Both the position numbers and the translations under genes were made by a program. DNA of 63,133 nt, counting the filler, from Globobulimina sp. (lineage: Eukaryota): assembly GCA_003354225.1 (NCBI GenBank). It is 24 parts of 24 records of this genome, joined end to end, with 100 filler letters (N's around TTAATTAATTAA, not from the genome) between each part and the next. Parts side by side here need not be neighbours in the genome. Positions count along the whole stretch, not along the records: positions 26,363 to 28,897 come from PIVH01006124.1; 23 more parts are not named here. One strand, given 5' to 3'. A model generated the notes under the pieces. The model was not told the DNA's origin and did no database searches. It worked only from the letters and a program-made list of their open reading frames with translations. Positions 1-63,133 of this stretch are shown here, piece after piece. Position 1 is the stretch's first letter. Every line of letters starts with the position of its first letter.

Positions 1-10839: not shown

Positions 10840-13083
10840 TCATTTACGTTGAGCGCCGTCAACATCATCAATATCATCCAGTAACCCCTCATAAAAATCC
10901 TCCAAAATAGCCGAATCGCCAGACCTGACATCTTGAAATTTAACAACTGGACTTTTCCGCTTGTTCCCTTTCTTTGTCTTCGGATGTGCCACTTGTTGTT
11001 TTTCTTCTTCTTTTTCCACACTCTCTTCCACAATATCCATACCCACATCACTCGTAACATTGGAAACTATCTGTTCCGCACTGTCACTGTCACTGTTCCC
11101 TGCAAACTGCAACACATTCATCTTCGACTTCAGTTTATAAGCCGATTTATGCCGCATCACATCCGTCGGCTTATACGTCACCGAATGCTTACTCACATTG
11201 CTCACATTCTCCCCACTGTTGGTAGAATTCTCCTCCACCATCGGGATAAACAGCGCAGAGGCAATGTCTTGAATGGACTGCCTCTGTTCATGCATCGACT
11301 TCTTACCCAACTTATTACTCAACCTATTGCTCAATCTATTGCTCAATTGTGTTCTCGGCAGCTTTCTCGGTAACTTGTTCTTCAACACCGCAGATTGGAT
11401 CTGTTCGGCCGCTTTGGTCACGCTCATCATAAAATTATCACTGTCCCCATCAGAGCCGTTTTTATCATCGCCATCATACGCTCCATCGTCACTATCCACA
11501 GCGGTCAATGCCTTAACTAACGTAAACTTACTATTCGCCTTCACCAACGCCAACAGCTCGTCCACCGTGGACTGCAGCCCTCGGACTTGCACTTGCAACT
11601 TGGCCACGGGCGTCTTGTCGCTCGTCACTTCGTCCACAATCTCGTTGATATTGGGCGTCAAGATGTGTTTCACCGAACGCGGGTTATAGCTTTTGATGAT
11701 TTGCCGCAAGGACTTTCGCAACGCATTGAACGAAGCGTGCGACTCCGTGGACGGAATGGCATTTAACTGCGTATCCAATTGCTGTAATTGCCGGTACATT
11801 CGGTAGCGCTCCGCCTGCCGAATCAGCTCTTTTTTCTTTTTCAACTCTTTCTCGCGTTTCTTCCGGGCTTTGTACTCTGGCGATTTACGGTCTTTTTTCA
11901 GCGGCGCGGCGCCACCCATAGTGTGGTGCCGTTTTAGTTGCTGTTTTCGTTTCGTATCGTCGTCATCTTCCAATCCATCGCCCCATTGTTCCTCCGCATC
12001 GCCGTCAGATAAAAAGTCGGCAAACCAGGAGATTGACGCAGGGATCAACACTAAGATGATCAGACAGGGCCAGACTGCCACGCAAAACACCAAGAAAGAG
12101 ATTTGCTGCAAGACAATGGTCATGCGGCCGACTTCGCTCTTGTTGCGATAGCATTGCTGGCAGATTTCCGGAGCGTAGACCTCCACAATTTTAGCGTCTT
12201 GCGGGTCGCACGCCGGCTTAAATTGCGATAAATACGACGAGATGTTATACGGTTCGTAGTTGTGCTCCTTGCAATGCGCACAGATCCAATACCGCGTATT
12301 GCGGGAGAATAAATCCTGAATGCCATGCCAGACCCGCTTGACATAGGAAGTGCCGACGGGCTTCGCTAATTGCAAATGATTCTCCACATCGATATAGCGA
12401 TTGATCAATATCACCATCAAGACGTCCATAATCAGCCATATCACAGTGATGCCAAACACGAAGATGTTCAATGGAGGCGGCATCAGTCCGGACGAGCGAT
12501 CCAAGTCATACGCATTCTTTATGTATTGATAAACGACCTGATGCTCGGCCTGACGTATCATTTTGTTGTAGGTGAAGGAGATCATCGCAATCAATAAGCG
12601 GATCATAATCAGCGCAATGATCAAATAGCCCATAATCAGCAATTGAACCAAATTGCTGCGCCATTCCGGGACCCAGCCGGAGTCCTTACACAAGTCGTCC
12701 GGGAAATCGCCGCAGGCCTCCAATACGCTAAAATCTATTTTGCCAAAAGTCGATTTGAACATATACAGAATGGTCGATTGTACCTTGTCAAACTCGTAGG
12801 AATAATCGCCGATAAAGGCGCGAATAGCAAAGCTGAAGCCAACCATGAATAATAAGGTCAATTTCAAGTAATTGATGAAGTCGTCCTTCATGGCCATGAT
12901 GATCTTGATCAAGGGACCTAAGGTCGAGTCTTGTTCCGCGAAGTACAGCGTGCGAATCCACATTAAAATGGCATTAAATCCGTATAAAAAATTAAAGAGC
13001 TCTGCTTCGGTGCTGTCAGCTTTCCGATAACAACTATCTGACAGGTAATAATCTAATTGCTTCAAACAATCACATTTGAAGTC
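10840..13083 (-). CDS. TRP-like cation channel, C-terminal part (S4-S6, TRP-box region, long tail)
   Basis: WIRTLYF..LGPLIKII..M..D, pore region, LLIAMISFTY, LMPPPLNIF proline box. Confidence 0.85.
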   Translation of the reverse strand, partial: DFKCDCLKQLDYYLSDSCYRKADSTEAELFNFLYGFNAILMWIRTLYFAEQDSTLGPLIKIIMAMKDDFINYLKLTLLFMVGFSFAIRAFIGDYSYEFDKVQSTILYMFKSTFGKIDFSVLEACGDFPDDLCKDSGWVPEWRSNLVQLLIMGYLIIALIMIRLLIAMISFTYNKMIRQAEHQVVYQYIKNAYDLDRSSGLMPPPLNIFVFGITVIWLIMDVLMVILINRYIDVENHLQLAKPVGTSYVKRVWHGIQDLFSRNTRYWICAHCKEHNYEPYNISSYLSQFKPACDPQDAKIVEVYAPEICQQCYRNKSEVGRMTIVLQQISFLVFCVAVWPCLIILVLIPASISWFADFLSDGDAEEQWGDGLEDDDDTKRKQQLKRHHTMGGAAPLKKDRKSPEYKARKKREKELKKKKELIRQAERYRMYRQLQQLDTQLNAIPSTESHASFNALRKSLRQIIKSYNPRSVKHILTPNINEIVDEVTSDKTPVAKLQVQVRGLQSTVDELLALVKANSKFTLVKALTAVDSDDGAYDGDDKNGSDGDSDNFMMSVTKAAEQIQSAVLKNKLPRKLPRTQLSNRLSNRLSNKLGKKSMHEQRQSIQDIASALFIPMVEENSTNSGENVSNVSKHSVTYKPTDVMRHKSAYKLKSKMNVLQFAGNSDSDSAEQIVSNVTSDVGMDIVEESVEKEEEKQQVAHPKTKKGNKRKSPVVKFQDVRSGDSAILEDFYEGLLDDIDDVDGAQRK

Positions 13084-13536
13084 NNNNNNNNNNNNNNNNN
13101 NNNNNNNNNNNNNNNNNNNNNNNNNNNTTAATTAATTAANNNNNNNNNNNNNNNNNNNNNNNNNNNNNNNNNNNNNNNNNNNNATATAATTAATATTTCT
13201 TTTTTTTATCTTTAATTTTTTTGGTTGAAAATTCGATACTGTATAATATTTGGCTTCATGCATTTGGATGTTTGATGACAATGAATAGAAACAAACAAGA
13301 AAAAGCAAATATTAACTGTCTTCATAAAAATAAGTCCGTCCCTGTGTTCCCCACCAAATCTGTGCAGCTGCATCATTTTGACTTTTTATAATTCATAATC
13401 GACTAATAATGTAAATTCCAAATTGTTGCGACATCAAGAAAAAAAAGTCCTAGTTTTGAAGTGTAAAAACTCTAAAACCTCAACATCCCTTCGTGACCTT
13501 TTACTCACCAATTAACAGAACAGTCATAACAGCACC

Positions 13537-15296
<1,760 letters not shown>

Positions 15297-15396
15297 TTTT
15301 ATTTATTGTTTGTTTTTGAGCCAATTATTTAAACAAAATGTAGTAATTTCTTTCGTTTCATTGTAACGTTTTTCTTGACCTTGTACGTTTTCAAAA

Positions 15397-15719
15397 TGTT
15401 TGCAAAAATGGCACCGCAATTTGGAGAATATCTAAAATTAGGGATTTATTCGTCGGGTATCACGTTTGCTGCCATAGGATACCTGTTTCATAGACCAGAA
15501 AAATGTACAAAATCATCTGTTTTATATGCAATTTATTATCCGTTATTATTGCAATACCCAGCAACATTTGAATTGTTTTATGGATTGATATCAAAGAAGA
15601 ATAATAATAGCATGGTATACAAATTATTAATCAGCACTTCATTTCTATCAAGTATTGTAATCCCATTCTTTCATTCAAAAATTCATTTTTCAAAGCCACA
15701 AAAATATCAAACACGACGG
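15397..15719 (+). CDS. Hydrophobic hypothetical protein, 3' truncated
   Basis: Open frame with 2-3 hydrophobic stretches running to the contig end. Confidence 0.35.
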
Positions 15720-15917
15720 NNNNNNNNNNNNNNNNNNNNNNNNNNNNNNNNNNNNNNNNNNNNTTAATTAATTAANNNNNNNNNNNNNNNNNNNNNNNNN
15801 NNNNNNNNNNNNNNNNNNNTGTATGTGGATTTATATACGAACTTTACTTATCCAAAGTACCAAACTTGTTTTTTCTAATATTTGTTGCAATAATCACATC
15901 AATGCATCAAGGTTATA

Positions 15918-18355
15918 TGTGAAGCTTCTTTAATATGGATTGATGGCAAAACCAACTGGAGCTTGAACTGAATAGTCAGTTATCACGAGATATCGACAAA
16001 ATAAATAATAATTTCAATTCAAAATCCACCAGAAAAGCACGTTTTTTTTTACTTTTTTTCAGAATTGTGAGAAATATGCAATGATAAAAAAAAAAGTTGT
16101 ATGAATGAAATGGAAAAAAAAAGTCATTATGGTATAGTTCAATTGCTGCAGAGTCACGAAATTCAAATTGCTGGCACATCCAATGGTAAATAATGCTTTA
16201 CATCATAGAACCCCCGCCTTGTGACTCCCAAATTCTCTGTGGTTGCTGTGGCGGCTGAGATTGCGGTGGCGGCGGTACATTATTATTATTCCACTGCTGT
16301 TGAGGATGTGGCAAAGGATAAGGTTGCTGTGGTACCTCTACATCATTCTCATGCCACTCTCTTTGCATTCGCTTCATAGTCATCCTGTCCGCAAGGTTCT
16401 CGATCCCCGCCTCTCTCAACTCAGCAACATCCATAATAGCAATATCTTTAATACTCCTGAATGCAATAAATAAGTGGGCCAATCCAGGAGCGCCTGCTTC
16501 TTCAAACCATTGTTTCACAGCATCCTCACCCACGTTTGTCCGACGTAATGGACTGTCATGTGGTGGAATTGATACGTTTAAGTTTGATACATGATGTGTA
16601 ATATTATCATTATCATTATAATTATTCGAGGCCGGAATATTATAATTATTCGAGAGCTGCTGCTTCGGAAAATGTGCATCAATTTTTGCACGATAGTCTT
16701 GGAATTTCACCAAATCCGATACATGTCCGACCACCGCTTCATCATTAATATTTCTAGGACCACCGGTAAATCGCGATTCCGGTGGTACGGGGGCTATGAA
16801 AGGATATTCTTTAAGTGACAAATTTGTCTTTCCATTGAGTGGTGTGCCATCACCAAATAATATGCCACCGAATTTTCTGGCATTCGCGATAGTAACACGA
16901 TGTGACTCATTATCCCAATAATAACAAAATAACATAACAAGGCAAAACGCCATTTTATCACGCACTGTATTCGTACATTCCGGAATTGTCTTTTAATAAA
17001 TATTGATGCACAGTGACATAAATTTTGATATAAAATATATATATATATTGACTTAACTCCGGTCGCAAATAATTCTGCTTTAGTTTTTCGTTTTGGTTTT
17101 TGTTTTGGTGCGGAAATAACGAGTTCGCTTTTCGTTTTGGTTTTCGTTTTGCTTCTTTTTCCTTTTTTTTTCTTCTTTTTTTTCTTTCTTTTTTTCTTTC
17201 TTTTTGTCTGTGTGCCCGAAGAAGAGGAGTCTTCTGTCTCTGTTTCTGACTCTGTGTCTGCTTTCCTTTTCTTTCTTATTTTTTTTTTCTTTCTTTTTCT
17301 GTTTTTTTTTGTCTGTGTGTCTGAAGAAGAGGAGTCAGATATTTTATTTTTGTTTCTCCTCTTTTTTTTTGTTCCGTTTCTTCCTTTCTTTTTCGACCAA
17401 TATGTTTCGGCTCTTAAACGGTTTTTAAATAATTCACGCGCGGACGCAAGAGGGATATACCAATCATCATCTTTACTGTCCCACCACTGTTCAAAAAATT
17501 CGATTGTTTTTGGACCAATACCCTTTAAATTACCTTTATTTTTATGATCTGTTATCATCGCAAATGTAGCTTCTTTTGATGCGATATCTGTGTCTGAAGC
17601 GTCTGCAATAAAATCTCTAAACACTCTAAACGCTTCCAATGTTTTACCAGACAATGATCTAAACTCTGTGCGGATTTGCGTGAATAATTGACAAATTATT
17701 AAGATAAGTTAAATTCACAAACAAAGATAAGTTAAATGCATACCAGTAGAAGCGATTTTAAAAATCTGATTACAAAACGAACGGAAGTTGTCACTATTGT
17801 TCGAAGCAGCCATAGCGAATTAGCGATGTTTGGAGTAAGTGAATTGTAAATAGATAGTTGTTGAAAACTGCACTTAATTTAAGTAAAATCAACATGAGAA
17901 ACGATGGTAAAGACACAAATCAAAACATGGATATCAATTGATGGATATTGTGATTTAGTTGTAATCATCACTTTCAAATCATAGCGGTCGTCTGAATTCA
18001 CTCGTGCATTATTAATTGTGCATAATACTTGCGTTTGATGGTTGATTTGATTGACATTATTGACGATGCATCAGCTCCGTTTGGCGAATAATATATTGAA
18101 TATGAATAGTATAATAATTATATTATGATATTATCATCCGTGGTGAATTAACCGTGAACTGAATTGTATTGAATTGAATTGCCCAATTGGTTTGTTGTTA
18201 GTTTTGTTTTGTACATGATTTTGAATTGAAATTTTGTTTTCTGGTGGATTTTGAATTGAAATTATTATTTATTTTGTCGATATCTCGTGATAACTGACTA
18301 TTCAGTTCAAGCTCCAGTTGGTTTTGCCATCAGCCCATATTAAAGAAGCTTCACA
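15918..18355. mobile_element. Putative TIR-bounded unit (119-bp inverted repeats at 15918-16036 and 18237-18355) with no visible transposase
   Basis: TGTGAAGCTTCTTTAATATGG...CCACCAGAAAA is reverse-complemented at the other end with 2 mismatches. Confidence 0.6.
16198..17813 (-). CDS. About 489-aa protein: HhH motif, Lys/Arg-rich tract, central domain, SAM-like domain; 3 exons (introns 17666-17743, 16990-17057)
   Basis: LKGIGPKT HhH; poly-K tract; VKQWFEEAG..LAHLF..I..MDVAELREAGIENLADR SAM-like; exons sum to 1470 nt in frame. Confidence 0.7.
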
Positions 18356-18489
18356 NNNNNNNNNNNNNNNNNNNNNNNNNNNNNNNNNNNNNNNNNNNNT
18401 TAATTAATTAANNNNNNNNNNNNNNNNNNNNNNNNNNNNNNNNNNNNNNNNNNNNCTCTGCCATTTAGAAACATTACATTTAGTTTGTC

Positions 18490-19546
18490 ATGGCACTCAA
18501 CGAAAAGTCAATGCTTTTTGTATTGCTGATCACATTAATCCAGCAATTCTATGCATTGGTAGTAGACGACGACGACGATGACATTTATGGCGACAGTATT
18601 CATTACGCAGGAATTGGACGACATGTTTTAGCAAAAGACAATTATACAGCTATTAATGGAAGTGGTTATTTTGCACATCACGCAAACTGTAACCAAACTA
18701 TGTTCGAGTATATATATCAAGACATGGACGAAGCCATATGCCAACCGCGAAATATCCATTTTGCTGTACCGTGGGCAGAAAACCAACGTAAACGCCCGAG
18801 ACGGTGTAAAATTACCAATGAAAATCGCATATTATGTTTTTTAAACGAATTGGGCGAACAGCCCAAAGTGTGGGAGACGGCGCGGCAAAACGGATGGAAT
18901 CCGTCGAGCGTATCGCGAGATTTCAAGCATTGCCTCATTCATTTCGTAGATCTATTTAAAGATTGGATTGGTCCATTAAACAATGGACAGCGTGCTGCCG
19001 CGCAGGTTTATGAGTATTATCCGACGGCTTATTGTAGTTTGGATGGATCGATGTTTAGAAGAAGAGCGACAAATATTTTGCCTGCTCATATTAACCGGGC
19101 CGATTATTACGACCATAAAAAGAAACACGCAGAGGCTCTCAACGTACAAGCAATTGCAACAAAAGCGAATTATTGCACTCATTTATTAACAGGTACATAT
19201 TTTTGTGTTTGTTTTGTATAAATTTTAGTTTTGTTTTACAGGAATTCCGGGTCGAATGTGCGACTCAAATGCGAGTCGATATTTAGCAGAAAACGAATGG
19301 AATCAATCGATTTTAGTTGATGCGGGATATCCGAGTAACGCGCGCTTTGTAGGTCCAGATGGTACGAATGAACATAAAGCCGCGCGAAGCCATATCGAGC
19401 ATCTATTCGGCGCAAATAAAATGGACTGGGGAATGGTTGGTGGAATTTATAGAAGAGATTCAAAGTATCATTCATTGGCAATTCGTGCATCATTTATTTT
19501 AGGAAATATGAAAAAGGTATTTGGCCCAAATTATTTGGATTATTAA
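18490..19546 (+). CDS. PIF/Harbinger (HARBI1-like) DDE transposase, 2 exons (intron 19193-19241)
   Basis: HTH ..SSVSRDFKH, CSLDGS (D1), YY..KK..NVQ, GIPG..D, LVDAGY (D2), H..ARSHIEHLFG..K..W (E). Confidence 0.85.
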
Positions 19547-19578
19547 CATATCAAATTGTGTAATTATATACTTATTAT

Positions 19579-19901
19579 TATGCTTTATTTGACACAGAAA
19601 TTTCTTTTTTTTTATTATTATTTTACTATGTCATGCGGCGTAGCCCTATGTTTCATAATTCTATGAACATATTTGTATATAATAAGTATAAACAAATAAT
19701 ATAATTCGCTCTGTTTAGAAAGTGTATAAAAATCTGAAAGTTATACTTTTTTTTTATGGTTATGTAAAAGGACAAGTTTGATGAGTAATATTGTATTATT
19801 TATATAAATAAAAGTGCTATAAAATTAAATTTAAACGGATTGACACAAACATAGTAAAATAATAATAAAAAAAAAGAAATTTATGTGTCAAATAAAGCAT
19901 A
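19579..19901. repeat. 53-bp inverted repeat pair (19579-19631 / 19849-19901, 1 mismatch)
   Basis: TATGCTTTATTTGACACA(G/T)AAATTTC(T)9ATTATTATTTTACTATGT and its reverse complement. Confidence 0.9.
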
Positions 19902-19919
19902 TTTGAATAGCATAATAAA

Positions 19920-20866
19920 TTAAATATGCAAATCAATAATTTCTTGAATTCTCTCAATAATTTTCTCTTTATTCCATTGTTGTTTTACTGCTAATTTTAA
20001 TAATCTAATAAATGACTTTGGTTTTTGTTCAATCAAATTTAATATCGGTTTTCTCTCAGATTTCTCCTCATAAATATCGCGGATATAATTTTCCGCCATT
20101 GCCATATATGTGTCATCATCATATGAGAGCATCATCAAACAATTATTTGTTTCTTGCATAATTTTCACGGCTTTCTCTTTATTAATTAATGTGTCGCGTT
20201 TATAATTAACGCGATGCTTTTCTTTTTTATTAAATTTTTCTTGATATGCACCAATTTTTTCTTCCACATTCATTTTATTATTTACATTGTCATTTGCGTT
20301 CATTTTCTTTCTCAAAATATCAATTTCATCGGATGCGTTTGTTGCCGGTTGCCATTTTTTAAAAACCTCTTTACGAATATGTTCATTTACATCATCAACC
20401 AATTCCTTTAATGATGGGTTTCGACGGAATGCACAATGCGATTTATCTCTTATTTTTGGTATTCTGTATATAATATAAATAGTTTTAGTATACAAAAAAT
20501 GGTATAAAATACATACACATTTGCTAAGCCATTTGTTTTACGCCCCTCAAATCCTTTTTTCTTTAAATATTGAGCCAAGCCGGCTCTCTCAAGAAATTTC
20601 TTCAATGCTTCGGTGTCATCGTATCTCTGTCGCATAAACCATAATAAAATACATTTTACTTCTTCGCCGCTGTACGTTTTATTACCTCTTTTTTTTACTG
20701 AATTATTATTGTTGTTATTCGTATTATTATTCGTGTTATTATGTGCCAATAATTCTAATTTCAAATACAATGTCGTCAACTCAAAATTTACTGTCTTCAC
20801 ATTACGAAAACCTTTGCGATCATCGCCATAAAAACATAAATCAAACCCATCCGCCGTCGTAAACAT
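19920..20866 (-). CDS. Myb/SANT/trihelix-like DNA-binding protein (Harbinger ORF2 candidate), intron 20464-20516, 5' end uncertain
   Basis: TYSGEEVKCILLWF...LAQYLKKKGFEGRKTNGLAN-V-IPKIR resembles trihelix; the spliced frame continues into a coiled-coil tail. Confidence 0.6.
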
Positions 20867-21092
20867 AAATCAAACCGATTCGATAATACGGTAAAATGTC
20901 TCTAAATGTTTTAATAAACGCCGGATAATCATAGCCATTCACCACAAACAAATCAAAATTCTTCATTTTGCAATATCTATCTTTGAAGTCGNNNNNNNNN
21001 NNNNNNNNNNNNNNNNNNNNNNNNNNNNNNNNNNNTTAATTAATTAANNNNNNNNNNNNNNNNNNNNNNNNNNNNNNNNNNNNNNNNNNNNA

Positions 21093-22103
21093 ATGATAAT
21101 CTCTTGGTTTGTATCAATGTATCAAAATAAAACATCATTAGTTGGACACCATTATGCAATCGGCATTGTATTAAGTTGTGTGCTCTCAGAAACTATGATA
21201 CATTGTATACGATTGATGTATATTAATAAGCATGGTTCTTCATTAAAATTAATGGATTTTGCAGAGACACAAAGTGAAGTATTAAGACAGACATTATGTC
21301 GTTTATTAATACTGATGGTTTCCATGGGTTGGGGAGTTACTTTGCCATCATCAGAGATTACAAACAAAATGAAAGCTGAATTATTGAGATTAGGTTTAAT
21401 TTTTTATTTTGGTGCAAGTGCAGCTCAATATTTTTTATTTCAACTTACACAAACTCACCAACTCGGAAATAAGTGGTTTATTTTCACCATCATTGGGTGC
21501 TATTCATTATTGGATAGTGTTATTATATGGACTGTTTTAATGAATTTAAATGTTATTTTAATCCAATTAAAAAAGAATAATCAATATGCCAAATATGATC
21601 ATTATAAAAAGTTTTCATTGGCATTGGTTGTGTTGATAATATTTGCTGCAATGAATGCGTTGCTTCAATCGTATATAATGGGTAGAGAGCATTGGTATGA
21701 CTATTTTTATTTAATTGAATTGGTAAGAACATGTTTCTGGCATTTCATATTTTTATTATTTATGATAATTGTTATGATTTCATGGAGACCAAACCGAGAG
21801 GCCCGGATTTATGCGTATGTGAAGCAAGTACAAAATGGTGATAATGAAGATGTTGATATGGAGGCAAATTTTGATGCAGACGGACAAGTTATACAAATTG
21901 CAAACAATGATGGTATTATTTCAAAGGCTGTGTTTGAAATTGGTGATAATGATACTGTTGGTGACCCTGAAATTGAGTTGGAAGAAATAGAGGTATTTAC
22001 TCCTGTAGGACCAGATGGATCGCCATTAATATACAATTTGGACTTAGGAGGTTCCGACACTGATGAATTTACGACTTGTGAATTAGGTGATTCGATTCTT
22101 TGA
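21093..22103 (+). CDS. GOST/lung-7TM receptor (TMEM87/GPR107-like), 5' truncated
   Basis: LLILMVSMGWGV, K...Y.KF, WRPN..A.IYAY, acidic tail. Confidence 0.8.
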   Translation: MIISWFVSMYQNKTSLVGHHYAIGIVLSCVLSETMIHCIRLMYINKHGSSLKLMDFAETQSEVLRQTLCRLLILMVSMGWGVTLPSSEITNKMKAELLRLGLIFYFGASAAQYFLFQLTQTHQLGNKWFIFTIIGCYSLLDSVIIWTVLMNLNVILIQLKKNNQYAKYDHYKKFSLALVVLIIFAAMNALLQSYIMGREHWYDYFYLIELVRTCFWHFIFLLFMIIVMISWRPNREARIYAYVKQVQNGDNEDVDMEANFDADGQVIQIANNDGIISKAVFEIGDNDTVGDPEIELEEIEVFTPVGPDGSPLIYNLDLGGSDTDEFTTCELGDSIL

Positions 22104-22449
22104 GTTTTTAAATTAAACTTTTTGCTCTGACTTGATCCCAAAAAGGGTACATGCTAACATGCTTTCGAAAATTATAATACATGAGTACACACTAAAAAGC
22201 AAACAATAATTCATGATAAAAAATAAAAAAACAATAACCATGAATATACAGATTTTGAATTCCATGTTTTTTTTAGATATTTCTCACTATTTATGTGGAA
22301 ATTCAATTACATAATAAATGTTCAAACACAAATTTACAAACAGAAAGCGTTGATACGATCTACCTACAATATAAAATTAAAAAAAACAACATAAAATTAA
22401 AAAAAATAGATATAAAACAGTAAATACCACAAACAACATATTATGTTAT

Positions 22450-23627
22450 TTATGTATTAATAATTATTTTTTCTTGTTGACAAGGCACAGACGGCACACA
22501 CGGTATGACATACATTTGAAAATCACACGAATACTGCAAAATAATATCAACCATCCATAGCTGATCAAAGCAAACATCACTTAATATTTTCTCAATGGTA
22601 CAATGTCTTAAAATTGGCATTAAATGATCCATCACAAATTTACAATGTTGATTGTTGTCTGAATCAAATCGATTGTTAAATTTCATATTTCTTCGAATAA
22701 ATCCATTTCCGTCACCATCACCGTGATTAATTATTAATTTATCTAAAATCAAATATCTTAAATCTCGATGAAACCACGAATAATCATACAACATTAAATA
22801 AAACATATATTTGTACCTTACCCAGGCGCCAATCGCGCATAAAATGATACAAATTCCGTCGCGTAATGCCCAAAACTGTAGCAACACAGCAAATGCTTCA
22901 AAATTAGCAAACAATGAATAGGCCGACCAGCCGAAGGATATCCACCACAAAATATAGCCAAAACCTACAATGCCGAAACATAAGAAACAATATGATTGGA
23001 AGGAGGTTGATAATGATTTCCACGAAGAGCTGTCTTGTTGGTCATTGTTTACATGCGAAAAATAAAAATTTTTATCCCCGTTTTGCAGGAATATCTTATT
23101 AAAATATTTGAGACATTTCCATCGATTCCATCTCTTCACATTCTTGTCTCTCGCATTGATAATAAATTCATTAATCACTTGAAAATACATATTTTTAATA
23201 TTTTCGTCAATTGGTTGATTATCATTTGCCGCGTCACCGTCATATAAATGTAAAAGGGACAAAAATAGAATACGTAACGCGGTGAAATTAAATTCGTAAT
23301 AATTATGTTTGATTAATTCCTGATTTTGTTTTAAAAATTGGTGATAAAAATAATTATTCACTTGATGCATAAACATCATTTCATACGAGACATTGTAACT
23401 ATTTATTATCGAGGCATAGCCTTCAGAATTAATCAAAATAATCGTCACTAATATTAAAATAATCGGCGATAAACCAAACAATAATGTTAATATAATGGGG
23501 AATAACAAGGTTAGCAATGGGCATTGTAATAAACGTAATTTATTATTTCTATTGCAACAAATAATGAGCCCCATCATGGAACACAATGAAAATATTATCA
23601 ATGGGAATATAAATGCATTGAATTGCG
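22450..23627 (-). CDS. Multi-pass membrane hypothetical protein, 5' truncated
   Basis: More than 380-aa frame with several hydrophobic segments. Confidence 0.55.
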
Positions 23628-23727
23628 NNNNNNNNNNNNNNNNNNNNNNNNNNNNNNNNNNNNNNNNNNNNTTAATTAATTAANNNNNNNNNNNNNNNNN
23701 NNNNNNNNNNNNNNNNNNNNNNNNNNN

Positions 23728-26256
23728 AAAATGATCCGTAGCAAGAAATACGAAGTCAAACAACAAAAAGCAATGAAGACACTCGGTCGAATTTTGTCAG
23801 CCACAAAGAATCAATCGGAGCTCGCCAAAATTATTAAAATCATCGCCGAATCGTTCGAACTCGCGAAAAACCGCAAAAAAGAGAATAAGTCATACACGAA
23901 ATACATTAAATATCCGCTAAAATGCCTATCGATGTTAGCGAATGCACTCAACAACGAACTGACCATCTTTTTGAATTATAAATTGATTAAATCCATCTTC
24001 GATTTGGGACTCACAAAACCTATACTCAAATGTATCCAGAACATCTACATAAATGTGGTGAGTTATCAGCCTTTAATACAGGACCGGTTATCGCGGATGG
24101 TTTGGATGATATTATTGTATAATATGAACGCACAGAAACACACAGAAACGCACGCACAAAACACCAAAACCACTAATCCCGCCGCAGCCGATGACGAATC
24201 TGCTGCAGAACAAGCAAATGAATCTGAAAACGATGGACAACCACCGGCCCCACCGACGCCTGAACTATTTATACAAAACGCACTCAATGTGACCTATGAC
24301 GACGACGCCTACGACGATTATCACAATATTATGTATTACCATTATAAGTATAAAAATACCTCTTTTTCGTATAACAACAGTATCAATGCCAATGAATATA
24401 TCTCGCGCTATAATACCAATCAAGATATCCCGCCCTTTGTATCGCCACCGATCAATCATAAAAAAAACAAGAAATCAATCATAAAGAATGTGTACGCCGA
24501 TGAACCATCATTGGGGTCTGTAGGTTCGCCACATGAACAACACCAAGCTCAACATACATATAAGGAACAATTGCAGCAACAACGCCGTCGCTCCTCGCTA
24601 AACAGAAACGCGATGCCAGAGAATAATAATTATGACAACATCACAGAATTCCAAGATAAGGAGCTACGGAATGAGAAATTGATACAGTTGGCATTGTCGA
24701 CGATGAGCAAATTTAATCTGCACGATGTTAATATAAATCTATTGTACTTTGTGCGCGAAACGGTGTTATTTTACTGCAATCATTCAAATATTTGCATACG
24801 TAAACAAGCGGGGATTACGTGCTGTCGTTTATTATCGCGCATTATCCAACAAATGGAGAAGGAACAGCAACACTTAAAATTGCATTGGATTGAGATGAAT
24901 AACACACACTCGACACCGAATCAATTGGTTATGGAGAATTCATCCCTATTTTATGATAAATCCGTGACCACCACGCCGCAGAATGGTGCTTTTTATACCT
25001 CTCCATTATGGGCTATGTCTCATCGCGATCCATCGGTGCCATTTCAGATTGATTCGTCCAATCCGAGCACACCAAAATTGAACCAACCAAAATCTATCCA
25101 TATCCCTGCCAATATGTACACAAACGACCACACTTTGTCAGAGATCAAAGACGACGATGAAATCATTTCACATAATCATAACCATCATGGTAGCCGCAAA
25201 AATACGCGTTGTGATGGATTACATATGCAATTATCTGGACAGCATCGCCACGAATCGTCCATTATCATCAACATATTGGCCAAATTACTAAGTCTCGCCA
25301 TTGCCGATGTTGAGATTGAAGTACGTGAACAATTATTATTGTCACTGTTGCAGAATAAATTATTTTATTCTTATCTGTCGCAACAACAGTTATTGCCGTC
25401 GCTATTTATCGCATTGAATGACGAATCCTTTGGTGTTCGTGAAATTGCCTTGAAATTATTAGGTATTTTAGCTGCGTATAACCCGGCCCATATAATGCCA
25501 TTTATTCGTAAGAATTTGTTAGAATTATTGACGTATTTGGACAATCGCACTTTGTTAAGTTTAGAACAGCAAAAAGTAGACATCAGTAATCGGCAACAGT
25601 CGGCAGAGCTGATCGGGGATTTAATTGAATCCGCTTCCACAGAGACGATGAAGCCGTACGTAAATAGGATAATGTTGGTATTGCTACGTCAGTTGAAATT
25701 AGGCGACAATATATTTGTGGAGATCAGCATACTGCGAACCATTGGCAAATTGGCCAAAGTCGCACAGCAATCCCTGGTGCAATATTTCCATAAATTCTTG
25801 CCGATTTTAGTGAATACATTGAATAAAACGTCGGAAGCCATCAAATCGAATAACAGTAAGTATCAAAATGATGAAAATGAGAAAGGGCCGATGGTGAATA
25901 AACAGCCATTAATTAATAAGAAGTGTGTGGCGTTGCAGACATTGGGCCAAGTCATCGAGAGTACGGGCTTAGTGATTCAGCCATATTTGGCGTATAAGAA
26001 ATTGTTGGCGATTATCTTAGATTCGTTGAAGGCCGATCAACATTTAATTGTACGGCGCGAAGCCATGCAGATATTGGGCATTCTCGGTGCGTTGGACCCA
26101 CACATTCACAAAACCAATTTGAAGAAGATTGAGATGCATGAAAAGTTGCAGAAAAAGATGGTCCGGAATAAGAATAAGATTATGAATATTAATAAGAAAC
26201 AGGGCGAGAAAGACGCGCAGAGTTACGCTTTATACATTTTTTATGATTTTGTTTAA
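23728..26256 (+). CDS. TOR: TOR kinase, internal N-terminal HEAT-repeat fragment
   Basis: LFIALNDESFGVRE..NPAHIMPFIRK; VALQTLGQVIESTGLVIQPY; RREAMQILGILGALDP are TOR-specific blocks. Confidence 0.92.
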   Translation, partial: KMIRSKKYEVKQQKAMKTLGRILSATKNQSELAKIIKIIAESFELAKNRKKENKSYTKYIKYPLKCLSMLANALNNELTIFLNYKLIKSIFDLGLTKPILKCIQNIYINVVSYQPLIQDRLSRMVWMILLYNMNAQKHTETHAQNTKTTNPAAADDESAAEQANESENDGQPPAPPTPELFIQNALNVTYDDDAYDDYHNIMYYHYKYKNTSFSYNNSINANEYISRYNTNQDIPPFVSPPINHKKNKKSIIKNVYADEPSLGSVGSPHEQHQAQHTYKEQLQQQRRRSSLNRNAMPENNNYDNITEFQDKELRNEKLIQLALSTMSKFNLHDVNINLLYFVRETVLFYCNHSNICIRKQAGITCCRLLSRIIQQMEKEQQHLKLHWIEMNNTHSTPNQLVMENSSLFYDKSVTTTPQNGAFYTSPLWAMSHRDPSVPFQIDSSNPSTPKLNQPKSIHIPANMYTNDHTLSEIKDDDEIISHNHNHHGSRKNTRCDGLHMQLSGQHRHESSIIINILAKLLSLAIADVEIEVREQLLLSLLQNKLFYSYLSQQQLLPSLFIALNDESFGVREIALKLLGILAAYNPAHIMPFIRKNLLELLTYLDNRTLLSLEQQKVDISNRQQSAELIGDLIESASTETMKPYVNRIMLVLLRQLKLGDNIFVEISILRTIGKLAKVAQQSLVQYFHKFLPILVNTLNKTSEAIKSNNSKYQNDENEKGPMVNKQPLINKKCVALQTLGQVIESTGLVIQPYLAYKKLLAIILDSLKADQHLIVRREAMQILGILGALDPHIHKTNLKKIEMHEKLQKKMVRNKNKIMNINKKQGEKDAQSYALYIFYDFV

Positions 26257-26405
26257 CTTTTTNNNNNNNNNNNNNNNNNNNNNNNNNNNNNNNNNNNNNN
26301 NNNNNNTTAATTAATTAANNNNNNNNNNNNNNNNNNNNNNNNNNNNNNNNNNNNNNNNNNNNTATATTAATAAACGATGAAAACATATACAAAAAAAAAA
26401 AAACA

Positions 26406-28517
26406 TTAAAATTGATTTGGTTGATATTGATTGGATCTTGCTTTTGATGCTTGATACTGTACTCCACGAATTCCCTGATATGGGATTTTTAACTGTTGCT
26501 GCTGTTGTTGTTGATGTTGCTGTTGCTGCTGTTGTTGAATAAAAGGTGGCATTGATACTGGTAATAATTGATTGGATGCAAATATTGGATGATTCATATT
26601 TGGCGGATTGATATAATTTATTTGCGGTGCCAATTTAGGTAATTGTAATTGCGGTAAATGTAATTGAGGGAATTGCGGTAATTGTGGCAATTGTGGCAAT
26701 TGTAATTGTTTTTGTTGTTGTTGTTGTTGGATAATATCTATTTGTTCTTGTTTCTTCTCTGCATAATGCTTACTTAATACTGCCGCCATCATTTCAATTT
26801 TCTTATCTTGTTCTGCCAATTTTTCCTCATACGTATCCGTTAAATGTTTCTCCACGAATTGCCAATAATGTTCAGGTAATAAGTCCGATGCGCCGGGATA
26901 ACGTGGTACTGCTGTTTCTGCTGTTGATGCTCCATTAATATCCGGTCGTTTTCCGGTCGTTTTCCGGTCGTTTTCCGGTCGTTTTCCGATCATATTAACG
27001 GCTGCCTTTTCTGTCTGTCTGTCTGTTGGGGGCGCGGTCGGTGTCGGTGTTGGTGTTGGTGTTGGGGTTCGAGGTGGTGAGGGTGTGGTGACTGACATAT
27101 CTGTTTTTCGCGGTGGTGGCGGTGTAGGTGGCAAAGCGGGGGGTGGTGAGCGATATTTTTGTCTTCTTAACGGTGCCAACGGTGCGCGCGGAGGTGGTGG
27201 TGGCATATTATTTGTATTGCCATTCTCATCCTCATCCATCTTTCTTTCCATCGCATCGATTTCTTTGCTCATTAATGTGCCAATTTTATCCGCTGTCCGC
27301 AATTTTAATATCGACGAATTTCCATCCTTTGCGTATCCATGCCATTGCGAAATATTTCTATGCTCGCTAATACTTAATTTTTCTGTGTCTTTTACTTTGC
27401 TGCCAATATTACGCTCGATTTGGGCGATTCTGGATCCTCGATTTGAATGTGCTGTGTATACAAAAATGTGAATTTGTGCAGTTTACAGGAATAAATATAT
27501 AAAAACTAAACATGTCAGATTTGTTCTGCGGATATTTGTTGTTTCTGGGACTGGAACACCGGCGGCTTTGCAAATAATTTTAATATTGTCTCTAATATGC
27601 TTTTCGCCCAATCTTTGGGCAGAATAAAAATTACCTAATGCGTGATTTGCTTGTTTGCGCCATCTAACTCTTCGCCAATAATGTAATAATGCATAATTCA
27701 ATGGATTATCTTCGTCGATGTCAATAAATTGCTTAAAATCCACTTTTTTAATAACATCAATCTGGACATACACTGCAATGCAACATTTTAAATTCCACGA
27801 ATCGTGATCTTGGCCATCGGGACACTCGCACATAATATAATGTTTTTGGATTAATGCACACGTTTTTGTGCCTCGCGTAGTTATTTCTAATTTCGGGCGC
27901 TGGATTCCATCGACATTGCCATTAATTAATCGGACATCTCCTTCTTTCAATAAATGCACGTTACCGGAACGCAAACCGGTGCCATAATTCACATCATAGC
28001 AATGACGCGTTCTTAATTTTAATCGATCCAACATACCATCCGGTGAATAAACGTTATATTTTCTAATAAGACAGTGATCACTCAATGTCGTCTTTAATGC
28101 GGCTTCATGGTTCATACTGATTTTATATGGACTTGATTTTCTGATTCCAGCCCAGGTACTGTTAAATTGCGGGAAATGTACGATGTCTTTTCCATTTTTG
28201 CCAATTGAATATGATATATATCCATGCGAATGACGTAAATTCGGCTCGACTTGATTTTTCTTTTTGGTATGATGCTGATACATAAATGTTAAAAAACCAG
28301 CTAATTTCTCATCGATTAATAGCATCACAGGAACATAATGATTGATTGTCAGGAATGAAATGGATGGATCACTTGCAGGAACTGGATAAAATGCTATCGC
28401 ATATTTGCTAAAATAACCAGATTGCACTCGATTACGTGCTAATGTTGATTTGGCCCGATCAGATTTCTGGAATGCTTTGGTCATATCTTCTAATGCGTCA
28501 ATTTCTGTTTTGACCAT
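26406..28517 (-). CDS. Crypton-like tyrosine recombinase, about 683 aa, 2 exons (intron 27452-27511), Pro/Gln-rich C-terminal extension
   Basis: GTGLRSG (R), TRGTKT (K), FYSAQRLG..IKIICKAAG; after splicing NLTSHSNR (HxxR) and SEHRN..HGY (H, Y). Confidence 0.85.
26941..26988. repeat. 11-bp tandem repeat (TTTTCCGGTCG) about 4 copies inside the recombinase CDS
   Basis: Read directly. Confidence 0.9.
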
Positions 28518-29138
28518 CTTATGATGATGATGGACAAATGTACAATTTGAATGGATATATAAGTGAACGAATAGTATATAGAAACGTTTACAGGGATGAA
28601 AGAGAAATGTGTGGAGTTTAGTGTTGTTAGTTAAGTAAAAAAACAGTAAAAACAGTACTTTATCATAATTTACTGTTATCCATGGAAGCCAACTGTTAAG
28701 TATTTAAATATCTAAAATTCAAGTCACAAACATACAATAACACAGTATACACAAAATAAACACAAAATAAAAATAAAGAACACTATAGAAACCGCCCGCC
28801 ACCGCCACCGCCACCGTCCACCACCAACACACCACCACCAAGGACACTCACAAACGATTATCAATTAATAACTTGATTGATAGAGTATGGAATTAATNNN
28901 NNNNNNNNNNNNNNNNNNNNNNNNNNNNNNNNNNNNNNNNNTTAATTAATTAANNNNNNNNNNNNNNNNNNNNNNNNNNNNNNNNNNNNNNNNNNNNAAA
29001 ATGGAAAACAAAACATCTGGAAATAAAGAAAAAAAAGAAAAAAAAAGTAACAAAGTGAATATAAAAAGCAAAAAAACAAAAAAGCAATAAAAGATCGCCA
29101 GACAAATATTCGGGAATTAAGAAATCTGTCACCTTTCC

Positions 29139-31437
29139 TTACGCAGTTTCAACGTCACTCTCCTCAAAGGCTACTTTCCGATAGACCAATCCAGTGCGTC
29201 CACATTTTTTCCATAAGAAAACAGACCAGCACAACAAATTGAGGGCTAATAATGCTACGAAGCCACTCAACTCACCACTGCGCTGTGCAATGTCCATAAC
29301 ATTCCAATTCCTTGCCCCTATCCCCAAACCATTGCCAACCTCAGACGTCAGTGTCTCGATCTTAAAATCCACAATGTTACCACTCGGCACATTACCTGTG
29401 GCAAAGCACAAAGGTTGATTAATCATCTGAGAATGCGACCCTTTCGCTTCATACACTGCAACCACGCCATCAATAATCACCAGAGCGTTACTCTGTGTCA
29501 TGACTAACTCAATATAAAATGTCTGACCATTATTATTAGCATTGATTGGGTACCCATCGATAATGACCCATGAATCAATAGTGGGTTTGAAATATAACCA
29601 CTCATTCCCTCTGTCATATCTGAGCGTCATTTCATTCCCTGAACCTGCGCCGATATCGAATATATGCAAATAATTAATTTGCTCCCAGTCATTCACAGTC
29701 AACTCAAATGAAATCTTAAAAGAATCGCCCACACTCACCGACCTGGGACAATTGCCGTTCGAAAACGTGATTTGTTCTGGTGCCACGTCGGTCTCGATCT
29801 TAAAATCCACAATGTCACCACTCGGTACAACACCTGTGGCAAAACACAAAGGCTCATTAGTCATCTGAGAATGCGACCCTTTCGCTTCCGACACTACAGT
29901 TACACCGTCAATAATCACCACCGCGAGACTCTGTGTCATGACTAACTCAATATTCAATGTCTGACCATTATTATTAGCATTGATTGCATAACCATCGATC
30001 AACACCCACGAATCAATAGTTGGTTTGAAATATAACCGATCATTCCCTCTGTCATATCTGAACGCCATTTCATTCCCTGAACCTGCGCCGATATCGAATA
30101 TATGCAAATAACTATTTTGCTCCCAGTCATCCACAGTTAACTCAAACGAAATGTTAAAAGAATCGCCCACACTCACCGACATGGGACAATAGCCGTTCGA
30201 AGGGACAATAGTCGTCGGTAGCTCTTCTGTCCAATCGGTATCTGAAAAAGTTTTGGAATTTTTGAAGTTCACTCAACTAAAAAAACTTTCAAGTCACTTA
30301 ACTGTAAAAAACTTTTCCTGCCACAACAGTTCTCCTTTCTGCCAACTTGTCATGGTATTTGACCTTGAAATTATCACTCCATACATCCAATTCAGTCAGC
30401 ATCTCTGCTTGATTTGTACACAAGTCCGCACCATTAGTTTTTTGAGCAACAATCGCGCTGTGGTATTCTGCGTAAATGGACGCTCTTGCGTTTTCAATCC
30501 AAATCGCGAAGTCTTCAAATACATCCATCACTGATGAAATCTCATTCATAAAACCTGCTTCAGAGACAGTTTCGCGCATAACTACTAAATGTGCAATGGC
30601 TGTAACCTCAAAGAGCGGAAGCGTTGCAACCCAGACGGCTATCTTGTTTTGATACGAAATCTCCAAATCATCTGATCCAGTAAACATCAGAGGCATATTT
30701 GAAATAAAAGCATTATATGCAAATCCGACTTTAGTTTCGAGCAGTGCTGTGTCTTCTGCAGGCACATCCTCGATGTCTTCCATTACATTGGCTATCGAGG
30801 TCAAAAGGAGGCATGTTTGAGTGGTATCATAGGTTATGATCGCTTGACTAATACACGCTGCCACGTTCGCAAATGCTGCATTGATCTGATCGATCAGATT
30901 ATTCGCGAAATTCTCCTGCGCTTGCAACTCATATATACTAGACATCACACTGAACATAGGACCAACGTAGTCGAGAGAACTTAACAAAGCCATGTTTACT
31001 GCGTCAATGTATTGTTCAGCGCTAGTTTCGACAGATTCTAATCCTCCGAGAGTGCAGGTCTGTTCTGGTTCAGCGATCTCAGCAAAAACACAAACGTCTG
31101 GGCATGGGTCAGTCCGTGCCGCAGTCGTGTAACCATTACAATCCCCACCCCCTTGCATGCAGGTTAGATAGTTCGGCTGTGGGTTCTGACAACAGCCGCT
31201 ATTGGTATCAACGCACGGTCCCTGGTCTGTATACCCAGCACAAGAATATACACCGAAGAAGCTAGATTTATGACAATAACACGCTTGCCCACTTGATGGC
31301 ATATCGCCTGAATTGATTTTACAGCCGCTATTACCGCTGGAATAATAGTCACAACCACAACCCGCATGACAGCACACGGCATAAAATACTGCGTAAGCTA
31401 ATGCATAGATGATAACTTGGGCGGAAATACGAGCCAT
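29139..31437 (-). CDS. Type I membrane protein: signal peptide, 11-Cys module, Cry/Endotoxin_N-like helical domain, 2x ConA/LamG-like repeats, TM; 2 exons (intron 30242-30302)
   Basis: ATG 31437 with hydrophobic leader; a GTTAAGT..TTTTCAG phase-1 intron fuses ORFs 30298-31500 and 29139-30272; LPLFEVTAIAHLVVMRE motif; C-terminal TM plus short acidic tail. Confidence 0.7.
29353..30201. repeat. Intragenic direct repeat of about 410 bp (29353-29763 / 29791-30201, period 438)
   Basis: Near-identical DNA copies encoding two beta-rich domains (SVGDSF.ISFELTV.DWEQ..YLHIFDIG...DFKIET). Confidence 0.93.
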
Positions 31438-31632
31438 TTCGAGGTGACTATATATATTTAGAGTTCGATAAAAAATATATGCACAACATACTGAATTCAT
31501 GAATCATCAACCATCACTGAGACTTAATTATTNNNNNNNNNNNNNNNNNNNNNNNNNNNNNNNNNNNNNNNNNNNNTTAATTAATTAANNNNNNNNNNNN
31601 NNNNNNNNNNNNNNNNNNNNNNNNNNNNNNNN

Positions 31633-31941
31633 CGAAGTTATAATAAATGTGGAAAGTATGGCAAAGGCAGTTATTTTGCAGCGAATTCGTGCTATTGTGT
31701 GGGGAATGGATATTGTCGAAAGGATAAAAACAATGTATATTTCATTTTGTTGTGTCGCGTGATTGTTGGCGAGTATATTGTTGGTAATAAATATATGAAA
31801 CAAATCCCCCAAAAATGTGATGGAACAGAATATGATTCGTTGGTAAATAATAAGGAGAATCCGTCGATATTCGTGAGTTGGAGGGATTTTATGGCGATTC
31901 CGTATTATTTAATAATGTTTAAAAGTGTGTCGGTGTTATGA
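31633..31941 (+). CDS. PARP catalytic domain C-terminus (PARP12/TiPARP-like), 5' truncated
   Basis: Frame open from the contig edge: YGKGSYFA..Y, LLCRVIVGEY, YDSLVNN..NPSIFV, PYYLI. Confidence 0.85.
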   Translation, partial: RSYNKCGKYGKGSYFAANSCYCVGNGYCRKDKNNVYFILLCRVIVGEYIVGNKYMKQIPQKCDGTEYDSLVNNKENPSIFVSWRDFMAIPYYLIMFKSVSVL

Positions 31942-32165
31942 TGAGCGATTTTTGTGCATTAGGGCATGTACACACAATTAGTGTTTTTGTAGGCTATGTG
32001 TCACGTTTTTTTATTTTTTTTATTCTAACTGTTCTGAGTGGTGCCTTACTGTACGTTTGCACTGCCATTATATTATCAAATATATTATTTCTTTTTCTTT
32101 ATGTTTATTAAGTTTTTTTCCCCCAAACAAGATAACTAAATATAGTTAGTTATCAACAAGTAACC

Positions 32166-33449
32166 ATGACTGATAGCAAAGAATCTGAAAATACTGATAT
32201 CATTTCGCCCGTCGTTTCCTTAGATCTGCTTTGTGCAAAATTAAAAAATAATAACACAAGCTTTAAATCCAAACAAAGAGAGATTGTTCAAATTATCGGT
32301 GGAATTGATGAAATTTTATCCCATTATATACACATTACTAAAAAGAACAGTGACAAACAGCTGAAAGCATCACAGATGCAACAGATACAAAAGGTGCTTA
32401 AATCTGCATATGAGCCAACATATATTCGTGAAAATAGTATTCGTGACATTATTGACCCAAATCAATTTGATGAATTATTAGAACTTGAAAATGATTCAGA
32501 ATTAACCTTTACATTCGATGAAAAAGATACCATTTTACACGAAACATTTGGTATCCATACCGGTGAAAAAATGATTAATATCATATACAATCCGATATCA
32601 GTCGGCATAATATTGACAGTATTATTATTATTTGCCTTTTTATGGCAATTTCTATGGCAATTTACAACAGGACATGATGCATTTTTTGCCTTTGTCATTT
32701 TATCGCAATCAATGGCTATTATTTGGTCTGTTTTTGTAGTCATCTCAATGAACAGGAAATGTTTTGCTTTGTTAGCCAAAGAGATGACTTTTTGGGTCCA
32801 ATTGCTATATTCCATGGTTGCTTTGGTATTATCCTTTTATATCACATATACGCGTGAGTTGAAAGAGGACGCTGTCGGCGCTGCTGTGGAAATGTTGTGG
32901 AGAGTTTTTGGTCTGACGATGACGGTCATCGTTTCCAGCGTTGATGCATTGCCCATTCATGGCCGGAAAGTGCAAACATTTCTAGGTTTATGTGCTGTGG
33001 TGGCGACTACTACGATCACTGTATATTGGTACGTAACGGCATGGGAATTTGAACAGGAAACTGATGAAAAGAAGTTATTATTTAATGTGTCGTTGAAAGA
33101 ATTAGCGTCAATGAGAAATGCATTGGGCATTACGTTGGCATTATTTTTTTTGAAACAAAGTGTTTTTTCATATACAAAGGGCGATCGATGCATTTCAATA
33201 AATTATTCACCAAAAATCAATTGGATTTGTCTCAATAATGAGGAACAATCTGACCGTGAATATGTGGACAGAGTAGCAAACCAAACACCTGACACTGAAA
33301 TCGATGATAAAAAGAATTATGATGCGATTCAATTAGAAAAACATCATAAAAAGAATGTTGAATTGGAAGAACATCATAAAATAAAAAAGAAAATGATGCG
33401 ATTCAATTTCAGTGTTCAACAATTAAACATAAACATATGCAACAATTAA
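32166..33449 (+). CDS. Multi-pass membrane hypothetical protein
   Basis: 427-aa ORF with about 6 TM segments. Confidence 0.6.
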   Translation: MTDSKESENTDIISPVVSLDLLCAKLKNNNTSFKSKQREIVQIIGGIDEILSHYIHITKKNSDKQLKASQMQQIQKVLKSAYEPTYIRENSIRDIIDPNQFDELLELENDSELTFTFDEKDTILHETFGIHTGEKMINIIYNPISVGIILTVLLLFAFLWQFLWQFTTGHDAFFAFVILSQSMAIIWSVFVVISMNRKCFALLAKEMTFWVQLLYSMVALVLSFYITYTRELKEDAVGAAVEMLWRVFGLTMTVIVSSVDALPIHGRKVQTFLGLCAVVATTTITVYWYVTAWEFEQETDEKKLLFNVSLKELASMRNALGITLALFFLKQSVFSYTKGDRCISINYSPKINWICLNNEEQSDREYVDRVANQTPDTEIDDKKNYDAIQLEKHHKKNVELEEHHKIKKKMMRFNFSVQQLNINICNN

Positions 33450-34027
33450 ATATATAGCCAATCCAATCCGTGTGGATTTGTATGTTAATTTATCGTTTTT
33501 TCAAACTTCTGTGTTGTTTGAGAACTTTAATTTGTATGTTTATTGTATGATTACATAAATGAATTTACATTTGTTTATTTTATTTGTATTTTGTTATTTT
33601 AATTTTATATTAAACCACTAATCACACACATTTAAAACGCAATACTTTAGAATAGGACTGTTTAGAATATTTTGAGTTAAAGAGCTTATTTTAAACTCAT
33701 CATGTTTTAATTCGTGATGTATAGAATATAAACAGGCAGTGTTTCAAAAACGAAATGTTTGGAATTCAAACTGTGACTGCAGACACAACGCATTGCAGTC
33801 ACAACTTTGGAGTTAATCGCTCAATAGCTGAGTGGCGCTACAGTGTGAGATCCCAAACGACGTGTAGCAGGTGGTGGAGATCAAACTCAATCGTAATTAA
33901 CAAACACAAGCGTGGGGTACTATAAACCAGTGGATTTATCAGAAATTAATGAAAGTTCGTTACAAAAAAATAATTCATGGGAATTGAACGGTGCTAGTAA
34001 ACGTTTGATCGACATTGTCTGTATGAT

Positions 34028-34167
34028 GTCTGATAATGACCCCATAAGTGTTGATCTAGGTGATGGAAATGTGAATTTCATCTTTTATGAAAACTCACCG
34101 ATTATTACCCAACTGCGGTTTTATCCGATTATTCAACTGGCTATAATTGGAGCCTTTATTATGGTTA
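34028..34167 (+). other. Fragment resembling a Bacteroidota sensor histidine kinase periplasmic/TM2 segment
   Basis: NDPISVDLGDG..FIFYENSPIITQLRFYPIIQLAIIGAF recalled as the pre-TM2 motif of Bacteroidota histidine kinases. Confidence 0.5.
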
Positions 34168-34275
34168 NNNNNNNNNNNNNNNNNNNNNNNNNNNNNNNNN
34201 NNNNNNNNNNNTTAATTAATTAANNNNNNNNNNNNNNNNNNNNNNNNNNNNNNNNNNNNNNNNNNNNATTATAAA

Positions 34276-36093
34276 TTGGTAAATTGCACAGTAAATTCGG
34301 AATTGGAATTATCCGATCTATATAGTATAATAATATCAGATGCAACCAACCAAACAATTGAATTAAATCAACAAAATATCGGCGACCAATCAGAAAATAA
34401 ATCATATTCCGATGCGGCCAAATCCAACAGCAATGACATTGAAATATTAAATGAAGCAAATAATAATAACAACAATCTATTTATCACAGATCAAGCGTTA
34501 ATTGACCATGGATTAAATGATGCGGACTTTGAAGAAGATGATATTGATCCAAATTTATTTGATGATGCAAAGAATGCGACGATTGAATCTGATACAATCA
34601 CACAACAACAACCAAATGAAGTAAATCAAAGTGAAATGGCGGCAACGAATCCATTTGAAAATATCTCCATTGATCTGAATAATAATAATGTCAATGAAAT
34701 CGCGTCAGTGTCATCCCAACATATGGCAAATAAACAAGGCATGGCAACCAATATGAGGGCAAATTGTCCTCCTCCGAATGAATCGCAGCAATATGTATTT
34801 AGTGATGAGCCAATTCCGATGAACACCAATAACAAAAAGAAAAGGAAGCCACAGCCACCGTATAAATTGCAAATAACTCCGAAGATACCAAACTACAGCA
34901 AACCCAGAACAAAAATTGCAAACCGAATGAAGAAAGCGAGTGAGAAAAAGAAGAAAGAAAATAAATTACCATTCCCGAACATCAGAGGTGCAGCAAAAAG
35001 AGGAAAAGGAAGGAAAAAATCCAGATTCGCACGAAGCGACACTAAAAAAGATGATAAGTCCGAGAGTTAAAAAACAAAAAAGAAATGCAGCCAATCCATT
35101 AATCCTATTTTTTCTATTACATTCCTCTTTAATTAATAAATTATCCCTCATACAAAATGATAATTATTATAATAATCCTTCCTTTTTATGTACAAATTGC
35201 TTTGATGTTGAGTCTGTAGACTGGAACCATTTTATATTTACTGAGTTGTACAATGAGTGTAATACTCGGTACATCCCGTTTAAACACCATATAAAATCTC
35301 CTACTACAGTCTTGACTTTTGTTTTTGATTTATGCTATATACAAAGTTCTAAAATTAATTTCCAATATCAAACGTGCTACAGTTCTAAAAAGAAAATGAA
35401 AACTCACTCAAAAAACGCACAAAAGTCCGCTAGATGTAAATCAAATAAATGGTTATCTATAACATCTTGCAGTATAACATAAGTGGGATAATAAATCCCT
35501 CCAAAATGACTGCAGAAAATAAATGCCAACGAATTAACCAAATAATGTTGGCAAAACGAATCGATTTCCTCATGTTGCAAGAATGTAGCGCGACACTCCG
35601 CTATCCATTGCTGACAGGAGAAACACACTACATCGATAAAAATAACATTCCACATCCAATCAAATTCCCAATCCAATTCTTTCCAAATTATAATGTCCAC
35701 CATGTTGGTACAGAAACAGCGGTTCTGTACAGAAAAACGCTTAACGTCACACCGTTAAACTCCCCACAAAACTATAACCACATAAATCGCACAAAGAACT
35801 GCCACATTACAAGTGTCATACTACACAGTGGCGACCAGAATATAGGCATTCACTCATTATATAATTGCCCAAATAATCCAAATATAGACCAACTGTTTCA
35901 TTATCCATTGACAGTGGATGCAAATGTCATTGCCGGCGATTTCAATGTTCCAAACGTAATATGGGCAGTGACAGATCAACAGTTGAATCAAACAATTTTG
36001 TTGATGGCATCCATTTCCTTAATATGCAAATACAAAAAAAAATCCTTAATACTGATGAATATATGCCCGATCGTTCCAGATCAAGGAGAATAA
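34276..36093 (+). mobile_element. Decayed non-LTR retrotransposon 5' part: ORF1-like (34276-35070) plus APE endonuclease (35449-36093), frameshifted and truncated
   Basis: ILQYNISG, DFLMLQE, SLYN.PN, IAGDFN; WG-S motif shifted by 1 nt near 35964; no RT follows. Confidence 0.8.
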
Positions 36094-36982
36094 AAAGTAC
36101 ATTTTGTACTTAAATCTCCAAAATATTATAATATTTACCTTTGTTCATTGGCATCACCTCCAAATAAAAGGACTTGTATCCTCGTTTGTGTCTGCTATTT
36201 ATTTAGTGTTCCTTTCTTGTGTATAGGTGAAATCTTTAATTGATTTCTTAAAGTTTTGAAGAAAAAAAAAAATGTAACTAAGAATTAAACAGTTTTAGAA
36301 GTTTACCAAACAGTACAGAATGATAAAGAATATGAGATGCACGTTTTGTTTTTAGCAAGAACGAACCTTTGCCCTATCGCTACTATGGTTTTACAGTTTT
36401 TCAGTGCAAATCTAAGCATAAAAAACGTTTTAACATTTTAGCATATTGCCAATTTTGCAGTCTCCATTATAACATATGTACTTAACTCTTTTTTTTGCAG
36501 TCTCCAGTTTTTGTTTTTTTTGCAGGATGTGTTCGTCTTGTTACAATTGAGAACCTAGCCCCATATAGTATGTATTACTAACATCAATGAACACATTGAC
36601 AGAAAGCATGGAAACAAACAATCAAAGCATCCAATTTTAATAGAATCCATTATTGTAATTAATACATTGTCCAATTGCGGTATTTTAATTAATAAATTGA
36701 ATGGGAATCAATGGATATAATCATCAAAACACAGATATAATGGATAGAATCAATGGATAGATATACAATTAAACAATGCCATCAAAACACAGGCATTCAT
36801 TTNNNNNNNNNNNNNNNNNNNNNNNNNNNNNNNNNNNNNNNNNNNNTTAATTAATTAANNNNNNNNNNNNNNNNNNNNNNNNNNNNNNNNNNNNNNNNNN
36901 NNGAGCAAATGTAAGTTTTTTGTTTTATTTTATTATGTGTGAAATAGAGAGATTAGAGACACAAACCTGGATTGGCAATAAA

Positions 36983-37054
36983 TGTACGCAACAGGGGTTG
37001 AACCTGTATCCTGGCATAAATAAGCCAGTGCTCTATCGATTGAGCTATGCGCAC
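36983..37054 (-). tRNA. tRNA-like cloverleaf with non-canonical loops (probable pseudo-tRNA)
   Basis: GTGCGCA/TGCGTAC acceptor, GCTC/GAGC D stem, CTGGC/GCCAG anticodon stem, ACAGG/CCTGT T stem; 8-nt anticodon loop; D loop lacks GG. Confidence 0.65.
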
Positions 37055-37792
37055 AAAATCAAAGTGGCAGCATGGACCCATGATGAAAGAAAGAAAGATG
37101 TTGAAAAGAATTTAAAAACTCTTAGCAGGAAATTGTTTCAGGAAATTGTCATTTTGATTAATATACAATCTTATTGCAAATTGTTAATCAATCCAATAAT
37201 GTTCTAATCAACAACAATGTCATAATTTTGATTACCCCTCCTCTGAGGAGGGGCAATGTATATTTTTCTATTACCCCTCCTCACATGAATCATTTACAAA
37301 AATAATCCCTCGTTCCGTGACCTTTTGTGTATACCATAATTTCAAATAACATACAAAGATATCATGCAAAATATGGAATATTGTATACTATGAGAGAGAG
37401 ATAGATATGTGATAACTATAACTTATATTATTATGAAGTTATCATATAATTAAAAACATATAAGTAGTGCTTTCTTATATCATTGATTAATTTATGGGAT
37501 ATAATAGTTGCGTATCAAAACTTTGCATATGTTGATCGCAAACTGAAAGCGGTGTCTAGATGACAGCTTAAATAACAAAACTTGAATTAAAAACATTCAC
37601 CGAACTGCACACAACTGCAGTGATTTCATTTTAGCGTTCTTAGATGCAGCTGTATTCAGATTATGATCTCTGTAGAGTTTTTTTAGCGATTATGATCTCT
37701 AATTTTATACTTTATTTTTGGAACATCAAACCAATACTCGATCTCATTTGATATTATCAGATTTTTGGAACATCATACACTTTTTGCCAACC

Positions 37793-38848
37793 ATGATGCA
37801 CATTCGTTCATTATACAAACACAACCAGAGAGCCAAAAAAGTAGCATTCACTGTAGCAAGCGTATGGGTTCTAAGCAGACTATATAAAAAATGGAAGCGT
37901 TCACAGAAAGTATTTACTCAAAAAAAAGATATTGCAAAGAAAACAATATTAATAACAGGCTGTGATACTGGATTCGGCAACGCGGCTGCTTTAAAATTAA
38001 GTGCAAAATTAGGATATAAAGTAATTGCAACATGTTTAAAAAAAGAGTCTGTTGAGCAATTTTTATCCAATACTGCTTACACAAAAAATGGATCCACAGC
38101 AACGGTTTTAGATGTAACAAAATCAGATAATATTCAACGCGTTAAACAGTTTACAATAAAATATTTAAGTGACACAAATTCCATATTATGGGGCTTCGTA
38201 AACAATGCTGGATTTAGTATCCCTGGCCCTTTTGAAGTAGTTCCAATTGGAATGGCCGAAATGGAGCGAAATGTACTATACACAGCACCATTAAATATAA
38301 CACGTGCATTCCTACCGTTATTACCTGGTAGACAAAGTTTTAGTTTTTCTTCAAAAAAAGAGAAAACCTTCACTGAAGGTGGCAGGATTGTTAATGTTTC
38401 GTCGGTAGCAGCTCGCGGTGTGTCTGGCACTGGCATTCGATACGGCACATCAAAAGCAGCATTGTCGTATTTTAGTCATGCATTGAGAATGGAAGTTTTT
38501 CCTCGCTTCGGTGTTTGGGTCAGTGCAATTGAGCCCAGTGGGTATACAACAGCGATAATTTCAGGGAGCAAAGCTTGGTTCAAAAGGGTTAAAGAGAGAG
38601 TTGAAGAAGAAAATAACTCTGAGTTGTTGAAGATTTATGATTATAAAGACCCGGATGAAACACAGATTCCCAAAGGATTTGGATTTAGCTCAAAAATGGA
38701 GGAAGTGGTTGATTGCATTATACATGGTTTGACAGCCAAATATCCACAGAGATCATATCAAGCAAATTGGACACTTTTGGTGAAATTTTTGGTATATGCA
38801 CCGATATGGATGACGGAACCATTGCAATTATGGGCGAAGAACAGATGA
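37793..38848 (+). CDS. Short-chain dehydrogenase/reductase (RDH/17beta-HSD-like)
   Basis: ILITGCDTGFG, VNNAG, GRIVNVSS, YGTSK. Confidence 0.92.
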   Translation: MMHIRSLYKHNQRAKKVAFTVASVWVLSRLYKKWKRSQKVFTQKKDIAKKTILITGCDTGFGNAAALKLSAKLGYKVIATCLKKESVEQFLSNTAYTKNGSTATVLDVTKSDNIQRVKQFTIKYLSDTNSILWGFVNNAGFSIPGPFEVVPIGMAEMERNVLYTAPLNITRAFLPLLPGRQSFSFSSKKEKTFTEGGRIVNVSSVAARGVSGTGIRYGTSKAALSYFSHALRMEVFPRFGVWVSAIEPSGYTTAIISGSKAWFKRVKERVEEENNSELLKIYDYKDPDETQIPKGFGFSSKMEEVVDCIIHGLTAKYPQRSYQANWTLLVKFLVYAPIWMTEPLQLWAKNR

Positions 38849-39212
38849 AGATGAACCATTGATTTTTATATTGTATTTTATTTTTTAGGAAATGTAAATT
38901 TTGTAAAATTTTGTAAATTTTGTAGAAAACTTTTTTGTGTAGCCTTGACCACACTAACTCTTTCGTCATTTTGCTTGACTTTTTGTGAAAAAAAAATATG
39001 TAAAAAATCATTGTGATGGCCCACAATTTATACTGTATGTAATTAACAAATGCTGGTTTGGTAAATATGTATATTATTAATAATCCAAATATAGCTGAAA
39101 CATAAAACAGCTGCAGCAATAATTGGCAAATATATCCCTCAAAAATAGAATAGTGTCATAACTGACAAATATAGCTTCTAAAATAAAAATAAAATATTCT
39201 ACCAATCAACAA

Positions 39213-39436
39213 ATGGCATCACATGACACCATATCATTCATTATCATCCCCACATTATCAACACTGGGTATTTTTACATTTATTGCAGAGTTAGGATTCG
39301 GATTTAAAGCAAATTATGGTCGTTTTTCATCATTTAAATCGCATTCAATTCAAATCCCAGCAAAAATCGCCTGGATTTTGCAAGAATTACCATCGTTTGC
39401 CACAGCCTCATTTTTTCTGATTAAGTCATTTGACGA
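39213..39436 (+). CDS. Steroid 5-alpha-reductase (SRD5A/DET2-like) N-terminus, 3' truncated
   Basis: ANYGRF...IPAKIAWILQELPSF signature. Confidence 0.85.
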
Positions 39437-40484
39437 NNNNNNNNNNNNNNNNNNNNNNNNNNNNNNNNNNNNNNNNNNNNTTAATTAATTAANNNNNNNN
39501 NNNNNNNNNNNNNNNNNNNNNNNNNNNNNNNNNNNNTTAAGCGTTTAGATTTCGAAAAAAACATGCCCGTAATCGTTTAGATTTTTTAAGCATAATAAAC
39601 TAGGCCGGGCATAATATACCTTATAATTAACATTTCATATTTCATCATGCGTTAAAAAATGTTTTTAACATTATTAAAAAAATGTTATCTTTTAACATTT
39701 TATTTATAACCTATTTTCCTTCCCAATTCACAAAAGTTGATCATGAGCAAAATCTACCCTAATATTTGATATTCTCTCTTGTTGTATGTCTTAGTGCTGC
39801 AACAGTCGACGCAATTTATGCCTTGAGTGATAGTAAATTTAATGAATGAAGGGACAGCGCGAACGCAATCCCAGTTTGTGGCAATAATTATATAATTGGT
39901 GTCTTCAGAGCAAAAATATATATATTATGGACAGCCGGTTTCGCCATGATATTATGGGGGCACAGGGGGAGCACCAGCTATTTTGCGAAATATTGATGCT
40001 AGAAAAAATTTGCGAAATATTTTGCGAAATACCACAATAAACTACACACAAATAGAAGTTAATTCCACAGGTTTAGAATTTTATATCTGTAATGCCTCGT
40101 GCTAAAATAGCATTACAAATCTTTTCCCAAATACCAGATACGACTGTAGTTACTGTCACAAAAATGACAACTCCAGCTCGGTGTGAGGTAACACTGTCAG
40201 TGTTACATCATGTTTTTGTAGCTGATATTTCAAATTGGTATCATAATTAGCTAATTATTTGCCAATTAATTGATGAAACTAGCAATATTCTAATCGACTG
40301 TCCAACTTAAAACAGCTGAATATTTACAGCTTCGGTATATTTATCATTAATTAATCATAATTCCGGTCATAATTCACTAAAAATAATTTCATGAACAAAA
40401 GGTTTTCGGCAATTCATCAAACAATCAAAATAATCAAATCTGAAATACTATCCAATCAGTTATAAACAAAAGAAATTTAATAAA

Positions 40485-41247
40485 ATGTCTCGTTATTTAT
40501 TACAATTATTAATACGTACACCTCATCCAAGGCTATGGGACAATACATTTAGTGACAATGTATTTAGCAATATCCTATTTGAATGAAGATATTATATTTT
40601 ATATCAAAGGATTGATGTTTGGTGGATTTATTAGTACATTCTTAGAATATTGGTTTCATATTTTTTTACATCATTGGGGTTGGAAACTTGGCCATGAAAA
40701 ACATCATCAAATTCATAATCCCACAACAACTCCTATTATGCCCATTATTATTTATGCAACATTGTTAATGATCGCAATATCATTATTATTTGATGCAAAA
40801 ACGGCAATTTTAGCTAATATCGGACTGTCAATATCTCAAATTATATTTGAGATTAGTCATATCATTATCCATACTGCATGGAATCCATGGTTTATGAAAG
40901 CATTAAGACAATGGCATCATATTCATCATAAAGCAAACAATGATGATGTTTGTTATGGTTTAACCTCATCTTTTTGGGACTTAATATTTGGAACTCTTCC
41001 AAATAATTATGGATTATATTTAAAATATCCATATTTAAAATTATTTGGTCATCTTCCTTTTCCATTAATTGGATTTGTTATAATAACACCATGGTTATAC
41101 ACATCAGATGATATTAAATCAAATGGTAATATCAAGAAAATGTTACAAAGCATTTCTTCCATCAAAAAATTAAAATTAAAATGGGTGCTTCCAGCATTTA
41201 TCACTGGATTAATTGTTCCTATTATACCATTTTATTTAACATTCTAA
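40485..41247 (+). CDS. Fatty acid hydroxylase/sterol desaturase family protein (possible 5' frameshift)
   Basis: EYWFHIFLHH, HEKHH, HIIIH, HHIHH His boxes and YGLTSSFWDLIFGT; upstream ATG 40485 is one base out of frame with the main ORF. Confidence 0.85.
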
Positions 41248-42176
41248 TAGTCTAAAACTAATGGATCACCATTCCTTTATTGTGAGTTTGTTTCCGTTGA
41301 ATTTGATTTTACAGGATGATTTGTTGAAAAGACCAGCGCCATTGAATAGAAGATTGAAGATCAGTCATCTAACTCTGAACAATCACTGCAAGCGATTGTT
41401 AAAGTGTGTGTTAGATGAAAAACAGCTTAAATAAATCTTCTTGTCGGTTAATGATTCTTCATCTCCGTAGCACAAATCAGATAGCAGAATAACATGTTCT
41501 ATTTCTGATGATATAATCTGTTGTTATCTAAAGTAACCAAATTGACCATAGGAGCAACATGTGTTGATTCAATCCAACATAAAACAAACACAATCAAACA
41601 ATTGAAAAATACATAGTAATAACATAGAATAGAATTGGATGTCTACGTAATTATAAAGAGAAAAAAGTGATGTTTTACCATTGTTATTGGCATGGTAGTC
41701 TTACCGTTGTTTCTTGTGGGACTAGCTTTACAAAGCAAATAAATGTAAAAAATGTATTGATTTCAAATCATAAAAATGTACATTCACTTCATAACATTAT
41801 TAGCTATTATCAATTGTATATTGTAAATAGTCAACAAAAATAGCTGCTCAATACTTTGATACTAAGGCAACACATTTCAAGCAACATTCGAAGAACGTAC
41901 TATCCAACTAAAATTCTTGAATAGTATATGTAATCATTCGATTTGTTTGAATGCATGGTATTTAGTTTGAAAACACACAATGATATTAATTTATCAAAAA
42001 AAACGCCAATAAAACGTTTTATTTTTCACGAACCTAAGCCTCCAAACTTTAAGTGTTTCAAAAAATAGAANNNNNNNNNNNNNNNNNNNNNNNNNNNNNN
42101 NNNNNNNNNNNNNNTTAATTAATTAANNNNNNNNNNNNNNNNNNNNNNNNNNNNNNNNNNNNNNNNNNNNTAATGT

Positions 42177-42350
42177 ATTTCCCGCCATTCTTGTATTTGT
42201 AGAAATTGTTTGTTCCGTTATTTTGTAGAAATTTCCCGCCATTTAATGTACTTACTGAAATTTTCATCGTTTAGAGGTATATAGTGTACTGACAAGGTTG
42301 CATCTTTAGAGCGGGGGTATATAGTGTACTGACAGATGGAGCGGGGGTTA
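42177..42350. repeat. Cluster of paired short direct repeats (ATTTCCCGCCATT x2, GGTATATAGTGTACTGACA x2, GAGCGGGGG x2)
   Basis: Read directly. Confidence 0.7.
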
Positions 42351-42420
42351 TGGTTTATCTTTTGGAATACAGTATTATATCGTTAAAGTAAATCTAAATT
42401 AAAAATGTGAGACGCGACAA

Positions 42421-44667
42421 TCATTGCTGTTTATGTTTTGCATCATTGTTGGCAGTGCGTTGCATAATGTCCATGCTTAAATTATCAATAATATCTTTAT
42501 CAATCAGTTTCCGTTGAATAATTACATTTCGTTGTTTTTGTATTTCCTGTTCTGGTTTGGTTTGTATGATACATAATATTAGTGTTTGTATTGAATCCTT
42601 TGTCATTTGTAATTGCTGCAAATAATTTTGAATTCCAATTTGTGCGTTTAATGGCACCTTAATATGCGTCGGCATTTCAAATGAACTGAACATATCGCAT
42701 TTACTTGCCACAATATTAAATTCTTTAACTTTAGCTTTTCTATTTTGAGTGTCTTCCGACGATATATCCATTAAATGCTTCAACGATAAATTTGCTGTAT
42801 TTAACTCATCGCATAACTCCGATAACCACTCATTTATTTGAGTCTCGTCCTTTTCTTTTATTTCTTTTGTCTGCTTTGCTGCGGCAACAACTTCCGACGA
42901 ATGAGCCGATTAATCGATACTTTTCAATTCCTTTTCGAGTTTATTTATTTCATCATTATACGCATTAAACTGCTTTATCATACTGTTCGTTTCCGAGTGT
43001 TCCGACCGTGTCATCTCTGAGCTTTCATCACTTGCAATTCTCTCCGTATCTGACTGTGAATTTAAGTCTTGTTTTTGTGTTCGGATTCGAATATGTTCCA
43101 AGTGCTGTATTTGTGCATTGGCAGCCATGTCAGACTCCATTTGTTGCACCAAATTCTCCACAGCTTCCAACTCAGTGCATGACGCATTATCTCTTTTTAA
43201 TATTTTATAACATTTTTGCAAGGTGTTTTTCACAAAATGTGTGTTGTTTAATTGCGACGCATTGGTACTGAGTGTGGATAAGTCGTCGTTTTCAGATAAA
43301 TCCAACGATGCGGCACTTACTACACTTATCGCACTGTTCGGTGTTGACAATAAACGTAACGGCGTAGCAATAACCGATCCATTCCCGACGTAGCTTGATA
43401 ACGATTGCCGTGTCGTGGTTAATTCTGTTCTAATTTCATTTAATTGCATTTGCTGTTTCGACACTAAATCAATTTCAACTAAATGCCAACTATACAATTT
43501 ATTGATTTTTTCATTTAGTTTTTTGATCACGTCCTTCATTCTTGTTTTTGAATGTTTTTTGGTATCATAGTTATTCAAACTGTTGTTGCTGTGATCGATG
43601 TCCTTCGTTGTTAAGATAGGAATGGCCGGAATGGTCGAATTGGACTCCAAATCAGGTTCAGATAACGACGAAACTGGCGATAACAACGAATCTCCGACTT
43701 TTTTTAATTTTATATTTGCTGATTGGTTCTCTTTATTTTTTTTCGGTGTGGAATACTCATAAATCGGTGCTTTGTTAATTATTGTTTTGCTTTTTTGTTT
43801 CATTGAATAGTGATTAAAATTGGTCCACGACGACGGCTTCGTTTTTATCTTTTGATTGTTTGACGCCGTTTGATGAGGTTGCAGTGGAATATTATTTTGG
43901 TACTGAGAGTGATACGAATTGCTATCTTTTAATATTTGCCGCGAAACAGGTTTTAAATTTGTAGTGGGCGATATATTTGATTTTAGTTTGTGTGATATGG
44001 TGGATGTCATATACCGGGGTTTTGTGGATGTGATTGCATTTGTTTTTGTTCTTCGTTTCTGATAATTTTTGTTTGGCATTGATTGTTGAACGCATTTTCC
44101 ATCGACGACGTCTAAAAATGTTAAAATTTGGAAAACAAATGTTTGGAAATTCTGTGATTTGCGTCGCCGCGAAAATTCATTGCCTTCGACGTATAGTATT
44201 CTTAAATTGAAATTATTTTGCAATTTTTTCAATAGATCCAAATGTGACAAATGATTAAAGCGTAAATCCAAAGTGTGTAATAGTTGTAAATGAGATAAGT
44301 TTTCAATTTGTCGGATATTGTTATCGGATATGTATAGTTGTTGTAATTGATAGTTTTTTGATAAACCCTCAATTCGCCGGATTTCATTGTACGACAATTG
44401 GACTATTCTTAAAAATGGTAAATTGTTTAAACTCTGAATACGTTCAATATGATTTTTAGATAAATCTAATATTTCGATGGTAGGTGGTAACAATGGTATT
44501 GTTGCTAAAGAGCTGTTATTTACTGTCAATATTCGTATATTATGATATTTTGGCAATGATAATGTGCGCTCAATTTCTTGCCATACTCGGCCACTTATAT
44601 CCAGCTCATATTCCTTGTTGTTATTATTATTATTATTTGTTCTTCTCTGTAAATGTTTGTTAGCCAT
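42421..44667 (-). CDS. SDS22-type LRR plus coiled-coil protein (centrosomal/flagellar-like), with one in-frame TAA at 42910-42912
   Basis: LDLSKNHIERIQSL repeats and LRR cap (LDVVDG); the frame continues past the TAA into ORF 42421-42783. Confidence 0.75.
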
Positions 44668-44804
44668 TAATCTATCACCATATCAAATTCATAACTGGGA
44701 TTCANNNNNNNNNNNNNNNNNNNNNNNNNNNNNNNNNNNNNNNNNNNNTTAATTAATTAANNNNNNNNNNNNNNNNNNNNNNNNNNNNNNNNNNNNNNNN
44801 NNNN

Positions 44805-45787
44805 TAAACGCGGAAAGGGCACTAAATTCACGCTCATTTTGCGTAAATCACCATTTAACTGTCCAGGGAAACGCAACGACGATGTTATACCGCTCATAAC
44901 ATACGAAATTAGCTCATTCTATATGGTGTGTATGGTGTGATGCGATATTGCGTATACAGCAATGCATTGTACTTAACATATTGACCGAAACCAGTTTCTG
45001 CAACGGTGGCTACTTTATTTGTAGTTAATATGTTAATCAATGCTTCATTGTCTAAGGTGTACGATTGGTCCGCACATTCCACCAATTCGTTCACTGCCAA
45101 CACCGCATTGTATGGCTCCACCACCACATCCGATATGGTGGGCGACGGATACACTGAAAACGCGGCAGTCAAACGATCAAAATATTCATCGCGAATTCTA
45201 TTTAATATCAATGTGCCTAAACCACTGCCGGTGCCACCTCCTAAGGAATGGCTCAATTGATAGGCTTGCACACAATCACAGCCTTCGGATTCTTTGCGTA
45301 CGATATCTAATATCTCGTCGATGACTTCTAAACCTTCGGTAAATCGGCCTTTGGCCCAGTTATTGGAACAACCGGATGCACCCATCACAAAATTATCCGG
45401 TTTGAAGATGCTGCCTATTTTATTGGCGCGGATCTTGTCTAATGTCCCTGGCTCTAAATCGACCAACACTGCGCGCGGTGTATAACGTAACAGTTTGTCG
45501 GAGGCACATTCGAAATATACACCGATCTTATCCAATAATATCTGGTCATAGGCGGATAAAGCGGAGGTGGAAGGGTTTGGATTGGTGGATCCGGACTCTT
45601 TGGTTTCTTCTTTGCTGTCCTCTTTGTCCTTCGCAACATTTTTTTTGTGAGCCACTATGACAGGTTTGTTTCTGATAAATGTACCATTCTCATCCAAATG
45701 GTGTTCCTCAGTTATTGTATTCCAAAATATATTACCTATTTGATTACCACACTGACCCACTTGAATGTGGATAATTTCACGAACCAT
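44805..45787 (-). CDS. TUBB: Divergent beta-tubulin (retarian type-2-like), intron 44919-44977, 3' truncated
   Basis: [37 protein letters not shown], spliced [21 protein letters not shown]. Confidence 0.95.
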
Positions 45788-46028
45788 GCAGTATGACAAT
45801 GTTTTTTTGGCAAAAGTTTTTTTTTTCTTTGTTTATGTTTATTTAATCAAAAAAGACAAAAAAAATTTGTGTAAATACTAAAGATTTAAAAACAAATACT
45901 GCACCCAAAACACACAAGACACACAAACACAAACATAAAAATAAACTAGTGAAACAATAAGTTTTTGATTAAATTCAAATAGTATAAATTGTAAATATAT
46001 TACAGAACAAAAAAAGACAAATCCAAAG

Positions 46029-47336
46029 TCAATATTGTTCATTGTGAGTGACTTCGCATAAATAATTTAAAAAACATGATGGATTTAATGAGTGGCCTGA
46101 TACTTTGACGACATCTAAAAATAACTCCATTTCTTTATCAACTCTTTTTTCGTCAAACCCCAAATTTATTGCTGCGTCTTTTGATTCTTTTATTTGTAGT
46201 TCCCGATTGTTATATGGATAGTGGCTATCTATTTTTGCATTTGCTATTTGCTCGTCACTCTTATTCGAGTTATTGTGGTTTGCTGCTTCATGATGGTTGT
46301 GATTCTTGTGACTCTGTGGGTCATTAATTATTTTCCCAGCGCCATTTGATAAAGAAACTGCAATCAAACGGGCCTCGGGTTTGTTGTTTTTCTTATCATT
46401 ATTATTGTTGTGGTTGTTAGGATTATTATTCGTGTTGTTATTTATTGGCTGACTGTGATTAACATTGTTTGAGTGATGGACTTGAACCAATTTATTAAAC
46501 TCTGTAATCATTGTTACATTTTGGAATACTTTTAAAATCAAAGCACGCGGAGGATATGAATCATATAAAATATCTTTAATTAAACATTTATCTCTATTTT
46601 TATACAAAACGGAATCACCGACAGACCATTGACCATATCGCTTCACCGCATTTCTTTTTTTATCTCGTTTTTGGTTATTTTTATTGTTTGGGTTATTTGG
46701 ATTATTTAGATGCATTTGATTCACATTTATTATATTTATCACATTTGGCGAAAGATTTTGTGATTTTTCCTCGATATATATATTATTAACGTTATTATTA
46801 TTGATTTGTTGATTGGCCATTCTTTGGTTCTGGTTCTGGTTTTGGTTATGATTCTGATTCATTGCATTATTATTATTGTTATTGTTAGTAAACGATTGTG
46901 GTCTTTTATTTGGAATGACGTTTCCAAATCTTCCACCACGGATATGTTTATTGTACGCATTCTGATTCTGATTATTGCGGTTATTATTATTATTCATATT
47001 CAGATTATTATTATTATTATTCAGATTGTTAAAGTTCTCATTGTTTCTTAATGATGGGATTGGTTGAATATTTGGTAAAATTGATTGATGATTCGAATGT
47101 GAACGCGAATGTGGATGTGGATGTATATGCGGATGCTGCTGCTGATGCGGATGAGGTGGATTCTGTTCAGTTAATCTATATTTGCGATGTGCGGGTATTG
47201 ATGTTTGACCTGTTTGACCACCACCATATGCATTACGACGTGTTGGCCGATCTCGATGAAAGTCATGAAACTGATGTTGTGCTGGTTGTTGCTGTTGGTG
47301 TTGGTGTGTTGGTGGATAACAAATACCATTTTGTTG
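46029..47336 (-). CDS. Asn/Gln/His-rich protein with small Tudor/SH3-like segment, 5' truncated
   Basis: Frame open from the contig edge; WSVGDSVLY..CLIKDI segment. Confidence 0.55.
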   Translation of the reverse strand, partial: QQNGICYPPTHQHQQQQPAQHQFHDFHRDRPTRRNAYGGGQTGQTSIPAHRKYRLTEQNPPHPHQQQHPHIHPHPHSRSHSNHQSILPNIQPIPSLRNNENFNNLNNNNNNLNMNNNNNRNNQNQNAYNKHIRGGRFGNVIPNKRPQSFTNNNNNNNAMNQNHNQNQNQNQRMANQQINNNNVNNIYIEEKSQNLSPNVINIINVNQMHLNNPNNPNNKNNQKRDKKRNAVKRYGQWSVGDSVLYKNRDKCLIKDILYDSYPPRALILKVFQNVTMITEFNKLVQVHHSNNVNHSQPINNNTNNNPNNHNNNNDKKNNKPEARLIAVSLSNGAGKIINDPQSHKNHNHHEAANHNNSNKSDEQIANAKIDSHYPYNNRELQIKESKDAAINLGFDEKRVDKEMELFLDVVKVSGHSLNPSCFLNYLCEVTHNEQY

Positions 47337-47437
47337 ANNNNNNNNNNNNNNNNNNNNNNNNNNNNNNNNNNNNNNNNNNNNTTAATTAATTAANNNNNNN
47401 NNNNNNNNNNNNNNNNNNNNNNNNNNNNNNNNNNNNN

Positions 47438-48031
47438 AATTTATCAAATACGTATCAATTTATGCACCAACATGGTTGTTATCACTTGGATGGGAGCACA
47501 CTGAATTTAATGTGGAATGTTGTGGAAAAGGAAGTTATTTTGATTGATTTTGGTGACGCTGTTAATGTGTTCAATCCCCACATACGAATTGGTGGAGGAA
47601 GCAGATCAACAGTTTCTTGGCAACAAAAAATTCTTCAATGCAAATCTATGAAATCGTATCCCATCACAGCTGCAAGCTATGAAGTTCCGAATTTATTGCA
47701 ACATTCTGATTGGTATACATTGCATGCAGTGAAATTGCGTATAATCGGCAAGTTCTGCTATGGACCAACCAAATGGTGTTTGCTAATGAGAGAAATGAAA
47801 GAGAAGATCGATGCAGTGGTGAATGATATGTTTAAAACTCAATTATATCATATTAGAGATAATGAAGAATGTGCGAGATACCAAACACAAATATGGATCA
47901 TTCGGGATGAATATTTAAAAAAAATTATCGACCACATAAAAAAGAGCGGATCAGACAATCAATTATTATTACCTTTGTTGCAGGATTGCTTGCGATATCT
48001 AAAACTCGATTATAGGTTGCAAAGTCCTTGA
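47438..48031 (+). CDS. Atypical protein-kinase-like domain C-terminus, 5' truncated
   Basis: MH..G.YHLD....N, ILIDFG, D.Y.L motifs. Confidence 0.65.
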   Translation, partial: NLSNTYQFMHQHGCYHLDGSTLNLMWNVVEKEVILIDFGDAVNVFNPHIRIGGGSRSTVSWQQKILQCKSMKSYPITAASYEVPNLLQHSDWYTLHAVKLRIIGKFCYGPTKWCLLMREMKEKIDAVVNDMFKTQLYHIRDNEECARYQTQIWIIRDEYLKKIIDHIKKSGSDNQLLLPLLQDCLRYLKLDYRLQSP

Positions 48032-48150
48032 AATTAATATACGCGGTACGGCAGTAATTAATATAAATTATATTTGATTTTTTGCTTAATTTGATTTCTC
48101 GACAATTTTCTCCGAATAAAATAACGTAAATTTCAATTGGATCATATAAA

Positions 48151-48198
48151 TATCACACGTCATGATTTGCAGTACTCTACCAATTGAGCTACGTGACA
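48151..48198 (-). pseudogene. Internally deleted tRNA remnant
   Basis: TGTCACG-TA-GCTCAATTGGTAGAGT D arm and a pairing 3' acceptor strand, but no T arm. Confidence 0.45.
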
Positions 48199-48393
48199 TT
48201 TATGTTTCAAATCCTATTTGTTCGTTTTAACTCAGTTCACTTTAAGAGTTTAAAAAACTGTGTAAAAAACAAACCGAAAACGCTCACTTAAAATTAACCT
48301 CTTCTAGAAACAAACACCACAAAATAAATATATTATATTATATTAATAAACCAGACTTATCTCAATATAACACTTACAAACTAACTTTGCAAA

Positions 48394-49594
48394 ATGGCAA
48401 CCCTTCTCGCTGTGTTAATCAGTTTCGCAGTTACATCATCAGCATCAGCATCAGCATCACCTTACCATCGACAACCATTCTCGTCCTGGACGCCAATATT
48501 TCGATGTATTGATGAGCCCGGATCCGATGTTCAATTTTATGCTTTAGATTTAGAAGATATCCAATCATTAATTGTTGAATCAAATGCGCAAAAGGTTAGA
48601 ATCACCGGATCTTTTGGTTCAAAATCGGCGAGTTTCACCTCAAAAAATAGTATGCAAACAATATTAAGTGAAACAATATTAAAAGGTCGTGCTTTATCAA
48701 GTTATCCCGACTCGCAAGACTCACAAAATTGGGCAATAAGACCTAGTTCATTCCCTGATGTATTCTCACAAAGTGATGGTTGTTCAGATAAAGCAGGTAC
48801 ATACAATATATTTATTATAGTATAATTATACGCAATTTTTATACACAAACATTTGTTATTTTCTATTTGTATTTAATATACACAAATATTTGTATCCGCA
48901 AATTAAATTAACGTATACACAATTATTAGGTGCTTATATCCCCAATGTATGGTTCGAAGCCTGTGATAACGAGGATGGATTACATATTATCCGCAATGGC
49001 ACCGCATCTCTTTGTACCTTTAAGAAGAAAGATGCAAATTCTGTGGCATCAGATATTACCATATCAATCGACGCGAATACGTTGCCAGCACTCTCTGACC
49101 AATATACAGAGACAGTGTTTGATAATGCAGATGCTTTTGAAACTTGGTTGGCAGAGACGGCGTTTCCTACAATGACATTTATCACAGCCGCAGACTATAC
49201 GGCATTGGGAGCAGCAGCGACGTGTTTGATTGATACGCGAGCGGAGGAAGAATGGGCAGTGAGTAGGATACAAGGCACCGCAGTGCGGATTGGATGGTCT
49301 GAGTTGACGGACACTGAAATCAATGAGCTCGTAGCGGATCATTGCAATGAGGATGATTTGATTGTGTTTTACTGCGCAGTGAGTTACAGAGCGGCGTTGA
49401 TGGGCAATTATTTTATTGACAGTTTAGGATTTGAGGCCGGGAGAATTGCAGTGTTACAGGGATCTATCTCTCGGTGGGCCGACGAACGGAGACCTTTGGT
49501 AAATGATGATGGTCCAACCACATTTGTCCATACATACGATGCAGATAACGGCAATGCATATGTCTTGACTGAGTATAGATTTTTAAGCAATTAA
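48394..49594 (+). CDS. Secreted rhodanese-domain protein, 2 exons (intron 48797-48929)
   Basis: Signal peptide; LIDTR..EE..VSRI.G, IVFYCAVSYRA active-site loop, LQGSI.RW...RPLV. Confidence 0.8.
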
Positions 49595-50315
49595 AGGCAA
49601 CGTCTGTATAATATTAATCTTTAATTTTTAACTTATTACGTCTGTACAATATACAAATGTATAGATAGTTTTTGATAATCTGAATTCTAATATTCTTTGA
49701 CACGTAAAAGGTTGATAAATTCCTAGTTGTGTATGGATATATCGATATTTCATGCGTTATTTATTGATTTTTCGTTTTCATTGATATATTTTGTTGTTTT
49801 TTTTGCTTGTTAGTTGTTAGTACTTTCCCGTATCTTTTAAATCTAAAAAGTATTTCTCCAAAACGTCAAGAAAAAACGGAAGGAAAATAGGTTAATAATA
49901 AAATGTTAATGGTTCCCGATGAAACACAACCTTTAAGAATTCAATTTTGACTTTCAATGTTTTTATTTTGNNNNNNNNNNNNNNNNNNNNNNNNNNNNNN
50001 NNNNNNNNNNNNNNTTAATTAATTAANNNNNNNNNNNNNNNNNNNNNNNNNNNNNNNNNNNNNNNNNNNNTGGAGGACCCCAGAGGTGAGCCAATCAATT
50101 GCTTGATGTTAAACAACAATATCAATAATCAATTATGGGATATAATCAATTGGTTGATATGTCTCAACAATCAATATAACCTAACTACCACTCGTCATAG
50201 CCAATCGTCCTAGACATGAATTATTCATAGTGTTAATAATTTCAATTATTAATTCAATGTTAAATATAAATCAAATTGGTGTTTATAATTTGTGTCTGAA
50301 TACATAGATATTTGT

Positions 50316-51518
50316 TCAAATTCTTTTTATTCTTTTTCTTTTCTTTGATAATGATTTCGGAGTTGTTTTCATGAGCTTTTTGGATAATCGTTGGAGTCGA
50401 TTGTTCCTTATCTTGATATTTTGTTTTCTTTTCTTCACAATTTTGTTGAATGCTTTGGTGGTGAATGTTTTGACTGTGTTAAAGCCGGATTGTTTGGCTA
50501 CCATTTCGTGTAGATGTTGCGGCTCCATTTTCATCTCATAGTACAACATTGTTGTGCTTGATTTCCATCCCGCCATTTTTTGTCTGGCAGTTGCACAAAT
50601 TCCTATTTTTTTCATGTCGTAATTGCCTCCTCCACGTGTTCCATGCAATTGATGCTCAGTGGTATCCAATCCTTGATCTTCGCAGATTAATTTGAATCTC
50701 GCTTTCAATTTTTGGTATGTTAGGACTGATCTATCTTTTAGCATCAGTAAATTATCCGTATCATTCCATTCTTTGGGTCTGAATTTGTACAATCGGATGA
50801 TTTCGCAAAGAGCACATACTAAGTTGTGTTTGCACCAATGGAATAATGGGGCGGATTGTATGTTTCCGGCTTGGTTTTTCTTTGAAAATGAGAACATAAA
50901 AATGGCGCTTTGATCGCTGGCTTTCGGTGTTGACGTACCGTTTTCAAACACGATATTTTGCACCTGAATTTTGGTGAAATTTTTCCTGATGATCTCATCG
51001 CTCCTTCTGATGGTGTTGTGTAACATGGATAAACCTACTCGATATATTTGGTTGTTATATATCTTGTTGTCTAGGATTGGCGCTTTGAACCATGCCATTA
51101 TCATTTCGGATGTGATTATTCTGGATCCGAGTCCTGGTGGTAATTCCACTTTCCTTCCATCAAACATCGCGTGCAATCTTGGCATTGCTTTCCTGTCTAC
51201 TCTGATGACTGTGTCCAAAGTTGATAAGAACAGGTCTCTTATTCCATAGCATTCTGTTCGGATTGTTCCGGATTTTACTCCGTGCACTTTGAATCTATAG
51301 GAGCCATATAGGCATAATTTGTCTTGTGTTGCGATGGTGGGACAATATCCGTAGATTTTGTTCCATTGCATCCAGTGTTTTTGTGATAGATTCCATGCGA
51401 TGATTGTACCTGCGGACAATCTGTTGTGTATGAGGTAATCACGATATTCTCCGAGCTCTGTTATAGCGATTATTGGCCATAATAGTTTACGTTTGTCGAC
51501 TTTGTTCGACTTTGTTGT
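50316..51518 (-). CDS. Tyrosine recombinase of DIRS/Ngaro (Cre-like) type; 5' end uncertain
   Basis: IRRSDEI (R), FSKKNQ (K), C....VCA, HGTRGGG (HxxR), AGWKS...M.YY (W, Y). Confidence 0.85.
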   Translation of the reverse strand, partial: TTKSNKVDKRKLLWPIIAITELGEYRDYLIHNRLSAGTIIAWNLSQKHWMQWNKIYGYCPTIATQDKLCLYGSYRFKVHGVKSGTIRTECYGIRDLFLSTLDTVIRVDRKAMPRLHAMFDGRKVELPPGLGSRIITSEMIMAWFKAPILDNKIYNNQIYRVGLSMLHNTIRRSDEIIRKNFTKIQVQNIVFENGTSTPKASDQSAIFMFSFSKKNQAGNIQSAPLFHWCKHNLVCALCEIIRLYKFRPKEWNDTDNLLMLKDRSVLTYQKLKARFKLICEDQGLDTTEHQLHGTRGGGNYDMKKIGICATARQKMAGWKSSTTMLYYEMKMEPQHLHEMVAKQSGFNTVKTFTTKAFNKIVKKRKQNIKIRNNRLQRLSKKLMKTTPKSLSKKRKRIKRI

Positions 51519-51774
51519 CTGTGTGTTGTGTTGTTTTGTGTTTTAAGGTGTGCTAATTTACCAGCAATTCATGGTCTTTCTTTTCATCTTTAGAGTGTTT
51601 TTCAAGAATAAAAGTTAGTTCAAAATTACAAAACTTCTTTTGCAATGGCACTTTCGTTCAAGTTTATGGTTTATTTCCTTGCATTGGTCGAAAACAAAGC
51701 GTTAATGGTTTATTTGAATTTTATTGATGAGTCTTTTGTGTTTAGTCCATTTATTTTTATATATCTCTTAATTA

Positions 51775-51938
51775 TGTCAGTTACTGCCTGTGGCAAATGC
51801 ATTGTTACGATAATGTTGTTTGACGGCAATAACCAGACCCAACTACAAAAATTACCTTTACGTCAGTTACTGTCACAAAATGAATAGCTTTGTTACGATA
51901 AGGTTGTTTGATGACAGTGGCCAGACCCAATTACCTTT
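51775..51938. repeat. Imperfect tandem duplication of about 87 bp
   Basis: GTCAGTTACTG..TTGTTACGATAA.GTTGTTTGA..CCAGACCCAA.TAC occurs twice. Confidence 0.75.
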
Positions 51939-52024
51939 CTTTCTTAAAAAAAATCATTTTTTCTTAAAAATAATGATATTTATTGTTATTATGTGTTGTT
52001 TTAATTAATTAGAATAATTAGGTT

Positions 52025-52183
52025 ATTATGTGTGGCGTAACGGCATTAATTATTTGTGCCGTATGAGAGAGAGAGAGAGAGAGAGCAACGCCGTATAATT
52101 ATGTGTGGCGTAACGGCATTAATTATTTGTGCCGTATGAGAGAGAGAGAGAGAGAGCAACGCCGTATAATTGTGTGTGGCGTA
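52025..52183. repeat. 71-73-bp tandem repeat (2 full plus partial) with internal palindrome and (GA)n tract
   Basis: ATTATGTGTGGCGTAACGGCATTAATTATTTGTGCCGTAT(GA)nGCAACGCCGTATA; copies differ in GA number. Confidence 0.92.
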
Positions 52184-52282
52184 CCTTAATTATTAGAGTT
52201 GCGTAAGGTTTTTTAATCAAGTTTTATTTTTAGTTTAAAGTGTGTCGTAGCCACATTTAACTTTCACACACAGGCAAATATG

Positions 52283-52603
52283 TCATTCGTCTTCTTTTGA
52301 TTCTTTTTTTGTGTTGTCTTCGTTCCATGGATGTGCAAATCTGCAATTTGTTCGTTTGCATTCCTTTTTTTGGGTGTCCATATCACATATCCCTGGTTCT
52401 CTTTTTGCTCCGTTTTGTAATATAATGTTGCCCAATAACTCCGATCTCCTGACCGGAGCTCTGTTGTTTCTGTTTCTGAATGGCGTTCTTGTATCGGTTC
52501 TTTGTCTTTTATTCTCGTTATTGTTGTTCCAGTTTTTCTTTTTCTTCTGGGTCCTCCAAATGGCATTTTGCATTTCCTCCGGTTTGATTAATGCTGCGAT
52601 ATC
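52283..52603 (-). CDS. Basic protein C-terminus with CCCH zinc finger (gag-like), 5' truncated
   Basis: C-x8-C-x4-C-x3-H (CDMDTQKKECKRTNCRFAH) after an Arg/Asn-rich tract. Confidence 0.55.
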   Translation of the reverse strand, partial: DIAALIKPEEMQNAIWRTQKKKKNWNNNNENKRQRTDTRTPFRNRNNRAPVRRSELLGNIILQNGAKREPGICDMDTQKKECKRTNCRFAHPWNEDNTKKESKEDE

Positions 52604-53121
52604 NNNNNNNNNNNNNNNNNNNNNNNNNNNNNNNNNNNNNNNNNNNNTTAATTAATTAANNNNNNNNNNNNNNNNNNNNNNNNNNNNNNNNNNNNNNNNN
52701 NNNATATAAAACATATAAAAATTCAGATATGGAATCAAAATATGAATGGAATGATGATAAATCGGTTTTGTATGGAAAGTCAAAAAATATAACACGTGGG
52801 GCAGGCTATAATTATACATTACATATAGAAAACGATGATAAAAACACCAAACTGTTTCTGGTAACATATGGAAAAAACGGTACACCAATGACCATAATAT
52901 TTATTAAAAAAAAATAATTGTCACACATTTTATAGTAATTTATAATAAATTCAATTGTTTTCTGATGGAAATCATGCATGGAATCTAGACTTGTTCCATC
53001 ATTTTGTCTTGTCAATAGTAGCAAGTCTAGAAACGAAAAACATTTTTTTGAGTGAAACGAGTGTCGCACTTTATATGAACAACATAATTAATAATAATGA
53101 AGCATACAATACATTTACAAA

Positions 53122-54279
53122 TTAAAATGTTGGAAAACTGCCATCCGACAAAATACCACATTCGCCTTTATTCCCATTTTTGTTGCAATTTCTACAAATA
53201 AGAACATAACCATTCATTCCCCTGAAATATTACAATATATATAAACCATATACGCTGCAACATAGACAGATCGAGTTAACATACCAAGAAGCACCCCATG
53301 AATTCTTCACCTTCCAGTAATCCTGACCTCCCATATTGCCATAACCTGTGATTAATACAGCATGATCCACCCTGGTCCCACATGTTCCCGTTAATACACC
53401 GCTACTATAACTTTGAAATGCCGTCTGATCCGCTTCAATACCAATCGCCACACAGCCATCAGCCACTGCATTTTGCATTGCTGTTTCGCTGTATTGTGTG
53501 ACTCGCGTATACCCACTATTTGCATTATATTTAGTGCCGCACGTCGATGATCTACAGGTACCATCCCTGGCAGTATACGCATACTCGGATTCTGAACACA
53601 ATCCGCCAGCCGCATGTACATAGCTCATGGCTTGTTCGTTATTGCCGCCATTGCAGCCGGCACATCCGTAGGAACCCGCACAATCAACCAACTGCTGCTC
53701 TGATAACGACGTTAATTTCCCTTTTTTGATGGCGTAATCACATTCTAAGGATCCAGTTGTCGCGAATGCCCAACATGAACCACATTGCCCTTGGTTTTTA
53801 ACTGGGGTTACAACGCCTTTTGTCGTCCAGTCAACACCTTACATCATATACGCATATCCGCGTTAATATTGTATATATTGTTTGACACAGTGACACAGTG
53901 ACATACTGTCTGGAGCAGCAACAGCTTCATCGGGAGGAATATTGAATAAATCAACCACATGATGTTGTGTGGTGAAACAAGCTTCGCTTCCTCCATGGAT
54001 ATAATGTGTGAATTCATCCCCATTCATATCACTAAATTGATTTAAACCCAATGTATATGTTTTATTCATTGAATTTGATTCTGCAATTTTCTGTAAATTA
54101 TCTAACCAAACCAAGAATTTGTGCGCTTCGACTTCAACGCTTTCATACGATCGATCAAATGCTTGTGCCCATTCTTTAAATGTCGAGGATGTATCAATTT
54201 TTTTGATATTGTCTAATGTGTACGTTTCGTCCCATGCTGCTGCGGCAACACTTAATAATAATGCTACAATCACTTTCAT
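53122..54279 (-). CDS. Papain-family (C1A) cathepsin L-like cysteine protease, 3 exons (introns 53838-53906, 53222-53284)
   Basis: Signal peptide, I29 propeptide (GLNQFSD), QGQCGSCWAF, DHAV, KNSWG. Confidence 0.95.
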
Positions 54280-54420
54280 TATGCTCTTATCACAGAAACG
54301 AGAAGGAAGTTGGGGATAATGTTTTTGCTTTCGAACTCTTTTTCAGTTGCAAAAAAACACAAAGCGCAAAGATTTCAATCAACTCATTAAATTAAATATC
54401 GATTATCCAGTTTGCATGTT

Positions 54421-55236
54421 TCAATCGACACCAATCAATGGAAATTGCCTAGCAAACTCAACAACGTTTTGTTTTAAATCTTCTATTTCCTTTTGACGGA
54501 TATTTTTATTTTCAACTCCATCCTTAAAATCCTTCATTTTCTTTGAATTAATCTCTTTTTGTATATCCAATGCGATATTTACTGCTTCATTGAAAAACAA
54601 AGCAATTTCCTTAAAATGATTAGTCAAACACCCTCTTGTGGTCATAGCTGGTGTACCAACACGAATACCGCCCGGATTCATTGCCGATTTATCTCCCGGC
54701 ACTGTATTCTTATTTAATGCAATATTGCTTAATTCACATACTTTCTCTACTTGCGCACCGCCAATATTCTTATTACGTAAATTAATTAAACATAAATGAT
54801 TATCACTGCCACCACTCACTATATCATATCCCAACGCATCTCTTTACATATTACGTATATAATATTCAGAAACAGAAACAAATATAAGTTACGTTATAAA
54901 AACGCATATTTTTCGTTTCTGTTTCTGAAAATTATGCAAAAACTGCATCATTTAATCGCAGTTCAACCTTAATTCTGAGACAAAATATTGACTGTTCTCC
55001 ACCACTCTTCCTTGATATTCCCCAAATTCTTCACTTTGCGCTTGTTTCAATGCAATGGCCAATGCAGTGATGGTATGGTAACATGGAGCGCGTTGATGTG
55101 AAATACATATCGCTTCATTTATTTTCTCCTCATAATCTTTATGTTTCCTATAAAAAGCCATTGCAGCTCTTGGTCCCCGTAACGATTTATGAGTCGTTGT
55201 GGTCACAACATCAGCAAACGGGAAAGGTGATGGATG
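54421..55236 (-). CDS. SHMT: Serine hydroxymethyltransferase C-terminal part (intron 54842-54967), 5' truncated
   Basis: [44 protein letters not shown]. Confidence 0.93.
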
Positions 55237-55518
55237 NNNNNNNNNNNNNNNNNNNNNNNNNNNNNNNNNNNNNNNNNNNNTTAATTAATTAANNNNNNNN
55301 NNNNNNNNNNNNNNNNNNNNNNNNNNNNNNNNNNNNACCATACGTTTAATGATATTCCAAGTACAAAAGACATATACAATGCCAGCAATGAGAAACAGTA
55401 TCCCTGCGAACGTGGTCACCACTATACTAGCTATTGAATCCCTCATTATTCAGTACCGGATGATCTTTACTGTCAAAAAAACGTTTGATTTCAACAGAAT
55501 AAAAACTTTCACTTCATC

Positions 55519-57331
55519 ATGTTGTCTCGTTTGGGTCGTTTTTGTAACAGCACAGCAGTTAAATCCACACATTCCACATGGAACGTATCCAAAGCTACTT
55601 TCGCGATTCTCAAATCGCCAGTAGGTCCTGGCGCTCCTGAAATTCGGAAAGTCGATGATTCTTCAGCTTCTTATAAAGTCAATCCAGTCCCAAAAGTTAA
55701 ATTATTACACTACCTGTGATTATAAATTCCATTTCTACCATATATCCCGCAATTATTCCAAGGCAAAAACGCAATTATTTATGAATGGAGAATTCATCGA
55801 TTCCTCCACCGACCAATATATCAAGGTATTAAACCCCGCCACACAGGAAATTGTGACGCAAGTTCCAGAAATAACGCAAGACGAATTTGACTTAGCTGTG
55901 TCCACTGCCAAGGCGGCACAGAAAGAATGGGCCGCCGTGCCAGTCTCCGTCCGGCAGAGATATATGATGGACTACGTGCGGCTAATTCGCGAGAATATGA
56001 CCGAGTTGGCCGCGTCCATCACCTTAGAACATGGCAAGAACACCACAGACGCGCTAGGCGATGTGTTTCGGGGCTTGGAAATTGTAGAAACGAGTTGCAA
56101 TGTCGCCACGTCAATGTTGGGTGACACGATGCGAAACGTTGCCAAAGGCATCGACACTTATTCATATATGGAGCCCTTAGGCGTGACGGCCGGTATTTGT
56201 CCGTTCAACTTCCCTGCAATGATCCCATTGTGGATGTATCCACTCTCAATTGCTTGCGGCAACTCCTGTATTATGAAGCCATCGTCGCGCACACCGACCA
56301 CATTGATGTTATTGATCGAATTGTTGCAGACAGCGGGTGTGCCCAAAGGCGTTGTCAACGTGGTCCATGGCAGCAGAAAGTGCGTGGATAAGATCTGCGA
56401 CCATCCGGACATCAAATCCGTCTCTTTCGTCGGCAGTAACCCCGCCGGCGAGTATATTCACCAAAGAGCTACGTCGATGAACAAACGGGCGCAGTGCAAT
56501 ATGGGTGCCAAGAACCATGGCACGGTGCTACCGGACTGCGACAAGACAGCGACTATCAATGCGTTATGCGGCGCTGCCTTTGGTTCTACAGGTAATTGAT
56601 ACGGTGATTCGCACCGTACGCAATTGCGATGTGTTAAGGTGTGCACACTGTGATATCACTGATATGTATACATAGGACAAAGATGCATGGCGTTGCCTGT
56701 GGTGTTATTGGTGGGCGAGTCTGGGGATTGGGTCGATGATTTTGTGGCAGTGGCGAAGAAATTTAAAGTGAATGCTGGACACGAAGCGAATACTGACGTG
56801 GCTCCAATGTGCACAGTGTCGGCCAAGGAGTTCGTGGAAGGCTGTATTCAATCTGCGGTCGATGAGGGCGCCAATGTTGTGTTGGATGGAAGGAATTATT
56901 TTGTTGAGGACTATCCAAAGGGAAACTTCATTGGTCCTACGATTATTACTGATGTTGAGCCTGGGATGAGATGCTATGATGAGGAGATATTTGGGCCGGT
57001 GTTGTTGTTTAAGAAATGTAGAGATTTGGACGAAGCGATAGCGATTTCCAATGCAAATGAATGGGGGAATGGCGCTGCGATATTTACAAATAATGGTGCT
57101 GCGGCACGCAAGTTTGAACATGAATGTGATTCTGGACAGATTGGCATTAATTTACCCATTCCGGTGCCATTGCCAATGTTTTCATTTACCGGAGGCAAGA
57201 ATTCGTATCGTGGAGCACAGAAATTTTATGGCAAATGTGGTGTGGAATTCTATACCAATATAAAAACGATCACTTCCAATTGGAAATTTAATCAAGCAAA
57301 TGCAAGTTGTGCGTTCCCAAGATCTAGCTAA
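55519..57331 (+). CDS. ALDH6A1: Methylmalonate-semialdehyde dehydrogenase (acylating), mitochondrial-type leader, 3 exons (introns 55696-55762, 56592-56675)
   Basis: [21 protein letters not shown], spliced [29 protein letters not shown]. Confidence 0.96.
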
Positions 57332-57423
57332 TAGACGTGTGATTATATATTAATTTTATAAATTATTCTTTACATTAAATGTTTTCTAGTCTAAATCAGT
57401 AACTTGAAGTACAGTAAGATCAC

Positions 57424-57729
57424 ATGCATATGGCAAAGGTTGTGGCTTGGTCTTTGGATGATTCTGCATTGCGAAAACAACTGCTACGATTATCAAAATC
57501 AAAATTAATTAAGGCGTGCAAACACAAAAACGTTTCATATGTTGGCAGTAAAAACGATATTATTGATCGTATATTGAAGACAAAAAAAGAAAGCAAAATA
57601 TTGAATAAAAATAAGATATCCATGTTGCAATTGCCAGATCCACCAAAACATAAAATTAAGCTAACTTCGCATAGCGTCAATTTGAAACAAAGAAGATTTG
57701 ATTTAGTAAATGGATATACAGAAGAGTGA
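57424..57729 (+). CDS. Small SAP-domain-like ORF (possibly truncated)
   Basis: LSKSKLIKACKHKNV...GSKNDIIDRI fits the SAP pattern. Confidence 0.5.
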   Translation: MHMAKVVAWSLDDSALRKQLLRLSKSKLIKACKHKNVSYVGSKNDIIDRILKTKKESKILNKNKISMLQLPDPPKHKIKLTSHSVNLKQRRFDLVNGYTEE

Positions 57730-57970
57730 AACGGAGATATTTGTGTCAATACTAGCAATGTAAAGAGCATTCAATCTGTATTTGGGCGTAATATTGCTAA
57801 GTCCGGATAGCATAAAGGGAAAATAAAAATTTTGAAATATCACGCAGTTTATAAAAAAGACAATATGATNNNNNNNNNNNNNNNNNNNNNNNNNNNNNNN
57901 NNNNNNNNNNNNNTTAATTAATTAANNNNNNNNNNNNNNNNNNNNNNNNNNNNNNNNNNNNNNNNNNNNA

Positions 57971-59590
57971 GCTTCGACAAAAAGTGACATAGAACATGTT
58001 GACTTTTTTAGTCCAATAAATAGACGTAATTATAAATCGAGCAGATCGAAAAGGGCATATACTGAAAATGCAGCGTCAGAATATCAACAATCCCCCGCAC
58101 GAATGCGAGCAGAAAGCACAATAATTGCTAAATATTGGTATATTATTGTGATGATTGGGAGTGTGTTGATGATTTTGATAACAATTTCGTGCACTTTGTT
58201 ACTAAAACAGTACCGATTTGATATTACCCGAAAACGCAAAGAAATGGAAGCACGAATCATGGAACAACATTTGAACAATGCAAATCTAAGAAGACGCAAG
58301 AAAGGCAAACACAGACACAAACGGAAAAGATATAGACACAATCTGCGAAGAGTAAGGATTGAGACAACATTATCAGACCAAGCACCATGTAAAGCGTGGC
58401 TGCTTTGTGACACGATAGGAAGCGGAAGATTTGGCGATGTCCGATTGGCGATTGATCCACAAATACACTCTGAAAACTGTGATGCTGATGAAAGCATTGC
58501 AATTTCTCCCATGTATTACGCTGTAAAACGAGCGAAATTTGTTGTCAATAATTATAAGAATAGCAATGGAGTGAATGGAGCACGTGCTCGCATCGCAGGA
58601 TGTGAAGTATTATCGATATTTCATGAAATATTAATACTATCAAAGCTAAATCATGCGAATATTGTAAAATATTATGGAAATGGTGTGGCGAATGAGCGAA
58701 TATGTTTGTTTTTAGAATGGTGCGCAATCGGATCAATGGCGGATATTTTATGTGTGCGGAAATCGTTCAGTATCCCCAGAATCCACCATTATTTATCTCA
58801 ATTGTTGTCTGCCATCGATTACTTGCATTCGCAAGAGATATTTCATCGCGATATAAAAGCAAGGAATATATTATTATGCAGTGGAGGCATTTGCAAGTTG
58901 GCAGATTTCGGCTCCGCTGTGGATACATTAGAAAATAATATGAATGCAATTGCAACGGCTGGCACTGTGCATTGGTGGCCGCCAGAAACATTCTTATGCG
59001 ACGAAGAGAGCTGTCATGTGTTGGGAGCTCATGATATATGGAATTTAGGTGTGACATTAATCGAAATGATCAATCAGTTACCACCCTTTCATCAGTTATC
59101 GGTTGCTGTATTTAGTGTGATGATGAAAACGACGCCAATTAACTATTTAAAACAATTACCGATTACAAGTGATATAAATTTGAATATATTTTTAAAATCT
59201 TGCTTGACTATAAATTATAAGCAACGATTCAATGTCAAACAATTGTTGAAATGCGCATTTATTGTATTGGGACCACAACAAAATCATATTATAAATATTG
59301 GAATCTCCGAGTTTTTATTAAATCGAGAAAAGGAAGCACAAAAATATGCAAAGTTGATAATTAATTCAAATTTAACGTTTTGGTTGCAATCCAATTTGGA
59401 GAGTCACACTCAAAATAGTACACTGTCAGCAACTGCCACCACCTCTGATAATGATAAAACATCGCCGGATCACCATCAAAGTTATAGTTTTATGCTGAAT
59501 AATGGTGCAATGCGTGTATTACAACAACATGCTATTAATCCACAACATTATCGGCAAAATAAACAGATAACACCGTATTCATCCTCATAA
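57971..59590 (+). CDS. Single-pass transmembrane STE/MAP3K-like Ser/Thr kinase, 5' truncated
   Basis: TM segment, GSGRFG, YAVK, HANIVKYYG, HRDIKARN, DFG, GT..W.PPE; frame open from the contig edge. Confidence 0.88.
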   Translation, partial: ASTKSDIEHVDFFSPINRRNYKSSRSKRAYTENAASEYQQSPARMRAESTIIAKYWYIIVMIGSVLMILITISCTLLLKQYRFDITRKRKEMEARIMEQHLNNANLRRRKKGKHRHKRKRYRHNLRRVRIETTLSDQAPCKAWLLCDTIGSGRFGDVRLAIDPQIHSENCDADESIAISPMYYAVKRAKFVVNNYKNSNGVNGARARIAGCEVLSIFHEILILSKLNHANIVKYYGNGVANERICLFLEWCAIGSMADILCVRKSFSIPRIHHYLSQLLSAIDYLHSQEIFHRDIKARNILLCSGGICKLADFGSAVDTLENNMNAIATAGTVHWWPPETFLCDEESCHVLGAHDIWNLGVTLIEMINQLPPFHQLSVAVFSVMMKTTPINYLKQLPITSDINLNIFLKSCLTINYKQRFNVKQLLKCAFIVLGPQQNHIINIGISEFLLNREKEAQKYAKLIINSNLTFWLQSNLESHTQNSTLSATATTSDNDKTSPDHHQSYSFMLNNGAMRVLQQHAINPQHYRQNKQITPYSSS

Positions 59591-60006
59591 CTCTTTTGTT
59601 ATTATTGTATTGTTCGTTTTTCTACAAGTTTGTACATACAAATTCTTCAATGCAATAATTCCAGTCTCCATCATGATCATCCATAAAATTCATCATACTT
59701 TTTGGTCCCAATTTGTTATCTTCGTGATCGGATTTCGACTTTTGTATAGTGCATCGATCACTAATCATATTGATTATGCATTGAATTTGAAAATAAAAAG
59801 TGGTCATAATTGAGGCCATTCAAACAAAAAAAAAAGATTCTCAATTAAGTGAAATATATAACAAAATCTGTGAAAAAAAAAGATATAACAAAATAAATCG
59901 GATATAACAAAATAAAAACTGAAAATAAAAGTGCCATATATTAAAATATAGCTACTAATCACACATAATAATAATAATAATTTGTACAAGTTACATTGTC
60001 ATTTTC

Positions 60007-60501
60007 TTACATTACATTTACTTTGGTTTGGGGACTCATCTCAGCCACAACTGTATCATTAGCATCATCGCTTGACATTGATTTCGCGACTTCCTCCATT
60101 ACATTTACTTTGGTTTGAGGTCGAGGACTCATCTCAACCACAACCGTATCATTCGCATCATCGCTTGACATTGATCTCACGGCGGCGTCCCTCATCATAG
60201 TCATATCGCGTGTATAATGTCTGATATTCTTCGATTCGATTGTGTCAACTTGAATATTTTCAATATTTGGCTCATTTTGTGTATTCCAGAAAATTTTGAT
60301 TTGTTGAGCCAACTCACCGTTTGATCGTGCTTCATTTATTAATGTCTGATATCTTTGACTTTGAGTGTCCGATTCATCATTTTCGTCATCGCAATATATT
60401 CTTATGGTTAATTGTAATCCTTTTGTAATGGGCAATGGTTTTTACACTTCCATCAAATGTTTATCAACAACGAATAAATCAAAATAAAAATATGTCTTTA
60501 A
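60007..60501 (-). CDS. Hypothetical protein fragment with internal duplication of about 30 aa (60010-60175)
   Basis: SMSSDDANDTVV.EMSP..QTKVNVM twice; the gene probably continues through an intron. Confidence 0.5.
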
Positions 60502-60700
60502 NNNNNNNNNNNNNNNNNNNNNNNNNNNNNNNNNNNNNNNNNNNNTTAATTAATTAANNNNNNNNNNNNNNNNNNNNNNNNNNNNNNNNNNNNNNNNNNN
60601 NTTAGAAATAACAAACACAAAAACTATCCAACTCAATTAACTTAAAGAAACAAACCGCAAACGCAAAGCAGAAATCACAATTAATAAGTATCGATCAGCA

Positions 60701-61066
60701 ATGTACAGTTTATTAGAAGAATATCCTATACTAACAGCATGTACAAAAGAATTATTAAACAAAGCATCAAAAGATGATCGTGTCAAAGAATTTATTGCTG
60801 AGTATGACGAAGCAAGCATGAAAGATATGAATTTATGGTGCATTCTTGAATTTGGTGGACAAAATAATTATGATGGAAAAAATATGTATGAGGATTATGC
60901 TGAATTAAGAAAAAATGGATTATGTGATGATCATTTTGATGTTGTGGGTGAATTACTTGTTCAAACAATGAATGAATTAGGAGTTAAAGATGAAAAACTC
61001 AGATCTCGCGCAGTTCAAGTTCTTGAAAGCTTTCGTGATCAAGTTTTAGGAAGAAAAAAAGATTGA
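60701..61066 (+). CDS. Group I truncated (2/2) haemoglobin-like domain with substituted haem ligands; probably last exon of a longer gene
   Basis: DDRVKEF, FGG..NYDGKNM, GL.DDHFD.V.E.L..T..ELGV, ES.RD.VL match trHbN. Confidence 0.8.
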   Translation: MYSLLEEYPILTACTKELLNKASKDDRVKEFIAEYDEASMKDMNLWCILEFGGQNNYDGKNMYEDYAELRKNGLCDDHFDVVGELLVQTMNELGVKDEKLRSRAVQVLESFRDQVLGRKKD

Positions 61067-62237
61067 TCTGTCTTCATTTTATTTTACTTTGTGTCTTTGT
61101 ATTTAATTTAAACAATATGCGTGTAGAAATATATTACTTGAACTACCATCGTCATTCACCAATATATGAAAAATTAGTTTGCAAGGATTCTATTTAACTT
61201 TTTAGGTTCACACTTCTAAACACTTCTTTTGTGATTATATTGGTTTATATACCGTACAGTGCATCCATAATCCTGCATCCCCAACGAGTTTTCACTAAAA
61301 ACCTTTCATACTGATCAGTACTTGGCACAACTGCCTTCTCTACGCTCTCCCCATGGAATTTTTCGAAAAAGTCGATTGATCATGAGATAACGAGTGAATG
61401 GTGATTTGCAGGGAATTATCAAAATTTCAAAATTAAACTATTATTTGCTGAAACTATGGTCAAGAGTCGTTGCATTTGTGTATTTTTGCATTTTTGCATT
61501 TCCAAATATATTTTCAAGAGTCGTTGATCATTTTTGCAAGTAAATGATGACTAGCTCACTTCAAGAAAATCTTAATATCAGGGTTCTCACCTCATAGACT
61601 ACAGTGCAAGGATAGATTGAGACACAAATGACTGATACTACGTTAAATGTGCTTAAATATGGAGAGAAGTGCAAGAATTTCCGGAGAATAAGTCCGAGCA
61701 CCACCATACAAAACATTTTTACTGACAAATCCAATGTATATGCTTTCATCGATCAGATATTTTAACCACATTAACACCGATCAGTGGAGCCGTGGAGGAG
61801 GAGGCGGCGACGCAGTCGCCTCATCTATCGATATATAATAGAAATTCTATAAACCTCAACATAGAAATTCGATAAACGACCAAAGACCACAGACAACACG
61901 TTACCCAGTCTCGATATTACTGAATATATATGAAAGTGTTTCTGTTTTGAATATAGAAAACTGGTCGATAGTGGTTTGAAGTTTTTATTGTGTGATTGCT
62001 TGATTTACTTATGGATTTTCAATATTATATCATGATAAATATGATGACAAAATTAAAACATTTCATATTTTGGCTCTTGACCGTGAGTGTGACCGAAGAA
62101 GGATAAGTTGATACGAAAGCAAACCAACCAACATATTTGAATGTAATTCACTGAAAACAAAGTTACAAAAAGACTAAAAATACATGACATTGTCAAATTA
62201 ATCAAACAAAAAAGATAAAGGATCATTACAATGCAAA

Positions 62238-63090
62238 TTAATCTTCATCAGTACTGCTTAATTGATATATGATAGATTCCTCCTCCTCTTCTTCATCAAA
62301 ATGACCAATCTCAAATTTATATTGATTTAATTCATTTTCATTTTGTCCTAATTTCACATCGCCAATTGGTTTACTTGCAATTCTATCAACATATATATTA
62401 TTATTATTATCAATATTATTCTCCTTCATTTCTATATTTGTATCATTACCAGCAATATTATCCAATTCCATCACAGAATCAATTGAATGTAATTCCATTT
62501 TTATTTTATGTTTATTTATCGGCGGACCAATATGTTTTCCATTTATTAGATTCACTGCTATTTTATCCTCATCTTCAATCTGATACGATTTCTCAAAATC
62601 AATTTGGTGATAGCTTTTTCCATTTTGTTTGGGATCAGCCATAAAACACACAGACCATATTAATGACAGTATGACCACAGCGCCACTACAAAAACATGAC
62701 ATGGTAATACTTGAAACCTGTATCAATAATGTAATAAATATCGGTGTTATAATATATGCTAAATTGGTTAATGTCTCATAAATCATCAAAAACTTATCTC
62801 TATATTCTGTCGGTGAAATGTCAATTGCTATTTTATGTATCAATCCATATGATAAACCATTCGCAATTCCAAATGATAACGAAATATATGACAGCGATTG
62901 TTTATTATTGCAATATGGCAATGAAAACAAACTGATTATAAATAACAAATATGATGGAAATAATGTGTATTTACGACCGCATTTATGCAATATATATGAG
63001 GAGAAAATGTATAAAAATAATTCCGGTACAAATGAGATACCATTTATATATCCAATATCATTTGGTGTCAGCTCATCAATTTGTAAACAC
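62238..63090 (-). CDS. MFS transporter C-terminal half, 5' truncated
   Basis: HKCGRK motif-A variant, GIANGLS.G....DISP...R..FL, successive TM helices. Confidence 0.75.
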
Positions 63091-63133
63091 TGAATTAATT
63101 AAATAAAAGTGTGCTGTTGAACAGAACAAATAC

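Follow-up and report, generated by a model that had tools for sequence, protein, structure and literature searches.

The window is a stretch of 63,133 nucleotides, filler included, from Globobulimina sp. (GCA_003354225.1), made up of 24 contigs of ~2.5 kb each, linked by N44-TTAATTAATTAA-N44. One of these contigs (PIVH01006124.1) carries on its minus strand a two-exon gene for a predicted tyrosine recombinase, with 380 nt of sequence ahead of the ATG and 43 nt beyond the stop codon. The locus comprises the following features:

26363-28897: contig with the gene, 2535 bases; the gene lies on the minus strand
26406..28517, minus strand: complete coding region of the gene, intron included, from the ATG (28517-28515) to the stop codon TAA (26408-26406)
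28518..28621, minus strand: probable 5' UTR, covered by spliced contigs upstream of the ATG
27512..28517, minus strand: exon 1, residues 1-335 and base 1 of codon 336; encodes the N-terminal helical domain and the start of the catalytic domain, including R183 and K218
27969..27971, minus strand: codon of R183 (GLRSGN), the first catalytic arginine
27864..27866, minus strand: codon of K218 (TKT), the beta-hairpin lysine, nearly invariant in an alignment of 20 family members (A1)
27783..27830, minus strand: C230-x-C232...H238...C245 cluster, invariant in alignment A2; a strand-helix loop in the model
27452..27511, minus strand: intron of 60 nt, GT..AG (GTTTAG...ACACAG), phase 1, 75% A+T
26406..27451, minus strand: exon 2, with HSNR, the EH...Y motif, the low-complexity tail and the stop codon
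27438..27449, minus strand: codons of H337-S-N-R340 (HxxR), the first full codons of exon 2
27333..27362, minus strand: EHRNISQWHGY, from H366 (27360-27362) to Y375 (27333-27335), the second histidine and the nucleophile tyrosine
26409..27332, minus strand: C-terminal tail of 308 aa, Pro-rich, with a predicted helical stretch and then Gln/Pro repeats
26941-26988: perfect tandem repeat within the tail, 11 nt x4.4

In the unspliced sequence, the minus-strand frame that begins with the ATG at 28517 ends at a TAA inside the intron (27485-27483), and a second frame in the same register spans 27482 to 26406. Excision of 27452-27511 yields a CDS of 2052 nt and a product of 683 aa that contains ...RRTNLT-S-HSNRGS... 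and ...SEHRNISQWHGY... The preliminary description of this locus had predicted that removal of these bases fuses the two ORFs in frame and creates NLTSHSNR and SEHRNISQWHGY, and this is confirmed.

Is the intron spliced? Four public runs from one sample and one study (X1-X4) bear on this question. In X2, X3 and X4, assembled contigs of 1603, 1595 and 533 nt, respectively, lack precisely 27452-27511, a segment that ends CT..AC on the plus strand, and a 1326-nt contig of X1 retains the intron with 0 differences. The junction check suggested along with the original gene model came out in its favor, with the joined form in X2-X4 and unspliced DNA in X1. The spliced form has a depth of 14-32 across the three runs. 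The spliced contigs reach 28613, 28617 and 28621 on the 5' side, meaning that they begin ~100 nt upstream of the ATG, and their sole reading frame is the recombinase gene; they differ from the genome at five positions, three of which are synonymous. Further upstream, 28658-28742 and 28828-28897 are not covered by X2-X4 contigs, an observation that was not used as evidence. Because the kind of run is not on record, X2-X4 are presumed to be cDNA. The locus is best explained as a eukaryotic nuclear gene that has two exons and is expressed.

The intron is also visible in relatives of the protein. A HMMER search of 1.84e9 representatives found 26 matches at E ≤ 1e-3, 13 of them at E ≤ 1e-10. The relatives are only 33-47% identical to the protein, a level that fits old paralogues and old transposon lineages equally well. 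Eleven relatives reach the junction; seven of these stop 1-27 residues past the [F/P]T codon and three are uninterrupted, and three more fragments start immediately ahead of HSxR. The same intron position breaks at least seven family members, and two different intron positions occur across the family. One uninterrupted relative, P0021 (...KKNFTGHSGR...), aligns without gaps to the spliced reading at the junction.

The protein belongs to a small, very divergent tyrosine recombinase family that is missed by standard profile libraries. Pfam searches with the read-through protein (703 aa) and with both exons gave nothing at E ≤ 1 but noise (DHC, E 0.06-0.3). Phage_integrase (PF00589) matched neither the read-through protein nor the exons at E ≤ 1, and it matched none of the 20 family members. 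The search against DUF3504 profiles, which had been suggested as a check on a Crypton assignment, was likewise negative for this protein; one of the 20 members of A1, P0001, matches DUF3504 (PF12012) with E 0.005 and 17.3 bits, below the cut-off of 29.7. A grouping with phage or bacterial integrases would have refuted the preliminary description, and by sequence there is no such grouping: none of nine family proteins matches the integrase models of NCBIfam or PHROGs, and this protein matches nothing in NCBIfam at E ≤ 1 and only two unnamed families in PHROGs (E 0.024 and 0.22). Searches of PDB sequences with phmmer and with the family profile returned no recombinase, only low-complexity or mevalonate kinase noise. 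A word-indexed protein search returned nothing for exon 1 and only P0023 for the family alignment, even at E ≤ 10, and single family proteins had no match in JGI metagenomes. As a lead only, exon 1 on its own falls closest, by its language-model features, to eukaryotic clusters (scores 0.93-0.97) in which part of the members have DUF3504 (17% and 94%), Phage_integrase (52%) or DUF3435 (93%, score 0.93); the nearest cluster is partly diatom.

The predicted fold identifies the protein as a tyrosine recombinase. The AlphaFold2 model has a pLDDT of 80.1, and its only long low-confidence stretch, residues 328-358, spans the translated intron (336-355) and a few flanking residues. Foldseek found 47 matches in the PDB at E ≤ 1e-3, the best being Cre (E 1e-7), and all listed matches at this threshold are tyrosine recombinases or the Crypton-derived QRICH1. 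With VIA, Cre aligns over 243 residues (Z 13.3), QRICH1 (9hjt_H) over 147 (Z 10.5, rmsd 4.2) and XerH over 133 (Z 9.4, rmsd 3.0), and topoisomerase IB scores Z 8-9; the structural matches after Cre are Xer, IntI, QRICH1/DUF3504 and topoisomerase IB. Similarly, a separate model of the relative P0012 matches Cre (Z 12.9) and XerD (Z 9.9, rmsd 2.9). The identity given in the preliminary description is supported by this Cre-like fold. On the best explanation of the gene, the protein has the two-domain layout of Cre, in which a helical domain at the N-terminus clamps the DNA and the C-terminal domain is catalytic.

The catalytic set R, K, HxxR, H, Y is complete and in order, with the expected spacing, including nine residues from H366 to Y375. 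R183 is kept in every A1 row that covers the position, and R183 and N186 are invariant in A2. Where the seven-residue active site normally has its acidic residue, this protein has Asn (N186), at the position of Cre E176. In local hhalign comparisons, R183 and K218 pair with Cre R173 and K201 (probability 1.8%, E 0.027), and HSNR...EH...Y is in register with lambda Int H308, R311, H333 and Y342 (probability 0.18%, E 0.33; not significant); these Cre and lambda Int residues are catalytic positions of the two enzymes. In a structure comparison, the P0012 equivalent of the HxxR histidine is the final residue aligned to XerD, at 245. Since the residue alignments to Cre and lambda Int are statistically weak, the catalytic assignment draws jointly on the fold, the register of the motifs and their conservation. 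Eight A1 rows extend through HxxR-H-Y, and seven of them (the window protein, P0012, P0015, P0016, P0017, P0018 and P0021) keep the His and the Tyr, with Arg or Lys-Arg at the HxxR arginine; the exception is P0023. The earlier proposal of an intron-split tyrosine recombinase with HxxR and the catalytic Tyr in exon 2 was borne out, with R183, K218, H337, R340, H366 and Y375 all located. Outside the catalytic set, the Cys/His cluster formed by C230, C232, H238 and C245 could possibly be a zinc site.

The final 283 aa of the tail are 16% Pro and 15% Gln. The tail had been called unusual, and this holds for its sequence: a comparison with the tails of relatives found no similarity, the sole match being spurious (E 4.3). 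It does not hold for its type, which is typical for the family because P0012 and P0016-P0018 have Pro/Gln-rich tails too.

What kind of gene is this? The gene combines a recombinase-only architecture with an intron and with diverged paralogues that keep the catalytic residues, so we favor, with moderate confidence, the view that it serves a Crypton-type DNA element as its recombinase or has recently been derived from such an element. The term "Crypton" fits only operationally, for a eukaryotic gene that encodes a recombinase alone and has no reverse transcriptase close to it; indeed, there is no reverse-transcriptase-sized frame on the 2535-base contig or in the spliced contigs. The preliminary label "Crypton-like" stands insofar as the gene is intron-split and recombinase-only with a full catalytic set, and falls short in that the protein has no DUF3504 match. 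The motif Y..Q.LG..K.IC..AG..T.HS.R, which the same description linked to Cryptons, is present in the sequence, and GCR1_C, a CryptonF feature, has no Pfam match in the 703-aa read-through protein. Crypton DNA transposons are mobile units present as more than one insertion, and their defined ends have short direct repeats of 4-6 bp on either side. On this contig, no terminal repeats are convincing: there are 13 direct-repeat families and seven inverted pairs, all low-complexity or short and chance-like. Kojima and Jurka 2011 distinguish CryptonF, S, A and I, and their Table 1 lists only fungi, animals and stramenopiles as hosts (PMC3212892); Goodwin et al. 2003 is a further reference on Cryptons. 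Excerpts of the literature on Crypton tyrosine recombinases and Rhizaria describe no such element for Rhizaria.

Beyond the gene model, splice, fold, catalytic motifs and family demonstrated above, enzymatic activity, mobility and mechanism can be proposed by analogy with known tyrosine recombinases. Four recombinase subunits would assemble on paired DNA sites. By attacking the scissile phosphate, Tyr375 would become joined to the DNA through a 3'-phosphotyrosyl link, with R183, K218, H337, R340 and H366 activating the phosphate and the leaving group, and strand exchange would proceed via a Holliday junction. A Crypton-type element would leave as a circle, then return to the DNA by recombining at a short stretch of matching sequence.

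The strongest alternative, which we consider doubtful but deserving of weight, is a domesticated or never-mobile host recombinase. This would be a stable nuclear gene family that puts recombinase chemistry, or only the DNA binding that goes with it, to work for the cell, for instance in chromatin regulation or in programmed DNA rearrangement. Several observations point this way: the intron position common to diverged paralogues, the depth of the spliced form in three runs, the long low-complexity tail, the synonymous majority among the differences between spliced contigs and genome, and the copy number. In X1, the recombinase core lies under a single contig of flat depth with no other contig at ≥90% identity, and the window's other 23 contigs hold no second copy. 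There is also precedent, since animals have repeatedly domesticated Crypton recombinases (PMC3212892). However, introns and very low copy numbers have also been described for Cryptons (PMC3212892, PMC13465315), so neither trait can separate the two readings. In addition, domesticated DUF3504 proteins usually lose R-H-R-Y, as described in the same two papers, whereas all of these residues are kept here and in seven of the eight covering family sequences. A related idea, that this is an active host recombinase family rather than a transposon, used by the protist in programmed DNA rearrangement or nuclear-cycle DNA resolution, seems quite unlikely; such a family would be marked by the Cys2-His-Cys insert and the Pro/Gln tails, and would put active Cre-type chemistry to a cellular use in a eukaryote.

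It is highly unlikely that the gene encodes the integrase of an endogenous viral element, such as a virophage, a polinton-like virus or a fragment of a giant virus. Tyrosine recombinases do act as integrases in some virophages and polinton-like viruses (PMC12220804), and the contig is short, with the neighboring genes outside it. Against this, introns occur at two distinct positions in the family, the Pro/Gln tails are host-style, and fold matches in BFVD are generic phage integrases that are weaker than Cre (best E 1.6e-5). A scan of IMG/VR gave nine pattern matches and left only one tblastn match, judged to be chance because it is 29 residues long and on the strand opposite to phage structural genes. 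Still less probable is a DIRS-, Ngaro- or VIPER-type retrotransposon with this gene as its recombinase ORF. Tyrosine recombinases are encoded by these eukaryotic elements too (PMC13465315), but within the contig no frame for reverse transcriptase or RNase H lies over the gene or next to it, the spliced contigs start ~100 nt ahead of the ATG and contain this frame alone, and Pfam assigns the protein no domain of the reverse transcriptase, RNase H or methyltransferase kind. Finally, a chance motif or assembly artefact with no true gene or intron is a negligible prospect with nothing in its favor, given the exact GT..AG skip in contigs from three runs, the 13 relatives at E ≤ 1e-10 and the confident model with a recombinase fold.

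What are the implications of these findings? Active tyrosine recombinases are rare in eukaryotes, with a patchy distribution. First, the gene adds a further, very divergent eukaryotic tyrosine recombinase family that went undetected by standard profile libraries. The family is recognizable only once the intron is removed, and ORF-based annotation therefore cuts every member short of its HxxR-H-Y half. Second, the splice-confirmed full-length sequence can serve as the seed for a family profile. Third, the protein is a candidate enzyme for biochemistry. Fourth, the family is a test case for whether such genes are mobile or host-adopted.

Comparison with known systems places the protein among several groups of recombinases. 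Cre of phage P1 is the best structural match, across both domains, with R183 and K218 aligned to R173 and K201. Unlike Cre, Xer and IntI, to which its identity is 10-13%, the protein is not matched by bacterial or phage family models, its gene is eukaryotic and contains an intron, and it has a long tail as well as an additional Cys/His insert. The recombinases of DIRS, Ngaro and VIPER elements and the "Captain" of Starships (DUF3435) are, like the proposed element's recombinase, eukaryotic mobile-element tyrosine recombinases, and a DUF3435 cluster is among the language-model neighbors. Starships are giant fungal elements with cargo. This gene differs from DIRS, Ngaro and VIPER in that reverse transcriptase and RNase H are absent from its contig, and from Captain in that the protein does not match Pfam DUF3435. 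QRICH1, ZMYM2-4 and KCTD1 are domesticated Crypton recombinases (DUF3504). The catalytic-domain fold matches that of QRICH1, and the relative P0001 touches PF12012 below the cut-off. DUF3504 proteins mostly lack R-H-R-Y (PMC3212892), whereas this family retains it. The protein departs from a domesticated DUF3504 gene on two counts, having no PF12012 match and intact catalytic residues. Among the Cryptons, DUF3504 marks CryptonA, and DUF3435-like sequence marks the fungal elements. The protein differs from these in having no detectable DUF3504 or DUF3435 sequence match, and in its Cys-x-Cys...His...Cys insert, its Asn at the acidic active-site position and its 308-aa Pro/Gln tail. It resembles CryptonS in being without GCR1_C and in having a nearest language-model cluster that is partly diatom. 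Like Crypton DNA transposons in general, the locus is a eukaryotic gene for a tyrosine recombinase alone, with a full catalytic set, an intron and a low copy number.

The recombinase gene lies on the minus strand of a 2535-base contig (26363-28897; G+C 37.5%), where a reading-frame scan finds two open frames in the same register. The features are as follows:

First frame: ATG at 28517 to TAA at 27485-27483, minus strand
Second open frame, same register: 27482 to the stop at 26408-26406, minus strand
Intron, 60 bases: 27511 to 27452, minus strand, GTTTAG...ACACAG, A+T 75%
Catalytic set, spliced numbering: R183 (GLRSGN), K218 (TKT), H337-S-N-R340, H366 and Y375 (EHRNISQWHGY)

Excision of 27511-27452 gives a 2052-nt coding sequence for 683 amino acids, reading ...RRTNLT-S-HSNRGS.... 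The intron is in phase 1, and the codon that it splits directly precedes the His of HxxR. As the preliminary description had proposed, HxxR and the catalytic Tyr are complete only in the spliced product, and the removal of 27452-27511 is borne out by contigs assembled from public sequencing runs. The joined form, running from 26959 to 27451 and then from 27512, is present in contigs of runs X2 (1603 nt), X3 (1595 nt) and X4 (533 nt), which lack exactly 60 bases with the ends CT..AC on the plus strand and extend on their 5' side to 28613-28621. A 1326-nt contig of run X1 spans 27014-28339 with no differences and keeps the intron; the joined form was not found in X1. All four runs come from one sample in one study, with the kind of library unrecorded, and we infer that X1 is DNA and X2-X4 are cDNA. 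Were X2-X4 DNA after all, the loss of exactly a GT..AG 60-mer from one copy, with a conserved motif restored, would still indicate the same splice. Nor is this short intron the only one of its style in the window: an aldehyde dehydrogenase gene (55625-57328, plus strand) has an 84-nt GT..AG intron at 56592-56675, and its end, TATACATAG, is similar to that of the recombinase intron, TATACACAG. Separately, a perfect 11-nt tandem repeat (4.4 copies, 26941-26988) lies within the coding tail of the recombinase. Gain or loss of one unit would change the frame, and all X2-X4 contigs break there.

Is the intron peculiar to this gene? A HMMER search over 1.84 billion representative proteins (cut-off E<=1e-3) returned 26 hits, 13 of them at E<=1e-10 and four at E<=1e-30. 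One, P0025, is a repetitive bacterial protein and was treated as spurious. The family alignment comprises the window protein and 19 of the 26 hits; P0025 and the short pieces P0013, P0014, P0019, P0020, P0022 and P0026 were left out. Identity to the window protein is 18-47% across the aligned relatives and 33-47% for the closer ones (P0001-P0003, P0006, P0008-P0010 and P0016-P0018). Eleven relatives reach the splice junction. Seven (P0001, P0002, P0003, P0008, P0009, P0010 and P0024) end 1 to 27 residues past the [F/P]T codon, as if an ORF caller had read into an intron at the junction; indeed, P0001 continues with CLVFI and P0010 with CLV, the same reading as in the window. In P0012, P0015 and P0021 the sequence continues across the junction, as in ...KKNFTGHSGR..., and aligns without a gap to the spliced form of the window protein; P0023 diverges there. 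Fragments P0016-P0018 begin shortly before HSxR and contain the C-terminal motifs and Pro/Gln-rich tails. Thus, the intron position is common to diverged paralogues. A second break point, preceding a CxC motif, is found in P0005, P0007 and P0011 and is absent from the window gene; it indicates that part of the family may have another intron position, without a counterpart here. These three fragments end ...HVNVQ... or ...VSVHQ..., shortly before CxC. P0015, P0017 and P0018 share the C-terminal sequence RH[R/K/H]PY, which is similar to nuclear import signals of the PY type. The C-terminus of the window protein is different.

Profile libraries say little about this family. Pfam gave no real match for the read-through protein, exon 1 or exon 2. 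The DUF3504 or Crypton profile match sought for the window protein did not materialize, and only the relative P0001 touched DUF3504 (E 0.005, below threshold). Nine family proteins matched no integrase family in NCBIfam or PHROGs, so the protein does not group by sequence with bacterial or phage integrases. Searched against PDB sequences, the family profile did not retrieve a recombinase. By the language-model features of its exon 1, taken alone, the protein falls near eukaryotic clusters in which part of the members have DUF3504, Phage_integrase or DUF3435, which is a lead only.

The predicted fold is more informative. An AlphaFold2 model of read-through residues 1-420, built from the family alignment with X at the intron stop, has a mean pLDDT of 80.1 and one long disordered stretch (328-358), which is the translated intron (336-355) plus a few residues on each side. 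Foldseek gave 47 PDB matches at E<=1e-3, led by Cre (1e-7) and followed by IntI, XerH, XerA, QRICH1 and the Tn1549 integrase. VIA-align ranked Cre first (Z 13.3, 243 residues aligned over both domains, the large rmsd reflecting domain orientation), then QRICH1 (Z 10.5, rmsd 4.2, 147 aligned), XerH (Z 9.4, rmsd 3.0, 133 aligned), topoisomerase IB, Ndc10 and Flp. The model of the naturally uninterrupted P0012 (pLDDT 67 as a whole and 78-94 over most of its catalytic domain) matched Cre at Z 12.9 and XerD at Z 9.9 (rmsd 2.9); its last residue aligned to XerD, 355, is the His of an H-S-T-K-R motif, opposite XerD 245. The predicted structure is thus clearly that of a tyrosine recombinase where sequence libraries are blind.

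Conservation points the same way. R183 is kept in all family sequences covering it, K218 is nearly invariant, and the C-terminal His and Tyr are kept in seven of eight sequences covering the motifs (five with HxxR, two with HxxKR); P0023 has lost this region. Profile alignment to Cre pairs R183 with R173, N186 with E176 and K218 with K201 (probability 1.8%, E 0.027), and when the C-terminal part is aligned locally to lambda Int, the best solution pairs the two His, Arg and Tyr with H308, H333, R311 and Y342 (probability 0.18%, E 0.33). Neither alignment is significant alone, and both serve only to show register. Family-specific features are the Asn (N186) in place of the acidic active-site residue, a YWRR/YFRR motif, a long low-complexity tail and an invariant C230-x-C232...H238...C245 cluster, which lies in a loop of the model and may be a zinc site. 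By analogy with the standard tyrosine-recombinase cycle, the two domains would clamp DNA, a tetrameric synapse would form, Tyr375 would attack as nucleophile to give a 3'-phosphotyrosine, and a Holliday-junction intermediate would follow.

What kind of gene is this? As described in two papers (PMC3212892; PMC13465315), "Crypton" is an operational term for eukaryotic DNA transposons with a tyrosine recombinase, which are not monophyletic, have flanking direct repeats of 4-6 bp, are often low-copy and often have introns. The gene here encodes a recombinase only, within the 2535-base contig, and Pfam finds neither an RT nor a GCR1_C domain in the protein. What defines a Crypton is mobility with defined ends. 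The contig extends only 43 nt past the stop codon and 380 nt upstream of the ATG, and no terminal repeats are visible on it. No second copy was found in the window, and at >=90% identity only one X1 contig covers the core. Just upstream of the spliced contigs' end, 28631-28777 is matched by a 367-nt X1 contig (depth 28, eight mismatches) whose other 218 nt are unrelated. Depth over the recombinase gene is 5-8, and this segment looks like a separate low-copy repeat adjoining the promoter region.

The 63-kb window consists of 24 contigs of 2532-2537 bases, sorted by length and joined by N44-TTAATTAATTAA-N44 linkers that carry stops in six frames. The genes on either side of the recombinase in the window are thus no neighbors of it in the genome, and the adjacency of features across N runs means nothing biologically. 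Among the remaining contigs are some with ordinary eukaryotic genes, including those for tubulin, mTOR, SRP54, an aldehyde dehydrogenase and a papain-type protease. The next contig has a 377-aa ORF (29142-30272, minus strand) with about 150 aa internally duplicated and no Pfam match.

On balance, we lean slightly toward an element of the Crypton type, or something recently derived from such an element. The catalytic set kept across diverged members argues for active enzymes, unlike DUF3504-type domestication. It does not distinguish an active host recombinase from a low-copy transposon. A host recombinase is rather unlikely. An integrase of a viral element is improbable, with no support from the IMG/VR scan or from BFVD, where the fold search matched integrases only, and more weakly. 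A DIRS-type element is very improbable: there is no RT-sized frame on the contig, and no RT domain in the protein by Pfam.

No element like this Crypton-type candidate is described for Rhizaria in the papers searched. In fold and chemistry this is a textbook enzyme. The profile libraries lack its family, which has an insert and a tail of its own.
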